In this document: one piece after another, positions 1 through 52,446 of the stretch
Layout: every line of letters begins with the position of its first letter
How positions within the stretch are numbered: the stretch's first letter is position 1
Origin: a virus
Taxonomy: Duplodnaviria; Caudoviricetes
Virus record (IMG/VR): IMGVR_UViG_3300036792_000044
Span: 1-52,446 of that record
Reading direction: 5' to 3' (one strand)
Length of the DNA stretch: 52,446 nucleotides
Made by a program: the position numbers and the translations under genes
Notes under the pieces: generated by a model
The model's input: the letters and a program-made list of their open reading frames with translations, nothing else
Told to the model about the DNA's origin: nothing
The model's database searches: none

Positions 1-127
1 ATCCCTTGCCGCCCTTGGTTTTCGGGATAGCTGGCGCTTTGCCGTGTCGTGCTAGTGGGAACACAGGCCAACGCCACTTCGTGTATTCGTATGCGGCGGA
101 ACCGATGTCGAGTGTTTCCAACTGAGT
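1..127. repeat. 127-bp terminal direct repeat (copy 1); circular-assembly overlap
   Basis: Identical to 52320-52446. 127 is a common maximum assembler k-mer, and a CDS reads through the junction. Confidence 0.95.
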
Positions 128-268
128 CATCAGTGACTCAGTCATACCGGCTTGCTCGAACTTGCCCGCGTTAATCTCCGAGGCGTACAGGTCGGCAAGC
201 GACTCAAGCTGCGTCTCTACGGTAGGGCACAACGGGTGCGAATGTTGGTCTGGCGTAATGACTTTCAT
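1..268 (-). CDS. 5' part of the Prim-Pol gene, continuing across the circular junction into 52319..51922
   Basis: ATG at 268 (MKVITPDQH...MTESLMTQLETLDIGS) is in frame with the TTG at 121, which equals 52440. The start could instead be the ATG at 146. Confidence 0.65.
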   Translation of the reverse strand, partial: MKVITPDQHSHPLCPTVETQLESLADLYASEINAGKFEQAGMTESLMTQLETLDIGSAAYEYTKWRWPVFPLARHGKAPAIPKTKGGKG

Positions 269-341
269 TTTATCACCGCAGTAACGGCACGTCGAATACA
301 CGTCGAGCAGCCCGTCGTACATCAGCGGCGGATTACGCGGG

Positions 342-668
342 TCATAAATCGCTGTCATCCCACGCCTCCGTAATGTCGAGTGTGAGCCGCTTCGGCCATT
401 GCACTGCACCGCGCCAGCCTTCACTTTCATGCGGGTGCATGACGTGCACTGTAATGTACTGCCACAGAGCACCTTTCGTGCGTTCCGCTGTCTCCAACAC
501 GAATCGCGTGGCCTGCTCGTACGTTGCGAACACGATGTAAGCGTCAGTGTACATACCCTGGCAGGAGAACTGTGTCTCAAACCCCTTGTCCCACAACGAT
601 TCCAGTAGCTCAACCAGTTCCTCGTCTACGACAGCTTCGCTCGCCCGCACTTGCACGTGGTGTGTCAC
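342..668 (-). CDS. hypothetical protein
   Basis: 108-aa ORF with a 4-bp overlap to the upstream exonuclease; contains a T-x-FSCQG motif. Confidence 0.7.
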   Translation of the reverse strand: MTHHVQVRASEAVVDEELVELLESLWDKGFETQFSCQGMYTDAYIVFATYEQATRFVLETAERTKGALWQYITVHVMHPHESEGWRGAVQWPKRLTLDITEAWDDSDL

Positions 669-1831
669 TTCGTAACCCCTTGTCTCCTAAGTATTTTCGC
701 ACGCTTAGTGAGCGCGTCCGCAATGACGGGCGACAACATGCCGTCTGCTTTCCACACCTTGTAGTACTGCCGCAGTGCAGCGAGACTCGTTGCGCGCATG
801 GTCATGTCCCACATGATGGCGTGCGGCTCGTCGTGAACCACCGGGTTCCAGTCCCGTACGTCCCACACCAGCTTGGCGAGTTGGCATGCACGCCAACCCA
901 TTTCGATGTTCATTGGTTCGACGGTGCAACTGCCTTCGCCCTCGGGCAGATAGATGATGTAGCCGACGTTGAGGTCTACGGGTGCAACGTCGGAACCTCT
1001 TGTGTCACCGGGGAATTGGTACGGTACCATGTGTGCGTAACATGCGAGTTGCATAGCGTGGCCCAGCTTGTTAAAGTCCGAGCCGGTCTTGATGTCAAAG
1101 ATGCACAATCTCCCTTGGTACCAACCGATTCGGTCGACGGTGCCCGCAACGCCGAGGCACGTGCAGCCGCCGCCGTACTGTGCTCGCTTGTGGTCGCACT
1201 CCGATATGTCCTTGACCCATTCATCGAGGACGCGGAACGACTCAATCGAAACCCATTCGATACCAAGGGATTTGATGGTCTTGTCGTACACCTTGAGGTC
1301 GTTGCTCCAACGTGCTGGTACGTGCCCTAGCTTCTCACCGCGGTCCATCGTATGTGTTAGCCGATGAAGTGACGAGCCAATGGTCGCCTTGTACATGTCG
1401 CCCGCGTACCGACCCGCTTCTGCCGCAATGTCATTCAACTCGCGCTTCTCTTCGAGTGTCTGCTCGGCGTGGCTGTCGGGTTTCAGTGAGGCAGCAGCGA
1501 TTTGAAGATCGGGCCGTTGACCCATACCCCACGCGACGTTGCGCTTACCCCAATTCTTAAGCAGGAACTCATCTTGCAGCACGTCGATGAATGTAGTAGT
1601 TCGCTTGTGGTAGAAGCACTTACACGAATGCTTGTAGTAGTTCTTGGGTTGCGCGGCTACCTTGCGACCGCACGACTTGCACACCTTGGTCCCCGGTTTG
1701 TGCGTAGCTCCTGGCGGTATCAGCAGCGGGCCTCGCTCGCTACCGGATGATGCTCTGCGCCTTGGGATTTCGGTGTCGGTGAGTTGGATACCCTTGCGCG
1801 GTTTGGGTCCGTCGTCTAGTTCGATGGGCAT
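665..1831 (-). CDS. PD-(D/E)XK exonuclease (RecB/Cas4-like)
   Basis: Motifs IGSSLH, VAGTVDRI, IFDIKTG and QLACYA; N-terminal CxxC. Confidence 0.8.
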   Translation of the reverse strand: MPIELDDGPKPRKGIQLTDTEIPRRRASSGSERGPLLIPPGATHKPGTKVCKSCGRKVAAQPKNYYKHSCKCFYHKRTTTFIDVLQDEFLLKNWGKRNVAWGMGQRPDLQIAAASLKPDSHAEQTLEEKRELNDIAAEAGRYAGDMYKATIGSSLHRLTHTMDRGEKLGHVPARWSNDLKVYDKTIKSLGIEWVSIESFRVLDEWVKDISECDHKRAQYGGGCTCLGVAGTVDRIGWYQGRLCIFDIKTGSDFNKLGHAMQLACYAHMVPYQFPGDTRGSDVAPVDLNVGYIIYLPEGEGSCTVEPMNIEMGWRACQLAKLVWDVRDWNPVVHDEPHAIMWDMTMRATSLAALRQYYKVWKADGMLSPVIADALTKRAKILRRQGVTK

Positions 1832-2103
1832 TAGTCGTCGTCCTCCCCTGGAAAGATCAGGTTGCGGCGAGTGTCGGGTAGCTTCGGCTTGCGTGGTGCG
1901 GGTTTGCGAAACACGTTGCCCGCCAACTGTTCAAACGGTACTGCGATTGCCTCGACGGTGCCGTTGAATGCGGGTTGTATGCGGATGCCACCGGGTACGG
2001 GTGTGCCGGTCGCGAGTGTCGGGCCTATCTTGGATAGGACCATGGCGAAGTTCTCGGCTACCCAACGTTCGCCCGAATTCTCGTACAGGATAAGCACTTT
2101 CAT
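1831..2103 (-). CDS. hypothetical protein
   Basis: ATG at 2103 (MKVLILYE...) overlaps the upstream stop. Confidence 0.55.
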   Translation of the reverse strand: MKVLILYENSGERWVAENFAMVLSKIGPTLATGTPVPGGIRIQPAFNGTVEAIAVPFEQLAGNVFRKPAPRKPKLPDTRRNLIFPGEDDD

Positions 2104-2462
2104 TTCACCTGTACGATTCGCTCCGGTATGAATTGCAGGCCAGCGCACACTCGCTGCGCTTCGTCGTCGGGCATACCCGGTATGCGGAAACGGAACTCGA
2201 TGTCGTTGGGGCATTCCTCCACGATGAGCAGCACGGGATGGTAGTTCTCCCAATCGATTTCGGCGATGACCACAAAGATACGGTCGCCGTCAGCCGGGTT
2301 CACGCCCCTGTACCGTACATCGCAGCGGACGACGATACCCGAATTCAATTGCACGCGAACGTTAACCGGCTTCGGCCTGCCACTGGTGTCGGGATACCAC
2401 GTGTCCTGAATCCTGGCCTCGTCGCCCAATAGCTTCGCCAGATCGATTGCGTCGTCGTTCAT
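2100..2462 (-). CDS. hypothetical protein
   Basis: ATG at 2462 (MNDDAIDL...), with 4-bp overlaps at both ends. Confidence 0.6.
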   Translation of the reverse strand: MNDDAIDLAKLLGDEARIQDTWYPDTSGRPKPVNVRVQLNSGIVVRCDVRYRGVNPADGDRIFVVIAEIDWENYHPVLLIVEECPNDIEFRFRIPGMPDDEAQRVCAGLQFIPERIVQVK

Positions 2463-2713
2463 TTCGGCCTCGCATGGGCCATGAGTGTGCCATCCTTGCG
2501 AATCTTCTTGTCCGCGTTGCAGAATGGGCACACCCCGTACTCGCCAGTCCTGCCGCCGACGCGTGCGAACGAGCCGGGACAGCCTCGCGGGTTGGGTGGT
2601 TTGCGGAACATCGCACCGCCAGTTGTTAGGTGTGCGTGCCGGTGAGTGGAAGTCATTGTGCGCCTTTCCATTGCGGGAAGCAGTCGGCCCACCAATCGAC
2701 TGAGTCGGATGAC

Positions 2714-2944
2714 TCAGTCGATGGCGTCGGCTGGGAATCGGATTGGTAGTTCGTGTCCCCTGGCTCGGTCACGGTCCTGCGTCTCCCTCTCAAACCGTAG
2801 TGACTCAAGGTGATTCGCGTCCTCCATGGCCTGCGCGATGCGCTCGGCTGCTGTAGAGAACCGCATGAAAGATCGTGCTATACGTGATAGCGAAGTGGTT
2901 GCGTCGTTCGCAAACTTCAACGCTGCTGCTGCTTGCATACCCAT
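2714..2944 (-). CDS. hypothetical protein
   Basis: 76-aa ORF preceded by an AAGGAG Shine-Dalgarno. Confidence 0.65.
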   Translation of the reverse strand: MGMQAAAALKFANDATTSLSRIARSFMRFSTAAERIAQAMEDANHLESLRFERETQDRDRARGHELPIRFPADAID

Positions 2945-2965
2945 TGGTCGTCTCCTTAGTTGGTG

Positions 2966-3001
2966 AAACCCGTTGCCGCACTTGGGCTGAACGGCAACGG
3001 G
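2966..3001 (-). terminator. intergenic hairpin, possible intrinsic terminator
   Basis: 10-bp stem CCCGTTGCCG/CGGCAACGGG followed by TTT on the minus strand, just after the stop of 3011..3355. Confidence 0.45.
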
Positions 3002-3010
3002 TGGCTTGTG

Positions 3011-3355
3011 TTACTCGACTACCTCGATCACCTGTCCCTGCTCGGCCTCGACCGTGGACTCGTCAGGCTTGAGTCCCCAATACTCGCGCATGTGCGCAAG
3101 CTGGTCGCGGTCGTAGCCGGGGTCGTTATCGATCTGCGCCGCGTCGGCCTTGCTTGCCCGACCCGGCCGCTGTAGCTCGGCCCGGTTGCGCTCCGCCGCC
3201 AGGTGCGTTTCGTCCTGCTGGCTCGGGTCCAGCACCGCCTCCGCCTGGAACGACAACTTGGCTGAGTCCTGCACTCGCGCTTGGCTTTTCGGCGCTGCCG
3301 TCTTGGCCGGTGCCTTCTTCGCTGGTGCTCGTTTCGTCGCTGTTTTCGTTGGCAT
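3011..3355 (-). CDS. hypothetical protein with Lys/Ala-rich N-terminus
   Basis: GAGAGG SD; N-terminus PAKKAPAK resembles histone-like tails. Confidence 0.65.
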   Translation of the reverse strand: MPTKTATKRAPAKKAPAKTAAPKSQARVQDSAKLSFQAEAVLDPSQQDETHLAAERNRAELQRPGRASKADAAQIDNDPGYDRDQLAHMREYWGLKPDESTVEAEQGQVIEVVE

Positions 3356-3493
3356 GATTAGTCCTCTCGTGCAATGTAGGGTTCCACACTATTGCGCCGC
3401 AGCGCGTACAACACGTTAATGCTACACTCCCCGTGCTCGCCGTAATGGAGAATCCAAAATAGCGTGTCATGTACGGTGCAGGTTGGTTAACCA

Positions 3494-3952
3494 TCATGTC
3501 TCCCTTCGGTTTTCGACTCTGCCGCTTGGGTAGCAGATGTCGACTGGTTTAAATACGCGTTGTGCGAACTCGACGGTGTACCAGGTCCCTCCCCACAGCA
3601 TAGGCTCGGGTTGTTCCTCTTGCTTCGGCAACGCCTTGAGAACCGTTGCAGCATGGACGATTTCGCGGTCGCGTGGTAGGTACTGCATACGCGGGTGCAC
3701 GGTGACGGTCGTCTTACCCGTTGATCCCTTCGGGATGATGCACTCTTGCGCAAGCCATTTGAAGTTGACCGGGGGCCAGACGTGCACCCACCGGATACCA
3801 ATGTCGATGCACGCGTGGTGAACTGCGAGGTCGACGCCGACGCACGAACCATGGTGTACCTCGTCGGGTCGGCCGTCCTCCAATTGCTGGTACAGCCAAG
3901 CCAATTGGGAGTCGGTAGCGCCATGGCGCGTGCCGGTGAATCCCCAAATCAT
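3494..3952 (-). CDS. SLOG-superfamily (YspA/DprA-like) nucleotide-binding protein
   Basis: From the ATG at 3952: GFTGTR, HHGSCVGVD, RDREIV and GGTWYTV, the typical SLOG pattern. Confidence 0.65.
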   Translation of the reverse strand: MIWGFTGTRHGATDSQLAWLYQQLEDGRPDEVHHGSCVGVDLAVHHACIDIGIRWVHVWPPVNFKWLAQECIIPKGSTGKTTVTVHPRMQYLPRDREIVHAATVLKALPKQEEQPEPMLWGGTWYTVEFAQRVFKPVDICYPSGRVENRRET

Positions 3953-4221
3953 CTGACCTCCAAGGCCATGAGCCACGCGCTGATATACCGTAGGCACCAA
4001 CGCAAGCGCGGGTGGTCGTCGGCAATCATCTTGAGACTGATCCCCAAATCGTATGTGGCATGGTCGATTCCGTCCTTGATGAACTGCCACAGCACTGGCA
4101 CAATACCTAGTACCTCTTGCTCTAGCCCGTCGTCATTGAACCGAATCTCGTAGCTAGTCAACGCAAGTCGGTCTGTCAGGCGCAACGGCTTGACGAGAGT
4201 AAACCCGTCACACTTCATCAT
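3949..4221 (-). CDS. hypothetical protein
   Basis: 90-aa ORF within a tightly packed operon. Confidence 0.5.
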   Translation of the reverse strand: MMKCDGFTLVKPLRLTDRLALTSYEIRFNDDGLEQEVLGIVPVLWQFIKDGIDHATYDLGISLKMIADDHPRLRWCLRYISAWLMALEVR

Positions 4222-4405
4222 CAGTCAGTCTCTCGATGGCGATTGTGAGCATGTCGTACAGGTCGGCCAGCGTGAACCCTGCACCGTCGAAAGACTTTCT
4301 GGCAGCGGACATTCGGTGCTGCATCGAGGTACCGTTAGCGCGTACTGCACGGTAGCCGACGAGCATGGCCTCGAATCCCGGCCCGCTATGCGGTTGAATC
4401 GTCAT
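4208..4405 (-). CDS. hypothetical protein
   Basis: 65-aa ORF overlapping its neighbours. Confidence 0.5.
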   Translation of the reverse strand: MTIQPHSGPGFEAMLVGYRAVRANGTSMQHRMSAARKSFDGAGFTLADLYDMLTIAIERLTDDEV

Positions 4406-4602
4406 TGGCTTTCTCCACCTTGGTCGACTCCACGGTTACTGCCATCTTCTCCAACGCTTTCTTCAGTTCGTAATCGTCTACTGCCACAGTCGTTTTCACT
4501 ACGGCTGTCAGCTTCTGCCTCATGGTCGTGTTCACCTATTCTTCTCATGGGCCGCTTGCGCGTGTCGAACGCGTGCGGCTCGTACCACTTCGTCATGGCC
4601 GG

Positions 4603-4893
4603 TCATGGCAGAGGCGGCGGCGGAGGTACCGGCAAGAGTGCGGGTCCGCTACCGTAGTCGGGCGGTAGGACAACGTCGGGTCCTGTGCAGTACGCGTTCT
4701 TAGCGCGCAGTCCTACACGGCCGAGCTGAATCTTGTTGCCGTTCAACACAACAACGGGTGTGTCGGCAGCGTAGGCGGGGTGCAGGCACAGTGCGTCGAG
4801 TTGCGGGTCCTTGCCCGTCTCGGCGCGTGCGCCTGCGTTGTTGAGCAGGAACAGTGCTGCCAGAATGCCCAGCACCACAATGGATTTCCTCAT
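4603..4893 (-). CDS. putative secreted protein
   Basis: N-terminal signal peptide (MRKSIVVLGILAALFLL...ARA), two Cys, Pro-rich tail; GGAGG SD. Confidence 0.6.
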   Translation of the reverse strand: MRKSIVVLGILAALFLLNNAGARAETGKDPQLDALCLHPAYAADTPVVVLNGNKIQLGRVGLRAKNAYCTGPDVVLPPDYGSGPALLPVPPPPPLP

Positions 4894-5238
4894 TTCACGC
4901 CTCCCGTGCGTGTCTTGCGTCGTCCCCGTTGAATACGAGAACGCAACGGCCGGATTCCGCCGAGGCCGAATCGTTGTGCGCGCCTTGCCCTTCGGAGTGT
5001 CGGCGCATTACCAGAGTGCATGGCGTACACGTTGCCTTGAAAGTCACCCTGCGACCTGCCATCGACCAATCCGGTGACCGGGCGCGGCGGCGTAGCCGGT
5101 GGCTGCAAGCATTCGCGAGGGTCGAGGATGGTGGAAAGGTCACGCAGCCTTGCCTTTTGGTTCTTACCGAGACGTTTCTTACCGAGCAGCGTATCGCGCT
5201 CCTGTTGAAAGCCTCGCATGTCGCTGAATCTCATTGTG

Positions 5239-5673
5239 TCACTTCCTAATCCACGGTGTACGTGCGAATGTTTCCTGTCGCGGGTTGGCTGCACCAACGA
5301 ACCCGTCCTCCAGAATGCCAACGGCTGCAAGAACTTCCAGCAGCATGGCGTACTTGCGCCACTCCATCAGCGTCTTGATGTAAAGGTGCGAGTGGTCGGG
5401 CGTCGAGGACGGGACTAACATTGCCGGAACATCGATGTCCAGTACGGGATAGTGCAGACCCGAAACCGTCTTACTGCCAATGACATTCGCCTCGGGTAGC
5501 GCAACGTTGTCGGAGCGCATGTCGTGGTTGTTGTCGTTGTCCTTGCTGCCCCGCTTGTTGAAGTCCACTACGGCGCAATGGAATCCGTTGACGAAGCTAC
5601 GGTAGCTCTGTCCCGCTGGTGTGGATAGGTACTGTTGCGCGGGTGTTACCTCGATGTCCAACTGTCTGCTCAT
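5239..5673 (-). CDS. hypothetical phage protein
   Basis: ATG at 5673 with a GGAGG SD; motif PVLDID...PSSTPDHSHLYI. Confidence 0.6.
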   Translation of the reverse strand: MSRQLDIEVTPAQQYLSTPAGQSYRSFVNGFHCAVVDFNKRGSKDNDNNHDMRSDNVALPEANVIGSKTVSGLHYPVLDIDVPAMLVPSSTPDHSHLYIKTLMEWRKYAMLLEVLAAVGILEDGFVGAANPRQETFARTPWIRK

Positions 5674-5857
5674 GACGTGAAAACCTCCACGGCACACTCG
5701 AATTGGGGTGCTAGTTCGTTGATGTGTTTTGCCGTCGCCTCGACCTTGTCGAAGTCTCTGCTACGGTAGTCGCTCACCGCCCGCCCAGGTGGCTTGTGCA
5801 GCCTCTCGGCCCAATAGGGTGGGCGGTTCCACGACAGTGCAAACGATGCAGCCATGA

Positions 5858-6148
5858 TCAGAAGTCAGGCTCGTCGCTAGCGGGATCGGGTGTCGCCTCG
5901 AACGGCGGCTCGGAGTCTGAGTCAGGTGACTCAGTTGTCTTGCCCCGCTTGCCCTTTGCCCGTGCCGTAGCGCTCGATGGTTCGTTGGGATTGATGGACA
6001 GGTTGACCTCGACCTGTCCGCTGCGCTTCCAATCCAGCAGTGCCGCAAGTACTTCCGGCTCGGTCACGATGTCGGCGTCGACGCTGCCGCACGCCTGTGC
6101 CAGCACGTTATGCAATGCGAACAGTTCGCGAATGTCCTCGATGTTCAT
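5858..6148 (-). CDS. hypothetical protein with acidic C-terminus
   Basis: AAGGAG SD before the ATG at 6148; ends in DEPDF. Confidence 0.6.
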   Translation of the reverse strand: MNIEDIRELFALHNVLAQACGSVDADIVTEPEVLAALLDWKRSGQVEVNLSINPNEPSSATARAKGKRGKTTESPDSDSEPPFEATPDPASDEPDF

Positions 6149-6253
6149 GGTCGTCAATCTCCTTGTGTACGATAGTGTTTCGTTGTGTGCGCGTGGGTCC
6201 TGCCAGTATGCGCGCCCCACTGTAGCCGGGTAGACGCTACCCCGCAGGCTTCA

Positions 6254-6877
6254 TCAGAACGGCGGCTCGTCGTCCACCACGTTGCTGTCTGCGGTAGCGG
6301 CCGAATCGTCCTCGGCCGGAATCGCGTTCAGATTGTGGTATGCCTCTTCGGCTTTCGTCAGCCACTCGCTGTTGGGCTTCGGCTCCCGCAGGGTCACCGG
6401 CCCGTAGATGCCGACTGAGCGCCCACGCGGAACTCGTTCTACCTCAGCCTGATCCGCAATCTCTGGACCAGACGGGTTGCCCTGCGCGTCGTACACCTGA
6501 GCCTTGTCGGTCGTCTGCTGCACGATGTCTCCGACGTTGACGGGTCGGCCAAGCTCCCGTTTAGCTTCGATCCAGTCGGCAAATGCCTTGCCCTTCAAGA
6601 TGAGTCGGGCAAGTTCGCCCGCCTCGGGCACGTGCTCGTCGTCGCCCAACCCTACCGGCGCGGTCGTCCCTGGTAACGTGAGGCAGGTGATAACCATTTC
6701 CTGCCTTGGCTTTTGGTTGGCCTTGAGGATGGGCACCATGTTGCCGGTGGTGTCGTCCTTCTTGAGCCGGTCCCGTTGCTGAACCTTGACGACTGCGCCA
6801 AAGTACTTCTGGCCCAGCGCCGTTCGCTTCACCACCGGCAAGCCTGGCTGGCGTTCCTCTTCTAGTGCGATTCCCAT
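6254..6877 (-). CDS. putative single-stranded DNA-binding protein
   Basis: From the ATG at 6877; beta-rich core and acidic tail ending DDEPPF, typical of SSBs. Confidence 0.55.
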   Translation of the reverse strand: MGIALEEERQPGLPVVKRTALGQKYFGAVVKVQQRDRLKKDDTTGNMVPILKANQKPRQEMVITCLTLPGTTAPVGLGDDEHVPEAGELARLILKGKAFADWIEAKRELGRPVNVGDIVQQTTDKAQVYDAQGNPSGPEIADQAEVERVPRGRSVGIYGPVTLREPKPNSEWLTKAEEAYHNLNAIPAEDDSAATADSNVVDDEPPF

Positions 6878-6881
6878 TGTG

Positions 6882-7280
6882 TCATCTTTCGTGTTGTGCC
6901 GCAGTAACATTGAAACCCGCTGCGACTCGGGCGGTCTGAATGTGCTGTCGTCCAGCATTGGTGATACGTGATACGCCGACCAGTCTCCCATTGCTGCCCA
7001 ACACCTTTCGCTGCTTACCCTCTCTGTCGTATACCCAACAGATCAGGCCCAGCTTGCGCAGGTCCGAGCAGCGGTGCCACCAACAGATACCTTGCTGGCG
7101 CAAACCCGCACGCTCGGCCAGTACCTCGTCGGTGAAAAGTGGTGAGTCAGTGAGTGATACGAGATAGGCTTCGGAAAGTATTGCGAGACAATGGCTTTGC
7201 GCCGTAGTCAGTAACTCGGCTGCAATGTGCGAAGTCTCGGGGTCGTCGCGTCGTACGCGTGGTATGTCGTCAAAGTCCAT
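6882..7280 (-). CDS. putative winged-helix DNA-binding protein
   Basis: RRDDPETSHIAA...TDEVL...RCSDLRKLGLI pattern, which I recall from phage wHTH proteins; GGGAG SD. Confidence 0.55.
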   Translation of the reverse strand: MDFDDIPRVRRDDPETSHIAAELLTTAQSHCLAILSEAYLVSLTDSPLFTDEVLAERAGLRQQGICWWHRCSDLRKLGLICWVYDREGKQRKVLGSNGRLVGVSRITNAGRQHIQTARVAAGFNVTAAQHER

Positions 7281-7355
7281 GGTATCTCCCAGGTTTGAGA
7301 GGGCACGGTGTCGCCGGATTGGAGACAAAGCCATACAGCGACACCGTGCCGGTCC

Positions 7356-7616
7356 TCATGAGAACGCCGCCCCGTAAATCTCTTGCGCGGCAAGCATTCT
7401 CGTGGTCATCAGGGCTAGGCCCATTGCCATATTCATGACAGCGTCGATCTTGTCGGGCGATTCGGCGTAGGCGTCGAGGACGATGCACGCCAACCCTACG
7501 GTATGTTGCGCATTCGTCTCGTCGGAATGGCGTGCGCGCCTTTCCTTTTCGACTGCCAGCAGCCGGTCGATGTACTCGCCCGTGGCGGCAACGTCTGCGT
7601 TGCATCCGGCGCACAT
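7356..7616 (-). CDS. hypothetical protein
   Basis: ATG at 7616 overlaps the upstream stop (TGATG). Confidence 0.55.
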   Translation of the reverse strand: MCAGCNADVAATGEYIDRLLAVEKERRARHSDETNAQHTVGLACIVLDAYAESPDKIDAVMNMAMGLALMTTRMLAAQEIYGAAFS

Positions 7617-8158
7617 CAGGACACCACCAGTTTCGCACGGCGTGCCAATTGCGTTGCGCGCCACAGCCTGTGGCCCGGTATCTTCTCAACCAGACCCGCA
7701 GACTTGAGTGCCTGTATACGGGACGCGACGATAACCTGCGGGATGCCGAGCAACTGTGTAAGCCCGCTGGTACCAACACCTTCGGTGAACAGCATGATCG
7801 CTTCCAGTATCTCATTGTTCTTGCGCGACACTGGAATGTGTTGCGGTGCAACTGAGTCGGATGACTCAGTTAGTACCAGTGACAACACTGGCGCGTCCTC
7901 TTCCAGTTCTGCGAGCCGGTCGGCCGTCACACCGTACGGGTCGAGGTTCGGGCGAGGAACCATCGACGTGCCGTAATCCCCTACGGGATAAGACTTCTCG
8001 TCCGGTGGCCCGCCAACGCGCCACGATGGTGCTGGCGCGTTGACTGCCACGGGTAGGTGCAGACTGCCGACCGGAGTGTTGAGCACTGCGATGGCGATGC
8101 GCAACTCGGCCTCGGTATCGGCCGTAACCGAAACCCCGTCTTTCGCTACGGTATACAT
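7616..8158 (-). CDS. putative DNA-binding protein with C-terminal winged HTH
   Basis: GVGTSGLTQLLGIPQVIVASRIQALKSAGLVEK is wHTH-like. Confidence 0.6.
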   Translation of the reverse strand: MYTVAKDGVSVTADTEAELRIAIAVLNTPVGSLHLPVAVNAPAPSWRVGGPPDEKSYPVGDYGTSMVPRPNLDPYGVTADRLAELEEDAPVLSLVLTESSDSVAPQHIPVSRKNNEILEAIMLFTEGVGTSGLTQLLGIPQVIVASRIQALKSAGLVEKIPGHRLWRATQLARRAKLVVS

Positions 8159-8161
8159 GAG

Positions 8162-8872
8162 TTACCCCGTCATAAGGTCATCGATGATGGACTGCAAACC
8201 CTTGGCAATCTCGCCGAGAGTTTCCATGTTGGCCTTGGCAATTCGCTTGCGCGCACCAGACCACTTGTCCTCTTGCATGAACTCGGTCATTTCAGACCAC
8301 GCGGCGTGCAGGTTCGCCGTCTCGTCATCGAACGCCGTCACGATTTCGGCTGCCGTCATAGGCGCACCCGAATCCTCTTCGTCGTCAACGACTTCCGCGT
8401 CGATGGGTTCCTCGGCCACAATGCCCTTGCCGTTCTTCGGCCGCTCCGCACCGTCGAGAGACGTTACGGTAGCGCCCTCTTCGACTTCCTCGCCGTCGAG
8501 GTCGCGGTCCACCGTTTTCTGCGAGACGTTCAGCGTCCCGGCGATGGCGCGCTGGCTCATACCCTGGCCGGATAGGAACTGCACCAACAACTTTCGGTCC
8601 TCGCGCTCTGGCGCGGCCGGTAGTGCAACGGCGTCCGCTACGTAAGCAGTCCACGACTTGAGGCCGAGCGCTTTGTGAATGTCGCCCTCGCGTGCACGGG
8701 TGAGCAGCGCCGTCAGTTCGTCCACGAGGTCGATCACCTTGTCGCGGGCCTTGACTGCCTGGTCGGACTTGCTGCGAATCTGCTTGTCGAGTCGCTTCGC
8801 CTCCGTCTTGTTCAGCGGCCCAACAACTTCCGCGTCGGCTTCCTCGATCAGTGCCAGATCAGTGGTCGTCAT
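8162..8872 (-). CDS. helix-turn-helix DNA-binding protein
   Basis: GMSQRAIAGTLNVSQKTVDRDL is a clear HTH. Confidence 0.75.
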   Translation of the reverse strand: MTTTDLALIEEADAEVVGPLNKTEAKRLDKQIRSKSDQAVKARDKVIDLVDELTALLTRAREGDIHKALGLKSWTAYVADAVALPAAPEREDRKLLVQFLSGQGMSQRAIAGTLNVSQKTVDRDLDGEEVEEGATVTSLDGAERPKNGKGIVAEEPIDAEVVDDEEDSGAPMTAAEIVTAFDDETANLHAAWSEMTEFMQEDKWSGARKRIAKANMETLGEIAKGLQSIIDDLMTG

Positions 8873-9293
8873 TTCCTGTCTCCATATCCTTATCTAGTTG
8901 CGCCAGAACATCATTGGTGAGTGGCGCGCTCACCAGTCTTGTGATTGCAGCAGCGGCGAATAGCACCGTTGCAAGGTGTCCAATCCCCGGCGCGCTGCGC
9001 TCGGAGTGGGATATGTAACTCTTCATGTAGTCGAAAACGACTGAGGGATCAGTGTTTCCGCCTGCTGTAGCGTACAGTTCCGGCAACTGCGAGCGTATGT
9101 ACGTCAGCAAATTGTCGAGACTGTCGGATGCCTCGGCCCACAACTGTTCTGCACCCTGTATGAGAGCCGGGTTACCGTTGACTTCTGCGAAGTGATCGCG
9201 TGCGGCGTCGTGGTCGGAATACGTTGCGCCGCACTGGCACATCACTGCACCGCTCGGGTACTCAATAGCTATGCCGTGCCGTTGCCTGTTCAT
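8859..9293 (-). CDS. hypothetical protein, possible zinc finger
   Basis: From the ATG at 9293; H...CQC...H motif. Confidence 0.55.
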   Translation of the reverse strand: MNRQRHGIAIEYPSGAVMCQCGATYSDHDAARDHFAEVNGNPALIQGAEQLWAEASDSLDNLLTYIRSQLPELYATAGGNTDPSVVFDYMKSYISHSERSAPGIGHLATVLFAAAAITRLVSAPLTNDVLAQLDKDMETGNDDH

Positions 9294-9511
9294 AGCTCGA
9301 ATCCCCTTACAGTGCGGGTGATTCCAAGGGACTTGGCAGCAGCGGACGCGTTGAGTGCGTCGACAACCTGCTGTCCCCACTCGGGTTCGCGCATCGCTCC
9401 GATTATGTCTGGCACTTCCTCCCAACGCATTTCGGTGATCATGCGAACGTACACCTGGTCGTCGTCGCCGTCGTAAACCTCGATCTTGAGGAACTGAGTC
9501 ATGTGACTCAC
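9290..9511 (-). CDS. hypothetical protein
   Basis: 73-aa ORF with overlapping start and stop. Confidence 0.55.
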   Translation of the reverse strand: MSHMTQFLKIEVYDGDDDQVYVRMITEMRWEEVPDIIGAMREPEWGQQVVDALNASAAAKSLGITRTVRGFEL

Positions 9512-9744
9512 ACCGCCGCTAGGAACGGATGGTCGACATTACCCTTGCGTGCAGTCACCAACGCGTCGAACAGGCGGATGGTGGACTCTTCGCTCGGGCA
9601 ATGTATTTCGATGCCGGTATGCCTGCCGCCGATGACGCGTATGACGTAGTGCATACCGTCGCCCTCGGGGTGATGCTCGGCCACAATGCTTTCGGTGCAA
9701 CGCTGGTAGCAGCGTATAAGTTGCTCGGGGTTTGCGAATGGCAT
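9508..9744 (-). CDS. hypothetical protein
   Basis: ATG at 9744 (MPFANPEQ) after a CAGGAG SD. Confidence 0.6.
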   Translation of the reverse strand: MPFANPEQLIRCYQRCTESIVAEHHPEGDGMHYVIRVIGGRHTGIEIHCPSEESTIRLFDALVTARKGNVDHPFLAAV

Positions 9745-9914
9745 GATGCTTTGTCTCCTGTTTGGTCGTCTGCGTGTGACGGTACGCGCAGGGTCCGACA
9801 AAGCAAGCGCTTTGAACCCGGCGATCCCAAAGGTGTGGGTACACCTAGTGATTCAGCCGGTACCGTAGCTGCGCTCAGATGCCCATTGCTGCCGCTCAGA
9901 TCGATTCTGGGCAC

Positions 9915-9948
9915 AAAAAAACCCCGACAGGACGAATCCTGCCGGGGT
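9915..9948 (-). terminator. rho-independent terminator closing the ribozyme operon
   Basis: Minus strand CCCCGGCAGGA-TTCG-TCCTGTCGGGG followed by T7. Confidence 0.85.
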
Positions 9949-9967
9949 CAATTTGTGTTCGTCTCCC

Positions 9968-10150
9968 TTAGCGCTTACGCGCCTGCATTCCGTTGGCTAC
10001 CGTAGGTTTCCGTGGTCTGCTGTAGACCGTGAGCCACATACGAACCAGGTTCGATATGTTCGTGCCGTCGCGCTTCGCTTGCGCTGTCGCACTGTCCCAC
10101 AGTTCATCATCGATGCGAATGTTTCGCGTCTTAGTTCCCTTGCCGGGCAT
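9968..10150 (-). CDS. ribbon-helix-helix (Arc/CopG-like) DNA-binding protein
   Basis: TRNIRIDDELWDSATAQAKRDGTNISNLVRMWL fits the RHH pattern; AAGGA SD. Confidence 0.75.
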   Translation of the reverse strand: MPGKGTKTRNIRIDDELWDSATAQAKRDGTNISNLVRMWLTVYSRPRKPTVANGMQARKR

Positions 10151-10183
10151 GATGTTTCATCCTTTCCTTTCCTGAATCCGTTG

Positions 10184-10534
10184 TTACACTTTCATGTTCG
10201 GCGTGGACAGCCATGCGTCGAGTGCGGGCATGTTGGACGGGCACAGGTCGTACACCGCTTCAACGATGATGACCGCCGCGTCGTGCGCCGTGACACCAGA
10301 GCTAAGCGCCGCTGCCGCTTCGGTATTGATGCCCGCCGTACCGTTGGCGCTGGCGTCCGAGCACACTTGATGCCCTACTGCCAGCGTAATCGGCGCGGTG
10401 TAAACACCATGCGCCGCAACGTCATTGATGAACGACGCCTCGTCGGCCTTCGCCGTCTGAGCGAAGCTCATAGCGACCGCCGTGGCAGCGCCCGCGATTG
10501 CGCAGACAATGCCAGACCTCTTGTAGTTCTTCAT
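10184..10534 (-). CDS. DUF732-like secreted mycobacterial protein
   Basis: Signal peptide ending AKA-D; F...GHQVC...AVYDLCP motif. Confidence 0.7.
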   Translation of the reverse strand: MKNYKRSGIVCAIAGAATAVAMSFAQTAKADEASFINDVAAHGVYTAPITLAVGHQVCSDASANGTAGINTEAAAALSSGVTAHDAAVIIVEAVYDLCPSNMPALDAWLSTPNMKV

Positions 10535-10611
10535 GTTTCGTCTCCAATCTGTTGTGTTTCGGACTGAGTTGTCCAGCGGCTCAGCCTCTTACGAGGCTGG
10601 CCTAGTACTAC

Positions 10612-10824
10612 TCAGTGCGTTCTCTTGTGCGCCTTGAGCCACGCGCCGAAGTCAATCAGCGTGTGCCCCTTGGCTTTCGCGTGTTCCACGTCCCCGGCAT
10701 ATGCGCCGGTTAGTTCCTCGAATGCCTGCTCCTGCCGCCATCGTTCGATACGGTAGGACGCGACGAGGTCGGCGTGAGCCGGTGAGCAAGACCTGTGGCG
10801 CGTACTGCATGGCGTGAAAGTCAT
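10612..10824 (-). CDS. hypothetical protein (ribozyme cassette gene)
   Basis: ATG at 10824 after the shared GATTGGAGAC SD leader. Confidence 0.7.
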   Translation of the reverse strand: MTFTPCSTRHRSCSPAHADLVASYRIERWRQEQAFEELTGAYAGDVEHAKAKGHTLIDFGAWLKAHKRTH

Positions 10825-10846
10825 TGCTGTCTCCAATCGTTGGCTT

Positions 10847-10908
10847 GTCTCTTCAGTGGGGAGGGAACCACCCTAACCCAGACCCGCTGCACCGCAGCGG
10901 GTTTCGAC
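10847..10908 (-). ncRNA. type II hammerhead ribozyme HH-1
   Basis: GUC-GAAA-CCCGCUGC(GGU)GCAGCGGG-UC^-stem I-CUGAAGA-GAC; predicted cut between 10881 and 10880. Confidence 0.9.
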
Positions 10909-10912
10909 TATC

Positions 10913-11251
10913 TCAGTGTGTCGACCATGTCTGGCCTCCGTCGTGTGAGTGCACGCCACGGGCCAGCGCTGCACGGTCAACGGCCTTACCCGCCAACATT
11001 TCTTGGCGTTGCAGGTTCATCTTGGCAGCAGCGCTACCAGACCGTGTGATGGTCCGGTAGATGCACGCGTCGGAGATACCGTCGCGGTCGCTGTCGGACA
11101 GCCCGAGGAACGTAACCGCTCCCTGTGGGCCAACTTTCAGCTTCAACCGGCCGCTTGAAATGAGCTTGTCAATCTGGCTCATTCGCTTGCGTACCTCTTC
11201 CTTGCGCTGCGCGAGCGTTTGGCGAGGCTTCAGCATTGTGTCGCATACCAT
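10913..11251 (-). CDS. hypothetical protein of the AAA-ATPase module
   Basis: 112 aa; MVCDT...VGPQGA...DACIYR...HSHDGG motifs; shared SD leader. Confidence 0.8.
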   Translation of the reverse strand: MVCDTMLKPRQTLAQRKEEVRKRMSQIDKLISSGRLKLKVGPQGAVTFLGLSDSDRDGISDACIYRTITRSGSAAAKMNLQRQEMLAGKAVDRAALARGVHSHDGGQTWSTH

Positions 11252-11272
11252 TTTGTCTCCAATCGTTGTGGC

Positions 11273-11333
11273 AGTCTCTTCAGTGAGGGAATGCCAATCC
11301 CTCAGACCTGGTGCTAGGCACCAGGTTTCGACT
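11273..11333 (-). ncRNA. type II hammerhead ribozyme HH-2
   Basis: AGUC-GAAA-CCUGGUGC(CUA)GCACCAGG-UC^-UGAGGGA(UUGGCAU)UCCCUCA-CUGAAGA-GACU; cut between 11305 and 11304. Confidence 0.93.
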
Positions 11334-12070
11334 TATCCGGCGAGGTCTATGTTCCTGCCGTTCTTCGGTCGCACGTACTCGACACCGCCGCTATTCTCGA
11401 TGTCGAGGAACTGCACGCGTGCCATCTTCAGACGCGTAAGCGCTTGCCGGTCAACCTCTTTCGCAGCAGCTTGACCAACCTGGCTCATCTTGTCTGCCAC
11501 CTGGCGAGACGCCTTAATGGCTGCTTGCAACCTCGGCGTTGCCTCCGGTGACAGCACCTTGCCGACCTGCGTTAGCTTGTTCGCGTTGTCTCGAATCATC
11601 TTGGGGTCCAACGCTTTAACGCCTGCCTGCATACCGTCCACCAACTGGCGTACCTCGCTGGCGATGGCACGAACCGTCTCCACGTCATCCTGAGCTATGC
11701 GACCAGTGATGACGTAGAACGAGATTCGCGTTGTCCGCGCCGTGGCGTTGAACTCGTCGGCAAGCCTGCGGGCCTCTTCGACGGCCTCTCGCAAATCTTC
11801 CTCTTTGTTGTTGGGGCAGATAAGCGAGTTGCTGAAAGCTGTTGCTACGCAATGCTTCAGGATTAGGCCACGAATCTTGGTCCGCTGCTTGATGGCTGCC
11901 TCTTGCTCGTCAACGTCGTTGACTTGCTTGCGAGTGTGAATGTCGGTTACCTCGGTACGGTCCATCCGCACCACGTCTCGGTCGATGTCGTGGTACGACA
12001 CATTGCCCTTAACGCTGGTGAACATCGACACCAACAGGCCAGGGCGCAGGGTGTGAAATTCCATTGTCAT
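11333..12070 (-). CDS. helical hypothetical protein, possibly DUF3150-like partner of the AAA ATPase
   Basis: ATG at 12070 after the shared SD; helical/coiled-coil composition. The family assignment is from recollection only. Confidence 0.7.
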   Translation of the reverse strand: MTMEFHTLRPGLLVSMFTSVKGNVSYHDIDRDVVRMDRTEVTDIHTRKQVNDVDEQEAAIKQRTKIRGLILKHCVATAFSNSLICPNNKEEDLREAVEEARRLADEFNATARTTRISFYVITGRIAQDDVETVRAIASEVRQLVDGMQAGVKALDPKMIRDNANKLTQVGKVLSPEATPRLQAAIKASRQVADKMSQVGQAAAKEVDRQALTRLKMARVQFLDIENSGGVEYVRPKNGRNIDLAG

Positions 12071-12093
12071 GTTTGTCTCCAATCGGTTTGGCT

Positions 12094-12157
12094 TGTCTCT
12101 TCAGTGAGCAGGGAGCCACCCTAACTCAGACCCGCTGCTAGGCAGCGGGTTTCGACA
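12094..12157 (-). ncRNA. type II hammerhead ribozyme HH-3
   Basis: UGUC-GAAA-CCCGCUGC(CUA)GCAGCGGG-UC^-stem I-CUGAAGA-GACA; cut between 12129 and 12128. Confidence 0.92.
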
Positions 12158-13735
12158 TCACACCAGATCAAGCTGGCGTCCGCGCTTGCGCGCCGTGCTG
12201 GTGTCCGCTGCGGCAGCGCTGGTCGCCGGGCGAGCACGCCCGAGCCAGAACTCCCGCAGACGTTCGATCTTCTCGAACGCTGACTTCGCCAGTGGCACAA
12301 CCGTTTTCGCTGCTTCGAGCAGGTCGTCGGTTGTGACCTCACGTGCGCCATCGTTGAACGCCGCGAACATTGCATCCGGTACCAGAGCAGCTAGCTCAGC
12401 GCCGGTAAACAAGTCCGTTGCTTCGCTGATAGCTGCCAGGTTGACATCTGCACTGCTCCGACCGTGCGCCTTCAGCGCGGCCGTCGTAATGCTGGCACGC
12501 TCGCCAGGTGTAGGCAGGTCAACCCACCACACCTCGTCAAAACGTCCCTTGCGCAACAACTCTGGCGGTAGCTTCTCGGCATTGTTGGCGGTCGCGATAA
12601 CGAACGCCTCACCTTGCCGGTCTTGCATCCACGAGAGGATGGCACCGAGCGCATCCGCACTCACGCCACCGTCGGCCGAACCCGAAGTTGCACCCTCAAG
12701 CGCCTTTTCGATTTCGTCCAACCAGACAACGCAGCGGCCGATAGCCTCGATGACGCCTAATGCCTTGCGCAAGTTGCCCTCTGACTCACCAACGTACTTG
12801 GACTTGAGCGCACCCAGGTCCAAGCGCAGCAGCGGAACGCCCCATGCCGTAGCAATTGCCTTGGCAGTCAACGACTTTCCGCAACCGGGAACGCCGACGA
12901 GCAGCGCACCCTTGGGAGCTGGCAGACCGTACTCTCTGGCAGCCGGTGAGTACGCGCTCGCACGCGACACCAACCATGCCTTCAGATTGTCAAGTCCGCC
13001 AACGGCTTCCAGCCCGCCCGGTATCGGGTCGAACCATTCGATGACACCCTCACGCGCAACCACTCGTTTCTTTTCGGCGGCGACGAGCGCGGAGTCAATC
13101 TTGAAAGCCTGCACCAGCGACCGGGCAAAGGTGGCTTGCGCCTCTTCGCCCGAAAGGCCAACCGCCGCATCGATTGCGGAGTCACGAGAACCGTTGGACA
13201 ACTTCTCAATTCGAGGGTCGTCTTGGTACGGCTCCATGGTGTCGTCCAGTAGCTCTGCAATTTCCTCGCGGTCGGGCAGAGGCCACTCGATAACCGTTGT
13301 GTGGTTGGCTAATTCGGCCGGTACATCTTTTGTTGGTGAGATCACGATGATGGCTTGCGCGTCATCTTGGTCCTTGGCGGGAAGCTGGCGAGCCAGATTC
13401 CTCAAGCGCCGCAAGGGCATTGCGCCCTGCGGGCCGGTGAGCCACACGGGTAAGTCCCGCATGATCCACACGCCACGCTCGCCGGACTTCTCCCCGATAG
13501 CTGTGAAAGCTGCGTCGGGGTCACCCTCGGCATTACCGTAGGTGTTCAACGGCTTTCCAGCCATTGTGGTGAATCCTGCTGCGATGTCCCATGTTTGAGC
13601 AAGGTAACCTGCATTGGCAGCCGCTTGGAAGAGGTACTGTTCTACACGTGCCTCTTCGCGAGTCACTACCCACAGCAACGGGTTACGTGCGCGGAGTAGT
13701 GCAGCGATGTCCAGGGTTACATCTTGTGATTTCAT
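12158..13735 (-). CDS. AAA+ ATPase (Ycf46-like architecture)
   Basis: Walker A GVPGCGKS, Walker B VVWLDEIEK, SRH ATAN...PPELLRKGRFDE; degenerate N-terminal AAA domain. The likely start is the ATG at 13735. Confidence 0.9.
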   Translation of the reverse strand: MKSQDVTLDIAALLRARNPLLWVVTREEARVEQYLFQAAANAGYLAQTWDIAAGFTTMAGKPLNTYGNAEGDPDAAFTAIGEKSGERGVWIMRDLPVWLTGPQGAMPLRRLRNLARQLPAKDQDDAQAIIVISPTKDVPAELANHTTVIEWPLPDREEIAELLDDTMEPYQDDPRIEKLSNGSRDSAIDAAVGLSGEEAQATFARSLVQAFKIDSALVAAEKKRVVAREGVIEWFDPIPGGLEAVGGLDNLKAWLVSRASAYSPAAREYGLPAPKGALLVGVPGCGKSLTAKAIATAWGVPLLRLDLGALKSKYVGESEGNLRKALGVIEAIGRCVVWLDEIEKALEGATSGSADGGVSADALGAILSWMQDRQGEAFVIATANNAEKLPPELLRKGRFDEVWWVDLPTPGERASITTAALKAHGRSSADVNLAAISEATDLFTGAELAALVPDAMFAAFNDGAREVTTDDLLEAAKTVVPLAKSAFEKIERLREFWLGRARPATSAAAADTSTARKRGRQLDLV

Positions 13736-13758
13736 TTTGTCTCCAATCGGTTTGGCTT

Positions 13759-13820
13759 GTCTCTTCAGTGGGGAGGGAGCCACCCTCGCCCAGACCCGCT
13801 GGCTCGCAGCGGGTTTCGAC
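13759..13820 (-). ncRNA. type II hammerhead ribozyme HH-4
   Basis: GUC-GAAA-CCCGCUG(CGAGC)CAGCGGG-UC^-stem I-CUGAAGA-GAC; cut between 13793 and 13792. Confidence 0.92.
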
Positions 13821-14239
13821 TAGCAGTCGCAGCACTCGACGGGCGTAATCGGCATGATCGCCGAGCCGATGTCGATGTGTGCTGTCTTGGGGAATTCCTC
13901 GTAAAACGATTCTTTCCCAAGGTATTTCGCGTATGCGGTGCGAACCTTGGCGTCGGGGTTGATATTGAATACCTCGATCAACACGTCTCGGTAGACGTGC
14001 CAGCACACCGCAGCGACCCTACGCTCGCCGCTCCATTTAATGGAGCGTTTCTGCCCTGGCGCTAACTCTTCGACGGGTAATCCCATACCGTAGCCAGTGA
14101 CCTTGAGCTTCACCGTTGCGCGAAAGCGCTTGGGAGAGTAGGTGGTTCCGAAGTCTGCCCGTAGGTTGTCCGCGTACAGTGCGCCAGCTTTCGCGACGGC
14201 CTGCTCGAATTCCCCTGTGGTGATTCCGGTTATCTGCAT
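13820..14239 (-). CDS. hypothetical protein (ribozyme cassette gene)
   Basis: 139 aa; CWH motif and C-terminal ECCDC; shared SD leader. Confidence 0.8.
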   Translation of the reverse strand: MQITGITTGEFEQAVAKAGALYADNLRADFGTTYSPKRFRATVKLKVTGYGMGLPVEELAPGQKRSIKWSGERRVAAVCWHVYRDVLIEVFNINPDAKVRTAYAKYLGKESFYEEFPKTAHIDIGSAIMPITPVECCDC

Positions 14240-14260
14240 GTTGTCTCCAATCGTTGTGGC

Positions 14261-14321
14261 AGTCTCTTCAGTGAGGGAATGCCAATCCCTCAGACCCGCT
14301 GTCTCGCAGCGGGTTTCGACT
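14261..14321 (-). ncRNA. type II hammerhead ribozyme HH-5
   Basis: AGUC-GAAA-CCCGCUG(CGAGA)CAGCGGG-UC^-UGAGGGA(UUGGCAU)UCCCUCA-CUGAAGA-GACU; cut between 14293 and 14292. Confidence 0.93.
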
Positions 14322-14545
14322 TAAAACATGTGAACGGTTACCACGTATTCGTTCTCACCCTTGGCACCGCGCAAGCGCAGCGCACGAATGAGACCGTGGT
14401 CCATACCATCGAATTCGTCATCGTAGACAACAGCGCTCGCGGTGTTGATTGCCCGCGTGCAGAAGTTGTTTGCTTCCATCTCCGACGCGACACTCTTGGT
14501 CTTGGTCTGGTAGGTGGTCTGCGACTGCATCGTGATCTGGTACAT
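14321..14545 (-). CDS. hypothetical protein (first ribozyme cassette gene)
   Basis: 74 aa; shared SD leader. Confidence 0.75.
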   Translation of the reverse strand: MYQITMQSQTTYQTKTKSVASEMEANNFCTRAINTASAVVYDDEFDGMDHGLIRALRLRGAKGENEYVVTVHMF

Positions 14546-14569
14546 ATTGTCTCCAATCTGAAATGGCTT

Positions 14570-14630
14570 ATCTCGTCAGTGATTTGGGAGCCACCCAAAC
14601 CAGACCCGCTGCTAGGCAACGGGTTTCGAT
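14570..14630 (-). ncRNA. type II hammerhead ribozyme HH-6
   Basis: AUC-GAAA-CCCGUUGC(CUA)GCAGCGGG-UC^-UGGUUUGGG(UGGCU)CCCAAAUCA-CUGACGA-GAU; cut between 14603 and 14602; compensatory AUC/GAU stem II. Confidence 0.9.
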
Positions 14631-15027
14631 TGAAGGAGACGGGCTTCGCCTGCGTCTTGATCTTGCACTACCTGTCGTCTATGAAGCGATCGGCGCATTA
14701 CCCTTGCTTGTGGCGCAGGCGCTACCCGGGACTTCCCGGTCTTACACAGTGAGCAACGACAGTTACTCTAGATCATGGAGCATTTTGAAACCTTATGTGG
14801 GACATCACCTTTCGAGACGTGAAAGGCGTCGACCTTACTGCTAGGTCGAACGGCGGGTGCGTGCAGCGACTGTCGAAGTTCTCGCGCATTCGGTTGCGGC
14901 ACTGCGTCTTACGTATGTCCTGGTGCGTTATAGGAATCCCTTGATTGGGGCTGGCTGCCATCCGCTCGTGTTCGTCGGCTCGTGCGCTCGTAACGTCTTA
15001 TCCAGTTGTCCACCGCGCTAGCGGCTT
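14631..15027 (-). ncRNA. putative structured leader RNA of about 400 nt
   Basis: No convincing ORF; several hairpins; lies between the promoter and HH-6. Confidence 0.45.
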
Positions 15028-15033
15028 GCCGCT

Positions 15034-15062
15034 AGCTTATTCACATGTCCCCACATTGTCAA
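15034..15062 (-). promoter_or_regulatory. SigA/sigma70-type promoter of the early operon
   Basis: TTGACA (15062-15057), 17-nt spacer, TAAGCT (15039-15034). Confidence 0.8.
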
Positions 15063-15432
15063 TACACCGTAGGGTCTAGCTAACCCGAAACGGTGACAAA
15101 AATCTTGTGAACGTGCAGGTCAGGACGTTCCTATGAGAATCCCAGCAAAGTCACAATAACCACACTAGCCCCACTGGTGACAGCAAAAAATACCCGTGCA
15201 GACCAGGGCAAATACTGAAATGCCTTGGCCCGCACGGGAATTCAAATTACGGCTTGACCTGGGATTATCTATCGTATCCGTTCACAATCATGCTCGCTAC
15301 GGGTAGCCCGAAGAACAACCACCACCACATGCCGATGCCGAACATCAGTGCGGCGCAACAGAACTGAGATAGATGATCAGCAGAAACATTGCGCCGTAAG
15401 CGATTACGACCGCTAGGATCAGCGGCCACAGG

Positions 15433-15918
15433 CTAGGTGGTCCCGCAGGCTTTCGCTGCACGGCTCGCGTTGTCCTGGTTGTCCTGGCGCAGCTTGTTCG
15501 CTTCGCCGACCTTGCTCTGATATTCCTGCGTAATCGGATCGGTGTACGCCCGCAACGCCGGATCGTTCTGCGGCAGTCCGCGCAATTCCGGTGGGATACT
15601 AAGCGATTTGGTGATCGCTAGCTGGAATGCGTCTCGCTCCATCTTGTTCGCGGCGTTCTCGTTGGCCTGCGAAACCGCAAGGCGGATAGAGCAATTGCGC
15701 GCCTGATCCACGCTCACCATGATCCACGTCATGGCGATGATGATGATGATTCCGACCAGGGTTATGAACCCATCTCGTTTCACGCGCACCGTTTCGCCGG
15801 GATGCCTGCGTTCCTGCCACGCGCAGACTCCCCAATTGATACCGTAGCCGAGCAGCAACCCGGCGACGAGCACCAAAACGTATGGCAGCGTTATGTTTTC
15901 GCTGAGCCAGTTGAACAT
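15433..15918 (-). CDS. membrane protein with two TM segments (lysis cassette)
   Basis: Two hydrophobic segments and a Cys pair; downstream of the holin. Confidence 0.7.
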   Translation of the reverse strand: MFNWLSENITLPYVLVLVAGLLLGYGINWGVCAWQERRHPGETVRVKRDGFITLVGIIIIIAMTWIMVSVDQARNCSIRLAVSQANENAANKMERDAFQLAITKSLSIPPELRGLPQNDPALRAYTDPITQEYQSKVGEANKLRQDNQDNASRAAKACGTT

Positions 15919-16179
15919 TTAACTCTCTCCCTTATCGACGGAACGCTGCCGGATGCAGTAACCGAACCATGTTGCCAGCGTGCCAGTCCACGCCACCGAA
16001 ATTGTCTGGGGCACAGCGGCTCCCGAGAAGTTGTGAGCCGCTATCCCGCTGGTCACGTAGAACGCCACGTAGAACAGACTGACAGCAGCCATGGCTATGT
16101 GCGGCAGATACTTCTCCTGAAACACGCGCTGCCGCAACGATGTCCGGACTTCTGCCTCTTCGGGCGCTCGGTGAGTCAT
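15919..16179 (-). CDS. membrane protein (lysis cassette)
   Basis: From MTHRAPEE; two hydrophobic segments. Confidence 0.55.
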   Translation of the reverse strand: MTHRAPEEAEVRTSLRQRVFQEKYLPHIAMAAVSLFYVAFYVTSGIAAHNFSGAAVPQTISVAWTGTLATWFGYCIRQRSVDKGES

Positions 16180-16586
16180 ACTGAAATGCACACTCCTAGA
16201 ACGGGATCGAGGACCAGGCCCAACAATTCGCACGACTGCTCTGTTGGTGGTTGCGTAGTCGTCGTGGTCGGTGGCGGAACTGAGTCGGGGGACTCAGTCT
16301 TGCTCGGCTGCTGCGGAATTGGTGGCACCCTCGGCGCGACAGGGATAGGGATTGCCGGGGCTGAGGGCAACGCTGGCAGACTTTCAGGCGGAGAGGGTGG
16401 TGGTTGTACCGCAGACAGATTCACTGGCGCTGGCGACGGCGCAAGAGGCGAACCGCTCGGCACGATCACGGCCGGAACCGACTGCGGAAGTACCACAGCA
16501 GTATCGGTCGCTGGCGCGGACATCGAAATGCCCGCTGCCGCAACCGACACCACTGCGATGACTCCGGTGACGAGCAGTGCTTCACG
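16176..16586 (-). CDS. Pro-rich membrane-anchored or secreted protein
   Basis: Hydrophobic N-terminus, long Pro-rich stretch, C-terminal Cys pair. The start is uncertain. Confidence 0.5.
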   Translation of the reverse strand, partial: REALLVTGVIAVVSVAAAGISMSAPATDTAVVLPQSVPAVIVPSGSPLAPSPAPVNLSAVQPPPSPPESLPALPSAPAIPIPVAPRVPPIPQQPSKTESPDSVPPPTTTTTQPPTEQSCELLGLVLDPVLGVCISV

Positions 16587-16812
16587 CACTATTCGGAGCC
16601 TCGTGCTTCCCCGCCGTCTTGTTAGCAGGCCCAGCAGCCACACTGCCAGTCGTGCCGAAAACCGTTACGGCCCATAGCACCCACGCCGCAGCGTTGGTCG
16701 GCCACGGCTGCCCGCTTTGCACCCACATAACGACGCCGGGTAGAACCACGGTGGAAACAAAAGCGAGGATCGCTTTCCAATATCCTTGCCACTGCATAGT
16801 TTTCACTCCCAA
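16582..16812 (-). CDS. putative holin
   Basis: Small two-TM protein (YWKAILAFV...) with a charged C-terminus, in the lysis region. Confidence 0.65.
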   Translation of the reverse strand: MGVKTMQWQGYWKAILAFVSTVVLPGVVMWVQSGQPWPTNAAAWVLWAVTVFGTTGSVAAGPANKTAGKHEAPNSA

Positions 16813-17033
16813 TCACATGTTGTATTACCGAACAGAACAACCGCCGGATGACACACGTACTGCAATCCAGGTGGTGGCGGCGGCGGCGGAGGCGGAGCCG
16901 GTAACTCGCAATCCACGCCGGGGATATTCACCCCGAGCACATTGCAATCCGCTTGCGCCGCAGCGATACTCACTGTGTTAAAAACCGAATAGCAGCGCGG
17001 TGACCGCGAGTATCCGAGTAATCATCTTCCCTC

Positions 17034-17942
17034 CTACGGTGTAGGAATCGGCAACGGCATGTTGCCGTTCTGCGATGGTATCGGAGAACCACCGGGGATA
17101 CCAGGCAGCCCAGGCTGATCTGGATTCACCTGCGGCCCAGGCGAATTCGGCGTGTTGTGCCAGTCGTTGAACTCGCACCCCGCCCAGATCGGTGACGGGT
17201 CCGCACCACTCACAACAGGCGGCGGGCCGGGGACCTCGAATTCGAGCACGCCGTCCGTGCCAGTCCATTGCCTGGCTCCATCCGCTTCTGCCTTCGTGAT
17301 GATGCGGTGCCCGTCGAGGGACAGGCCCCACACACCAGGCCCGCTGCACTGCGGAGCCGAATTGTTGTAAGGATCGCGACCATCGAAATAGTTGTGAACC
17401 CCTTGCGGCGCAAACTGATCCGGCTGCAACTGTCCGAACAGTTCGATGCTCGGTTCAACGAACGGGTTGTCCTGCCACTGGTTGTGCCAGATACCGGGCG
17501 ACGGTTCAGGCCCACCATAGAGATACACCTGGTCTGTGGAATGCCCTGTCTCGGCTTGCAATTCGAGCGCGGGCATGGTGCCGAGGCTGAATCCTGCGAT
17601 GATGCAATCACTTTGGCAATTGGCTAGTGCTGCCTTGCCCGCTGGCATTGCATCCTTAACCTCTTGGTTCGTGCCCGAGCCGATGTCAGCTTTCCACTGC
17701 ACCTGGCAGATTCGATCCGCCGACACCCAACCACCTGCTACCAGTTGATCTTTCGCGCCGCCGCCGCAACTCCCGTCGCCGGGATCGGTGTTGCCGCCGA
17801 ACACAATCCACTGATACTGCGGTGCGGTACGGCCCATGATTAGCGCGAGGCCGGTACCGACGAGCAGGCAGCATAGACACGCCACGATCATGCCGTACCA
17901 ATGGCATTCCCATTGACGCCTAAGACTTCTCACTGCGTTCAT
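17034..17942 (-). CDS. PE-PPE/cutinase-like alpha/beta serine hydrolase with N-terminal membrane segment
   Basis: Nucleophile elbow IIAGFSLG, DPY and late His residues; Pro-rich C-terminus. Confidence 0.6.
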   Translation of the reverse strand: MNAVRSLRRQWECHWYGMIVACLCCLLVGTGLALIMGRTAPQYQWIVFGGNTDPGDGSCGGGAKDQLVAGGWVSADRICQVQWKADIGSGTNQEVKDAMPAGKAALANCQSDCIIAGFSLGTMPALELQAETGHSTDQVYLYGGPEPSPGIWHNQWQDNPFVEPSIELFGQLQPDQFAPQGVHNYFDGRDPYNNSAPQCSGPGVWGLSLDGHRIITKAEADGARQWTGTDGVLEFEVPGPPPVVSGADPSPIWAGCEFNDWHNTPNSPGPQVNPDQPGLPGIPGGSPIPSQNGNMPLPIPTP

Positions 17943-17980
17943 TCCTGTTCTCTCTCTTGGTTTCTGGTACACTGCGGGTC

Positions 17981-18274
17981 ATGACGACCAACAATGTTGT
18001 TTCCGAGCTAGGCGAGAAGTGGTGGCCTCTGCCGCCCGAAAAATTCTTCACAGCCCAGCGTGCGCCAGACATGTGGTTTGGAGACGAACTGCCACCGACC
18101 TTGCAGGCCGAATTGGCGAGTCCCCTTGTGACACAATCGAAGTTGATGGTGCAAATGGGCATCATGCAGAACCTTGCCCTCGGCGAACGCAAGAGAGTCA
18201 TGCAGGAAGAGACGCAACGATTCGTCTCGGCCCGCTCCCGAGTTGGCAAGCGGGCCAAGACAAAACGACACTGA
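17981..18274 (+). CDS. hypothetical protein; the only credible plus-strand gene, probably leaderless
   Basis: Fills the gap between two minus-strand genes; TGG-TACACT extended -10 ends 7 nt before the ATG. Confidence 0.55.
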   Translation: MTTNNVVSELGEKWWPLPPEKFFTAQRAPDMWFGDELPPTLQAELASPLVTQSKLMVQMGIMQNLALGERKRVMQEETQRFVSARSRVGKRAKTKRH

Positions 18275-18284
18275 GTCATGTGAC

Positions 18285-19193
18285 TCAGTTGGCCTTTCCG
18301 AACACCTTGTTCTTGAGCGCGGCGAGCGCATCGACCAGAGTTAGGTTCTGGCCCTTGTCATTCTGGCCTAGCTGCGGCCACGGGTTCGCGACCTGATCAC
18401 GCACGTCTCCGAGTGCGTCGACCACCGTCTTACCGCCAAGCTGAGGCCAGCCGGTAGCCTGGTCGGGCTTGGAAGCGTCTGTGGGACCGAGCAATTGGTC
18501 GCTGATCAGTCGGACACGCTTGAGTAGTTCGTCTTGTTCTGCGTCGTTGAGTGCCATGAAATTTCCTCCTGGTATTCCTGCGATGTGCAGAGCCGATGCT
18601 AGCTCTGCCTTACTGCCTCGAAATGCGTTGGCGTCCATGTTCATTCCGGCGATGTGCGCGGCGTCGGTGAACTGCAAGATGTCAACGTTCTTACCGCCGA
18701 ACCCTGCCCACATGCGAGAGTCGTCGCCGGGATACATGGCGGAAGCTGCACCGCCAGAACCACTTACGTAACTCGACTGAATGAGCAGACCCGGTATGTT
18801 GCTGATGTCTGGCGAGCCGATCTGCTGCCAGTACCAGTGCGGAATATAGCTCAGGACAACCTCGATACCGCGCCGATTGAACGCCTGCACGCAAGCCCAA
18901 AAGTTGTTGATATTCCCAGAATTCGCCTCGAAGTCGAACATGACTTTGTCGCCGCCGCCGTTGTTGGCGAAACACGCTGCCTGCGCGTCGGCGTTGTCGG
19001 TCTTGACGTAGTGGTACCCGACGCAGATCAGTCCGCGCCGAGCGCACGCGTCACGCGTAGCGGCCCAATACCCGTCCCGAAAGCCTGATCCCTCAGACAC
19101 TTTCGCGAACACGAAGTCGAATCCTTCGTCGGCAACACGGTCGATGTCGACCCGCCCGTTGTTGTTGGATATGTCTGGTCCGAAGATTGTCAT
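18285..19193 (-). CDS. endolysin (lysin A), GH25 muramidase with C-terminal cell-wall-binding repeats
   Basis: GPDISNNNG, AKVSEG, GYHY, DFE, LQFTD and DAN motifs; two WPQLG...VDAL repeats. Confidence 0.88.
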   Translation of the reverse strand: MTIFGPDISNNNGRVDIDRVADEGFDFVFAKVSEGSGFRDGYWAATRDACARRGLICVGYHYVKTDNADAQAACFANNGGGDKVMFDFEANSGNINNFWACVQAFNRRGIEVVLSYIPHWYWQQIGSPDISNIPGLLIQSSYVSGSGGAASAMYPGDDSRMWAGFGGKNVDILQFTDAAHIAGMNMDANAFRGSKAELASALHIAGIPGGNFMALNDAEQDELLKRVRLISDQLLGPTDASKPDQATGWPQLGGKTVVDALGDVRDQVANPWPQLGQNDKGQNLTLVDALAALKNKVFGKAN

Positions 19194-19366
19194 TGCTTGC
19201 CTCCCAAGCAGTTTCGTAGGTCTGCCTCGGCACGGGCCAGCGCTCGGTCGAGTGCCGTCTTGGTGTCGAGCGAGGATTGGTACGTGTCATCGTTGACAGT
19301 ACGTCCGCTGGTGAACGGGTCACTGTCCTTAGTGAATCGTCCTGTACGGTAGTCTCTCTGGCTCAT
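19190..19366 (-). CDS. small hypothetical protein
   Basis: MSQRDYRTGRF..., with 4-bp overlaps on both sides. Confidence 0.5.
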   Translation of the reverse strand: MSQRDYRTGRFTKDSDPFTSGRTVNDDTYQSSLDTKTALDRALARAEADLRNCLGGKQ

Positions 19367-19746
19367 TCGCCACCACCCTCGTTGGGTATCTTGTCGACGG
19401 TGCCCGCTGCCACGGCAGCCGTATAGCCTTGCAGCGCAAGGTTGTAACGCAGCGTGTTCTTGTACCTCGACAACGGATACTTGATCGTGCCGCCGCCGTT
19501 CTTCAGCGTCGTCAGCAGCGCGTGAATCGTGTAATGGCAGTTGTCGCAAGCCATTACAAGATTGTCGGGTGTTGACTTGCCGCCGCACGCGACTGGCAAC
19601 AAGTGGTGCCAGACGAACCGCAACGGCTTCGGTTCATGCTTGGCTGCGCATGAGCAATAGCTCGCCACGCCAACAGCTTTCAGCACTTCGCCGACTGAGC
19701 CGTCTGCGAAGCGTACCGTTTTGTGAGGCGTGTGTAGAACGCTCAT
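19363..19746 (-). CDS. HNH endonuclease
   Basis: HHLLPVACGG...NLVMACDNCH. Confidence 0.8.
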   Translation of the reverse strand: MSVLHTPHKTVRFADGSVGEVLKAVGVASYCSCAAKHEPKPLRFVWHHLLPVACGGKSTPDNLVMACDNCHYTIHALLTTLKNGGGTIKYPLSRYKNTLRYNLALQGYTAAVAAGTVDKIPNEGGGE

Positions 19747-19946
19747 CGTTTCCAGGGTTTCCTCGTCGCCAGGTTTCCCTTGCGCGTCAGATCATACACG
19801 GGATCGCTGGGAAACTGCTTGCGGGCAGCGCGTTTCGCATTCCACTTGCGAGTGTGCGCCTCGCCCTCGGCCGTGATGTTCCCGTTGTCGGCGCGTCTGC
19901 GCCAACCGAATTGCCCATCTTCCCTACGGTATACCTCGATCCTCAT
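19743..19946 (-). CDS. YegP/DUF1508-like small protein
   Basis: YRREDGQFGWRRRADNGNITAEGEAHTRK..A.RA pattern. Confidence 0.65.
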   Translation of the reverse strand: MRIEVYRREDGQFGWRRRADNGNITAEGEAHTRKWNAKRAARKQFPSDPVYDLTRKGNLATRKPWKR

Positions 19947-20725
19947 TTCACGCTCCTGAGTTGCTTGATGTAGTCGGTCAACTTGGCGTAGTTAAACCCG
20001 TTGAGGTCAACGCCTTTCACCAGTTTCTCGGGTGTGAGGATTGCGTACGCCTCGTCGCATGTCTGCGCGACAGCACCGAGGGTTAGCTCCACGCCCGTAC
20101 CCCACGTGATGTCGTAGGGTCGCTTGTCCCGGTACGCGACGGTTGTAATGCAGTGCCCGCCATCGTAATTCGGATTGTTCAGCGCAGGCCACACCCTGCC
20201 GCCCTGGTTGAAAATGTTCATCCACTGCTCGGGGAAGTTCACGCCGATCAGCACACCGTCGAAATAGTATGCGGCGTAGCGCATCTCGTCGGGGTTGTGC
20301 GGGTCGAGCGACAGGTACGCCCCAATCTTGTGGGCGGTACCGTGGTCATCCACGAAACCCGTTTTGCGCCAATGAGATAACCACTCCGCCATGTCGGTGC
20401 CCTGGTCGGTCGGGTTCTCCCCCGTCGTCGGATCGGTCTGGCTCGGGTCGTATCCGGTGAAGTCACTGTAGTTCTTCAAAGTTGTTGCAGTGCTTATGGA
20501 TACCTTCTTACCGGCCTCCGCATTCCACAGCGCAATGTTGTGCGCCGTGGCTGCGAACACGCAGTCACCAGCAACGTCGTTGCCCTGCATACCCCAGCGT
20601 TTGATCAGCCGGTCGTGGCCGAAATTCGCTGGCGGCTCAGCCATTTGGGCGATGGTGGCGAAGTCGGTGAACTTGAATGTGACCGCGCCAGGTCGAGCCG
20701 GTTTCTTACCTAGTTTCAGAGCCAT
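19943..20725 (-). CDS. papain-like cysteine peptidase
   Basis: GND..GDCVFA (catalytic Cys), GGHCI (His), ITWG. Confidence 0.7.
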   Translation of the reverse strand: MALKLGKKPARPGAVTFKFTDFATIAQMAEPPANFGHDRLIKRWGMQGNDVAGDCVFAATAHNIALWNAEAGKKVSISTATTLKNYSDFTGYDPSQTDPTTGENPTDQGTDMAEWLSHWRKTGFVDDHGTAHKIGAYLSLDPHNPDEMRYAAYYFDGVLIGVNFPEQWMNIFNQGGRVWPALNNPNYDGGHCITTVAYRDKRPYDITWGTGVELTLGAVAQTCDEAYAILTPEKLVKGVDLNGFNYAKLTDYIKQLRSVK

Positions 20726-20834
20726 GTCGAATCGAACGCCTTTCCATCCGAAAGTTCAATCACCGCAAGCAGAATCAGCGCGGCGAGCGCCCAGCCTCCG
20801 ACGACGCTGAGCATGATGGTGATGTACCAGTGCC

Positions 20835-21008
20835 TCACTTCACCGTCCAATCCTTAACCTCGTCGTCCTCGGACCAGTGCCCACCGTTGCTGGGATTCAT
20901 TACACCCCAACGGTTTGCGCCTGCCTTGACGGCGACGGAGCCGTACTGCGGGTCCTCTTCGTTGGTGCACTGCCGAACCTCGGGCAGTGCCTTTGCCTTT
21001 GCCGCCAT
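20835..21008 (-). CDS. small hypothetical protein
   Basis: MAAKAKALPEVRQC..., after a GGAGG SD; not in the supplied track. Confidence 0.55.
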   Translation of the reverse strand: MAAKAKALPEVRQCTNEEDPQYGSVAVKAGANRWGVMNPSNGGHWSEDDEVKDWTVK

Positions 21009-21274
21009 TAGAACGTACCTCCCTGTTGTGCCAACCTAGCTGCAAGCTGCTGCTGCACTTGCGGATTCTGTAATGCCAACTGCGCGAACGCAACTCGCAC
21101 GCTGTACTTCAGTTCCTCGAACAGCCACGCCGACCGGCGTATCTGCTCGGCCGCTGGCAGCAGGGTCCAGTCGGCCTCTTGTGCCGCAGTGAATCCCGTC
21201 TGTCGTGGTGGAGTCTTGCGCTGCCCGTTGGTCTTTCGCGGTGCAGCCTTTTGTGGTGTCTTGGTGGTCGTCAT
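21008..21274 (-). CDS. hypothetical protein
   Basis: 88-aa ORF within the tail operon. Confidence 0.6.
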   Translation of the reverse strand: MTTTKTPQKAAPRKTNGQRKTPPRQTGFTAAQEADWTLLPAAEQIRRSAWLFEELKYSVRVAFAQLALQNPQVQQQLAARLAQQGGTF

Positions 21275-21298
21275 GAATCTCTTTCTCTCTCTTGGTTG

Positions 21299-21550
21299 TT
21301 ACGGTGTTCCACCCTGCCCGAAGAAGAACAGACCCCAGGCAGTGAATGGTGGCATGGTCGAGCCGGGTGGCATGTAGCCACAGGTGATCGTCGGCCGGTA
21401 AATCGAGCCATCTGGCAGCGGTACCGTATAGGACGAAAGGCATTGCGTCGGGTCCACTTTCGGCACGCCGAGCGGCGTGGGCAGGTGGTACCAGGGGACG
21501 GTGCGTTGCCCGCTCGGTGTGGTGTATGCGCGTCCGCTTGAGTGGTGCAT
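21299..21550 (-). CDS. hypothetical protein
   Basis: ATG at 21550 coupled to the upstream stop (TGATG). Confidence 0.5.
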   Translation of the reverse strand: MHHSSGRAYTTPSGQRTVPWYHLPTPLGVPKVDPTQCLSSYTVPLPDGSIYRPTITCGYMPPGSTMPPFTAWGLFFFGQGGTP

Positions 21551-21912
21551 CAGAGTGGCCCTGGTGTCGTGTTGTCGACGCGTGTCTGCTCGGCGAACAT
21601 GTACGCGGCGTTGGATGCGATCTGCGAATACGCAAGGGACACAGGGATTTGGCTGGGAATCTGGCTCGCTGCGTTCGCGAGCTTGGCCTCGGCCTCGGTT
21701 GCGTATGCCTCGGCCGCAGCGGAGGGTGTAAACCCTTGTGCGGTAAGGCGACTGCGTTCGATGTACAGGAATCCCCACACGCTGGCGCGGGTGCTGTGTG
21801 CGAGCGAAACGTCTGGCCCGCCGCCGAATGCGGCTGTCTGGCCCGCCTTCGTGATCGCGGTTGCCTGCGCCGATTGGTAGTTGGATAGGTATGTTGCTGC
21901 CGATGTCGGCAT
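21550..21912 (-). CDS. hypothetical virion-associated protein
   Basis: AAGGAG SD; Ala-rich. Confidence 0.6.
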   Translation of the reverse strand: MPTSAATYLSNYQSAQATAITKAGQTAAFGGGPDVSLAHSTRASVWGFLYIERSRLTAQGFTPSAAAEAYATEAEAKLANAASQIPSQIPVSLAYSQIASNAAYMFAEQTRVDNTTPGPL

Positions 21913-21945
21913 CGTGAATCTCCTTCTGTTGGTTGGTGTTTGAAA

Positions 21946-22200
21946 CTACGGTGAGGGCGGATTGTACAACGCCGCCCATTCCTCGAATGTTCCCTCGAAC
22001 TCCCCCACTAATACCAAGTCTGGACCGCTGCTACTGCCGAGATAAATGCCAACAGCGTCGACAGTATCACCGTTGCTGTCGAGCACTGATTGAATCTTTA
22101 TGCAACCAGCAAGCAACGGCACAAGGACTTGCCCGTTTTGATTATAGGGTTTGGCGAGAATCCAGTTATTTCCCTGTGACACAGGTGATGTCGTCATCAT
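21946..22200 (-). CDS. hypothetical protein
   Basis: AAGGA SD; 84 aa. Confidence 0.55.
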   Translation of the reverse strand: MMTTSPVSQGNNWILAKPYNQNGQVLVPLLAGCIKIQSVLDSNGDTVDAVGIYLGSSSGPDLVLVGEFEGTFEEWAALYNPPSP

Positions 22201-22206
22201 TATTCC

Positions 22207-22518
22207 TTAATTAGTTACTTCGTAGCCCATTTGCTTGAGCACGGAGTGCATTGCTGCGTGATCGAATTGGCCATACGAGACCATTGTACTATCAATCGGG
22301 TTCGCCTCGGCGTCACTAGGGAAGATGTCTACCCCCGCATTTGCCTTGTGTACCGCTGGTGTTCGCACGTGCACGATGATGTACTCGAAATCCCTTGGGC
22401 TGCCGTCAATCACGCTGTACCGGCGCAACGGCGGATTGAGTTGAACTAGGGTTGATTCCGTAGGCCAATGTGTCGTACTCACGTCGTATTTGATTGTGGC
22501 AGTTGCCTTTTTGGTCAT
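22207..22518 (-). CDS. hypothetical protein downstream of the tail fibre
   Basis: 103 aa; assigned by synteny. Confidence 0.65.
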   Translation of the reverse strand: MTKKATATIKYDVSTTHWPTESTLVQLNPPLRRYSVIDGSPRDFEYIIVHVRTPAVHKANAGVDIFPSDAEANPIDSTMVSYGQFDHAAMHSVLKQMGYEVTN

Positions 22519-22531
22519 CTCATCTTCCTTC

Positions 22532-25500
22532 CTAGTATGGTGCGATTACATAGATGCAACCGGCTGCGCCTGCGCCGCCGTTTGTTGTGGTACCAGTACC
22601 GCCGACACCACCGCCGCCGCCTGCGCCGCCCGGAAAACCGCCTGCCCCACCAGTTCCCGTGCCGTTAGCGCCTGCGCCGCCGCCGCCGCCCGCTGGCGTT
22701 CCTGCGGGTGCAGCAGCGCCATTTCCGCCCGTGCTAGCGCCGACCTCGCCGCCCGCCGCGAATGAACTTGACTTACCACGCCCTACACGGCCACTAGTGC
22801 CAGGCGTGGAGGTTGTGGCGAAATAGATTGAGCCACCGTCGCCGCCGTCGCCAGGTGGTATGGCAGTTGCGTACGAGCCGTCTGTTTTTAGGATGGAACC
22901 TGCACCCTTTTGACCGACCACTAACGAGCCGAAACTTGTTGAGCCACCGGAACCTCCGACCGTACTGTTGGCTGTCGCACCAGCACCCGCAGCACCAATT
23001 GTCATGGCAACCGTAGCGGGTAGTGCAGAGTACTTAAACTGTTGGGACACATAGCCTCCCGACAATCCACCGGGGAATGGCATACTGATACTGCCTCTAC
23101 CGCCGCCGTTGCCGCCACAAATACAAATGACGGTGAACAAGTCATCCGGTTGGTACGCAACACCATTCGACGGCGAAACTGTGGGTTTAGTCCATGTGGC
23201 GTTCGTTGTGTACTGAGTGAGCACGCCCCCTCCTATGAGTGCGGTAACCTTGTTGTTCAATGTTGTTGCAGCACTTGACGCTGCACTCTGCGTGCTGCCT
23301 GTACTGCCGAAAGCGCTTGTAAGCGTTGACCATACATTGGCAACACCCGAGACGGTATCGGAGAATACGCCCGTCGTAATCTTGCTGGCGTCGAGGCTCG
23401 GAATCAGCCCTGCCCCAAAGGTTCCCGTCGTCACCTTGGACGCGTCGAGCGACGGTATAAAGCTACTGAGGATTGAGGTCAGGCCACCGTTTAATATGTT
23501 GCCCAACAACGACGTTGGGAACAAACCCGAAACGATCTTGCTGGCATCGAGGCCCGGTATTAGGCCCGTGCCGAAGCTGCCCGAGGTTATCTTGCTGGCG
23601 TCGAGGCCGGGGATGATTGACCCGAGAATGTTTCCGCCGCTTAGCAATCCACCCAACACGGGAATGCTACTGATACCGGGCAGAACTGGCGAGCCGGAAC
23701 CCAATGCCGTTGGGCTGCCTACGATTCCGAGCAGGTCGGTGAAGATCGAGGTTAGCCCGCCCAATCCGCTCAGTCCACCCGTGGTGCCGGTGAACGTTCC
23801 GAGTAGCTGCGTGAGAATGCTTGAGCCAGTACCGAATCCGGTGAACAACGTCACGAGACTGGTGACCATGCTGAGTGGGAAGGTACCGGACACAATCTTG
23901 CTCGCGTCGAGGCCCGGTATCAGCGAGCCGAGAATGCTTGTGCCACCGGACAATAACCCGCCAAGGATGGGGATGCTACTGATACCGGGGAGGACTGGCG
24001 TACCGGAGCCGACAGCCGTTGGGCTACCTACGATTCCGAACAGGTCGGTGAAGATTGAACCGAGTCCGGTTAGCCCGGTCAACCCGCCCGCGATGCCGGG
24101 GATGATACCGATTAGCTGCGTGAGAATGCTTGAGCCAGTACCGAATCCACCGAGCAGCGTTGCGAGGCTGGTGATCATGCTGATAGGGAACGCGCCCGAG
24201 ACAATCTTGCTCGCGTCGAGGCCGGGGATGAGCGAGCCGAGAATGCTTACGCCACCGGACAATAACGGCCCGAGGATCGGAATGCTACCGATAACAGGGA
24301 GTACCGGCGAACCGGAGCCGACAGCCGTTGGGCTGCCTAGTAATCCGAACAGGTCGGTGAAGATCGAACCCAATCCTGTTGAGCCGCTTAGCCCTGTCCC
24401 GATACCGGGGATGAGTGCGATGAGGTCGTCAAAGCTGATACCGCCGAACGACAGACCGCCGAGGAATGATGTTAGACCGCCGAACCCGAGGCCAGTCGAT
24501 CCGCCGAATCCCTGTGATACAGCGTCGATTACGGGTTGCAGGATGCTCGCGCCGAATGTACCGGAGATAATCTTGGACGCGTCGAGGCCGGGGATGAGTG
24601 AGCCGAGAATGCTTATGCCACCGGACAATAACCCGCCGAGGATGGGGATGCTACCGATACCGGGCAAGCTCGCTGAGCCGGTACCCAATCCTGTTGGGCT
24701 GCCTAACAATCCGAGCCAATCGGTGAAGATTGATCCCAAACCTGTTGAGCCACTTAGCCCTGAGCCGATACCGGGGATGAGACTGATGATGTCATCGAAC
24801 GCTACGCCGACGAGCGACAGCGTGGACAGGAACGATTGCAGACCTGGTATGCCCAAACCTGTTGTGCCGCCAAAACCTTGGGACACTGCGTCGATGAACG
24901 GTTGCAATAGGCCCGCGCCGAATGTACCAGACACAATCTTAGATGCGTCGAGGCCGGGGATCAGCGAGCCGAGAATCGTTATGCCACCGGACAATAGCGG
25001 GCCGAGGATCGGAATGCTACCGATAATAGGCAAGACTGGTGAACCGGAGCCGACTCCTGTTGGGCCACCTAGTAATCCGAACAGGTCGCCGAAGATTGAA
25101 CCCAACCCGGTTAGTCCGGTCAACCCGCCGACGATGCCGGGGATGACACCTATGATCGAACCGAGCAGCGAGCCGCCGCCACCGAGCAACCCGAAACCGC
25201 TTGTGATCCAAGAGATTATCCCCGAGAACAAACCGACAGGACTGGTCGACGGCGTCGGTAGTCCGAGCGTCGGGTCGGTGGATGGTTGGTTGTCGAGGAA
25301 TGATGCGAAACCGCTTGCGCCCGAACCGCCGAGCGCCGAACCAAGCAAGTCCTCCAACATTTTCGCAGCAGGCAACAGGTCCAATCCTGTTACGTAGTCA
25401 ACGATTTCGATGAGGGTGTTCGCTGCGCCGAAGATAATATCCTCGGTCATCGTGAGGAACGGATTGTCCCCCACGAAACCCATTGGGTCGCCGTTGATCT

Positions 25501-25564
25501 GCTTAGTCGGGTCGTTGGGGACCTGATTAAAGTTGGCGGGGAGCAGCGAAATACTGTTTGGCAC
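22532..25564 (-). CDS. minor tail protein with internal repeats and Gly-rich C-terminus
   Basis: Eight IP(G/S)LDASK motifs, long Gly/Leu/Ser repeats, Gly-rich C-terminal domain. Confidence 0.85.
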   Translation of the reverse strand: MPNSISLLPANFNQVPNDPTKQINGDPMGFVGDNPFLTMTEDIIFGAANTLIEIVDYVTGLDLLPAAKMLEDLLGSALGGSGASGFASFLDNQPSTDPTLGLPTPSTSPVGLFSGIISWITSGFGLLGGGGSLLGSIIGVIPGIVGGLTGLTGLGSIFGDLFGLLGGPTGVGSGSPVLPIIGSIPILGPLLSGGITILGSLIPGLDASKIVSGTFGAGLLQPFIDAVSQGFGGTTGLGIPGLQSFLSTLSLVGVAFDDIISLIPGIGSGLSGSTGLGSIFTDWLGLLGSPTGLGTGSASLPGIGSIPILGGLLSGGISILGSLIPGLDASKIISGTFGASILQPVIDAVSQGFGGSTGLGFGGLTSFLGGLSFGGISFDDLIALIPGIGTGLSGSTGLGSIFTDLFGLLGSPTAVGSGSPVLPVIGSIPILGPLLSGGVSILGSLIPGLDASKIVSGAFPISMITSLATLLGGFGTGSSILTQLIGIIPGIAGGLTGLTGLGSIFTDLFGIVGSPTAVGSGTPVLPGISSIPILGGLLSGGTSILGSLIPGLDASKIVSGTFPLSMVTSLVTLFTGFGTGSSILTQLLGTFTGTTGGLSGLGGLTSIFTDLLGIVGSPTALGSGSPVLPGISSIPVLGGLLSGGNILGSIIPGLDASKITSGSFGTGLIPGLDASKIVSGLFPTSLLGNILNGGLTSILSSFIPSLDASKVTTGTFGAGLIPSLDASKITTGVFSDTVSGVANVWSTLTSAFGSTGSTQSAASSAATTLNNKVTALIGGGVLTQYTTNATWTKPTVSPSNGVAYQPDDLFTVICICGGNGGGRGSISMPFPGGLSGGYVSQQFKYSALPATVAMTIGAAGAGATANSTVGGSGGSTSFGSLVVGQKGAGSILKTDGSYATAIPPGDGGDGGSIYFATTSTPGTSGRVGRGKSSSFAAGGEVGASTGGNGAAAPAGTPAGGGGGAGANGTGTGGAGGFPGGAGGGGGVGGTGTTTNGGAGAAGCIYVIAPY

Positions 25565-25576
25565 AGTCGTTTTGCC

Positions 25577-27082
25577 TTACTGCGGAACAGGCCAGGCCAC
25601 GACGAACGCGCCGGAGTTAACCGCCGTGAAGTCGTAAACGCCTGCCATGCCTTGGTTTACGAGGTTGAAGTACAGTTTGCCGGTCTGGCCCGCTGGCACC
25701 AGGCCGAGCGCGTTGCTCGGTGTGATAGCGGCCGACGTGTTGTCCGGTCCCGAAGGGTGCGGGATAAATGTGGTGTAGCCCAACGAGTTTCCGAATCCGC
25801 GTGCAACCCGCTGGCCCGTGGTCGGATCGCCCAGCAGTACCTCCGCGCCGACGAGCAGCGGCGTGAATGAAATGTTGAGTCCGAAGATTTGCACCTGGCC
25901 GAAAACGATTGGCTTCCAAGGCCAATCCTGCGCTGGCACGTCGAACGTGCAGATCGGTTGTGTCGCACCGCCGATGCCCATTGCGCTGGTGAACGCCGCC
26001 TCGGGAATGGTGTAAATCATTCCGTACTGCTGCGTAGGTGCCTTCGGAACCCAAATCTTGCGTCCCGCAACCAATCCCACGCTTGGCATGGGCATGGGCG
26101 AGGTCGGTCCACCCACGTCTGTAAACGTCGTAATGCTAGCGTCGGGTATGTTCGCGACGAGCACGTTCTCCTGCCCAATTGCGGTGCCACGGTAGATGTT
26201 ATATCCCGTAGCACCTGAGTTGGGTGGCTCACTCCACGACAGGTCAACACTGTTGGTTGTGCCGGTGAGCGCGCCGGTCGTAACTTCGTTGCTGCCAACG
26301 GTTTCCGCGTTCGTCATGGTGGCGGTCACCTTGTAGAAGTAGGTACCCGCTGGCAGCGCGCCTCCCGTAGTGTGCGGGAGAATCCCCAATGACGTTGGGG
26401 CACCAGGGGTTAACCTCTCTGTGCAGACCAGCGTGTCCCCGGCTTGTGGTGCACGCGTTGTGAAATCGACATCGAGCGCTTCACCGAGTGACGCTGCGGG
26501 ACCGGGAACGCCTCTGGGAGCAGCGATATGGAACTCGAACACGGGGTTGGATGCGATGCCGTCAACGTGAATCCACGAGTCCACGCCGCCTGGCCCGTGA
26601 CCCGAACCCGGTACTTCCAGAACGATATTGGGCGTGATGATGGGGTACGGCCCAGGTGGGCCTGGCGCTCCGACCGGCAACTGTCGCCAACCGATCGCGG
26701 TGCCCCACCACACGTACATCGTTGTGGCAACAGTGTTTCCGTTCTCGTCGGTGACGCCGAACACCCAGAACTTGCCTCGGTCTGCTGCGGTGTCGCCGAG
26801 GTCGGTCGGTAGTTGCGACGGGTCGATCTTGTCGTCATTCTGCCATTGCAGTGCAAACGACGGCTCGCCGGGATCGCCCTTAACACCTTGCAGCACAGGC
26901 ACAGTCAGGACTGCCTGGCGTTGGTACGCCTGCATGGTTGCGGCGAACATGTTGGGATTGTTGATGTCGGTTACCAAGCCCAGCAAGAACATCTGCGTGA
27001 GGATGGTGCCGATGGGCACCGTGTCTCCGACGCTTAGCTGAATGATTTCAGCCTGCGGTGACGGGATGACTGGCGAACTCAT
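25577..27082 (-). CDS. minor tail protein (short collagen-like motifs, FN3/Ig-like insert)
   Basis: GVKGDPGEP and GAPGPPGP; YFYKVTA...VDLSW...ATGYNIYRG. Confidence 0.8.
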   Translation of the reverse strand: MSSPVIPSPQAEIIQLSVGDTVPIGTILTQMFLLGLVTDINNPNMFAATMQAYQRQAVLTVPVLQGVKGDPGEPSFALQWQNDDKIDPSQLPTDLGDTAADRGKFWVFGVTDENGNTVATTMYVWWGTAIGWRQLPVGAPGPPGPYPIITPNIVLEVPGSGHGPGGVDSWIHVDGIASNPVFEFHIAAPRGVPGPAASLGEALDVDFTTRAPQAGDTLVCTERLTPGAPTSLGILPHTTGGALPAGTYFYKVTATMTNAETVGSNEVTTGALTGTTNSVDLSWSEPPNSGATGYNIYRGTAIGQENVLVANIPDASITTFTDVGGPTSPMPMPSVGLVAGRKIWVPKAPTQQYGMIYTIPEAAFTSAMGIGGATQPICTFDVPAQDWPWKPIVFGQVQIFGLNISFTPLLVGAEVLLGDPTTGQRVARGFGNSLGYTTFIPHPSGPDNTSAAITPSNALGLVPAGQTGKLYFNLVNQGMAGVYDFTAVNSGAFVVAWPVPQ

Positions 27083-27369
27083 TTCTCTTGTGTCCCTTCG
27101 GTTTTGATGTTATCGACGTAGTTGATTTTCGCGTGGCCGACCGACCACAATTCGGGTTCTTTCTGCGCGTCCTCGGGTCGAGGGTTGTCCATGACTCGCC
27201 AGACGGGTGCGTCAATCATGGCCTGGTGCATACGTTTTGCGTCTTGCGCCATCTGCTGCATGTGCGGCAGCGCCGTCTTAAGGTCCTTCTGAAACCGGCC
27301 GAGCGCCTGGTGCTGCTCGCCGTCCAGTAGGTGTAAGTTGCTGCTGCGCTTGCGCTTTCGTTGTGTCAT
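27079..27369 (-). CDS. hypothetical protein (minor tail region)
   Basis: 4-bp overlaps with both neighbours. Confidence 0.6.
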   Translation of the reverse strand: MTQRKRKRSSNLHLLDGEQHQALGRFQKDLKTALPHMQQMAQDAKRMHQAMIDAPVWRVMDNPRPEDAQKEPELWSVGHAKINYVDNIKTEGTQEK

Positions 27370-29288
27370 CCGAATATCAATCCTTCTCCGAGGAACGCGC
27401 CGAACATTGTGTACATAGACTGCACTGCGCGCATGAGTCGCGCCTGCGGGTCTGCTTTGTCTTTGTCGTCACCAATGGTGAGTGTATCTTTCAATCCTGT
27501 CTTTCGGTCGACGGCACACTTGTCTCCGTAAATCTGATCGACGTACAGCACGCCATCGAACTCGAATGCGTTGCGGTCGCCCAATTCTGTGTCTACGGTT
27601 AGTGTGTGCGGATGACCGTTGCGCACAACAGCTTTGAAGCTCTGGTATGCACGCGTTTTCCACAAAGCGCTTTGGAGAGTGAGGATTCCGCTTAGTGTGT
27701 ACGCCGTCGAGCTACCGCGCTCGAAATACTCTTGGTAGCTCAGATCGCCATTCCACAAGGCGCGCAACGGATCTGTCCAGCGCTCCCAGGCAAATAGCAC
27801 ATTATCTAGCTGACCTTGATAAAGGTTGTCAAGCCCTGGCGTCATTGGCATTTGGAATGCCGTGTTGATCATCGTGCCGATGGCGACGTTGATCATATCG
27901 CTCAATTGGCTTAGGCCCCAACGAATTGCGAAGGTCTGAAGCTCGTTCACAAGGGCAGGACTACGGCCTCCTGTCATCACCGTGCGGGGCGAGCCTTTGT
28001 GCAGTGTGTGCGTTGCGTCGATGAGTCCGGTGAACTGTCCCTCTCGCCAAATCACCTTGGGCACTTCGGGTGCCACGCCGAGCAGTGACGAGAAGATCGG
28101 GAAGTTGCTACCGTTGTCCTCGAAAACTGGCTCCCCGTCAAGAGATAACCCTGTGTTGGCGTCAATCAGGGTGGTAGACAAGAAGTTATCGAGGTTCACT
28201 CCGATCACGTCGAGCAGCCCATCGAACGCCGTGCCGGTCGGCCCGCGATGGCCCGACTTGTCTTCTATACGGAACACAACGCAGTTACGTAGAGGCTTCG
28301 CAATGGAATTCGCGATCTGAGTCAGTTGACTCAGTCCGAGTAGGTCGGACAGTTCCTCGTACGGATTCCACACGTCCCCAACGAGATACGTGTATGCACG
28401 CAACATGCAGCCTGCGTCTTTGAGCAAATCGCCTGTGGCACTGTGCCAGTCGGTCCACGTCGCGCCGAGCACCGTCCACATGCTGGTGTCGGACACGGGA
28501 TTGACGAACGCAACCTGTATCGGCCATTCCATTGGATTGACGTTGAACAGCGAGTCGGTCGACAGCGGGTTGAGCCACGACGCCGGGTTGAAAACGTTTG
28601 TGAGGAAAGACAATCCAGGCACGAATAGTCGCGCCAGATTGACGAACATCGACATGAACAGTACCGTACGAATCGGTCCCGGCATGATCCACATTTTGGG
28701 TAGCTGGACCTCGGGCGGCAGGAACGGCGAGGCTGCGAAGAGAAGTCGTTTCGCGTGCTCCCGCATCGAAACCGCAAGCATCTCAACGGTACTCGTGCCG
28801 TCCTCGTGACGCTGAATGTTGATCGTGTGAATCTTTCCGCCCCAACGCTTTCGAGCGTCGTTGGCGTTCAACGGATCACGGTCGATGAGCAGGTGTAAGT
28901 CCTCTTCAACCCGCGTGAGGTTGACGATGTAGTCGACCATCCAATTGTCGTAGCGCACAACGTATCTCGCCGTGCCACTGTCGACCATCAGTTCCTCGAA
29001 CTCCGCCGACATTTCGCCGGAAAGCTCGCCCACGATGCTTAAGTTCTTGTCTCCCAAGCGGAATAGCGGACGCTGGCCCGCACTCTTCTCGATGATGGTG
29101 CGCTTGTTGCGAATGTAATTGAAAGCGCCTGCGGGGCTTTGCTTTCCGTTGGGGCAGCCGTTCGCGCCCGGTGTGGGGAACAAGGGTTGCCCGAGCGGGT
29201 TGTTCCACACGTTGGAGAATGCGATGGGTAGCTCAGCGCCCAGGTGGTCTAATGGGTTGAGCGGCACACCAAGTAGAGTCTCGCCCAT
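27366..29288 (-). CDS. minor tail protein (baseplate hub-like)
   Basis: Second gene after the tape measure; RWGGKI and PFLPPEVQLPK motifs resemble actinophage tail hubs. Confidence 0.85.
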   Translation of the reverse strand: MGETLLGVPLNPLDHLGAELPIAFSNVWNNPLGQPLFPTPGANGCPNGKQSPAGAFNYIRNKRTIIEKSAGQRPLFRLGDKNLSIVGELSGEMSAEFEELMVDSGTARYVVRYDNWMVDYIVNLTRVEEDLHLLIDRDPLNANDARKRWGGKIHTINIQRHEDGTSTVEMLAVSMREHAKRLLFAASPFLPPEVQLPKMWIMPGPIRTVLFMSMFVNLARLFVPGLSFLTNVFNPASWLNPLSTDSLFNVNPMEWPIQVAFVNPVSDTSMWTVLGATWTDWHSATGDLLKDAGCMLRAYTYLVGDVWNPYEELSDLLGLSQLTQIANSIAKPLRNCVVFRIEDKSGHRGPTGTAFDGLLDVIGVNLDNFLSTTLIDANTGLSLDGEPVFEDNGSNFPIFSSLLGVAPEVPKVIWREGQFTGLIDATHTLHKGSPRTVMTGGRSPALVNELQTFAIRWGLSQLSDMINVAIGTMINTAFQMPMTPGLDNLYQGQLDNVLFAWERWTDPLRALWNGDLSYQEYFERGSSTAYTLSGILTLQSALWKTRAYQSFKAVVRNGHPHTLTVDTELGDRNAFEFDGVLYVDQIYGDKCAVDRKTGLKDTLTIGDDKDKADPQARLMRAVQSMYTMFGAFLGEGLIFG

Positions 29289-30367
29289 TACCGTGACCTC
29301 TTAAACCGTTGCGGCAGACGAACAACGATTTGCGCGTTGGGGTTGCGAGCCTTAACGTGCAAGTGCGCCACAGCCTTTGGAGGAACGGGGTACAGGAACC
29401 GAATGTACTGTCTCAGCCAAAGTGGTTCTCCGCTAAGCGCTTTCGTCGGTGACAGCAGGAAGTCCAGCAGGCCCGTTGCGCGCAGCAGTTTGTAGAACTC
29501 GTCGTCGTGCGGATCATTCTCGGAGAGAAGGGTTTTCCGCGTCGGGTCGGTGTCGACTGTGACCTGGCCGTCAGTGTCGAAGAGAGGCCCGACCTTGACG
29601 GCGCGCTCCATAATGTTGTCCTGCAATATCACGTCGGCGTCGGTACCGGCCGCGCAGTCGGTGAGCAAGTATTCGACGTAGCTGCCGATGTCGCCGGTAT
29701 TCGGAATGGCAAGTGTCCCATGGTAATAACCGTCTTTGTCTGGTGCGCCTGCTTTGTTCGCGAGCCACGGCATGGTCATTAGTGCGGGCGTGCTGTAGTA
29801 CGGTACAGGAGCGATCCAGTTGATGTCCCAGATAGCTTGGTTGTTGTCGTACATCACGGGGTCGTTCTTCTGTGCTGTATCAACGGTTTTCGCGGGCCAC
29901 ACCTGAATCCAACGCCATCCGCTAAATCGTGTGAACACGCCGAACCATCCGCCGCGTACCTCGTCTTGCCCTGCCCAGAACCGATCCTCACACGCACGGT
30001 ACGTGATGTTATTCATGCCGGGACGGCCGATGAACACACGCAGATTGATCTTGCGCGCAAGGTAATTCACGCGTTCGATGGTCGCACCGAATTGATACGC
30101 CGACTCCGTTACAACCTGCTCGAAGAACAAGTGGTGCTCGCCCTGTAAGTTCTGGTGCAGACGCACACCCTCCCGCCCAGCGAGTGGCCCGTTCAAGTGA
30201 GTTACGTTGCCCGCGTAGTCGATATAGACCATGACAGTTTCCATGGCCTGCAACGGATACGGGAAGTCCTCGATATGTTCATACGTGGCAACGACTTCCG
30301 GCCGCATATAGTCTGCGGCCGGTATCTTGAGGTACGGCCCAGCAGGTATCGGGATGGCTTGTGTCAC
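29288..30367 (-). CDS. minor tail protein (distal tail, Dit-like)
   Basis: First gene after the tape measure; HLNGPLAGREGV and NTGD motifs. Confidence 0.85.
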   Translation of the reverse strand: MTQAIPIPAGPYLKIPAADYMRPEVVATYEHIEDFPYPLQAMETVMVYIDYAGNVTHLNGPLAGREGVRLHQNLQGEHHLFFEQVVTESAYQFGATIERVNYLARKINLRVFIGRPGMNNITYRACEDRFWAGQDEVRGGWFGVFTRFSGWRWIQVWPAKTVDTAQKNDPVMYDNNQAIWDINWIAPVPYYSTPALMTMPWLANKAGAPDKDGYYHGTLAIPNTGDIGSYVEYLLTDCAAGTDADVILQDNIMERAVKVGPLFDTDGQVTVDTDPTRKTLLSENDPHDDEFYKLLRATGLLDFLLSPTKALSGEPLWLRQYIRFLYPVPPKAVAHLHVKARNPNAQIVVRLPQRFKRSR

Positions 30368-33300
30368 GGGAGTCCTCCGGTCTGGCCGTGTAGTTGGGCG
30401 TTCTGTGAATTCTGTTGTTCCTTAACGGGTCCGAGGATTGCATTCGGATCGACATTGGGGGACACGTAAATTGGTTGGTAGTCGCCTTGCACGACCGGGC
30501 CTGGTGCGGGACCGAGCGCGCCGTACGGTTGAGGCATCCCCGTGCCTGGTGAAATGTTAGCTCCTGCACTAACATTCGCTTTCGGCAGGTTGATTCCGAG
30601 TCCGCTCGCGAGGCCGGAAAGCATTCCGCCGCCTACGTTGGACGTGTTGACGCCGCTGCTGCCGCTGCCGCCGCCCATGATTGCGTCGGACCATGCGTTG
30701 GCGGTTCCGAGTGCCCAACCTGCCGCTCCCGTAAGGAGTTTCACCGCGCCCCACTCCCACGGTGGCTTCGCGAACAGGTCGCCGAATCCGAGTTCCTGCC
30801 CTATACCTTGCAGCAGACCAGCGCCCAATTGCTCTGCGCCAGGGAACGCCTTCGCCGCCGAAGTTGTTGCGGCGCTTGGCTTTTTGTACGTCGCCTCTTG
30901 GGCTTTGCGTTCTGCCTCGGTGATCTTGCCGTCTTGCTCGCTGCGGTCGCGCTTCGCCACTTCGAGCGAATGGTTCGCGTCATCGAGTTGCCGTTGCAGT
31001 GAATCTCGTTTGTCTGCATCAGCTTTCGCGTTCTGCGCTGCCGTCGCCGGGTCCTCTTTTACCGGAAGTCCAAGCGCGCCAGTCTTTGTCTTGCGATCCC
31101 CGCCTATGTTGGCAAGCTGCTTGTTGATGTCCGCGATGCGGTCCTGTGCCTGCTTCACTGTCCAATCGAGGTCTGCTGCACGGTCTCTCGCTGCTTGTAT
31201 GTTCTGCTGCGCCTGCACCTGTTGGTCGTACGTTTCGCCGCCGTACACACCAGCACCGCCGTACTGTCCCTCCATGCCGGGATAGTAGGCACCATTGCTG
31301 CCCCCTGGCAGCGTTCCTCCGCCACCCATTGAGTATTGGGCTATAGCGGACGGCTCATTGCTTGTTTGGCCCGTAGACGGCGCTGCAAATCCCTGTGGTT
31401 TCTGGCCTTGCGGGAACCCGCCGCCGAGCGTGCGAACGTGAACGTGGTCAAGATGATTCGCCGTCGCCCCGCCTCGGTCGCTCATCTTGCTAGAAGTACC
31501 GTCGGGATTCCATTGCGCCTGCTGCCACAATACGTACTGCACTCCGAATTGTGCGGCGTGCTGCAAGAAGTATTGTGCGACAGCGTCTCCCAGCGCTTTG
31601 TTGTTGCCGACCATCACGTCGGCCGCTTCACCGGATGCGTGTTCGTTGTAACCGTCTGGGCTGCGGTACATTCCAATATCGTTGACGCCGAACAACGCTT
31701 GCGCTGCACGTGCAACGGCAATCGTATCCACTTGCGCGCCTTGGGTATCCAGCCCGCCGCCCTGGTCGAACCCGTAGACACTTCCCGAGTGCAACGCCTT
31801 GATAAGCCAGCCGTATTTGTCGACTGTGTCTGTGTCCCAAACGTATTCGCCGCGCTTGAGTAGTGCTGCAACGTCGTCGTCTTTGCCGCTGCCCTGTGTG
31901 ATGGGACGGCCGGGTGCGCCGCCTCTTACTTTCTTCTCGACGTAGGTGTTGCCGTTGTCCCAAGCCTTCGGGCCTTGACCGGGATTGCTACCCCAACCGT
32001 TGAGGATGCGCTCGGCAATAGCCTCTTGCTGTTCTTTCGTTGCCTGGTAAGCATATTGGGAGAACGCAAGACCGCCGAACTCGTACCAGGTTTCGGGCTT
32101 GATCTGTAGGCCACCACCCAAAGGCACTCCGGTATTGAAGGTTTCGTTCCACCGACCACCAGATTCCTTCTGCGCGATAGCATCCCAATCCGCGTGGTGC
32201 TGCCCCGGTCCTGCCGGTGGCGGGCCTGCGGTCGCTGGCGCCCCCAGGCCGGAGCCGAGTGTTCCACCAGGAGAAGGGAATTGGCCCGAGCTACCGACTG
32301 GCGGAAACCCCATGGGACCACTAACCCCAGGCATACTCGATCCGGCATTGCCGAACCAACTGTCCGACTTGTGAACTGAGCTATCGGCCGAATTCATTGC
32401 GTCGTCAACGTGACTCGCGAAGTTCAGCCACGACTGACTTGCTTTGTCCACGTCGATTGGGTGTTGCTTGCTCCAATCGGCGAGGTCGCGCATCTTGTCG
32501 CCAACGTTGAGATTCTTAAGCTGGTCGCCCATCTTGCCCGCTGCGTCGGACGCGTCGGACAAGCCGTGACCAATGTCGCGCAAGCCGGGTATGTGCTCCA
32601 TCAATCCGCCTGCGGCCTTACCGAATCCGGCAAGTCCCTCGATTGCACCGTACAGAACGGTGGAGATAGCATCTGCTATCGGAGCGAAGAATTCGAGCAA
32701 GCCTTGGCCGAACTTCTGCAAATCGGCTGCGAACTTTATGATTTCGACACCAGCGATCATCACCGTTTTCTTAATGGTGTCCATGTGATCGGAGACGTAG
32801 TGAGTCAACGCGTCGAGGCCCGTGCTCGCTAGGTGCACTGCCGCCAAACCCATTGGGAGGAAAGCGGCTTCGACTTTGTGCTTGACCTCTTCCCATTCGT
32901 TCTGCAACGTACGGGTCCGCTGGATAAAGTCATCGAGTCCAGCAGCGTTGGCGTTGTACGCATCCGGGCCTTTAGCGACCACGTCAACGTACTGCTGGAC
33001 TGCCTGCATTGCGACGGCCCAACGCCTTGTGCCGAACAGCTTTTCGGCTAGGTCTTGCCCAGCGGCGGTGTCCCCCAACTCTTTTAGACGTTGACCCGCC
33101 ATCTTCATGCCGTCGCCGAACGAAAGCCCTTCGGACGCAAAGTCTTTCATCGCCGCTTGCAGGCCCATCATGACCGAGCGGCCTGGTGCGCCCATCTTCA
33201 TTAGCTCGCCCATAAATGCGCCAGCCTGTTGAAGATTCAGGCCAGCTTCCTTCAAAGTTATTGCAGCGTCACCAGATAACGCCGAAGTCAGTTGCCCGAG

Positions 33301-34383
33301 GTCTTGACCGGAGTTGCGTGCGCTTTGCAGCAGCGACGCCAACGCCGAATCCGTCTCTTCCGCAGGGGTTTTGAACGCAACAAAAATAGACGCAAGGTCA
33401 TCCCCCTTCAAATCGGAGAAACGACCTTGCAATTCCACGACGTGTTTGGTGAGCGCGTCGAGTGCGGGACCAGGCTCCATGTTCAGCATAGATGCGAACT
33501 GCGCCATAGTCTTTCCGGTATTGTTACCGGCAACGTCTAAGGTAGAGAACACCCTTTGGGCGTGAGTGGAGAGTTCTTCTAGTTGTGCGCTTGTGCCACC
33601 AGAGAATTCGACAACCTGGTGCTCGACCTGTTCGTACGTTTCGCCGAGTTCGAGCATCTTCTCGGCGAATTCCTTGGCACCCTCAATGCCCATCTTGAAT
33701 GCCTCGACGGCACCCTCAATGATCTTCTCTGCTACGGCATCGATTGCGCCCGTAAGTTGTTGTGCGGCAGCAACAACGAGGCCACCCATGACACCAGCAA
33801 GCATCTCGCCGCCAGCCGCCGCTCTGGGCATCGCGTCACCTAGTTTGGTGACCTTGGTGTTGTAATCCTCAAGCGCCACACCAGTACTCTTGTGCGCTGC
33901 CTCAAGTTCGTTCTGCGCCTTGGTCTGCTGCTGCATGAGCGGCAGCATGACCGACGCGTTGTTAAACCCGTTCGACCGCGCCGTCGCAACCTTTTGTTCC
34001 GCTTCTGCCGCACGGTTTTCCGCCGCTGTCAGGTTCTCGTACTCTTGGCGGTATTTTGAAAGTGCGTCGGACGCTTCGCCTTTGAGTTTGTTGATGAGTT
34101 TGGTGTCGACCTCGGTGCCGAATTTGTCGATAGCTTTCGACATGCCGAGCGGCAACTCGAACCCTTGGAGTCCCTGCCCGATTGTCTGAGTGAACTTCCC
34201 AACGAAGCTCTGCCCCATGGCTTCTGGCGACGAGCCTGTGTTGAACCCTTGCTCGAATTGGCGCTTGGATTCCTCACCCGCCTTGCGCATTTCGGGTGCC
34301 ATCTTGGACGTTTCCGGCATGACCGGAACCCACAGTGCCGCAAGGTTTATCTCGTTACTGCCATGACCGCCTGGCGTTGTCAT
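30364..34383 (-). CDS. tape measure protein with Rpf-like transglycosylase and peptidase-like domains
   Basis: 1339 aa, Ala/Gly helical; WDAIAQKESGG...GGLQI (Rpf) and EHASGEAAD...NHLDHVHV. Confidence 0.93.
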   Translation of the reverse strand: MTTPGGHGSNEINLAALWVPVMPETSKMAPEMRKAGEESKRQFEQGFNTGSSPEAMGQSFVGKFTQTIGQGLQGFELPLGMSKAIDKFGTEVDTKLINKLKGEASDALSKYRQEYENLTAAENRAAEAEQKVATARSNGFNNASVMLPLMQQQTKAQNELEAAHKSTGVALEDYNTKVTKLGDAMPRAAAGGEMLAGVMGGLVVAAAQQLTGAIDAVAEKIIEGAVEAFKMGIEGAKEFAEKMLELGETYEQVEHQVVEFSGGTSAQLEELSTHAQRVFSTLDVAGNNTGKTMAQFASMLNMEPGPALDALTKHVVELQGRFSDLKGDDLASIFVAFKTPAEETDSALASLLQSARNSGQDLGQLTSALSGDAAITLKEAGLNLQQAGAFMGELMKMGAPGRSVMMGLQAAMKDFASEGLSFGDGMKMAGQRLKELGDTAAGQDLAEKLFGTRRWAVAMQAVQQYVDVVAKGPDAYNANAAGLDDFIQRTRTLQNEWEEVKHKVEAAFLPMGLAAVHLASTGLDALTHYVSDHMDTIKKTVMIAGVEIIKFAADLQKFGQGLLEFFAPIADAISTVLYGAIEGLAGFGKAAGGLMEHIPGLRDIGHGLSDASDAAGKMGDQLKNLNVGDKMRDLADWSKQHPIDVDKASQSWLNFASHVDDAMNSADSSVHKSDSWFGNAGSSMPGVSGPMGFPPVGSSGQFPSPGGTLGSGLGAPATAGPPPAGPGQHHADWDAIAQKESGGRWNETFNTGVPLGGGLQIKPETWYEFGGLAFSQYAYQATKEQQEAIAERILNGWGSNPGQGPKAWDNGNTYVEKKVRGGAPGRPITQGSGKDDDVAALLKRGEYVWDTDTVDKYGWLIKALHSGSVYGFDQGGGLDTQGAQVDTIAVARAAQALFGVNDIGMYRSPDGYNEHASGEAADVMVGNNKALGDAVAQYFLQHAAQFGVQYVLWQQAQWNPDGTSSKMSDRGGATANHLDHVHVRTLGGGFPQGQKPQGFAAPSTGQTSNEPSAIAQYSMGGGGTLPGGSNGAYYPGMEGQYGGAGVYGGETYDQQVQAQQNIQAARDRAADLDWTVKQAQDRIADINKQLANIGGDRKTKTGALGLPVKEDPATAAQNAKADADKRDSLQRQLDDANHSLEVAKRDRSEQDGKITEAERKAQEATYKKPSAATTSAAKAFPGAEQLGAGLLQGIGQELGFGDLFAKPPWEWGAVKLLTGAAGWALGTANAWSDAIMGGGSGSSGVNTSNVGGGMLSGLASGLGINLPKANVSAGANISPGTGMPQPYGALGPAPGPVVQGDYQPIYVSPNVDPNAILGPVKEQQNSQNAQLHGQTGGLP

Positions 34384-34796
34384 GTATTAGCTTCCTCACG
34401 CGCTATGCGTTGGCGCTCACGGAGTTTCGCCGTGAATTCGTCAACGGGATGGGCCTCCAACGGGATTCCCATGTACGGTGCTGTGACGGTACCGTGCTTG
34501 TCCGACAACGGTTTTGAAGCTGGAGCCGAATCTACCTCTGGCCGAGGGTATCTCGCGTTCAGGCTCACCAACCCGGCTTGCTGCTCACCAAGATTCGCAA
34601 TCAACTCGTCGGTGCGTGACCAACGCGTTTGGTCAAAGTGATGAACAGCAGTACCGGGCGGTGCAGCCAGAACAACCGAAATGAACTCGCAGACAGTAAG
34701 TTTCGTACCGATGTCGTCGGCGTGGTACCCGAGGTCGAGTAGGTCACGCTCGACTGCGTGCCAGTGTTCGTTTATGCACGCAGCGAGCGCAATCAT
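34380..34796 (-). CDS. tail assembly chaperone, frameshifted (-1) extension
   Basis: In the -1 frame relative to the upstream chaperone, entered at GGGGAAA. Confidence 0.75.
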   Translation of the reverse strand: MIALAACINEHWHAVERDLLDLGYHADDIGTKLTVCEFISVVLAAPPGTAVHHFDQTRWSRTDELIANLGEQQAGLVSLNARYPRPEVDSAPASKPLSDKHGTVTAPYMGIPLEAHPVDEFTAKLRERQRIAREEANT

Positions 34797-35215
34797 TTCC
34801 CCGACGTAACCGCGCCCTTCGGCCCGCCGCCGCGTGCAGCTTTCATGACCTCGAACCACTGGTCGAACATCTCGAAATACTCACCGTCAGGCAGGATTTG
34901 GGCCTGGCGCTGAATGTCTTTCGGGACTCTCGCACGGTCCAGCCACTTCCACGTTTGCGCGAGCCTGGGAAGCTGCGCCACGTCGAAGAACCAGAGTTTG
35001 TCCGGTGGGTCGAAACCGTTGATAGCCAACAGGATTGGCTCGTCACCGCTCTTGGGCTGGTACGAGAAGTACTGCACCCCTTCAGGATACGGCGACAGCT
35101 TCTCCGCTGCCTTGTCGGGCGAGGGCAACCCTTCGAGTAGGTTTACCTCTTGGGCTGGCGGCTTCTTTTTGGCCGTATTCGACCGTGCGCCAGTCCTTTT
35201 CGCTGCGGTAGCCAT
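34793..35215 (-). CDS. tail assembly chaperone
   Basis: Between the major tail and tape measure genes; ends TCG GGG AAA TGA. Confidence 0.8.
   Translation of the reverse strand: MATAAKRTGARSNTAKKKPPAQEVNLLEGLPSPDKAAEKLSPYPEGVQYFSYQPKSGDEPILLAINGFDPPDKLWFFDVAQLPRLAQTWKWLDRARVPKDIQRQAQILPDGEYFEMFDQWFEVMKAARGGGPKGAVTSGK
34796..34802 (-). other. programmed -1 frameshift slippery site GGGGAAA
   Basis: Immediately before the chaperone stop; the -1 frame stays open to 34380. Confidence 0.7.
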
Positions 35216-35216
35216 C

Positions 35217-35825
35217 TTACGTGGTCTGCCCGTCGTTGACGTAGAGGTACCCGTGGTTCTTGTTGCTGTCGGGGTACGCCTTGAGCGTGCACTCGATGGT
35301 CATGTACGCCTTGTGGGTCATGTCGATTTCACCGACAGTCACGACGCGTCCAATCGGAATGACAATGCGGACAAGGTTTTCCGCGTAGAAACCGTCGAAC
35401 ACCCACGAGCGCGTGTCGAGCAACTTGGGGTTGAACTTGACGGCGATTTCCTTGCCGTTCGTCGCAGTCGCCGCGACGACTGAAACGTTGGAGATTCCGA
35501 AGCTGGCTTTCAAGACCTCGACGTTGCGGAATTGCATGAGCCGGAACGTCATTGTCCTGTCGTACTGCGTCTGCAACGTACCCGCGAGGTCGCCGCCCCA
35601 GACGAAAACGTCTGTCGTGGAGCGGGTTTCACGCTGCTTGAGTCCGTTGTCGTCGGCGAACCCGAGGTCGGCGAACCCGGTTGACGGCGTACCGTCGAGG
35701 TCGGCGTAACTCGTTGTGGGAAGGGCAGTTCCGATGGGTGCCCAGAGAATCGATCCACTGGTGCGTGGTGATGGAGCCAGTAGTTCCAGCACGCTATCAG
35801 CTGTAACTGGCACGGGTGCAGTCAT
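35217..35825 (-). CDS. major tail protein
   Basis: APIGTALPT, LGFADDNG and VWGG motifs; GAAAGG SD; synteny. Confidence 0.88.
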   Translation of the reverse strand: MTAPVPVTADSVLELLAPSPRTSGSILWAPIGTALPTTSYADLDGTPSTGFADLGFADDNGLKQRETRSTTDVFVWGGDLAGTLQTQYDRTMTFRLMQFRNVEVLKASFGISNVSVVAATATNGKEIAVKFNPKLLDTRSWVFDGFYAENLVRIVIPIGRVVTVGEIDMTHKAYMTIECTLKAYPDSNKNHGYLYVNDGQTT

Positions 35826-35861
35826 AATGCTTGCCTTTCAATGTGTTTCGGTTGTTTTCTG

Positions 35862-35897
35862 GTATTCAGTTGTGTATTCAGTTGTGTATTCGGTTGG
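35862..35897. repeat. 12-bp tandem repeat x3 (GTATTCAGTTGT)
   Basis: Two perfect copies and one imperfect copy in the gap before the major tail gene. Confidence 0.85.
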
Positions 35898-35904
35898 TAT
35901 GCAA

Positions 35905-36324
35905 TTAGATTGGGTGGCCTTGCACCCTCCATGTCAACGCAGAGCGATAACGTGGAAGCTCGATGTCGGGGTTTGGAAGTTGTTCTCCCCCAATTGCATT
36001 CACCAAACCGACTATGTACCAACCCATTACGGTTAGTCCTTGCACTGCTGTACCGTACGCCATGAGTTTGCGCGATATGGTAGCGGCCTCGTACTCGCTC
36101 GGCGAGTACGCATGCAGAATGAAACTCAAATCCCATTGCGCCAGACCAACTCTCGTTCCTGGCGCTGCCTCAATAGTGACGAACCCGTTGACGGTGTCGG
36201 CGTTGTTCGCTACGTCGGGCAGCCGCGAATCAATCAGCGTCGGCGCAATCAACGGCGTGAAGTAGAAAATCCCCAAGTCCTGCACGTCCGCTGAATCCAA
36301 TGGTGGCACAACGTAATTGGTCAC
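35905..36324 (-). CDS. tail terminator
   Basis: Synteny; PNPDIELPRY motif. Confidence 0.7.
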   Translation of the reverse strand: MTNYVVPPLDSADVQDLGIFYFTPLIAPTLIDSRLPDVANNADTVNGFVTIEAAPGTRVGLAQWDLSFILHAYSPSEYEAATISRKLMAYGTAVQGLTVMGWYIVGLVNAIGGEQLPNPDIELPRYRSALTWRVQGHPI

Positions 36325-36629
36325 TGCCCGCTCATCCCTAGCGCTGCCTTGAGTAGCACGGCCTGCGACAGTTCCTCGTGGATACCCTCGCGATTGGCGG
36401 GCGTGACGTAGAACCGAGGACGTTGCGAGTGAGGGTCGGTCTGGGCGACGAGCCGAAAGTTGTTGCCCACCTTGGTCTTAAGGTCCATTGCCCTTCCGCG
36501 ACAATACAATTCAACCACGGTCATGTGCCGGATCGCCTGGTCAATCTCGGGTGTGATACCCGCGTCGTACTCCTGGCTTAGATCGACCTTGAGTCCGAAA
36601 CCGCTTCCGCTGCCGCTGAATACAGCCAT
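36321..36629 (-). CDS. neck/tail-completion protein
   Basis: Synteny; LLKAAL C-terminus. Confidence 0.6.
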   Translation of the reverse strand: MAVFSGSGSGFGLKVDLSQEYDAGITPEIDQAIRHMTVVELYCRGRAMDLKTKVGNNFRLVAQTDPHSQRPRFYVTPANREGIHEELSQAVLLKAALGMSGQ

Positions 36630-37013
36630 TTACGTCACCCGCCTAATCAGTACTTGACCGCCGAACATGTCGTCGTATTCGCTCATGATCTGCATACCAC
36701 TAGACCAGCTTTCGAGGCCAGGTTGCCCCTGAACCTCGAACGCAATTCCGTTGACTAGCACCTGATCCCGCTTCTTGTAAACGCTGCTGTCGGGCACGTC
36801 CATGATGAAATTGCTGATCGTCTTGTCGTAGTTTTCGAGGTCGATTGGGTCTGGTATCGGACGCTGCCAGCGCGCCGGGTACACCTGGTAAATGAACCGC
36901 TCAATAGGGTCGGAAAGCGTTCCCTCGTCGGACATTCCATGGTGTGGCTGCGGGCCGGTGTTCTGCACGAACACACGGTGCATTACGGGTACCTCAGCGT
37001 CCAGCACAGGCAT
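36630..37013 (-). CDS. head-to-tail stopper
   Basis: Synteny; RDQVLVNG..FEVQG...RRVT. Confidence 0.7.
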   Translation of the reverse strand: MPVLDAEVPVMHRVFVQNTGPQPHHGMSDEGTLSDPIERFIYQVYPARWQRPIPDPIDLENYDKTISNFIMDVPDSSVYKKRDQVLVNGIAFEVQGQPGLESWSSGMQIMSEYDDMFGGQVLIRRVT

Positions 37014-37015
37014 TT

Positions 37016-37549
37016 TCAGACCCTCGTTAGGGTGTACGGCCCAAGGCGCTTTATCTGGTCGTCAGAGAGGACAGCGCCGAATTCTAGGAAGTCCAAATCT
37101 GTTGGGCCACGGGTCATGTGTTTCACGACGCCGGTCGGCTTCTCCATGGTGCGCCCGGTCAACTCAAACCCTACTTCGGCGACGGCTCGCGGGACCTCTT
37201 CGTAGCCGTGCGTGAAATCGACTGTGACGCTGGCGTTTCGGCCGCGCCGTCCGAGGTAGCCGTGGAATTGCAGCCAGCCCTCTTCGTGTATCTCGTACAT
37301 CGTTGCGTCGAGCGGGTTGTCGGGATACGTTGCGATGGTTAGGTTTTCGACGCTTACCAGCTTGAGTGTGGGCAGCATGATGATGCCCTTGTTTCCGATC
37401 TTCGCTTTGTAGCCGGTAGTCGAGACGACGGGCGCGATGTGCCAGCCGCATCTGTCCCGTATAGTTTCACCGGCCGCGCCGAGGAACCAATTCGGGTCCT
37501 TAGCTTGGAAACTCGCGAAATCTGTTGGGGACAAAAGGGGATCGGTCAT
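37016..37549 (-). CDS. head-to-tail adaptor
   Basis: IRDRCGWHIAP and VTVDFTHGYEEVP motifs; follows the capsid gene. Confidence 0.8.
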   Translation of the reverse strand: MTDPLLSPTDFASFQAKDPNWFLGAAGETIRDRCGWHIAPVVSTTGYKAKIGNKGIIMLPTLKLVSVENLTIATYPDNPLDATMYEIHEEGWLQFHGYLGRRGRNASVTVDFTHGYEEVPRAVAEVGFELTGRTMEKPTGVVKHMTRGPTDLDFLEFGAVLSDDQIKRLGPYTLTRV

Positions 37550-37704
37550 GGCCTGGGCTTCCTCACCACTACTGTCTTGGGTTGGCCGTCGCCGCCGTCG
37601 ATACCGGGGAACGTCGAAACCACGTCTACCGCAAAGTCATTGCCGTATTCGTGCGTGATCCCAAGGTCGCTCTCGTCATCCTCGTAAGGCCATGTACCGG
37701 GCAT
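37546..37704 (-). CDS. small acidic hypothetical protein
   Basis: GAGGGAG SD; 52 aa; 4-bp overlap with the adaptor. Confidence 0.55.
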   Translation of the reverse strand: MPGTWPYEDDESDLGITHEYGNDFAVDVVSTFPGIDGGDGQPKTVVVRKPRP

Positions 37705-37745
37705 TTCTATTCTCCCTCAAGTCAACTGAGTCATGTGACTCAGAC

Positions 37746-37800
37746 GGTTGGGTGGCGTGGCACGGGGGAGACGACCAATCGACCCCGTGCCACACCAACC
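37746..37800 (-). terminator. hairpin after the major capsid gene
   Basis: Stem GTGGCACGGGG/CCCCGTGCCAC plus outer GGTTGG/CCAACC; no U-tract. Confidence 0.5.
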
Positions 37801-37835
37801 CTCCCAACCTACGTAATCCCTTGTCCCGTAAGGGT

Positions 37836-39374
37836 TTACGCGAACTGCACGATCTCGAACAGTTCCGGCCGCTTCACCTGAAGACCCGCACGAATCTCGG
37901 CGCGCATCGTCCAGAGGTTCTGCTCGAAATCGAACCCGTTCATGTTGGTGACGTCCACTCGCATACCGCCGCGACGGAGAATCTTGCCACCGTCTCGGAA
38001 GTCACCAACGAGCGGGAGTCCCTGTGGCATAACGGGAGTCGAGACAACCCGCTTGCCCCACAGAGTGAGGTCCTGCTCGATTCCGACGTTGCCCGAATTG
38101 GCTGCAACGCCGTAGTTGGTACCGAAGAACGAACCGCCGAGGTACTGGCCGTTCGCGTCCTTCGCCAACCGAATGGTTGTCCAGTCAGTTGGGTTGAGCA
38201 CCATGGCATCTGGCTCGAAGAAGTACGTCACCCGAATATCGGTGATCGCCTGCAACAGCGCTTCCGCCGCTGCCGTTCCCTTGGTGTAATCCGTTGGGAG
38301 CGTGTACTTCCGACCCGGTGTCACGGTCGCAACCGTGTCAGCCGTAGTACCCGAACCGACGCCGCCGCCGATTGCCACGTTGGTCAAAGCGGTCACGACA
38401 GTCGGGGTGAGGAACCCGCTCGGGTACGACAGACCACCGGCCGCCGTGTTGCGAGTGAGCAGACCCAGAATGCCGGGCATCCCTGTGCCAGCGAGCAATT
38501 CGACCTCGAACTTGCGGGACACGCCGAGCACGCCATCCTGTTGGACTAGCGCCCAGAACTGCGGGGCGTCCTCGATAGTTTCGTCGGTGACCCGTTCCAG
38601 GTTCGTGATCTTGCCGATAGTGTCGGCGTAACGCGTAACTGCCACAGACGAAGTCGGCTTGGTCGCGCCTTCGGGCGTGGCCGCTGCGTTGTTCGTGAAA
38701 CCCGTCTGCTTGACGTACGACACCACACCACCGTTGACCGGGACGCTGGGGAACAGCGACTCAATCACGTTGGGGTAGAACCGAAGTTCCGCGATACCCG
38801 GCTCGAAGTCAGGCTCGACCAGCGTGCCAGCAGCGCCGCCCGCGAGGAACACCTGGCCTGGTGCCAGATAGCCAGCGGGGGGAACCGTTGTGCCGCTTGC
38901 AGTTACACCCTGCAAGCCCGCGACACCCTGTGCCTTCATGCCGTACTCGTGATCCTCGGGAATCTTGACTTCCCAAGGGTCTGCGCCGAGACGCTTCAGG
39001 GCAATCTCGAAACTGACTTCACCCTGTCGCTTGCCGCTGCCGCCCGAAACAATGTTGCGGGCATTCTCCGCAGCCATCGTCTGAAGCTGCTTGTAGCGCG
39101 CCCAGTTCTCTTGTGCCCGCTTGGCTTTCAGCGACGTGGGCTGCTCGGGCGGTGCGCCCTCACCCTCGTCCGCGCCGCCGCCGTTGCCGAGACGGCCCGC
39201 CATGTCGTACGCCTTGATGACGCCGGAAATTTCCTCGTCCTGCTTCTTGGCGTTCTCCATGTACTGCGCGAATTCCGCTGGGGTGATGGTGTTTTCGTTC
39301 ACCGCCTTCAGCTTTGCGGCGACCTCGTTCTTGAGTTCGACCGACTTCTGCTTGTATTCCAGTACGTTGACCAT
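37836..39374 (-). CDS. major capsid protein (HK97 fold, N-terminal delta domain)
   Basis: PEGATKP, LNPTDW..IRL.KD..G.Y and RAE.R motifs; coiled-coil N-terminus. Confidence 0.93.
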   Translation of the reverse strand: MVNVLEYKQKSVELKNEVAAKLKAVNENTITPAEFAQYMENAKKQDEEISGVIKAYDMAGRLGNGGGADEGEGAPPEQPTSLKAKRAQENWARYKQLQTMAAENARNIVSGGSGKRQGEVSFEIALKRLGADPWEVKIPEDHEYGMKAQGVAGLQGVTASGTTVPPAGYLAPGQVFLAGGAAGTLVEPDFEPGIAELRFYPNVIESLFPSVPVNGGVVSYVKQTGFTNNAAATPEGATKPTSSVAVTRYADTIGKITNLERVTDETIEDAPQFWALVQQDGVLGVSRKFEVELLAGTGMPGILGLLTRNTAAGGLSYPSGFLTPTVVTALTNVAIGGGVGSGTTADTVATVTPGRKYTLPTDYTKGTAAAEALLQAITDIRVTYFFEPDAMVLNPTDWTTIRLAKDANGQYLGGSFFGTNYGVAANSGNVGIEQDLTLWGKRVVSTPVMPQGLPLVGDFRDGGKILRRGGMRVDVTNMNGFDFEQNLWTMRAEIRAGLQVKRPELFEIVQFA

Positions 39375-39392
39375 TGTCCTTTTCTCCTTGAA

Positions 39393-40040
39393 TTACGCTG
39401 TCTTACTGAGGATTTGATCGGCAGCGGCCTTCGCAACGGAGAGTGCGGCTGCTTCGTCTTTCTTTGGGTCAGCGGATTCGTCGGTCGGACCCTGCTCGGG
39501 TGCGCCATCCGGTGCCTTCGGAAACTCTTGTTTGGCAAGCAATTCCGAGAACTGCTTGACTGTCAGGTCGGAGAGTAGCGTGTCGTCGTCCAATTCGTCA
39601 ACACTCTTGCTCGCCAACACTTTCGCGTTGGGGTTCGCGGGGACCACGACGAATGAGCCGTTGATCAATTCGCGAGCGATGGTACCCGCCTTGCGATCCC
39701 GCTTCTCTCGGAACGCAACCGACACGTACGGTACGTGAGGAATCACCTTGCGGGTTTCCTGCGCATTCTGCGTTGCCGCCCACGTGCCTTTGCAAATGAT
39801 CTTGCCATTCACCAATTCCGGTACGGCAGAACCGACTACGCTCGCCATCTTGTGGGTGTGGTCGTTGACGAACGTGATCTGTTCTGGCAGTGGGGTTTCC
39901 CACTCGTCGCCCTTCAGCGTTTCGCCGTCACGGTCCAGCGTCTCGTTGGTGAGTTCGACTGTGAACGTGCCGGGGAATTCGTCTGCGCTTGCCGACGTAT
40001 CCTCGATGGTGGCCGCAGCCGCCTTTGTCTTAATCTCCAT
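39393..40040 (-). CDS. capsid maturation (prohead) protease
   Basis: DRDGE, DH, VSVAF and SFVVVPANP motifs. Confidence 0.85.
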   Translation of the reverse strand: MEIKTKAAAATIEDTSASADEFPGTFTVELTNETLDRDGETLKGDEWETPLPEQITFVNDHTHKMASVVGSAVPELVNGKIICKGTWAATQNAQETRKVIPHVPYVSVAFREKRDRKAGTIARELINGSFVVVPANPNAKVLASKSVDELDDDTLLSDLTVKQFSELLAKQEFPKAPDGAPEQGPTDESADPKKDEAAALSVAKAAADQILSKTA

Positions 40041-40044
40041 GGTA

Positions 40045-41547
40045 TTACTTGCCTTCCATCAAAATGTGCAGGCAGGCTACCTGAATGTCCTGCCGGTCCA
40101 ACGGGTTTCGATCCAACAACTTGAAAGCTACTTCGTCCCAACGCTTCCCGCGTCCCAACCCTGCGAAGATGTCGTTCATGTATCCCTTCGCCTTATCCGT
40201 AAGCGCCGGAACACGTTTCGGCAAATCGCCCTGCGGATTCGGGTTGGCATTGTTCGACGGGTTCGCGCTCGGAAGTGCAAGCGTCGGTGGAGGATTCGCC
40301 GCCAAGTCCTTCGCCGCCTTCTCCGCGTCCATGGTGCCCGCCAGACTCTTGAGCGCCTGGTTGCCGAACAACTGGTCTGCGTCTGGTCCTGCGTCCGAAA
40401 GTCCAAGCCACATACGGCCTTCCGCTGGTTTCATCACGTAGGACTGCACTAGCTGCACGATGGCTGGCGCTAGAACCTCGATGTCCGCTCGGAGTTGGTT
40501 GTTGACCTCGAAGCGGAATTCCTTCGGCCCGTTGAATTCGCAGCCCACGTAGAAGTCGAACGTAGACTCAAAGTCCTTGAGCCGGTGGTCGATTGACGAT
40601 TTGTACACGTCCTTGGTCATTGGCTCGTAGCTGGTCTGCGTCGTGTTGTCGTTGATCTGCGCCGCAGCGGGATTCAGGTCGTAAACCTCGAAACACTCTG
40701 AGCGGTTTAGCTTTCGAGTTTCGATGTACTGCATTTCCTCGGCGTCAAGCTGCATCCGCGTAGCGGTCACGTCATCTTCTAGCAGCATAACGCCGCCCGC
40801 ACCGTCGACACCGCTAGCGGACTGCACGGCAGCCTCGACTCGTTTGTACGCTGCATCGTTGAGAACCTTGCTAGTGCTGAGTACGTAGCTCGGTCGAAGC
40901 ATGTTGTCCGACAAGCTGTTTGCGGCTCGCCGCAGGCTGTCCTCGTTCTTGAGTGTCTGCCGCAGCGGTTCCATACGGGATAGTCCGCGCATCGTGTTGT
41001 CGGGGTTGTATCGCCGGAATGGGATGACCTCAGTTTCGGTGAACCACATGTCTGGTGCGCCGGTGAAACCGTATAGCAGATCACCGTTTTCGCCTCGCCG
41101 AATGTACGTGTTCACGGGGTGCATGGGCACGAACCCGGCGATCTTGCCGCGTGACCCATCGAGGGTGGGCATACGAGACTTCAAAAGGTATGCCTCGCCG
41201 TATATTTCGTAGGTTGTGGCGAGCCAGTGGTAGAACTTGAACCGAGGCATGTCGAGGCACGGGTCGCGCATTAGCTTGGCGTACGGGCCTTTTCGGTCGA
41301 GGATGTCTCCGCTGTCTGGTGCGGTGTCGTACACGCCGATGGTCAACTTGGCGATCAGGTTTGCGACCTTGTCGATTGCCGTAAACAGGTGTGGCTGAAC
41401 ACGATACATCAGCCCGTAGGTTGCAACGTGGTGTTGCAACTCGATTCCCGTGCGAGGCGCAAAGTACGCCTGGTTCAACTGTGGGGAAGTCTCCGCGAAT
41501 GCCGTGGTTGGCACTAGCGGACGAAATACCCCGCTACTCAGCAGCAT
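40045..41547 (-). CDS. portal protein (HK97 family)
   Basis: YGEAY, RGLS and E.R..LGL motifs; follows the terminase. Confidence 0.92.
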   Translation of the reverse strand: MLLSSGVFRPLVPTTAFAETSPQLNQAYFAPRTGIELQHHVATYGLMYRVQPHLFTAIDKVANLIAKLTIGVYDTAPDSGDILDRKGPYAKLMRDPCLDMPRFKFYHWLATTYEIYGEAYLLKSRMPTLDGSRGKIAGFVPMHPVNTYIRRGENGDLLYGFTGAPDMWFTETEVIPFRRYNPDNTMRGLSRMEPLRQTLKNEDSLRRAANSLSDNMLRPSYVLSTSKVLNDAAYKRVEAAVQSASGVDGAGGVMLLEDDVTATRMQLDAEEMQYIETRKLNRSECFEVYDLNPAAAQINDNTTQTSYEPMTKDVYKSSIDHRLKDFESTFDFYVGCEFNGPKEFRFEVNNQLRADIEVLAPAIVQLVQSYVMKPAEGRMWLGLSDAGPDADQLFGNQALKSLAGTMDAEKAAKDLAANPPPTLALPSANPSNNANPNPQGDLPKRVPALTDKAKGYMNDIFAGLGRGKRWDEVAFKLLDRNPLDRQDIQVACLHILMEGK

Positions 41548-41845
41548 TCGCTGTCTCCTGAATCTCCTGGTAGTACAAGATGTTTCGGTACGGTACGTGC
41601 AATTGCCCTGGCGCAGCGTGCATTACAATACCGCCTGGTTGGCTGGGCGTGATCCGTATGTCCTCGAAAGTCCAACGGTCCCAACGCTTTTTAGTACAAA
41701 GTGCAACAAAAGCACCCTCATTATTCTTCAGAGTTACTGCATAACGCTTGGCTTTCTTAGCGTTAATGAGAACGTATGCGACACAAACGATTACCCACGG
41801 CAAGCCGAAGATAACGGCGGCAATCGTTGCGAGCCAAGCGAACAC
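41534..41845 (-). CDS. hypothetical protein between terminase and portal
   Basis: N-terminal TM segment; overlaps both neighbours. Confidence 0.6.
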   Translation of the reverse strand: MFAWLATIAAVIFGLPWVIVCVAYVLINAKKAKRYAVTLKNNEGAFVALCTKKRWDRWTFEDIRITPSQPGGIVMHAAPGQLHVPYRNILYYQEIQETANAAE

Positions 41846-43464
41846 TAGAAACCTCGTCTCTGTATGACGCGCACGCCCCGTGTCGCGTAGATGCTAACCT
41901 CTTCGGGCAGGTGATCCATGCCCCACACCGCACCAACGACGGCGTACAAAACTGCTGTGTCACTTGGTGAATGCTTGATGTCTACGCGCCAGCCACCAGC
42001 CGGGTTCAGTAGCGGCAACGCCGTGAGCGCTGCGGTGTCCAAACCTCTGTGCGGTAGATGCTCAATTCGCTTCTGCGCCAACCGATCCGTGATGTCCGCG
42101 TGTGCAGCTTGAATGTCAGAACCAGACCACTCGATCAGCGGCAGGCGTACCGAGTCGCCCGTCTCGTCGGTGGCGTTGCGCAAGTCCTCGTACAGATTCA
42201 CGGTCGGTGCGCCAGTCTCAGTGCGAATCACTATACCCTTGTACGTTTCTCGCGTATCAATCAAGTGCTGCACGATCTGAGCCAGCGGCAACTCTTCCGA
42301 GATACCTGCTACCGCAATGTCTTTCAGTTCCTCGACGTATCGGCCTGCACGCGCAACGTACGCTAGCTCACGCCGTTCTGAAATCTCAACGCACACAACA
42401 ATTTCCGCGTCGTCACCGGGGTACGCTTCGGGGTCGGTCGTTGCTTCCCACGATCCCTCGGGGAACGGCCCGCCGTCGTTACCGGCCGTGAACCTGCAAA
42501 GAACCTCCTGATCGAATTCCGTTGGGGGAGTACCCTTCAGGGATGCAATCAGGTTACGAGTCGTCGGACAGTTGAACGCGATGTCCTGGTAGTTCAACGC
42601 CGGGTTGGCTTGCGCAATCGCTTGCACGTCAGTGCGTTTCGCGTCCAACGCCGCCGACCACTCGAAGAACCCCGTGGTCAATTCGTCCCAACCATCCGGC
42701 AAATCCTCGGGATTCAGGCCAGCCCAGATGTCGGCGTCACCGCCGATTAGGTCCGCGTCGTCGTCGCCGTCGGGCCAGCCTAATTCCTTGTGCGCCAATG
42801 CTCTCTGGTACCGCAGTACGACGCTCAGATCGGTTCCTGCGTTGCTAAACGCGAAACACTGCGCAAGAGGCCGAGCGTTCATCGTGTTCGTCACAGAGGC
42901 CCACGAATCCCAATTGTGGTGCTCGCGAAGCTCATCCAGCAGAATCAGGTCACCGGAGAATCCACGGCCACCCTTGCCGGTAGCGGCAACCACCTTGTAC
43001 TCGCAACCGTTGTCGAGGTTAAAGAACTTGGGATGACCGAAGTTTCGTTCCTCGATCATTTCGTTGAGGTCGTCTTGAAGCTCGGCGAGCGCCAGGCAGT
43101 CTTTCCATGCTTCCTCGGAACGGTCGAGGTTCTGCGCCGTGCCGATCACTAGGCCGGATTCCAGAGAATACAAGTGCCACAACGCCAGAATGTTCTCTAC
43201 GGTAGTTTTTCCGTTCTGCCGCGCCACCATGCAGATGACGATGCGGAACCTGTAAAACCTTCCCGTAGCGTCCAATTCGAGCGCATGGTTCAAAAACCAT
43301 TCCTGCCAAGGGAATAGCGTGATTCCGAGTATGTCGGTCGCGAACTTGATCGCCGCCTCCCCGTCCGTGAAATCCGCTAACAGTTCACCTGTCAGCGGAT
43401 TCACGTGCGAGTCAAGCGGTTTCGTCCAAATCCTCGGAGTGGTGCAGCCGAGAACCGTTGCCAT
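41845..43464 (-). CDS. terL: terminase large subunit
   Basis: Walker A VARQNGKT, GRGFSGDLILLDELRE and FFEWSA; likely start at the ATG at 43464. Confidence 0.93.
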   Translation of the reverse strand: MATVLGCTTPRIWTKPLDSHVNPLTGELLADFTDGEAAIKFATDILGITLFPWQEWFLNHALELDATGRFYRFRIVICMVARQNGKTTVENILALWHLYSLESGLVIGTAQNLDRSEEAWKDCLALAELQDDLNEMIEERNFGHPKFFNLDNGCEYKVVAATGKGGRGFSGDLILLDELREHHNWDSWASVTNTMNARPLAQCFAFSNAGTDLSVVLRYQRALAHKELGWPDGDDDADLIGGDADIWAGLNPEDLPDGWDELTTGFFEWSAALDAKRTDVQAIAQANPALNYQDIAFNCPTTRNLIASLKGTPPTEFDQEVLCRFTAGNDGGPFPEGSWEATTDPEAYPGDDAEIVVCVEISERRELAYVARAGRYVEELKDIAVAGISEELPLAQIVQHLIDTRETYKGIVIRTETGAPTVNLYEDLRNATDETGDSVRLPLIEWSGSDIQAAHADITDRLAQKRIEHLPHRGLDTAALTALPLLNPAGGWRVDIKHSPSDTAVLYAVVGAVWGMDHLPEEVSIYATRGVRVIQRRGF

Positions 43465-43607
43465 CAGTACCAGTGCGCGCCAACAGGTCCCGGCACCGCA
43501 GCGAGCCACAGCACCAGGCCGATCAGCAGCAGGACGCCGCCGACCCACGCCAACGGCCGAAACAGGAAGAGTCCCAACACAAGCAGGATCAGACCGAGGA
43601 TGATCAT
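43464..43607 (-). CDS. small membrane protein
   Basis: MIILGLILLVLGLFLFRPLAWVGGVLLLIGLVLWL...HWY; not in the supplied track; overlaps both neighbours. Confidence 0.65.
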   Translation of the reverse strand: MIILGLILLVLGLFLFRPLAWVGGVLLLIGLVLWLAAVPGPVGAHWY

Positions 43608-43858
43608 GAGAGTTTGTTCTTCTTTCCCTCGGGGTCGTTGCCGACGTGCTCGCGCTTATTCGGGTCGTTCTTCGGGTTGTCCCAATTCGTCACGGGCACG
43701 CCGCGCTCGTTCAGCTTTGGCTTGACGCTCTGCGGCGCGTTGCTTCCGGCCCGCTTCGCCGGAGTTGCCTTGTCCGCCTTGGACTTCGGGTCCGTCTGAG
43801 CCGACTGCGTTCGCACCTGCCCCGAGCCGTCCGCTGTCCGAACTTCCGTCTCTCCCAT
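43604..43858 (-). CDS. hypothetical protein
   Basis: 84 aa, charged, coupled to the downstream gene. Confidence 0.5.
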   Translation of the reverse strand: MGETEVRTADGSGQVRTQSAQTDPKSKADKATPAKRAGSNAPQSVKPKLNERGVPVTNWDNPKNDPNKREHVGNDPEGKKNKLS

Positions 43859-44093
43859 TGATTTTCCTATCTCTCAGGTGTGGATGCTGTTGTATCCAAA
43901 CACTTTCCGATATTTCCTCGTCGCCACGAAAGAAGTGACGAACGCCTTCCTCGTCGTGAGTGACGTACAGACACAACGGGTGAGGTTTCGTCGCCTCGAC
44001 GCGTTCTTTATGTTGTTTCCTGGCAGCCGTTTTCGACAGTTTTTTACCGTCGAACAACATGTTGCCCTTTGCGTCGAACGTCACGTGAGCCAT
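43656..44093 (-). CDS. hypothetical protein
   Basis: Starts just after the terS stop; its 3' part overlaps the next ORF. Confidence 0.45.
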   Translation of the reverse strand: MAHVTFDAKGNMLFDGKKLSKTAARKQHKERVEATKPHPLCLYVTHDEEGVRHFFRGDEEISESVWIQQHPHLRDRKINGRDGSSDSGRLGAGANAVGSDGPEVQGGQGNSGEAGRKQRAAERQAKAERARRARDELGQPEERPE

Positions 44094-44095
44094 AT

Positions 44096-44638
44096 CTACT
44101 GTGCCCGTTTCACTTTCGTCAGAGCGCCTACCGTAGCCAATCGACCACCGGACTTGCGCTTGCCCGTCGCCTTAGCCTTCTCCGTATCCCCGTGCAAGTC
44201 AGCGAGAATCGCCATGATCTGCTTAGTCGTCTGCGTGTGAATACTCGAAAGTTTCGGGTTATCAACGATTTTCGCTAGGTTGCACGCAGCGACCACCAAC
44301 GTCGGCCGAGTGCGTGCACGTTCCAGCGCTTCGCATTCCGCCAGAACCGCTTTCTCCATGCGCCCCTTGGCAACTGAGTCAGACGACTCAGTCCGCTTAG
44401 CTGCCGCCGCACGAATTCCCTTGGTGGAGATAGGCGGTTGCTTGCCCTTGCGCTTCGCACGCTGCGCGGCAAGCTCGTCGGCCTGCCGTGCCTCACGCTG
44501 CTGCTTGCGCCGTGCACGGCCTGCACGGTTGTACTCGTTGATCGCATCCTTGCATACGGTACAGTCGCAGTACCACGGCTTGCGGGCACCCTTCAACCCA
44601 TGGGGTATAGGGTCGTTGGAATCGCCAGTTACAGACAC
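44096..44638 (-). CDS. putative terminase small subunit
   Basis: Upstream of terL; helical LAKIVDNP...KQ...L..L core; N-terminal C-x-C-x2-C. Confidence 0.55.
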   Translation of the reverse strand: MSVTGDSNDPIPHGLKGARKPWYCDCTVCKDAINEYNRAGRARRKQQREARQADELAAQRAKRKGKQPPISTKGIRAAAAKRTESSDSVAKGRMEKAVLAECEALERARTRPTLVVAACNLAKIVDNPKLSSIHTQTTKQIMAILADLHGDTEKAKATGKRKSGGRLATVGALTKVKRAQ

Positions 44639-45163
44639 TTGGTTTGCTCGTTTCGGATAAATGGGCCGTCTTGAAAGTCATTGTGCCACAAAGCATCTCA
44701 GTTCGCTCAGAAATGCCTCTGACCTGCACTTTTGCGTCGATTTTCCGGGAACCCGTTGTTGCGAAAATTCCGAGTGCCGAGCAGCGGGGTGGTTGACGTT
44801 TGCTGGATTGTTCAACCCCCCTCATTTATGCAGGTCAGGGCGTTATTTGGATGGTCACCGTGTTTGCTGGCTCGGCATAACCGCAGGTCAGAGCGTCGTG
44901 GTACATAGCTTGGTACAACGGAGTGGCAGATAGGTCGGTTACACTAACTAGTTCGAGGCGGTTACACATACTTTAGGGCATACCCTGGCAGGGTATCCCA
45001 CCTAGTAAGGTATTCCCTTTGAAAGTCGTTGTCCCGCAGTACCTTTCACGCATATGAATTGTGTTGTGCTGCAAGGGAATTGGTACAACGTGGATGGATA
45101 CCATCTTAGGCAGACGGTCACCCTCCAATAGCACTGTGCTGCACTACAATTCGTGCACGTGAA

Positions 45164-45484
45164 TCATGTTGTGCGCCAACGTGTTTCGTGCACGGTACTA
45201 CCAGGCAATAGGCACTGCTCATTGCAGTGGGGTAGCACTGGTGAAACGTACTGTGCTGCACCATGATTCGTAGTATCTGAATCCTGTTGTGCCCAAGGAT
45301 CTTTCGGCCATAGTACCCATATAGCAAGGGCAATGCAGGCGAGCACCACCAGGGCGCAGATACCGAACACCAGGTCACGCAGGCCGAGCACGTTGGGAGC
45401 CTTGCCGTACACCATGTCACGTAGTGAATCATGTTGTGCGCCACCACGTTTCATCATTGCACGTGCCTTCCCTAGCCCAATCAT
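45164..45484 (-). CDS. membrane protein
   Basis: One TM segment; coupled to the HNH stop. Confidence 0.4.
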   Translation of the reverse strand: MIGLGKARAMMKRGGAQHDSLRDMVYGKAPNVLGLRDLVFGICALVVLACIALAIWVLWPKDPWAQQDSDTTNHGAAQYVSPVLPHCNEQCLLPGSTVHETRWRTT

Positions 45485-45843
45485 CAGAACCTCGGCCTAA
45501 CCCAATCCTGTTGCGCCACAACGGAATCCGAGCGGTGTTGGTGTGTACGATTGCATCTGCAATGGCTCGGTCGCAGGTTCGTCCACACCAGCGCTAGGTG
45601 AGGGTGCGTGCTACGAGGCTTGCGATGGTCGGCCTCGAACGCGTACGCCGTCTGAGGATGCGCCTCGTAATCAATGGGCGCACCGTGCAACGTACACTTG
45701 CCATGCTCCGCATACCAGCAAGGCAGATTGCGAGACTTGCAGTGCGCCTTGAACTTTCGCTTCAAAACACGCCAAGCCTGGCTGTCGAGGCCGGTACCGG
45801 AATTCCTTGCGCGCCTTGGCTTTACGACAACGTCACGGGCCAC
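45484..45843 (-). CDS. packaging-associated HNH endonuclease
   Basis: PCW...EADH..P...NLRPSH..CN; start approximate; sits just before the terminase region. Confidence 0.8.
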   Translation of the reverse strand: MARDVVVKPRRARNSGTGLDSQAWRVLKRKFKAHCKSRNLPCWYAEHGKCTLHGAPIDYEAHPQTAYAFEADHRKPRSTHPHLALVWTNLRPSHCRCNRTHQHRSDSVVAQQDWVRPRF

Positions 45844-46300
45844 AGTAGTCGAACCGTTCGAGCGTGACGCTCGTAAGAATGATCGGACTTGCGTCGGTGG
45901 GCGCTTGGAACGCGAAGTTTGAAAGTCGTTGTCCTGCACCGCCGTACGAGACGTTTCGGAATCGTACGTGATAGAACAGCGGTTCACCGAAGTCTAGCCA
46001 AGCCGAATTGGCAACTAGCTCAACGCCATTCGGGTCACCGACGGCGATAGTGCACAACCGAGCGTCCATGGTGCGGCCGGTAATTGGAGCGAGCGTTAGC
46101 TCGGTATCGCCGTACGTTTCATAGTTGGGAACGTACAGCGTCAATCCACCTGGTAGGGCAGACTTCTCGACGCCGGGGAAAAAATCGACGTAGGCACTCA
46201 CGTCGTCGACCTGTGGTGCGATTGCACCAACGCCGACTATTGGTTGTTCAACGTCGCGCCACGCGCCGTCAACACGGAAGTACGTCAGGGAGTTTGGCAT
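45833..46300 (-). CDS. hypothetical protein
   Basis: 155-aa beta-rich ORF. Confidence 0.65.
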   Translation of the reverse strand: MPNSLTYFRVDGAWRDVEQPIVGVGAIAPQVDDVSAYVDFFPGVEKSALPGGLTLYVPNYETYGDTELTLAPITGRTMDARLCTIAVGDPNGVELVANSAWLDFGEPLFYHVRFRNVSYGGAGQRLSNFAFQAPTDASPIILTSVTLERFDYCGP

Positions 46301-46626
46301 GTCAAAAGTTTTCTGGCAGCGTTCACGGCTGTCACCGCGAGTGTACGATAGCGCGAATCATCGTGCAACAACCAAGTTTTCACGGCGTGTCATCCTCCAC
46401 TATTTTCATCGAAAACTGTTGGGGCGCTTCGTATATGCCCGTTCCGATACCGACTGAGTCATCTGACTCAGTTATGGGTTTGCCCTCGTCCACCAACGAA
46501 TCTATACGGGATAGCAGCGCGTCGATGTGTGCTATGTCCTCTGGTTTCACTGGTCGTACCTCGATAGGCCACAATATGGACAACGCACACCCTCGCAAAT
46601 GACACGCAGACAACGACGGCAAAATA

Positions 46627-47535
46627 TCATGCTGACCGCCGATTGTCTTGTGCGCGTGCAGCGCACACGTCGTCGTAGGTGTACATGGGAATCTCGACTA
46701 CGTTGCCGTCGTCGTCGGTTTCACGCCGTATCTCGCGAGGCTGTAATCGCTTGGTACGCACATACTTTCCGAACGTGGTTTGCTTGATGGGATCGTTGAG
46801 CCGTGTTGCCATCAGGTTCACCAATTCGGCTCTGGTGAACAACATTCCGGATACCTGTTGCTTCAACATGTCTCGCAATGTCTCGACACTGTGGTTGGTG
46901 TGGCAGAGGTAGCATTGCACGCCGGTCGCTCCCTCTTCGGCGTAAAGCAGTGTGCCGCAAGGCTTTAACTCTTTATCTTGTTGAATCATGGTTGGGCATG
47001 GTCCGCAACAAACATCGTTGGGCCGGTTGATGATTCGCCAACCATTGCGAGCACAGTCGAGCAATTCCGCGTGCAGGCGTGCTGCCTCGGCGCAATGGTG
47101 CCTGATCAGTACGACATTGCTCGCGATGTATCTGGCGCGCTTGACCTCTAGGCGCTCGTAATCCTTTGTCGGGTGTCCTGTATGCACCCAACCCGTTTCG
47201 GGGCTGTGCGTGGCACGTAGCCGGTCGCAAATAGCCTCCCAGCGTGCGAGCACAGTGCCGATTCTCGCTAGTAACTCGGCCGCTTGCTTGTTTCCGAGCA
47301 ACGCGTAATCGGTAGTGCTGGTGCGAGACGACAGCGACCGAGCTAGTCGAGTCTGCCGGTAGGCACTCTCCCGCAAGCGTTTTGCGTACCAGGTGATACC
47401 TGGTTGGCCGTCTGGTTCTCGCGAGCCTACGAGCAGGTCATGCGTTTCGTTCGCGCATCGTCTGCACATGTACGCGTGATTCGTGGATCGGCCGCATACC
47501 GTACATGTTTCAATTCGCTTGTGATACTTCGGCAT
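46627..47535 (-). CDS. zinc-finger plus C-terminal HTH protein, possible late regulator
   Basis: CxxC pairs, CGPCP...CG...VQCYLC and a C-terminal HTH-like region. Confidence 0.65.
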   Translation of the reverse strand: MPKYHKRIETCTVCGRSTNHAYMCRRCANETHDLLVGSREPDGQPGITWYAKRLRESAYRQTRLARSLSSRTSTTDYALLGNKQAAELLARIGTVLARWEAICDRLRATHSPETGWVHTGHPTKDYERLEVKRARYIASNVVLIRHHCAEAARLHAELLDCARNGWRIINRPNDVCCGPCPTMIQQDKELKPCGTLLYAEEGATGVQCYLCHTNHSVETLRDMLKQQVSGMLFTRAELVNLMATRLNDPIKQTTFGKYVRTKRLQPREIRRETDDDGNVVEIPMYTYDDVCAARAQDNRRSA

Positions 47536-47730
47536 TCACGTGCTCCACTTCGAGGTATTCGTGCAGTCCGCCGTCGAGGTTGTTGGTCGCAACGACTCTC
47601 GCGATACCGTCGACCAAGTCTTTTGTGTGTTCTGGGCAGTAGTCCCTGCAATACGAAACAGGTTTGGGATCAAAGGATTTGATATTGCAGTGGTACACGG
47701 CCTGCCTTGTACAGTTGCCGCTCTCACACT

Positions 47731-47982
47731 TCATTGCTGCGGCGCTCCCCAGAATCGTGGACCCTGCGTGGGACCTATTGGTGCGGGCGTGTTTTCATCC
47801 GGTTGTGGTATCGCGTCGAGGCCCATCACAAGGTCGGGATTGTTGACCGCGAATTGTGCTTGCTGCAAAGCGATTTCAGCAAGGCCAGTGTAGGCGATGG
47901 TAGTGTTGATGTCGTCTACGTCGTGGGCGTGCTGCAACCACACAGTGCTGGTGTCCCACAACGCTTTTGCTACCTCATTCAA
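47731..47982 (-). CDS. hypothetical protein
   Basis: GGAGAGG SD; overlaps the endonuclease VII stop. Confidence 0.55.
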   Translation of the reverse strand: MNEVAKALWDTSTVWLQHAHDVDDINTTIAYTGLAEIALQQAQFAVNNPDLVMGLDAIPQPDENTPAPIGPTQGPRFWGAPQQ

Positions 47983-48449
47983 TTGACCTCTCCCTCCAAC
48001 AATTTCAGCACCTTTTGTGCTGGTGGATCGATGGAAACGATGATAGCTCGCTGAAGCGCTGCGGCGTCGAGTCTGCCGAGCACGTCCTTATTGCATGGTC
48101 CGCACGCCAGGCATCGAATACACTTGCGGCAGCCCACTTTTGGATCATGGCCGTCTGGTTTGTTGTTCCAATTCTCCGAGCAGTTATGGTCGTGGTCTAC
48201 CGCGAGTCGTCGAGCCTTGCCGGTAGCTCGTTGGCAGACAAAGCATTTACCGCCCTGAGCTGCGTAAAGTTCGTCGTAGATGTCGCCGGTGATGTCGAAG
48301 AACTTCTCAATCCTCTTGCTGTGGGCCGCTTTTGAGCGTGCTCTCTTCTTCTCTCGCCAGTGCTCGTCGCATCGAGGTCCTGGGTTGTACGCAGTCCTCG
48401 GCGTAGTACGTCCCAAGGCTGCGCAGTCGATGCAGCGTGTTTGTCTCAT
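47979..48449 (-). CDS. endonuclease VII-like resolvase
   Basis: QGGKCFVC...LAVDHDH...CIRCLACGPCN..LG. Confidence 0.88.
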   Translation of the reverse strand: MRQTRCIDCAALGRTTPRTAYNPGPRCDEHWREKKRARSKAAHSKRIEKFFDITGDIYDELYAAQGGKCFVCQRATGKARRLAVDHDHNCSENWNNKPDGHDPKVGCRKCIRCLACGPCNKDVLGRLDAAALQRAIIVSIDPPAQKVLKLLEGEVN

Positions 48450-48613
48450 ACCGTAGTCGCCTTAGTGACTGAGTCGCGTGACTCAGTTGCTTGCAGGATA
48501 AGCACTCTCGCAATGGCATTGAGTGCGTACGCGCTGGCTGCGTTGTAGTCATCTTGTCTCAGGCATAGGTCTGATACTTCGAGGTCCGACACTGCCTCTT
48601 CTAGTTCGTCCAT
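48446..48613 (-). CDS. small hypothetical protein
   Basis: MDELEEAV... after a GGAGAGG SD. Confidence 0.5.
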   Translation of the reverse strand: MDELEEAVSDLEVSDLCLRQDDYNAASAYALNAIARVLILQATESRDSVTKATTV

Positions 48614-48834
48614 GTTCCTCTCCGTTTGTTTGCGTTTGCTGCTGTCTATCAGTCTATCGATAGACACCCGAATCCCTTTGTGTCCCTTCTCGTATACGAA
48701 TGCACGTTTAGTTAGTTAGTATATATACACCATGTGACCTCGATTCGTTAGGGTAGGGCAAGAAAATTCGTCTTTTGGATTGTCTACCATTCCAAAGGAT
48801 TTCGGGTGATAGACGGTAGACAGATAGACGTTTG

Positions 48835-50550
48835 CTAAGCACTGTAGTACCAACGGTTTTCGGCCGTCGAAAACGACAGCACTCCCTGCTCAATCAAGCC
48901 GGTCACAATCGAGTCGAACAACCTGTAATCTCGCGACAACTTGCGTTGAACGTCGCGCCTGCTCAGTCCGCGAGCGCCAGCCTCTTTGAAGTACTTGATG
49001 ATTCGTTTCGTGATGTCCGCACGTTTCTGATCTGTACGGTAGTCGCGTTCCTCGCTGGCAACCTGGCTTGAAATACCTTGCAGCCGTCCACGTTCCGACG
49101 CATCCTCTTCGACGGCCTCATTCATCTTGGCCTGCACCCATTCCCGCGTAACGTCGGAGACTTTCATCGCTACACCAGATAGCCTCCAATCCTGTTCTGT
49201 CACATACGCTCTGCCGTCGAGGACTGCGAGCGCGAACGCGAACTTCTCCCGCACGAACAGGGCGTGCCCGTCGAGGGCGTCGGTATTGCCCTGCATCGTC
49301 TTAACCCGTTCCGCCACAATAAGATTGCGTGCACTCTCTGGTATCGCTATCTCGCGAGGGTACTGCCATTCCCCTGCGCGTGGAGTCGCGAGCGGGTATA
49401 TCCAACCACCAGCCATGTCGGCCGTGACTCGGTCATCGATACCTGGAAACCACATAATGCGTTGGGGCGTACCGCCTCTCGCGTCGTCCATGAGTGACGC
49501 TGCACGCGTAGGCTGCACGCTGATCACCATTGTCATACGGTAGGTGTGCGCTTCGAGGTACGGCGTGTTCTTGTTGATGTAGGAAAACCCTAGTGTCTCA
49601 CCGGAGAACGCCGAGCGAAGTACGCTCATCGTGGTCGAACCCGAGCGTGCGGATTGTGCTGTGAGAGAGTCGATTTCATCCACTATGAACATCACCGATT
49701 CTCGCAACCCTGCTGGCTCGTCGCCTTCCTTCGGTCTGCGATAGGCGTTGATCATTCCCTCGCCCGAACCGGAGTTGCGTTGAATTACCTCGTCTGTCAC
49801 CAGCTTTCGCGCTACTGCCGACGCTGCACCCTTGCCGCCGCCGCTCGGCGCTGCGATAGCTGCGAACCAATTCAACGAGCCGCTGCCACCAATGATGGGC
49901 GGCAACGTCACGCACGGTCGTACGGTAGCGAGTGCACGTGCTGCGCAGTGTGCGAGTACAGCCCACGGTGAACACATAGCTGAAAGTGCCGACAGGTAAA
50001 CGTTTTTCAGTGACTCGCGCTCGGTCCAGAATCCGTACTCGATGTCCGCGAAACTCAGTGCAACAACGGGTTCCTTGCTCGGGAATGCGACGACGTTGCT
50101 GCTGCTGTATTGTGCTGCTGCCCTTGCTTTCTCGTCCAGGTCGCGAGGCTTGGCCTGCCCGTCGCGCAACCCTCGGTCTGGTAAATCCCACGATTTTAAT
50201 TCGCTTCGCTTCAGCCCGACACTCAGTGCGGCAGCGGTCAATTCGTCGCGTGCCTCCATGAAAGTCAGACCGTCCGGTTGCACAAGCTGCCCGACGTTGA
50301 AACATGCACGGTTCAACTCTGTGTTGCGCTGGCCTTTCGTCGCCTGCCGAACGCGCTCCGTCTCCTGCCGCAACCCTTCCAAGGCGTATGCCCTTCGGGG
50401 ATCGGTGTTCGTGCCTCTGCGTGGCGCTGAGGGCCGGGAAACACCCTCTAGCGCAGCCTCTTCGGCCTTGCGTCGGGCCTTGTCGTCGTCGTCGGCGCGT
50501 ACGTTGTCGATAAAGTCATCACCGGGCATGTTCCGGCCTGCCTCGGTCAA
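48835..50550 (-). CDS. replication protein: primase C-terminal-like domain plus P-loop helicase-like domain (DUF3987-like)
   Basis: GQRNTELN motif, APSGGGKG Walker A, SGEG, VDEID Walker B, C-terminal wHTH. The start may be the ATG at 50529. Confidence 0.75.
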   Translation of the reverse strand: MTEAGRNMPGDDFIDNVRADDDDKARRKAEEAALEGVSRPSAPRRGTNTDPRRAYALEGLRQETERVRQATKGQRNTELNRACFNVGQLVQPDGLTFMEARDELTAAALSVGLKRSELKSWDLPDRGLRDGQAKPRDLDEKARAAAQYSSSNVVAFPSKEPVVALSFADIEYGFWTERESLKNVYLSALSAMCSPWAVLAHCAARALATVRPCVTLPPIIGGSGSLNWFAAIAAPSGGGKGAASAVARKLVTDEVIQRNSGSGEGMINAYRRPKEGDEPAGLRESVMFIVDEIDSLTAQSARSGSTTMSVLRSAFSGETLGFSYINKNTPYLEAHTYRMTMVISVQPTRAASLMDDARGGTPQRIMWFPGIDDRVTADMAGGWIYPLATPRAGEWQYPREIAIPESARNLIVAERVKTMQGNTDALDGHALFVREKFAFALAVLDGRAYVTEQDWRLSGVAMKVSDVTREWVQAKMNEAVEEDASERGRLQGISSQVASEERDYRTDQKRADITKRIIKYFKEAGARGLSRRDVQRKLSRDYRLFDSIVTGLIEQGVLSFSTAENRWYYSA

Positions 50551-50995
50551 CCCACGTCATGAGATTCGCGTGTCCCATAGCGTGTGCCCAACAACGGAAT
50601 TCGCGACGGGTGTCGGGCATGACCAGCCAACCGGAGCGCGCAATGGTGTACCACACGCCGTCGTCGTCTTTGCGTACGGCCCAACGTCTTTTGATTGTCT
50701 CGATTAGATCAGGCATGGTCGGGGTCCATATCGATTGGCGCGGCGACATCGAACAAAGGCACGTCGGCGCGAGTGGAGTGCAAGCCTCGCGACTGCACAG
50801 GCGGCAGCTTGGCCTGCTCGCTGCACTTGATGGTGTCCTGCATGAGCGAGTTCTTACGCGTATTGCGTTCCCACTCAACAGGTTTGCGGTTCGACTCCAA
50901 CGCCTTGGTGCGTATCGTGCAACCGTCGTTGCGCCAGCATTGGTGGCAGTGGTGCTCAATCCAAATGTCTTGGTGCAGTTCACTTCTGAATAGAG

Positions 50996-51358
50996 TCACT
51001 TGCGACCTCGGAACTGGAACGGCTTGCCGTCGCCGTTCATGATGGCTCTGAAAGCTGCTGCCTGCCAAGGCAATAACGGTATGCCTCGTTCCTCCATAAA
51101 GTCGATGCACTTCTCAACTGTCTCGGGGTCGGGCGGCAATTGCGGGTTGCGCCGCTCGGGGATACCGGGTTTGCCTATCGGCATTGATGCAGCCATGTCC
51201 TCGGGTGATCTGTACGGTAGTTCCTCGAATAGTGCTCTTACGCAACCCTCTTGGGTCCACTTCGGTGACGCGCACACAGCACACGTGGGCGAGCAATGCC
51301 CGTTGCACGTGCACAGTGAGTAGGCTGTGGACACATCGTTGACATCTGGGAAACTCAT
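50996..51358 (-). CDS. hypothetical Cys-rich protein
   Basis: GAGAGG SD; 120 aa. Confidence 0.5.
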   Translation of the reverse strand: MSFPDVNDVSTAYSLCTCNGHCSPTCAVCASPKWTQEGCVRALFEELPYRSPEDMAASMPIGKPGIPERRNPQLPPDPETVEKCIDFMEERGIPLLPWQAAAFRAIMNGDGKPFQFRGRK

Positions 51359-51921
51359 GATTGCGCCTCTCTGAATTGTATTGTCACACCCTCGGTTTCA
51401 CCGTTGAGTAGCTGTATCAGTCGCAGCATGAGCGACGAGTGTACCTGCTGCTGCTTCTCTTCGGTCATCATCACGCCGTAGATGTGTATGTCGGTCTTGA
51501 CCTTTCGACTCATGCGTTGGTGTTCCTCTCATCCTCGTATAGTGTTGCCTCGTAATCGAATTCGCTGCCCGTGTCGGTGACGATGGCGAGCGTGCGGGCG
51601 ATACCCGTCATTGCCATTTCGCTATAGCTGCACATCTTCGGCCTCGATGTAGTAGATCAGGCACCGCAGAATCCCTTGCAGCGCAAGCAATTGCGAACGC
51701 TGCACGTCGTAGTTCGCGGACTCGGCCGAGCCGAGGTAGTACTGGCGTGCTGCGTCGAGCGCCATGCGCCGAGGTCGTGTCGGGTCGTCGGGTTCGCTCG
51801 GCGCTGCGTGAGTCATCACACGCCTGCTATACGGTACAGTGCCTGCAATTGTTGCTCGGCGACGAGTCGCTGTTCTTCCTCGGTTTCCGGCTTGCCCCAA
51901 TAGGTTTCGTCGTTGTCCATT

Positions 51922-52446
51922 TCACTTGCCTCCCTTGATGATTGGGCTGGGTTCTACCAGCCACGAATAACTGCGGCCGGGTCGGCCGAGCGTCGAGGGT
52001 GCAGCTACCACGTAGCCACCCAATCCTCGGTAGTCGATGCCCGGTCGGATACCGGCGTAATTGCCTTTGCCCGTTGCCTTTACGAACAGGTGCGTGCCAC
52101 CCGACGCTGTGATCGCCACGCCGTGGCACTCTGGTATCTTGCCCGACTCTAGTAACTCCATGAAAGACATCACGCCAGCGGACGATGGGTTGCCGTCGGA
52201 ATCCTTTGTGTCGATGTCGATTACGTCGAACATGTGGCCGGTCGCTAGTCCTATGTTGTGGTCTGGGTGCCGGTCCCACCACTTCTCGATGCGGGTACTG
52301 TCGGTCGTCGCGTCTTTGAATCCCTTGCCGCCCTTGGTTTTCGGGATAGCTGGCGCTTTGCCGTGTCGTGCTAGTGGGAACACAGGCCAACGCCACTTCG
52401 TGTATTCGTATGCGGCGGAACCGATGTCGAGTGTTTCCAACTGAGT
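51922..52446 (-). CDS. bifunctional DNA primase/polymerase (Prim-Pol) domain protein
   Basis: WPVFPL, GFKDAT, NIGLATG, DVIDID, TASGGTH and GIDYRGLGGYVVAAPS. Confidence 0.9.
   Translation of the reverse strand, partial: TQLETLDIGSAAYEYTKWRWPVFPLARHGKAPAIPKTKGGKGFKDATTDSTRIEKWWDRHPDHNIGLATGHMFDVIDIDTKDSDGNPSSAGVMSFMELLESGKIPECHGVAITASGGTHLFVKATGKGNYAGIRPGIDYRGLGGYVVAAPSTLGRPGRSYSWLVEPSPIIKGGK
52320..52446. repeat. 127-bp terminal direct repeat (copy 2)
   Basis: Identical to 1-127. Confidence 0.95.

Follow-up and report, generated by a model that had tools for sequence, protein, structure and literature searches.

Six type II hammerheads with a candidate loop I/3'-tail pseudoknot precede six consecutive genes of an actinophage-like genome

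The array and its genomic setting

The window, by which we mean the whole stretch of DNA that was analysed (52,446 bp), appears to be the genome of an uncultured, actinophage-like soil phage of 52 kb with a host lineage in the Actinomycetota. A search for a near-identical phage record found none. On the minus strand, positions 10841-14630 hold six type II hammerheads (HH-1 to HH-6), each preceding one of six consecutive genes. A preliminary description of this DNA had given the range as 10840-14595; the end at 14595 cuts HH-6. Within the span 10612..14545 (minus strand), every one of the six genes is preceded by a hammerhead and by an identical 11-nt ribosome-binding block, GAUUGGAGACA. The genes are as follows.

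14321-14545, minus strand: gene for a 74 aa protein, no family
13820-14239, minus strand: gene for a 139 aa protein, no family
12158-13735, minus strand: gene for a 525 aa AAA+ ATPase
11333-12070, minus strand: gene, phrog_11021
10913-11251, minus strand: gene, phrog_11784
10612-10824, minus strand: gene, phrog_7933

The AAA+ ATPase gene of the array shares ~66% DNA identity with the AAA-ATPase gene of Mycobacterium phage Corndog; no hammerhead was found in the 12.7 kb around the Corndog gene. A promoter and terminator scan flagged nothing near the array on the minus strand. Among sequencing runs containing the array region, one soil-metagenome DNA run, from which the sequence may itself derive, and no RNA run was listed.

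The six elements are set out below with their scores in R1, a covariance model built from the six copies. The letters of loop I and tail are in all cases exactly those given in the preliminary description.

HH-1, 10841..10908, minus strand: type II hammerhead, 95 bits; stem II GUC 10908-10906 / GAC 10849-10847; GAAA 10905-10902; stem III 10902-10882; C17 10881, predicted cleavage 10881/10880; stem I 10880-10857; core CUGAAGA 10856-10850; spacer 1 nt; pseudoknot of loop I UGGUU 10870-10866 with tail AGCCA 10845-10841 (4 Watson-Crick pairs and 1 G-U); Shine-Dalgarno GGAGA 10834-10830; AUG 10824-10822
HH-2, 11269..11332, minus strand: 78 bits; stem II GUC 11332-11330 / GAC 11276-11274; stem III 11326-11306; C17 11305; stem I 11304-11284 (7 bp, 7-nt loop); core 11283-11277; spacer 0; pseudoknot of loop I UGGCA 11296-11292 with tail UGCCA 11273-11269
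HH-3, 12089..12156, minus strand: 96.5 bits; stem II GUC 12156-12154 / GAC 12097-12095; stem III 12150-12130; C17 12129; stem I 12128-12105; core 12104-12098; spacer 1; pseudoknot of loop I UGGCU 12118-12114 with tail AGCCA 12093-12089
HH-4, 13753..13820, minus strand: 94.7 bits; stem II GUC 13820-13818 / GAC 13761-13759; stem III 13814-13794; C17 13793; stem I 13792-13769; core 13768-13762; spacer 1; pseudoknot of loop I UGGCU 13782-13778 with tail AGCCA 13757-13753
HH-5, 14257..14320, minus strand: 79 bits; stem II GUC 14320-14318 / GAC 14264-14262; stem III 14314-14294; C17 14293; stem I 14292-14272; core 14271-14265; spacer 0; pseudoknot of loop I UGGCA 14284-14280 with tail UGCCA 14261-14257
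HH-6, 14564..14630, minus strand: first copy of the array, in the leader, 80.8 bits; stem II AUC 14630-14628 / GAU 14572-14570 (compensatory relative to GUC/GAC); stem III 14624-14604; C17 14603; stem I 14602-14580 (9 bp, uninterrupted); core CUGACGA 14579-14573; spacer 1; pseudoknot of loop I UGGCU 14593-14589 with tail AGCCA 14568-14564

HH-2 and HH-5 are the same letter for letter from stem I through the ribosome-binding site, and two pairs in stem III of HH-2 differ from those of the other copies by compensatory changes. The UAA stop codon of the upstream gene abuts stem II of HH-2, and at HH-4 the upstream UAG stop overlaps stem II by 1 nt.

Core, topology and copy number

The pattern GAAAC..GTC..CTGANGA matched at six places, all on the minus strand, with a chance expectation of 0.34, and none of 100 shuffles reached six matches. 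In the covariance model R1 the window copies scored 78-96.5 bits. Searching the 52,446-bp genome with this model and with filters off revealed no seventh copy; the next-best matches were the palindromic stem III on the opposite strand, followed by a match of 13.2 bits at an E-value of 0.16. The MAFFT alignment used (A1) misaligned stem I of HH-2 and HH-5 and served solely as the model seed. A seventh cassette, lost by deletion, was considered upstream of the DUF732 gene and rejected, the alignment being unconvincing.

All six copies have an intact core (CUGANGA, GAAA, the A15.1-U16.1 pair and C17), in agreement with the definition of the hammerhead class (C3 U4 G5 A6 N7 G8 A9, G12 A13 A14, A15.1-U16.1, H17). 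The order of parts is that of type II in each of them: 5' GUC-GAAA-stem III hairpin-C17-stem I hairpin-CUGANGA-GAC 3'. Loops cap stems I and III, and stem II is open, being built from the 5' and 3' ends.

The whole window gave no match to Rfam at the gathering threshold, and none of the six copies reached the RF02276 cut-off of 37 bits. RF02276 (Hammerhead_II) matched HH-6 alone, at 29.6 bits (E 0.0053), and HH-1 to HH-5 were absent from its listing even at E-values up to 10. The RF02276 gathering score is the detection threshold of one model and not a property of the RNA. Among the relatives found with the window-derived model, 37 matches at 5 loci do reach this score.

Helices within the window

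Over the six copies, stems I, II and III were 100% paired. Changes on both sides were found in eight stem pairs (one in stem II, two in stem III and five in stem I), and the six-copy stem covariation score was 0.394, compared to 0.173 when shuffled and at most 0.103 with slid partners. Nested minimum-free-energy folds recovered stems I and III in every copy and the canonical stem II in HH-2 and HH-5 only. In HH-1, HH-3, HH-4 and HH-6 the 5' strand of stem II preferred GAC or CGAUUGG of the ribosome-binding block in these folds, and this modelled alternative may conceivably mean misfolding or regulation.

The helix between loop I and tail has 5 bp in every copy, including one G-U in HH-1; its tail strand starts either directly after the 3-bp stem II or 1 nt further on. 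All six copies thus belong to the pseudoknot subclass of the Perreault type. The preliminary description had stated that loop and tail change together. Within the window this holds for one pair and one event: the pseudoknot covariation is thin there, consisting of one double change (A-U vs U-A) and one wobble change, and the double change shared by HH-2 and HH-5 counts as one event by descent, not two, since these copies are letter-identical. In HH-2 and HH-5 the helix lies 1 nt nearer to stem II (spacer 0 vs 1) and stem I is correspondingly shorter. Because of this 1-nt register shift, a count over fixed columns scores both copies as mismatched; their pseudoknot was therefore read by hand and the six-copy fixed-column count was set aside. 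In HH-1, HH-3, HH-4 and HH-6, pseudoknot formation would need the whole 5-nt loop to be paired, which is sterically tight; a pair at one end of the helix, or else the pair that closes stem I, may stay open.

Pseudoknot and cassette among relatives

Joint change of loop and tail was borne out among 128 distinct relatives from viral contigs. The mean Watson-Crick run was 4.12 for matched loop and tail vs 2.89 when tails were shuffled among loops, and none of 2000 shuffles reached 4.12, in a test of a kind that kinship among relatives inflates. Runs of at least 4 bp were present in 86 of the 128 matched pairs vs 18% of cross-pairs, and runs of at least 5 in 57 (45%) vs 4.8% of mismatched loop/tail combinations. 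The helices of at least 4 bp comprised 46 distinct sequences, UGGCU/AGCCA being tied with UGCCC/GGGCA as the commonest. By the measure used, 42 of the 128 relatives had no Watson-Crick run of at least 4 bp, among them a subgroup with a short stem I. A fixed-column count found 62.3% of cells paired, compared to 53.4 ± 1.3 after shuffling (0 of 500 shuffles reached the observed value). The covariation score of the pseudoknot was 0.218 vs 0.142 shuffled (0 of 500) and at most 0.102 with slid partners, and all five pairs vary on both sides. Kinship inflates these shuffle tests as well. Stems II, III and I were paired to 99.1%, 98.8% and 89.8%, respectively, in 143 distinct relatives.

A geometric rule also links the parts. 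When the spacer length is subtracted from the number of nucleotides between the helix and the stem I base, 77 of 86 relatives give 7 or 8, a result matched by none of 5000 permutations. The value was 8 in the four distinct window copies counted, and the coordinates of HH-1 and HH-2 likewise give 8.

The placement between genes recurs as well. In 133 of 150 family matches the stop codon of the upstream ORF lay -20 to +8 nt from stem II, with a 1-nt overlap in 59 and abutment in 19 (78/150 together). A Shine-Dalgarno sequence and a start codon followed within 80 nt in 130 of the 150.

The structural part of the earlier proposal, that these are not decayed relics, is borne out by the cores, the paired stems, the 5-bp pseudoknot, the family covariation and the geometric rule. 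Judged by sequence, the six elements are unlike decayed relics.

Proposed function and alternative explanations

Very likely, the six are canonical type II hammerheads located between the genes of a single minus-strand operon, with a loop I/tail pseudoknot and with fast cleavage that would separate the genes. The ribozymes are probably active and would cut a polycistronic transcript into single-gene mRNAs. We infer cleavage, its rate and its effects on mRNA processing and stability from the observed sequences, core, helices and covariation; fast cleavage at ~1 mM Mg2+ would follow by homology to assayed type II hammerheads. The pseudoknot would keep stems I and II side by side, and this tertiary contact would allow quick cleavage at sub-millimolar Mg2+. 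If cleaved after C17, the polycistronic RNA would come apart between each gene and the next. The upstream fragment would retain its stop codon and terminate, with a 2',3'-cyclic phosphate, in the hairpin of the GC-rich stem III. In the downstream fragment, stem I and the pseudoknot would enclose the 5'-OH, 6-9 nt before the Shine-Dalgarno sequence.

More tentatively, the succession of stop codon, type II hammerhead, pseudoknot and Shine-Dalgarno sequence might form a complete intercistronic punctuation cassette, for which phages would have selected the type II permutation on account of its structured ends and in which the pseudoknot would have a dual role; we regard this as possible but would not favor it. 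In such a cassette, the upstream mRNA would run ~28 nt beyond its stop codon and end in stem III and the cyclic phosphate. The 5'-OH of the downstream mRNA would be capped by stem I and a persisting pseudoknot, a few nucleotides before the ribosome-binding site. The pseudoknot would serve catalysis and later 5'-end protection or translational insulation. With stop codon and stem II overlapping so tightly, cleavage would also respond to ribosomes translating the upstream gene.

The complementarity of loop and tail could instead be the legacy of an ancestral cassette, with the elements now being repeats that have ceased to cleave, for instance structured spacers or hairpins that stabilise RNA. 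The six copies are indeed paralogous, HH-2 and HH-5 having the same 3' half, the pseudoknot shows a single double change in the window, and all six score below the Rfam gathering threshold. However, such a legacy is unlikely given that all core nucleotides are intact in the six copies and that eight stem pairs, including stem II of HH-6, carry compensatory changes. Moreover, the register shift of HH-2 and HH-5 is offset by a shorter stem I, so that the family geometric rule is kept, and the loop/tail contact covaries in 46 sequence versions among relatives. It is likewise unlikely that the elements are translational switches in which folding of the ribozyme competes with ribosome binding. In such a switch, the stretch before the Shine-Dalgarno sequence would be the main pairing partner of the tail or of the stem II 5' strand (as CCAA/UUGG or UAGUCG/CGAUUG). 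The family as a whole showed no signal of this. The 5' strand and the 35 nt downstream had a mean run of 3.81 vs 3.82 shuffled (308 of 500 shuffles at or above the observed value), and the tail and the 25 nt downstream one of 2.68 vs 2.93 (1000 of 1000). Pairing between tail and downstream region is thus depleted, which suggests avoidance rather than selection. What speaks for a switch comes from the window: the pairing of the 5' strand with the ribosome-binding block in the nested folds of HH-1, HH-3, HH-4 and HH-6, a small CCAA/UUGG hairpin in the folds of HH-1 and HH-3, and an 8-bp helix of HH-6, CUUCAAUC with GAUUGGAG, that encloses the entire ribozyme. Covariation of the ribosome-binding block is unreadable in the window because the block is constant there.

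It would be most surprising if pairs of hammerheads excised single-gene RNAs and then ligated or circularised them, rather than merely separating mRNAs. With a ribozyme on either side of each gene, a released RNA would bear a 5'-OH and a 2',3'-cyclic phosphate, ends on which hammerhead-catalysed or RtcB-type ligation can act. Excision followed by ligation was raised as a possibility by Perreault et al. (2011; PMC3088659), who sought spliced or circular products of their prophage clusters and detected none. Furthermore, the pieces would be joined after cleavage by the 3-bp stem II alone, which would favor dissociation over re-ligation.

Comparison with known hammerheads

In type I and III hammerheads (Schistosoma, sTRSV, viroids), loop-loop contacts align stems I and II for activity at low Mg2+. 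These are non-Watson-Crick contacts of loops and bulges, not a base-paired pseudoknot. The loop I/3'-tail pseudoknot was reported for type II hammerheads by Perreault et al. (2011; PMC3088659), where shortening or mutating it lowered k_obs by 20-fold to >100-fold at 0.5 mM Mg2+ and a compensatory mutant regained activity. The hammerheads described there resemble the window copies in their open stem II, their core and the pairing of loop I with at least 4 of the nucleotides after stem II. The pseudoknot and its role are thus already in print, and knowledge of the pseudoknot itself is unchanged; the observation that started this analysis is correct but ordinary, since loop-to-tail pairing was described and tested in 2011. 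What is added here is a set of six well-formed type II hammerheads missed at the curated Rfam threshold. The RF02276 consensus itself has loop I UGG and tail AGCCA. The window copies differ from it in having CUGAAGA where the consensus has CUGAUGA, in the GUC/GAC stem II with a 0-1 nt spacer, and in scoring below the cut-off.

Perreault et al. (2011; PMC3088659) also reported clusters of hammerheads flanking prophage genes in Agrobacterium tumefaciens, Azorhizobium caulinodans and Clostridium scindens. As in the window, several ribozymes lie along a phage transcript, bordering single genes or short gene blocks, and the role proposed is the same, the processing of long transcripts into single-gene mRNAs. 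In contrast to these clusters, the window has a ribozyme of its own for each of six consecutive genes, together with an identical ribosome-binding block. Three type II hammerheads of Desulfovibrio vulgaris self-cleave in vivo, as reported by cyPhyRNA-seq (Olzog 2021; PMC8782182). They too lie near phage-like genes, at single loci rather than in an array, a likeness drawn from their published description.

Hammerhead arrays are common in viral contigs, and unannotated examples are also found in cultured Streptomyces phages. Hank144 and Paedore carry type II arrays with 8 and 13 R1 matches, respectively, in intergenic gaps of ~90-100 nt between small right-arm genes, and many of these reach the Rfam gathering score. 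The GenBank records of both phages have no feature at the matched places. With such arrays, the contribution of intercistronic ribozymes to phage gene expression becomes a tractable question. Compared to the window copies, the hammerheads of Hank144 and Paedore have mostly GGC/GCC as stem II, AGCC as the tail and a higher GC content.

Six intact type II hammerheads

Read on the minus strand from 14630 to 10841, the window contains six times the same order of elements: GUC-GAAA, an 8-bp GC-rich hairpin, GUC, a second hairpin, CUGANGA, GAC and a short tail. The descriptor GAAAC..GTC..CTGANGA gave 6 matches, against 0.34 expected, and none of 100 shuffled sequences reached six. The element is a hammerhead ribozyme in the type II permutation, with stems I and III capped and stem II open. 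The core positions are intact in all six copies (HH-6, the first in the array, to HH-1, the last), with the cleavage-site nucleotide C17 directly before stem I, and pairing in all three stems is 100%. Two-sided changes occur in 8 stem pairs: stem II of HH-6, for instance, has AUC/GAU in place of GUC/GAC, and HH-2 differs in two stem III pairs. The stem covariation score of the six copies was 0.394, compared to 0.173 upon shuffling and at most 0.103 with slid partners. The window gave no Rfam match at gathering score; at a permissive threshold only HH-6 matched Hammerhead_II (RF02276), with 29.6 bits (cut-off 37) and an E-value of 0.0053. R1, a covariance model derived from these six copies, detected no seventh copy in the window when run with filters off.

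The contig is complete (52,446 bp, 58% G+C), and nearly all of its long ORFs lie on the minus strand. Judged from its sequence, it looks like an uncultured actinobacteriophage. The terminase is nearest to those of Mycobacterium abscessus prophages, at 46% identity; phages of Actinomycetota dominate the 737 records matching it. An AAA+ ATPase gene shares ~66% DNA identity with cluster-O-type mycobacteriophages, and one gene contains a DUF732 domain. No near-identical phage was found among phage records; the window sequence was present in only one sequencing run, of DNA from a soil metagenome.

The loop I/tail pseudoknot

The preliminary description proposed a pseudoknot between five nucleotides of loop I and the tail just 3' of stem II. 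The loop and tail words are letter-exact in all six copies: UGGCA with UGCCA in HH-2 and HH-5, UGGCU with AGCCA in HH-3, HH-4 and HH-6, and UGGUU with AGCCA, containing one G-U pair, in HH-1. Loop and tail were also said to change together. This is seen, but is limited to one pair (A-U versus U-A) between two classes. Since HH-2 and HH-5 do not differ anywhere between the start of stem I and the end of the ribosome-binding site, and the classes differ at a single pair, the window contains a single compensatory event plus one wobble change. The tail helix of HH-2 and HH-5 directly abuts stem II, while a 1-nt spacer is present in the other four copies. HH-2 and HH-5 have an uninterrupted stem I of 7 bp closed by a 7-nt loop; in the others, stem I has 8-9 bp and a 5-nt loop. 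Pairing would have to involve every base of a 5-nt loop, which is tight, and a terminal pair may breathe.

Searching viral contigs with a degenerate subfamily pattern returned at least 118 matching stretches. R1, applied to the window and 80 of these loci, produced 154 matches at E ≤0.01, the best 150 of which form the alignment A2; several of the relatives' contigs carry many hammerhead copies each. RF02276 itself gave 37 matches at gathering score in five of the R1-searched and related loci, indicating that R1 detects bona fide members of this family.

Dropping duplicates and one 3'-clipped match from the 150 left 128 distinct stem I/tail combinations, in which we compared the mid-stem I region with the 9 nt 3' of stem II. 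True partners had a mean longest Watson-Crick run of 4.12, compared to 2.85 over all cross-combinations and 2.89 when the tails were shuffled, with none of 2000 shuffles reaching 4.12. Runs of at least 4 bp were present in 86 of the 128 matched combinations versus 18% of cross-pairs, and runs of at least 5 bp in 57 versus 4.8%. Relatedness inflates such shuffle tests, and a stronger argument than these is how varied the helix sequences are: 46 versions occur among the relatives, e.g. UGACCU/AGGUCA, UAGCCU/AGGCUA, UGGUCU/AGACCA, UUCGCG/CGCGAA and UGGGUU/AACCCA. Counted in fixed columns of A2, 62.3% of cells were paired, compared to 53.4 ± 1.3 upon shuffling (reached in none of 500), with a covariation of 0.218 versus 0.142 (slid partners at most 0.102) and two-sided changes at all five pseudoknot pairs; register shifts blur this count, but the helix is still supported.

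A 4-bp run is missing in 42 of the 128 relatives, many of which form a short-stem I subgroup (in A2, e.g. L005, L033, L052 and L057). This subgroup has a ~5-bp stem I whose loop resembles GUGAUG, together with a 4-bp stem II (GGUC/GACC), a CAAC-rich tail and no Watson-Crick loop/tail helix. Presumably, its tertiary contact is a different one. Hammerheads of the subtype found in the window, with an NNGCCA tail, were also seen in genomes and MAGs labelled Pirellulaceae, Bacillota, Chitinivibrionales, Haliea and Kineobactrum (L119-L124). The distribution of this window subtype is thus broad across phyla, presumably via prophages.

In each of the 86 relatives whose run reaches 4 bp, we counted the nucleotides between the loop-side helix end and the stem I base and subtracted the length of the spacer that follows stem II. 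This value was 7 or 8 in 77 of the 86, a count reached in none of 5000 spacer permutations. It was 8 in all four distinct window copies counted and, from coordinates, also in HH-1 (left out for its G-U pair) and HH-2 (the duplicate of HH-5). Given this constancy, the register shift of HH-2 and HH-5 is a coordinated change, which again points to selection acting on the pseudoknot contact. Passages of Perreault 2011 (PMC3088659) state that the pseudoknot constrains stem lengths, with no simple rule; comparable stem-length statistics may already be contained in Figure S4 of that paper. Homology and covariation support the initial interpretation of the six elements as probably active ribozymes rather than relics.

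Gene context and proposed processing

The window hammerheads start 0-5 nt 3' of the preceding gene's stop (HH-4 overlaps the stop by 1 nt) and end 6-9 nt 5' of the Shine-Dalgarno sequence, which in every case lies inside the same 11-nt block, GAUUGGAGACA, with AUG after it. The family layout is likewise compact. In 133 of the 150 matches the upstream ORF stop lies between -20 and +8 nt relative to stem II, with a one-base overlap in 59 and abutting in 19, and a Shine-Dalgarno sequence and start codon follow within 80 nt in 130 (median start 19 nt past the tail helix). With a hammerhead between the stop and the Shine-Dalgarno sequence of adjoining genes, cleavage would separate every gene pair. 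The upstream RNA is predicted to retain its stop codon and to have stem III as its 3' end, and the downstream RNA would start with a 5'-OH within stem I. We infer that such ends may stabilise or insulate the mRNAs. Bacterial mRNAs are protected by 5'-terminal hairpins; nevertheless, in the case of glmS, 5'-OH ends are substrates of RNase J1. RiboJ is a hammerhead-derived insulator of synthetic biology.

The GAUUGGAGACA block has 9 occurrences in the window at ≤1 mismatch, versus 0.78 expected, with blocks of this type located as follows:
At the hammerheads, minus strand: six blocks
10539-10549, minus strand: one block, 5' of the DUF732 gene
7317-7327, plus strand: one block
The uniformity of the block suggests that the whole cassette was copied or underwent gene conversion.

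The spacer between the gene following HH-1 and the DUF732 gene contains no hammerhead:
10560-10619, minus strand: long stable hairpin
This hairpin (-33.1 kcal/mol, z -4.04; none of 200 shuffles folded as well) has no U-run 3' and is followed by GUCCGAAAC and then the one-change ribosome-binding block GAUUGGAGACG. The hairpin could act in processing or stability, or be what is left of a seventh cassette; alignment of the spacer to HH-2/HH-5 was unconvincing.

Upstream of HH-6, inspection by eye showed a terminator-like CCCGUGC...GCACGGG stem followed by UAUUUUUUG and, ~120 nt past it, promoter-like TTGACA and TAAGCT separated by 17 nt:
15184-15238, minus strand: candidate terminator, by eye
15034-15062, minus strand: candidate promoter, by eye
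A consensus promoter/terminator scan flagged neither site. With the candidate promoter, HH-6 would sit in a ~400-nt leader.

Alternative pairings

Alternative pairings (ALTERNATIVES) were tested by nested folds of the six copies and by family-wide pairing against shuffled controls. All six nested folds contained stems I and III, but the canonical stem II formed in HH-2 and HH-5 alone; in HH-1, HH-3, HH-4 and HH-6, the 5' strand of stem II was paired with the ribosome-binding block. Across the family, pairing of this strand with downstream sequence was not above shuffled controls, and tail/downstream pairing was below them (depleted). A general switch model was rejected because neither pairing exceeds the controls; leader-borne HH-6 may be an exception. 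The 5' flank of HH-6, GUCUCC-UUC-AAUC, has its complement, GAUU-GGAGAC, in the ribosome-binding block of the same copy, and in HH-6 only, the nested fold has an 8-bp helix that encloses the whole ribozyme and covers part of the Shine-Dalgarno sequence:
14628-14642 and 14548-14558, minus strand: helix enclosing HH-6, nested fold
In this modelled fold, the helix may gate cleavage or translation.

Relation to known hammerheads

Type II hammerhead arrays are also present in two cultured Streptomyces phages, Hank144 (L126, NC_054661.1) and Paedore (L127, NC_054671.1). They lie in right-arm intergenic gaps of ~90-100 nt, with 8 and 13 R1 matches, respectively, many at Rfam gathering score. The GenBank records of both phages have no feature at the matched places, and we found no report of hammerheads in mycobacteriophages, Streptomyces phages or actinobacteriophages in titles and abstracts of the open literature.

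According to passages of Perreault 2011 (PMC3088659), the pseudoknot is present in a majority of type II members, its truncation or mutation cuts k_obs by 20-fold to >100-fold at 0.5 mM Mg2+, and a compensatory mutant regained activity; multiple hammerheads flank single prophage genes, and processing of a long phage transcript was proposed. Passages of Olzog 2021 (PMC8782182) describe in vivo cleavage by type II hammerheads in Desulfovibrio vulgaris. In view of these results, the finding in the window is a correct rediscovery: the pseudoknot is an already-known contact, and the six elements themselves are new.

What the first reader, a model, noticed from the sequence alone, without database searches (positions are those of the whole stretch)
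10847..14630. Early operon punctuated by six type II hammerhead ribozymes, one before each gene
Seen: six similar ~60-nt intergenic elements at 10847-10908, 11273-11333, 12094-12157, 13759-13820, 14261-14321 and 14570-14630. On the coding (minus) strand each reads stem II 5' strand, GAAA, stem III, GUC cleavage triplet, stem I, CUGA(A/C)GA, stem II 3' strand. Established knowledge: this is the hammerhead catalytic core in the type II permutation (stem II open). Stem sequences differ between copies but stay paired: stem III is CCUGGUGC/GCACCAGG versus CCCGCUGC/GCAGCGGG, and stem II is GUC/GAC versus AUC/GAU. This points to selection on RNA structure. Inference: the polycistronic transcript cuts itself into units of about 310, 500, 1664, 824 and 424 nt, plus a 3' unit, without any protein. 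This would be a ribozyme analogue of T7 early-mRNA processing by RNase III. Isolated phage hammerheads are known. I do not know of a described case with one at every junction of a phage operon, but I cannot search the literature.
Basis: partly seen in the sequence, partly recalled or inferred. Interest (0 to 1): 0.97.

Follow-up and report, generated by a model that had tools for sequence, protein, structure and literature searches.

The report
Six-hammerhead ribozyme array in phage operon
An uncultured soil phage related to mycobacteriophage Corndog carries six well-formed self-cutting hammerhead RNAs in front of six consecutive genes, a further example of the clustered phage hammerheads first described in 2011; sister phages carry a conserved hairpin at the same gene junctions instead.

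Summary
Exactly six type II hammerheads lie on the minus strand at the stated coordinates (pattern: 6 found, 0.02 expected; own covariance model: six hits of 79-97 bits and no other hammerhead). All six keep the full catalytic core, three stems and a 5-bp loop I/3'-tail pseudoknot.

The reading as self-processing of one transcript is plausible but untested; no RNA run was listed. Three claims need correcting:
- Six of eight operon genes are preceded by a ribozyme, not every gene.
- "Early" is unverified.
- The arrangement is not new. Perreault et al. 2011 (PMC3088659) described hammerheads flanking single genes in prophages and cleaved tandem arrays in vitro.

Other IMG/VR contigs carry 7-8 copies. 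Cultured Streptomyces phage Celia carries about ten, all unannotated. This scan has already reported arrays of 7-15 on other DNA.

What is new here: only 3 of 37 relatives with the same ATPase gene block have any hammerhead nearby. In the three closest sisters the same junctions hold a conserved bulged hairpin with the same ribosome-binding leader.

Verdict: new member of a known kind.

The parts
15034..15062 (-). Putative sigma-A-type promoter: TTGACA (15062-15057), 17-nt spacer, TAAGCT (15039-15034)
   Evidence: Read by eye. The same TTGACA-N17-TAGGCT stands in the sister L069, in a leader that otherwise does not align. The consensus scan did not call it (0 promoter-like sites).
14631..15027 (-). 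Non-coding leader of about 400 nt that the first hammerhead would cut off. It ends in GUCUCC (14640-14635), which is complementary to the GGAGAC of the first gene's ribosome-binding site.
   Evidence: Sequence. Its only ORF (62 aa, 14961-14773) has no tblastn match in any other fetched locus, L069 included; it matches only the window's own copies L001 and L002. Conservation with L069 begins exactly at GTCTCCTTCAATCG. The MFE pairs GUCUCC with GGAGAC in both phages.
14564..14630 (-). HH1: type II hammerhead with pseudoknot tail. It cuts between 14603 and 14602 and precedes gene A.
   Evidence: (78.8 bits). Rfam RF02276 gives 29.6 bits, E 1.2e-5. The MFE gives stems I and III but not the AUC/GAU stem II.
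14321..14545 (-). Gene A, 74 aa, no family match
   Evidence: no Pfam or PHROG hit. Absent from the sister loci.
14257..14321 (-). HH2: type II hammerhead with pseudoknot tail (UGGCA/UGCCA). It cuts between 14293 and 14292 and precedes gene B.
   Evidence: (79.9 bits). Rfam RF02276 gives 34.4 bits against a gathering score of 37.
13820..14239 (-). Gene B, 139 aa, no family match
   Evidence: Absent from the sister loci.
13753..13820 (-). HH3: type II hammerhead with pseudoknot tail. It cuts between 13793 and 13792 and precedes gene C. The upstream stop codon UAG shares its G with stem II.
   Evidence: (94.8 bits). Rfam gives 30.7 bits.
12158..13735 (-). Gene C, AAA+ ATPase, 525 aa
   Evidence: Pfam AAA 5e-29 and phrog_8638 1e-176. 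51% identical to Corndog gp96.
12089..12157 (-). HH4: type II hammerhead with pseudoknot tail. It cuts between 12129 and 12128 and precedes gene D.
   Evidence: (96.6 bits). No Rfam score was obtained.
11333..12070 (-). Gene D, 245 aa, phrog_11021 (function unknown)
   Evidence: Syntenic with Corndog gp95.
11269..11333 (-). HH5: type II hammerhead with pseudoknot tail (UGGCA/UGCCA). It cuts between 11305 and 11304 and precedes gene E.
   Evidence: (78.9 bits). Rfam did not report it, probably a filter effect, because the near-identical HH2 scores 34.4 bits.
10913..11251 (-). Gene E, 112 aa, phrog_11784 (function unknown)
10841..10908 (-). HH6: type II hammerhead with pseudoknot tail (UGGUU/AGCCA, one wobble). 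It cuts between 10881 and 10880 and precedes gene F.
   Evidence: (95.1 bits). Rfam gives 25.7 bits.
10612..10824 (-). Gene F, 70 aa, phrog_7933, with a weak match to an HTH DNA-binding family
10561..10616 (-). Seventh-junction element ("hp2"): a bulged hairpin of about 22 bp. Its base helix is (A)CUGAGU/ACUCAG(U) and contains the stop codon of gene F. It is followed by the same GAUUGGAGAC leader.
   Evidence: Sequence; MFE; no Rfam match. There are 14 copies at junctions of this phage and three sisters. Covariation is shown.
10184..10534 (-). Gene G, 116 aa, DUF732, signal-peptide-like N terminus
   Evidence: Pfam DUF732 2.7e-7.
9968..10150 (-). Gene H, 60 aa, weak ribbon-helix-helix (CopG-like) match below the cut-off
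   Evidence: 18.1 bits against a cut-off of 28.
9913..9949 (-). Intrinsic terminator closing the operon: 13-bp stem followed by a run of seven U

Best explanation
The six elements are functional type II hammerhead ribozymes of the pseudoknot-stabilised kind.

Inferred course of events:
1. One transcript runs from a host-type promoter near 15062-15034 to the terminator at 9949-9920.
2. As it is made, each ribozyme folds (stems I and III as hairpins, a 3-4 bp open stem II, and loop I pairing with the tail 3' of stem II) and cuts after C17.
3. This releases a leader of about 425 nt, five single-gene RNAs of 310, 500, 1664, 824 and 424 nt (genes A to E), and a 3' unit of about 965 nt (genes F, G and H).

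Each released message starts with a 5'-hydroxyl, the stem I hairpin and a 53-58 nt leader that carries the shared GAUUGGAGAC ribosome-binding site. Each ends, 0-4 nt after its stop codon, in the G+C-rich stem III hairpin with a 2',3'-cyclic phosphate. The likely benefit is that the stability and translation of each gene become independent of its neighbours and of the long leader.

Shown: sequence, fold, covariation in the family, position between stop and start codons, and comparison with relatives.
Inferred: transcription as one unit, cleavage in the cell, and any effect on stability or translation.
For: Core and fold
- All 11 conserved core nucleotides, A15.1-U16.1 and C17 are intact in 6 of 6 copies.
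- The MFE reproduces the three-way junction in 5 of 6 copies.
- The only core difference between copies is at the free position N7.

Similarity to Rfam Hammerhead_II
- The four copies scored give full-length alignments (1-66 of 66) at 34.4, 30.7, 29.6 and 25.7 bits, with E from 4.5e-6 to 5e-3.
- A sister copy in L069 scores 45.1 bits, above the gathering score of 37.

Covariation in the family
- 129 sequences (113 distinct) were aligned with model R1.
- 96.7% of cells pair, and 17 of 18 pairs show changes on both sides. No shuffle out of 500 reaches these values. Slid controls pair in 29-55% of cells.

Pseudoknot
- Pairing of 5 bp or more is found in 45% of 106 distinct sequences, against 11% (maximum 19%) when loops and tails are re-partnered.
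- It is 5 bp in all six window copies: one search lists five, and HH4 was read by eye.

Orthologue test
- Between the window and L069 the leader does not align.
- The stretch from GUCUCC through HH1 to the ATG is about 92% identical. It carries a compensatory U-A to C-G change at pair 1.1-2.1, and its only core change is at N7.

Position
- 103 of 129 family members lie within 30 nt of an upstream stop and 40 nt of a downstream start, against 68 of 640 random positions.

Precedent
- Perreault et al. 2011 found 14 of 18 consensus hammerheads active, and all members of three tandem arrays cleaved (PMC3088659; passages read).
- Three type II hammerheads near phage genes were shown to cleave in Desulfovibrio cells (PMC8782182; passages read).
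Against: - No cleavage or expression data exist. The only listed sequencing run is a DNA soil metagenome that may be the source of this record.
- None of the four copies scored reaches Rfam's gathering score of 37, and two copies have no score.
- Stem II is only 3-4 bp. In HH1 the MFE prefers other pairings.
- In longer contexts the strand GUCG (AAUC in HH1) that forms stem II can instead pair with the CGAUU of the ribosome-binding leader. This would compete with the active fold.
- The six copies are 67-89% identical. They are recent duplicates, so compensatory changes within the window are few and are not independent.
- The family alignment was seeded by a pattern that fixed the core flanks and was fitted to the model's structure. 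Its pair counts therefore lean towards the structure.
- The promoter was read by eye, and the scan tool did not call it.
- 34 of 37 relatives run the same gene block without any hammerhead, so the ribozymes are dispensable for these genes.
Confidence: 0.8

Rival explanations
1. The ribozymes are active, but their main significance is as mobile or duplicative "stop - ribozyme - ribosome-binding leader" cassettes. These spread within and between phage genomes and act as recombination seams for gaining and losing genes. Any effect on expression is secondary.
For: - The cassettes are 67-89% identical over about 89 columns, while the 10 nt upstream are 10-50% identical.
- Genes A and B, each with its own cassette, lie between HH1 and gene C in the window. 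They are absent from L069, where the HH1 orthologue directly precedes gene C.
- A near-identical hammerhead (90 bits) lies in L077 among genes with no similarity to genes A-H at E 1e-5.
- Only 3 of 37 relatives have any hammerhead, and L285 has a different hammerhead subtype at the same C-D and D-E junctions.
Against: - The core is intact in all six copies, and the HH1 orthologue is conserved amid an unalignable leader. Both argue for selection on catalysis, not mere carriage.
- No transposase, target-site duplication or other mobility signature was seen.
- This reading does not exclude the processing role.
Confidence: 0.3
2. The excised units circularise. Each unit carries the 3' half of one hammerhead at its 5' end and the 5' half of the next at its 3' end. 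Five of six copies share the same GUC/GAC stem II. The ends could therefore reassemble a ribozyme and be joined by the reverse reaction, or by a host RtcB-type ligase, giving circular mRNAs.
For: - The geometry follows from the parse, and the 5'-OH and cyclic-phosphate ends are the right chemistry.
- Perreault et al. 2011 raised this possibility for clustered hammerheads (passage read).
- Another note on this genome proposes it (e1-6289480).
Against: - Perreault et al. looked for spliced or circular products and did not detect them.
- A 3-bp stem II is a weak clamp.
- Nothing in the sequence specifically favours ligation.
- No RNA data exist.
Confidence: 0.05
3. The elements are repeats that act without catalysis, for example as stabiliser or terminator hairpins or as protein-binding sites. 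Their likeness to the hammerhead core would then be incidental, or the ribozymes are dead.
For: - All Rfam scores are below the gathering score.
- Sister phages use plain hairpins at the same junctions.
- 4 of 18 consensus hammerheads tested by Perreault et al. were inactive.
Against: - The pattern is expected 0.02 times and found 6 times.
- Every core position is kept in all six copies, while stems and loops vary with compensation.
- The pseudoknot needed for fast cleavage is kept, with a U-A to A-U swap.
- The family shows strong covariation.
Confidence: 0.04

Closest known systems
Type II hammerhead ribozyme with a loop I/3'-tail pseudoknot (Rfam RF02276; Perreault et al. 2011, PMC3088659)
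   Same: - Same core and same permutation (stem II open).
- Same short stem II.
- Same pseudoknot between loop I and the nucleotides just 3' of stem II.
- The Rfam consensus loop (UGG) and tail (AGCCaAA) are matched nearly letter for letter (alignments).
   Different: - Scores are 25.7-34.4 bits, below the curated 37.
- Stem III is longer (8-9 bp) than in the Rfam consensus.
- Stem I carries an internal loop in three copies.
Clustered hammerheads flanking single genes in prophages (Clostridium scindens, Azorhizobium caulinodans and Agrobacterium tumefaciens arrays; Perreault et al. 2011)
   Same: Several co-oriented hammerheads sit in one phage transcription unit, each between a stop and a start codon. 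The proposed role is cutting long transcripts into single-gene or operon-length mRNAs.
   Different: - Here there are six in a row. The one tested array whose size the text I read gives, that of A. tumefaciens, is a triple; the sizes of the other two tested tandem arrangements are not given there. I could not see Figure 3 or the supplements.
- Every copy is fused to one shared ribosome-binding leader.
- The host lineage is a Corndog-like actinobacteriophage.
- Arrays of 7-8 in other IMG/VR contigs and of about 10 in Streptomyces phage Celia show that six is not exceptional.
RNase III processing of phage T7 early mRNA
   Same: A polycistronic phage transcript is cut at structured intercistronic sites into single-gene mRNAs that keep a hairpin at the 3' end.
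   Different: No host enzyme is needed, and the ends are 5'-OH and 2',3'-cyclic phosphate. This is an analogy of function, not membership.
Cluster O mycobacteriophage intergenic palindrome TGTTCGG-N3-CCGAACA (seen in the Corndog sequence; its description in print is recalled, not read here)
   Same: A conserved hairpin sits just upstream of the ribosome-binding sites of the orthologous genes (before gp96, between gp96 and gp95, and between gp92 and gp91).
   Different: It is a plain 7-bp hairpin with no ribozyme core. Corndog has no hammerhead in the 10.7 kb examined.

Membership tests
Hammerhead ribozyme, type II (Rfam RF02276) | Conserved catalytic core: C3-U4-G5-A6-N7-G8-A9, G12-A13-A14, the A15.1-U16.1 pair and a non-G nucleotide 17 at the cleavage site | tested here: met
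   6 of 6 copies: CUGA(A/C)GA, GAAA, U then C17.
Hammerhead ribozyme, type II (Rfam RF02276) | Three helices around the core, with stems I and III closed by loops and stem II open | tested here: met
   The parse shows this in 6 of 6 copies. The MFE gives the three-way junction in 5 of 6; in HH1 the MFE lacks the 3-bp AUC/GAU stem II.
Hammerhead ribozyme, type II (Rfam RF02276) | Helices supported by compensatory changes | tested here: met
   Family alignment A4: 96.7% of cells pair and 17 of 18 pairs show changes on both sides, against 29-55% paired in slid controls. Within the window there are changes on both sides in stem II (one pair), stem III (two pairs), stem I and the pseudoknot. Caveat: the alignment was fitted to the model and seeded by a core pattern.
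Hammerhead ribozyme, type II (Rfam RF02276) | Pseudoknot of four or more pairs between loop I and the nucleotides just 3' of stem II (majority feature of type II; Perreault et al. 2011) | tested here: met
   5 bp in 6 of 6 copies. One search lists five; HH4 was read by eye because the script took the wrong loop. In the family, 45% have 5 bp or more, against 11% with re-partnered tails.
Hammerhead ribozyme, type II (Rfam RF02276) | Score at or above Rfam's gathering threshold (37 bits) | tested here: not met
   HH2 34.4, HH3 30.7, HH1 29.6 and HH6 25.7 bits. HH4 and HH5 were not scored. There were 0 hits at the gathering score over the whole window. A sister copy in L069 scores 45.1 bits.
Hammerhead ribozyme, type II (Rfam RF02276) | Mg2+-dependent self-cleavage giving 5'-OH and 2',3'-cyclic phosphate ends | not testable with these tools
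   No RNA run was listed for this DNA.
Clustered phage/prophage hammerheads (Perreault et al. 2011) | Several co-oriented hammerheads in phage DNA that flank individual genes or short gene blocks | tested here: met
   Six copies on one strand within 3.8 kb, each 0-4 nt after a stop codon and 53-58 nt (from the cut) before the next ATG. The record is a complete phage genome with terminase, portal, capsid, tape measure and endolysin.
RNase III-processed phage early operon (T7 type) | Intercistronic double-stranded hairpins of about 20 bp cut by host RNase III | tested here: not met
   The six junctions hold ribozymes, not long duplexes. Only the seventh junction (10616-10561) has a bulged hairpin of about 22 bp, and its cleavage is unknown.

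The most novel reading that the evidence does not exclude
In this small phage lineage the self-cleaving hammerhead and a conserved bulged hairpin of about 55 nt (hp2; base helix CUGAGU/ACUCAG enclosing the upstream stop codon) are interchangeable intercistronic modules attached to the same ribosome-binding leader.

Across four sister genomes, 28 leader-bearing junctions hold 9 hammerheads, 14 hp2 elements and 5 others. Substitutions run in both directions at orthologous junctions.

If both elements do the same job, the lineage records a ribozyme replacing a nuclease-dependent processing site, or the reverse. Alternatively hp2 is itself an undescribed self-cleaving or protein-recognised RNA. 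Either way this would give a natural handle on what phage hammerheads are for.
Probability: 0.3. Interest if true: 0.6.

Novelty: new member of a known kind. Interest (0 to 1): 0.38.

Why it matters
The biological role of bacterial and phage hammerheads is still called elusive. The 2019 review PMC6765202 (passages read) mentions processing of polycistronic transcripts only as a suggestion.

This array adds no new principle, but it contributes three useful things:
- A compact and very regular case: a complete 52-kb genome and one operon with a defined promoter and terminator.
- A natural comparison set. The same genes are preceded by a hammerhead in one phage and by a hairpin in its sisters, so equivalence of function can be tested.
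- A pointer to a cultured relative of the motif. Streptomyces phage Celia (NC_054655.1) has about ten unannotated hammerheads, and end-mapping during infection is feasible there.

It also shows that curated Rfam thresholds miss all six copies, so such arrays are probably under-annotated in phage genomes.

Tried and rejected
- Rfam at gathering thresholds over the whole window gave 0 hits. Permissive searches were needed, and their speed filters dropped copies unpredictably. One search found only HH1, only HH1 and HH3, and one search found HH6 but not HH5.
- My first fixed-spacing pattern found nothing because the spacing was wrong.
- No RNA holder was listed for the region. The one run is a DNA soil metagenome that may be the source.
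- Corndog, the closest cultured relative of the gene block, has no hammerhead in 10.7 kb.
- The weak R1 hit at 2941-3007 is a plain hairpin.
- I asked whether the seventh-junction element is a known ribozyme or a half-hammerhead. It has no Rfam match at E up to 10 and no CUGANGA at the right place (read by eye).
- ARAGORN finds no tRNA in the window, L069 or L077.
- The IMG/VR scan for the ribosome-binding leader returned mostly single chance matches and was wasted.
- An exact scan for the hp2 motif found only 4 contigs. One of them (L135) looks coincidental.
- Literature searches for a description of hammerheads in actinobacteriophages found nothing relevant: hammerhead + mycobacteriophage gave 4 papers, none on the subject; hammerhead + Streptomyces phage gave 2, which only cite aminoglycoside binding; hammerhead ribozyme + actinobacteriophage gave 0. 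Other searches surfaced nothing beyond Perreault 2011 and the reviews.
- Supplements were closed. I could not see Perreault's Figure 3, Figures S1-S3 or Dataset S1, so I cannot say how large their largest cluster is or whether relatives of these copies are in their alignments.
- The pseudoknot script took loops from MFE folds and mis-parsed some (HH4 and L069:1421), so its 45% is an underestimate.

Full report
**What the window is.** The window is a complete IMG/VR virus record of 52,446 bp with direct terminal repeats.
- Nearly all long ORFs lie on the minus strand.
- They include a DNA polymerase/primase, large terminase, portal, major head protein, tape measure, minor tail protein, endolysin and an exonuclease.
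- The AAA+ ATPase inside the finding is 51% identical to gp96 of cluster O mycobacteriophages such as Corndog. The next two genes are syntenic with Corndog gp95 and gp93.
- A DUF732 protein follows.
- The only sequencing run that holds the DNA is a soil metagenome.
- The host is therefore probably an actinobacterium of the Mycobacteriales. This is an inference.

**The observation.** A gapped core pattern finds six matches where 0.02 are expected, all at the reported sites. A regex parse gives, for every copy:
- a 3-bp stem II (GUC/GAC five times, AUC/GAU once; a fourth pair is possible in three copies);
- GAAA, then a 19-nt stem III hairpin, then U-C17;
- a 21-24 nt stem I hairpin;
- CUGA(A/C)GA, then the 3' strand of stem II.

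Folding each element alone gives the three-way junction in 5 of 6 copies, with z-scores from -1.7 to -4.1. HH1 folds stems I and III but not its weak AUC/GAU stem II.

A covariance model built from the six (R1) and run over the whole genome without filters returns the six at 78.8-96.6 bits and no seventh hammerhead. The weak hit at 2941-3007 is a plain hairpin.

**A feature the finding omits.** Five nucleotides of loop I pair with the tail just 3' of stem II: UGGCU/AGCCA in HH1, HH3 and HH4; UGGUU/AGCCA in HH6; UGGCA/UGCCA in HH2 and HH5. The last form differs from the first by a U-A to A-U swap. This is the pseudoknot that Perreault et al. 2011 found in most type II hammerheads and showed to be needed for fast cleavage (PMC3088659; passages read).

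**Relation to Rfam.**
- Hammerhead_II aligns full length to the four copies for which I obtained a score: 34.4, 30.7, 29.6 and 25.7 bits.
- All are below the gathering score of 37, and the whole-window search at gathering thresholds is blank.
- HH4 and HH5 were not scored. The filters dropped copies erratically.
- The Rfam consensus loop and tail are matched almost letter for letter. A sister copy in the closest relative scores 45.1 bits.
- I therefore treat the shortfall as a matter of stem lengths and internal loops, not of kind. The threshold criterion is nevertheless formally unmet.

**The wider family.**
- R1 found 135 hits at E up to 0.001 in the 80 loci handed to it. 77 loci had at least one hit, 31 had two or more, and three had seven or eight at spacings of 250-900 nt.
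- On 129 aligned sequences (113 distinct; window copies included; E up to 1e-4), 96.7% of cells pair and 17 of 18 pairs show changes on both sides. No shuffle out of 500 reaches these values, and slid controls pair in 29-55% of cells. The caveat is that the set was seeded by a core pattern and aligned to the model.
- 103 of the 129 sit within 30 nt of an upstream stop and 40 nt of a downstream start, against 68 of 640 random positions.
- So the "stop - hammerhead - ribosome-binding site" grammar is general and not peculiar to this phage.
- Cultured Streptomyces phages Celia, Urza, Itza and Hank144 match the element by blastn in unannotated DNA. In Celia, R1 finds eight copies in 5.3 kb, in or at the edges of the intergenic gaps. 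A whole-record search adds two more.

**The operon.**
- Upstream, a terminator-like hairpin with a U run (15238-15184, read by eye) closes the preceding genes.
- TTGACA-N17-TAAGCT follows at 15062-15034. The same arrangement stands in the sister L069. The scan tool did not call it.
- A leader of about 400 nt precedes HH1.
- The order is then: HH1, gene A; HH2, gene B; HH3, gene C (ATPase); HH4, gene D; HH5, gene E; HH6, gene F; a different element before gene G (DUF732); and gene H (weak CopG-like match) after a 33-nt spacer.
- A strong terminator stands at 9949-9920.
- So six of eight genes carry a ribozyme.
- All seven structured junctions share the leader GAUUGGAGAC followed by 3-5 nt and AUG: seven exact minus-strand copies.

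**Comparison with relatives.**
- Of 37 IMG/VR loci that encode the ATPase at 50% identity or more, with up to 4 kb on each side where the contig allows, only three hold any hammerhead at E up to 0.001. These are L256 (the L069 contig) with two, L281 with one and L285 with two.
- L285 has a different hammerhead subtype at the same C-D and D-E junctions.
- The three closest sisters (L256, L281, L292) share the window's leader. In the four genomes, 28 leader-bearing junctions hold 9 hammerheads, 14 copies of a bulged hairpin ("hp2") and 5 other sequences.

| Junction | Window | L256 | L281 | L292 |
|---|---|---|---|---|
| Before gene C | hammerhead | hammerhead | hp2 | hp2 |
| Before gene D | hammerhead | hp2 | hp2 | hp2 |
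| Before gene E | hammerhead | hp2 | hp2 | hp2 |
| Before gene G | hp2 | hammerhead | hp2 | hp2 |

- More distant relatives have assorted hairpins or nothing at the C-D junction. Corndog has its own palindrome there.
- The leader hammerhead (HH1) is the one shared by three of the four sisters. Between the window and L069 the leader does not align, but from GUCUCC through the ribozyme to the ATG identity is about 92%. There is a compensatory change at pair 1.1-2.1, and the only core change is at N7.
- Genes A and B, each with its cassette, are absent from the sisters.
- The six cassettes are 67-89% identical to each other and fall into two subtypes.
- Together this indicates recent expansion of the hammerhead cassette in the window's lineage, at least partly at the expense of hp2.

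**The hairpin element (hp2).**
- The window's copy (10616-10561) folds into an interrupted stem of about 22 bp. Its base helix CUGAGU/ACUCAG contains the stop codon of gene F.
- On eight copies, an inner hairpin and a small GNNC/GNNC hairpin are supported: the latter is 100% paired, with changes on both sides in 3 of 4 pairs. The long-range base helix is 7 pairs, mostly invariant, with one pair that covaries.
- These two pairings overlap, and eight related sequences cannot decide between them.
- No Rfam family matches.
- The arms of its base helix are also the arms of an 18-bp palindrome, CTGAGTC-N4-GACTCAG. That palindrome occurs 11 times in the genome against 0.07 expected. At 18271-18288 it spans a stop codon and the next start codon.
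- What cuts or binds hp2 is unknown.

**How it most likely works.**
- Shown: six intact type II hammerheads, co-oriented, each between a stop and a start codon.
- Inferred: co-transcriptional cleavage into a leader, five single-gene RNAs and a three-gene 3' unit. Each message starts with 5'-OH and the stem I hairpin, and ends in the stem III hairpin with a cyclic phosphate. This should uncouple the decay and translation of neighbouring genes.
- Two observations remain open. The GUCUCC just 5' of HH1, conserved in three sisters, is complementary to the first gene's GGAGAC and is predicted to pair with it. In longer folds the stem II 5' strand can pair with the CGAUU of the leader instead of its ribozyme partner. 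Either could link cleavage to translation, or compete with folding. I cannot tell which.

**Comparison with what is known, and verdict.**
- Perreault et al. 2011 already report clustered hammerheads flanking single genes in prophages. They propose this processing role, report cleavage of three tandem arrays, and considered but did not detect circular or spliced products.
- A 2019 review still calls the function elusive.
- Earlier reports of this scan describe arrays of 7 to 15 on other DNA and name the same closest known case.
- The finding is therefore a genuine, tidy and medium-sized new member of a known kind.
- Its added value is the comparison with sisters that carry a hairpin at the same junctions, and the pointer to a cultured phage where the question can be tested.

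Noticed in passing
window 10616-10561 (minus); L256/L069, L281, L292/L136 junctions: A conserved bulged hairpin of about 55 nt ("hp2"). Its base helix CUGAGU/ACUCAG includes the upstream stop codon, and it has a variable but paired inner hairpin and the same GAUUGGAGAC leader. It occupies 14 of 28 leader-bearing junctions in four sister phages, including the junctions where the window has HH3, HH4 and HH5. It has no Rfam match. It may be a nuclease processing site or an undescribed RNA motif.
   Followed up: partly
window 2700, 5917, 7852, 9494, 16280, 18271, 28317, 37726, 44374, 46454, 48469 (start positions): An 18-bp palindrome, CTGAGTC-N4-GACTCAG, occurs 11 times against 0.07 expected. Its arms equal the base helix of the hp2 element. 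At 18271-18288 it spans the stop of the endolysin gene and the start of the next ORF, so it may be a minimal junction hairpin.
   Followed up: partly
window 14640-14635 (minus) and 14554-14549: GUCUCC lies six nucleotides 5' of HH1 and is complementary to the GGAGAC ribosome-binding site of gene A. The block GUCUCCUUCAAUCG is conserved in L069 and L281, although the rest of the leader does not align between the window and L069. MFE folds pair the two. It may be a cleavage-linked translational switch, or an extension that clamps the weak stem II.
   Followed up: partly
NC_054655.1 (Streptomyces phage Celia) 42626-49022, minus strand; locus L255: A cultured phage with a deposited genome carries about ten type II hammerheads, in or at the edges of the gaps between its small right-arm genes. 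None is annotated, and one (L255 4032-4101) overlaps the annotated start of gene 71. Phages Urza, Itza and Hank144 match too.
   Followed up: partly
L077 5290-5170 and 6200-6120 (minus): In this contig, which also has three or four hammerheads close to the window's, two other gene junctions carry elements with a tRNA T-arm-like motif (GGUUCGAAUCC) inside a closed stem. ARAGORN calls no tRNA. They may be tRNA-like processing signals.
   Followed up: no
L077 5667-5595 and 4806-4734 (minus): Two hammerheads have U15.1-A16.1 in place of the near-universal A15.1-U16.1 (GAAU ... AC at the cut site). These are the only 2 of 113 distinct sequences with this swap.
   Followed up: no
L285 1345-1411 and 2231-2305: A 91-kb relative with the same ATPase gene block has hammerheads of a different, G+C-rich subtype at the same C-D and D-E junctions. 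This suggests independent gain at the same places.
   Followed up: partly
L005 (Corndog AY129335.1) 4055-4075, 5855-5875, 7852-7870: The palindrome TGTTCGG-N3-CCGAACA stands just upstream of the ribosome-binding sites of gp96, gp95 and gp91. This is a third kind of junction hairpin in the wider group.
   Followed up: no

Follow-up and report, generated by a model that had tools for sequence, protein, structure and literature searches.

Type II hammerhead ribozymes at consecutive gene borders of a soil phage operon and their predicted role in producing single-gene linear mRNAs

The closest described systems are the hammerhead arrays of prophages (Perreault 2011, PMC3088659). These arrays hold type II and other hammerheads with a pseudoknot between loop I and the tail, lie several per few kilobases, and flank single phage genes or short runs of them, for which processing into single-gene mRNAs was proposed; in these respects the locus analysed here resembles them. 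Cleavage by phage hammerhead arrays is documented both in vitro and in vivo and was interpreted as mRNA processing (PMC3088659; PMC6765202); within Desulfovibrio cells, cleavage is known for three hammerheads of type II (PMC8782182). The purpose of the abundant phage hammerheads has been a question since 2011, and a 2019 review describes the roles of bacterial ribozymes as still largely elusive. Hammerheads between phage genes are a known arrangement, to which the present locus adds a very clean example and, as to their purpose, two clues.

The window, that is, the whole stretch of DNA analysed (52,446 nt, IMGVR_UViG_3300036792_000044), is a complete phage genome of 52 kb with terminal repeats from a soil metagenome. 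The phage is probably an actinophage, the actinobacterial pointers being its terminase and a DUF732 protein. In a genome scan, the closest relatives of its ATPase fell into metagenome-assembled bins with inconsistent labels (Rhizobiales, Verrucomicrobiia, and Elusimicrobia). A search of phage collections at the near-identity level gave no match to the window, and a search of sequencing runs for the phage sequence matched one soil DNA run, possibly its source, and no RNA run.

The core pattern CGAAAC-gap-GTC-gap-CTGANGA matched the window six times, without exception on the minus strand. Dinucleotide shuffles gave an expectation of 0.15 matches, and at least six were reached in 0 of 100 shuffles; with a stricter core pattern, 4/6 copies were matched and 0 expected. 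The six elements, HH6 to HH1, lie within 3.7 kb and occupy six stop-to-start gaps between consecutive minus-strand genes. This clustering, with coding-strand hammerheads between single phage genes, is of the type reported by Perreault and recurs in relatives of the phage and in Streptomyces phage Hank144. The elements, genes, and putative signals are as follows (bit scores refer to our own covariance model R1 or to Rfam family RF02276):

15034–15062, minus strand: candidate promoter (TTGACA 15062–15057, 17-nt spacer, TAAGCT 15039–15034), read by eye and a lead only
15036–15017: 20-nt palindrome overlapping the -10 hexamer of the candidate promoter
14560–14631, minus strand: HH6, type II hammerhead, pattern match; predicted cut after C 14603; stem II AUC/GAU; SD box GATTGGAGAC at 14549–14558, minus strand; R1 78.6 bits, RF02276 29.6 bits (under the 37-bit gathering score)
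14321–14545, minus strand: 74-aa gene, no family match; sole ORF of fragment 14602–14293 (310 nt)
14253–14321, minus strand: HH5, type II, pattern match; predicted cut after C 14293; stem II AGUC/GACU, in contact with the stop codon; SD box 14243–14252, minus strand; R1 78.0 bits
13820–14239, minus strand: 139-aa gene, no family match; fragment 14292–13793 (500 nt)
13750–13821, minus strand: HH4, type II; predicted cut after C 13793; SD box 13739–13748; R1 93.2 bits, RF02276 30.7 bits
12158–13735, minus strand: AAA+ ATPase, 525 aa (PF00004, E 5e-29, and AAA_lid_3; phrog_8638, E 1e-176), with ~66% DNA identity to AAA-ATPase genes of Corndog-like mycobacteriophages; fragment 13792–12129 (1664 nt)
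12086–12157, minus strand: HH3, type II; predicted cut after C 12129; SD box 12075–12084; R1 96.3 bits
11333–12070, minus strand: 245-aa gene (g245), phrog_11021, its place beside the ATPase conserved in relatives; fragment 12128–11305 (824 nt)
11265–11333, minus strand: HH2, type II; predicted cut after C 11305; SD box 11255–11264; R1 77.1 bits
10913–11251, minus strand: 112-aa gene (g112), phrog_11784; fragment 11304–10881 (424 nt)
10839–10909, minus strand: HH1, type II, final copy of the array; predicted cut after C 10881; SD box 10829–10838; R1 90.5 bits
10612–10824, minus strand: 70-aa gene, phrog_7933, weak helix-turn-helix-like match; first gene past the last hammerhead, start re-read from the leader sequence
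10561–10615, minus strand: motif 2, a structured hairpin in the stop-to-SD slot, which holds a hammerhead in a relative; SD box GATTGGAGAC follows at 10540–10549
10184–10534, minus strand: DUF732-family gene, 116 aa (PF05305, E 3e-7)
9971–10150, minus strand: 60-aa gene, last of the unit, with only weak antitoxin-like matches (E about 0.006)
9920–9949, minus strand: intrinsic terminator, made up of a 13-pair stem and a T run behind it

The cut sites listed are the C17 positions counted from the core-pattern matches, and the predicted 3' products begin at 14602, 14292, 13792, 12128, 11304, and 10880. The first-pass annotation had placed cleavage within 10881–14602 and named example junctions, all of which agree with these positions.

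The catalytic core and its closing pairs are invariant in all six copies (CUGANGA, GAAA with A15.1-U16.1, and a cleavage triplet ending in H). Each copy presents, in the same order, the 3' strand of stem II, GAAA, the stem III hairpin, GUC, the stem I hairpin, CUGANGA, and the 5' strand of stem II; loops cap stems I and III and stem II is open, the type II topology (6/6). For covariation, an alignment was made of 20 hammerheads, taken from the window and from six further loci, of which five belong to relatives or metagenome-assembled genomes and the sixth to phage Hank144. In this alignment, which was fitted to R1 and therefore favours the structure, 97.8% of the cells pair and 17/20 pairs show changes on both sides; none of 500 shuffles equalled this, and slid-alignment controls yielded 38–44% pairing. 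Stem III of HH2 differs from the remaining copies by two compensatory pair changes, and the unaided minimum-energy folds of HH2 and HH5 correspond to the textbook three-way junction. The alignment further allows five pseudoknot pairs between loop I and the bases 3' of stem II in 6/6 copies. This pairing occurs in two sequence versions, with one swapped pair and one wobble; its shuffle control is weak, with 5 bp in four copies being reached by 2–21% of the shuffles and the HH2 and HH5 loops shortened in the control.

Rfam gave no match over the window at gathering score, and Hammerhead_II (RF02276, 37 bits) accordingly reported 0/6 copies. A permissive scan with this family reached at best the values listed for HH4 and HH6, the other four copies being unreported. 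R1 links the window copies with hammerheads that do exceed the threshold, namely one of the relative L008, a near-identical copy scoring 45.1 bits in RF02276, and those of the cultured phage Hank144, in which 7 of 9 unannotated intergenic type II hammerheads score 37.5–59 bits. Permissive Rfam matches to glycine riboswitch, NsiR1, and snoRNA were rejected as chance, and plus-strand matches of R1 merely reflected the palindromic stem III and were dropped. We conclude from these sequence features that all six are genuine hammerhead ribozymes of type II, their self-cleavage itself being predicted. Since Hank144 is cultured, cleavage, end chemistry, circles, and half-lives are measurable in a laboratory host.

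Each hammerhead belongs to a repeated cassette, in which the stop codon is followed by the hammerhead, a short spacer, GAUUGGAGAC (SD), and AUG. On the minus strand, the exact SD box is confined to the six hammerheads and motif 2. The leaders that follow the cut sites measure 53–58 nt and are near-identical across genes, with GGAG 7–9 nt ahead of AUG, and the 3' tails extend 27–32 nt past the stop codons. The predicted accessibility of the SD in the cut leaders is middling (0.41–0.66, from a folding model that ignores the pseudoknot). As described in the first-pass annotation, each fragment begins with stem I and CUGANGA and ends with GAAA, stem III, and GUC; the alignments agree on both ends and place the 5' strand of stem II after CUGANGA and its 3' strand before GAAA. 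All five internal fragments are built as single-gene units, each with SD, one ORF, and its own stop codon, and the 5'-OH and 2',3'-cyclic phosphate ends assigned to them are right, this chemistry being established for hammerheads.

We consider it likely that the hammerheads cut one operon transcript, independently of the host, into single-gene linear mRNAs that share a uniform leader and have both ends closed by hairpins. One minus-strand transcript of ~5 kb would probably start near 15030 and end at the terminator at 9920–9949, the probable end of the transcription unit; a stricter promoter consensus scan of positions 9500–16000 found no promoter-like site. Once RNA polymerase has passed a cassette, the ribozyme would fold and cut after GUC, with no need for a host nuclease, and the polycistronic RNA would be converted into single-gene linear mRNAs that each retain a stop codon and carry a closing hairpin at either end. 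At the 5' end, a 5'-OH nucleotide already paired in stem I would be followed by the leader with its SD unpaired; at the 3' end, the tail would carry the G+C-rich stem III hairpin of 8–9 bp and the cyclic phosphate. For each gene, the likely gain would be an equal context for translation start, whatever lies upstream, and a lifetime of its own. Motifs, positions, covariation, and slot conservation are observed; cleavage, a transcript spanning the unit, and any consequences for stability and translation are inferred. As stem I begins at nucleotide one, the anatomy suits a stable linear mRNA whose 5'-OH is capped by a hairpin. Should circles arise, they would be a minor side product. The first-pass annotation had derived the stability of such mRNAs from the end preference of RNases E and J. 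This reason is shaky, because in the glmS case RNase J1 accepts a 5'-OH end as substrate (PMC3328962); as it can hasten decay where RNase J acts, the effect on stability could go in either direction.

It is conceivable, though unlikely, that cleavage mainly shortens the life of the message. The 5'-OH ends would then deliver the RNAs to RNase J, so that early genes are shut off quickly or kept at graded levels, at a rate tunable by ribosomes halting at the stop codon that abuts stem II. In glmS, the ribozyme-made 5'-OH end does signal decay by RNase J1 (PMC3328962), and regulated cleavage of phage hammerheads was suggested by Perreault 2011 (PMC3088659). At 3/5 internal junctions the stop codon is in contact with stem II or overlaps it, and at the other two it lies 1–4 nt off, so that a terminating ribosome would unfold the ribozyme. 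In every 3' product, however, nucleotide one is paired within a stem I of 7–9 bp, and a paired first nucleotide should stop a 5' exonuclease that requires a single-stranded end. A destabiliser ahead of every operon gene is also hard to rationalise where one would suffice, and RiboJ-type cleavage increases expression in E. coli, with a 2- to 10-fold gain in protein (PMC6206723).

The gene borders of relatives bear on the preferred reading, processing into linear mRNAs, as well as on its remaining rivals. Hammerheads adjoin the same genes (ATPase, g245, and g112) in L029, L037, L043, and L008. Motif 2 is found at these borders in L008, L033, and L044, and L010 has neither motif. L033 holds one hammerhead and L044 none; both retain these genes but have motif 2 at the borders, and both have additional genes between the cassettes. 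In L008, an HH6-like copy sits ahead of a different gene, the ATPase. Corndog shares the ATPase, yet R1 detected no hammerhead in it (E up to 1). As slots may thus hold one hammerhead, none, or another motif, the pairing of hammerheads is not the conserved feature; judged by these slots, the conserved unit is one element per gene border and not a pair of ribozymes.

Motif 2 itself comprises about 55 nt and folds with -33.1 kcal/mol (z -4.0). It has repeat copies in the relatives, and pair counts indicate covariation in both helices. Loose regular-expression matches were mostly false, and the copies retained are those with the SD box behind them; a looser hammerhead expression contributed to no count. 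Rfam scans, permissive ones included, gave no match to motif 2, and a search for its 3' box across viral contigs returned only the same three relatives and one chance match. A permuted or decayed hammerhead was ruled out, as CUGAGU lies inside a helix and G8-A9 is lacking. Motif 2 and hammerheads replace each other at orthologous slots: the DUF732 protein behind motif 2 shares 51% identity with its L008 ortholog, which has a hammerhead in front. That an unrelated structured RNA can take the place of the hammerhead points to a function in processing or in the leader rather than to circle formation. A broader proposal, which we regard as doubtful, is that the stop-to-SD gap of this clade is a slot for interchangeable RNA-processing cassettes, either a type II hammerhead or motif 2. 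Motif 2 would then be either a novel self-cleaving RNA class or a nuclease signal of a new kind, and its 3' half would refold after the cut into a 5'-terminal hairpin and so do the same job as the hammerhead. Discovery by association has earlier yielded new ribozyme classes, and motif 2 is a candidate for this approach.

Less probable than the decay signal is that the cassettes act mainly as DNA, either as gene-border repeats of ~100 bp that serve as recombination linkers for the swap, loss, or gain of genes or as selfishly spreading elements, with RNA cleavage being secondary. The six copies are 77–84% alike across hammerhead, spacer, and SD. The displaced HH6-like copy of L008, the change of cassette type in one slot among close relatives, and the extra intervening genes of L033 and L044 would also suit such a role. 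The catalytic core, however, is intact in 6/6 copies here and in all 20 aligned copies, while the stems vary by compensatory pairs, which argues for selection on the RNA fold and not on DNA identity, and the occupation of one slot by two unrelated RNA structures suggests a job at the RNA level.

According to the first-pass annotation, each one-gene fragment could be closed into a circular mRNA, by reverse hammerhead ligation across a chimeric ribozyme or by host RtcB; on this reading the circles would be a functional, nuclease-resistant product. We regard this as very improbable, and just as improbable that host RtcB closes some of the hammerhead-bounded messages into circles. The idea is not new, as it was raised for phage arrays in Perreault 2011; that paper looked for circular or spliced products in comparable arrays and reports, as data not shown, that there were none (PMC3088659). 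Geometry and end chemistry are compatible with circles, and the stem II halves of neighbouring copies fit each other (GAC/GUC in four fragments, GAU/GUC in one). A junction of the two ends would indeed restore a hammerhead, yet this holds for any RNA between two like ribozymes. The rebuilt ribozyme, with stems I and III and the pseudoknot intact, would cut again; viroids escape re-cutting by folding away from the hammerhead. The proposed identity of geometry with viroid and retrozyme monomers fails, since the fragment ends lack extended pairing: they would be held by the 3–4 bp of stem II alone, the probability of this helix in the circular ensemble is 0, 0.002, 0.0003, 0.006, and 0.35 for the five fragments, and the first 120 nt paired with the last 120 nt more strongly than the shuffled mean in 0/5 (RNAduplex, whose unrealistically long duplexes served solely for comparison with shuffles). 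The five units are also no tandem repeats of one monomer, as each carries a gene of its own (74 to 525 aa). RtcB circularises 30–80% of hammerhead-cut retrozyme RNAs in vitro, but their self-circularisation amounts to merely 1–3% (PMC7229834); some natural hammerheads are about one third ligated at equilibrium, whereas the sTRSV hammerhead strongly favours the cut state (PMC2553840). RtcB is common in bacteria, occurring in 10/14 control genomes and in 67/124 genomes of one Actinomycetota class that is not tied to the host (a count that includes the unpublished G003, G004, G005, G007, G010, G011, G026, G111, and G121), but a search for RtcB in the phage genome found none. Finally, the relatives with a single hammerhead or none keep the same genes.

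Processing into single-gene mRNAs has a counterpart in the early genes of T7, where RNase III sites in the gaps cut a polycistronic RNA and the end hairpins affect stability. Both systems place structured elements in the gaps, but T7 relies on a host enzyme that leaves 5'-phosphate and 3'-OH ends, whereas the window is predicted to use self-cutting RNA with 5'-OH and cyclic phosphate ends. RiboJ is an sTRSV-derived hammerhead with an added hairpin and a topology different from type II. Like the elements described here, it is a self-cleaving ribozyme directly upstream of the SD, where it strips the upstream context (PMC6206723). It is, however, a single engineered part, whereas the present array is natural and repeated ahead of six genes.

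The RNAs of retrozymes and viroids fold with their ends lying together, in contrast to the fragments of the window with no end pairing beyond 3–4 bp. Retrozymes and hammerhead viroids share with the window the hammerhead-bounded units, whose ends are joinable by RtcB-type or tRNA ligases, but are built as tandem repeats of a single non-coding unit whose ribozymes are of type I or III (PMC7229834, PMC7761336); in the window, every unit carries its own protein gene and the ribozymes are of type II. Like the elements predicted here, glmS cleaves itself within the 5' leader of a bacterial mRNA, and its 5'-OH product sets the fate of that mRNA; it is metabolite-dependent, present in a single copy, and destabilises its message (PMC3328962). 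The window hammerheads have no evident ligand pocket or switch. Compared with the arrays of Perreault 2011, the window is denser and more regular, and each copy is fused to the same SD box and abuts a stop codon, although similar phages may figure in the supplement of that paper (PMC3088659). It also differs in being an uncultured, actinophage-like genome, whose relatives swap in another motif at the same slot.

On the minus strand of the window, the hammerhead core pattern matched six times, compared with 0.15 matches expected from shuffled sequences, and the matches occupy six consecutive stop-to-start gaps (HH6, transcribed first, to HH1, transcribed last). Counting from the pattern matches placed the cleaved C residues at 14603, 14293, 13793, 12129, 11305, and 10881, exactly where the first-pass annotation had put them. 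The predicted cuts delimit five internal fragments of 310, 500, 1664, 824, and 424 nt, each with one ORF, a GGAG 7–9 nt before the AUG and a stop codon, and the parts follow the type II order: stem II 3' strand, GAAA, stem III hairpin, GUC, stem I hairpin, CUGANGA, stem II 5' strand. The region contains the following features:

Between the ribozymes, minus strand: two small ORFs (74 and 139 aa) with no family assignment
Between the ribozymes, minus strand: AAA+ ATPase (525 aa)
Between the ribozymes, minus strand: two phage-family proteins of unknown function (245 and 112 aa)
Downstream of the last ribozyme, minus strand: 70-aa protein, DUF732 protein, and 60-aa protein
10615–10561, minus strand: motif 2, a second structured intergenic element (~55 nt)
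9949–9920, minus strand: strong intrinsic terminator after the 60-aa gene

In the alignment, every core position is invariant in all six copies. HH2 carries two compensatory pair changes in stem III relative to the other window copies, and the pairing between loop I and the tail exists as two variants, distinguished by a swapped pair. HH2 and HH5 adopted the textbook three-way junction from energy folding alone. A covariance model built from the six copies returned exactly these as strong matches in the window (77–96 bits) and a further 14 from six other loci (five relatives or genome bins, plus Hank144). In the resulting alignment of 20 hammerheads, which was fitted to our own model and therefore leans towards its structure, 97.8% of the cells pair (38–44% in slid controls), and both partners have changed in 17 of the 20 pairs. 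None of the window copies exceeded the 37-bit threshold of Rfam Hammerhead_II (HH4, 30.7 bits; HH6, 29.6 bits; four unreported). Because a near-identical copy in the related locus L008 scored 45.1 bits, and seven of the nine copies in the cultured Streptomyces phage Hank144 (L057, NC_054661) passed with 37.5–59 bits, we attribute the low scores to limitations of the Rfam model and its filters and do not question the family assignment on their account. Arrays like that at 10839–14631, with a perfect core yet entirely below the threshold, would escape routine annotation. On sequence grounds, we assign the six elements to the type II hammerheads, in a phage array of known kind.

The upstream stop codon touches stem II or sits at most 4 nt away; the predicted cut lies 27–32 nt past the stop codon, and the next AUG 53–58 nt past the cut. 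The Shine–Dalgarno (SD) sequence is contained in a ten-base box, GATTGGAGAC, whose exact minus-strand matches are confined to the six hammerhead cassettes and one further gap at 10540–10549. Upstream of the first ribozyme, about 800 nt carry no long minus-strand ORF. By eye, we noted a hairpin with a U run at ~15236–15185 (minus strand) that has the appearance of a terminator for the operon upstream, a candidate promoter (TTGACA, 17 nt, TAAGCT) at 15062–15034 (minus strand), and, overlapping it, a 20-nt palindrome (region 15017–15062, minus strand) that could be an operator. A stricter software scan found no promoter and likewise did not list the U-run hairpin. The promoter is thus no more than a lead; were it correct, the leader trimmed off by the first hammerhead would be ~425 nt long.

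The 52,446-bp window is a complete virus record that carries direct terminal repeats; nearly all long ORFs lie on its minus strand. A run search found it in one soil-metagenome DNA run and in no RNA run. Its large terminase is closest to actinophage terminases (737 matching records, the named genera nearly all actinobacterial), with Mycobacterium abscessus prophages (46%) and then Gordonia phages (~41%) as top matches. One gene encodes a member of DUF732, a family known from mycobacteria, and the ATPase gene shares ~66% DNA identity with its counterpart in Corndog-like mycobacteriophages. The nearest relatives of the ATPase in genome bins are labelled inconsistently (Rhizobiales, Verrucomicrobiia, Elusimicrobia). 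Taken together, the virus is probably an actinophage. Four genome-collection contigs of 68–332 kb (L058–L061) with close ATPase relatives (61–67% identity) are binned as Rhizobiales, Alphaproteobacteria, Verrucomicrobiia, and Elusimicrobia, in contrast to the actinophage-like terminase of the window; they are either stray phage contigs in the bins, or the ATPase gene module crosses phyla.

The ATPase, 245-aa, and 112-aa genes are kept together in many related contigs; the content of the gaps around them varies. By the strict pattern, hammerheads fill these gaps in the window and in three relatives (L029, L037, L043). In three others (L008, L033, L044) they are filled by motif 2, and in L010 they contain neither element. 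Motif 2 occupies stop-to-SD slots of the hammerhead type and stands in for hammerheads at orthologous slots of close relatives, as follows:

L008: two hammerheads; two motif 2 copies (6303–6354, 7179–7229)
L033: one hammerhead; six motif 2 copies (5675–5726, 5928–5979, 7566–7622, 8370–8422, 8781–8837, 9582–9633)
L044: no hammerhead; five motif 2 copies (5927–5978, 7554–7605, 8353–8404, 8762–8814, about 9716–9769)

Ahead of the DUF732 gene, the window has motif 2 in the gap and L008 has a true hammerhead; the two DUF732 proteins are 51% identical. Thus, what these relatives conserve is a single structured element at each gene border with the same SD box behind it, and not a hammerhead pair around a gene. 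This pattern fits elements that each act alone, by cutting and shaping the leader, and not a job requiring two matching ribozyme halves. In Corndog (L007, genes 93–96), the ATPase lies beside genes similar in size to the 245-aa and 112-aa genes; the covariance model detected no hammerhead in the ~90–130 nt gaps around it.

The fold of motif 2 in the window has an energy of −33.1 kcal/mol (z −4.0), with none of 200 shuffles as good, and four permissive scans gave no Rfam match. Across fourteen aligned copies, the top hairpin changes completely in sequence with its pairs kept, and the base is nearly invariant. A long irregular hairpin, the choice of RNAalifold, pairs in 89.4% of the cells, and both partners have changed in 7 of 21 pairs. 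An alternative model comprises an outer helix, the top hairpin, and a small hairpin on the 3' side; here 94.0% of the cells pair, and both partners have changed in 9 of 19 pairs. Its 3' hairpin pairs in 14/14 copies, with both partners changed in three of its four pairs. The two basal helices, which do not easily form together, both covary. A single base in the 3' hairpin shows covariation with its partner in each of the two models, which suggests that motif 2 alternates between two folds. The exact 3' box occurs in IMG/VR only in L008, L033, and L044, plus one chance match; this makes for a small family, and the support from covariation is correspondingly thin. We infer that motif 2 is a putative processing site, which may be cut by an RNase III-type nuclease or be a ribozyme of unknown type. 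If it were cut on its 3' side, the RNA downstream would refold to form a hairpin at its 5' end and so reach the state of a hammerhead product.

As the most likely mechanism, we propose that the operon would be transcribed as one RNA and that each hammerhead would fold and cut as it emerges, requiring no host enzyme. Each product mRNA would then begin with a 5'-OH base already paired in stem I, followed by a near-identical leader with an open SD, and would end 27–32 nt past the stop codon in a G+C-rich stem III hairpin with a cyclic phosphate. Every gene would thereby receive the same start context regardless of the preceding sequence, with hairpins closing both ends. In the ribozyme fold, the CCA-containing tail after stem II pairs with loop I; alternatively, it can pair with UUGG of the SD box. 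Speculatively, correct folding of the element may help to keep the SD open and so control access to it. In both cassette types, UUGG of the SD box can pair with a CCA-containing stretch 4–10 nt upstream of the box (for example, at 13739–13760 of the window); in the motif 2 alignment, this pairing joins columns 71–73 with 90–92, and the CCA can instead pair inside the hairpin fold. T7 early RNA carries RNase III sites, and these, together with the RiboJ insulator, are the closest working analogies for the proposed processing. In E. coli, RiboJ raised protein 2- to 10-fold and transcript about 2-fold (PMC6206723).

Conceivably, cleavage destabilises the messages instead, as in glmS, where RNase J1 acts on the 5'-OH end that the ribozyme leaves (PMC3328962). 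The first-pass annotation had suggested stable linear mRNAs as a fallback. This product is consistent with the proposed processing, but the reason offered, resistance of the 5'-OH end to RNase E/J, does not hold for RNase J1 in glmS, and any protection here would thus come from the terminal hairpin.

The same annotation had suggested that the fragments may close into circular mRNAs, an idea that is not new for such arrays. We consider functional circles very improbable; the indirect evidence speaks against circles as a main product here. A cut type II hammerhead is held by stem II alone, with 3 bp or, in HH2 and HH5, 4; stem I, stem III, and the pseudoknot each lie wholly inside one cleavage product. 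Self-closure would require this short helix to form across 300–1600 nt. In an energy model without tertiary contacts, its predicted probability in the circular ensemble was 0, 0.002, 0.0003, 0.006, and 0.35 for the five fragments, and the first and last 120 nt paired no better than the shuffled mean in all five. Viroid and retrozyme monomers, in contrast, fold with their ends meeting, which predicted pairing does not indicate for the window fragments. Moreover, the rebuilt junction, a complete and well-folded hammerhead, would cut again. Hammerhead equilibria range from a strongly favoured cut form to about one third ligated (PMC2553840), and retrozyme RNAs are reported to self-ligate to only 1–3% and to need a ligase to reach 30–80% (PMC7229834). 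A search of the phage genome found no RtcB. In bacteria the enzyme is patchy, being found in 10 of 14 control genomes and in 67 of 124 genomes of one Actinomycetota class, which is not tied to the host (this count takes in the unpublished genomes G003, G004, G005, G007, G010, G011, G026, G111, and G121). Finally, a circle that retains its stop codon would bring no gain in translation.

[quoted passage not shown] In a 2019 review, the processing of polycistronic RNA is still listed as suggested, and the biology of bacterial ribozymes is described as largely elusive (PMC6765202). Our search for literature on hammerheads in actinophages or type II hammerheads in prophages returned nothing beyond these two papers, and the 2011 supplementary alignments may already include such phages. 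The hammerhead density of the window is not exceptional: the related locus L043 has eight pattern matches within 7 kb, and in Hank144, nine distinct hammerheads of type II are spread over ~6.5 kb of the right arm (42.6–49.2 kb of the record), all in gaps between annotated genes or at gene edges and none annotated. One of them, at locus position 3964–4027, overlaps the start that is annotated for gene 73; that start may have been called too early. What this adds to the known arrays is the interchange of hammerheads with a second motif, so far undescribed, and Hank144 as a phage in culture that could settle the question.
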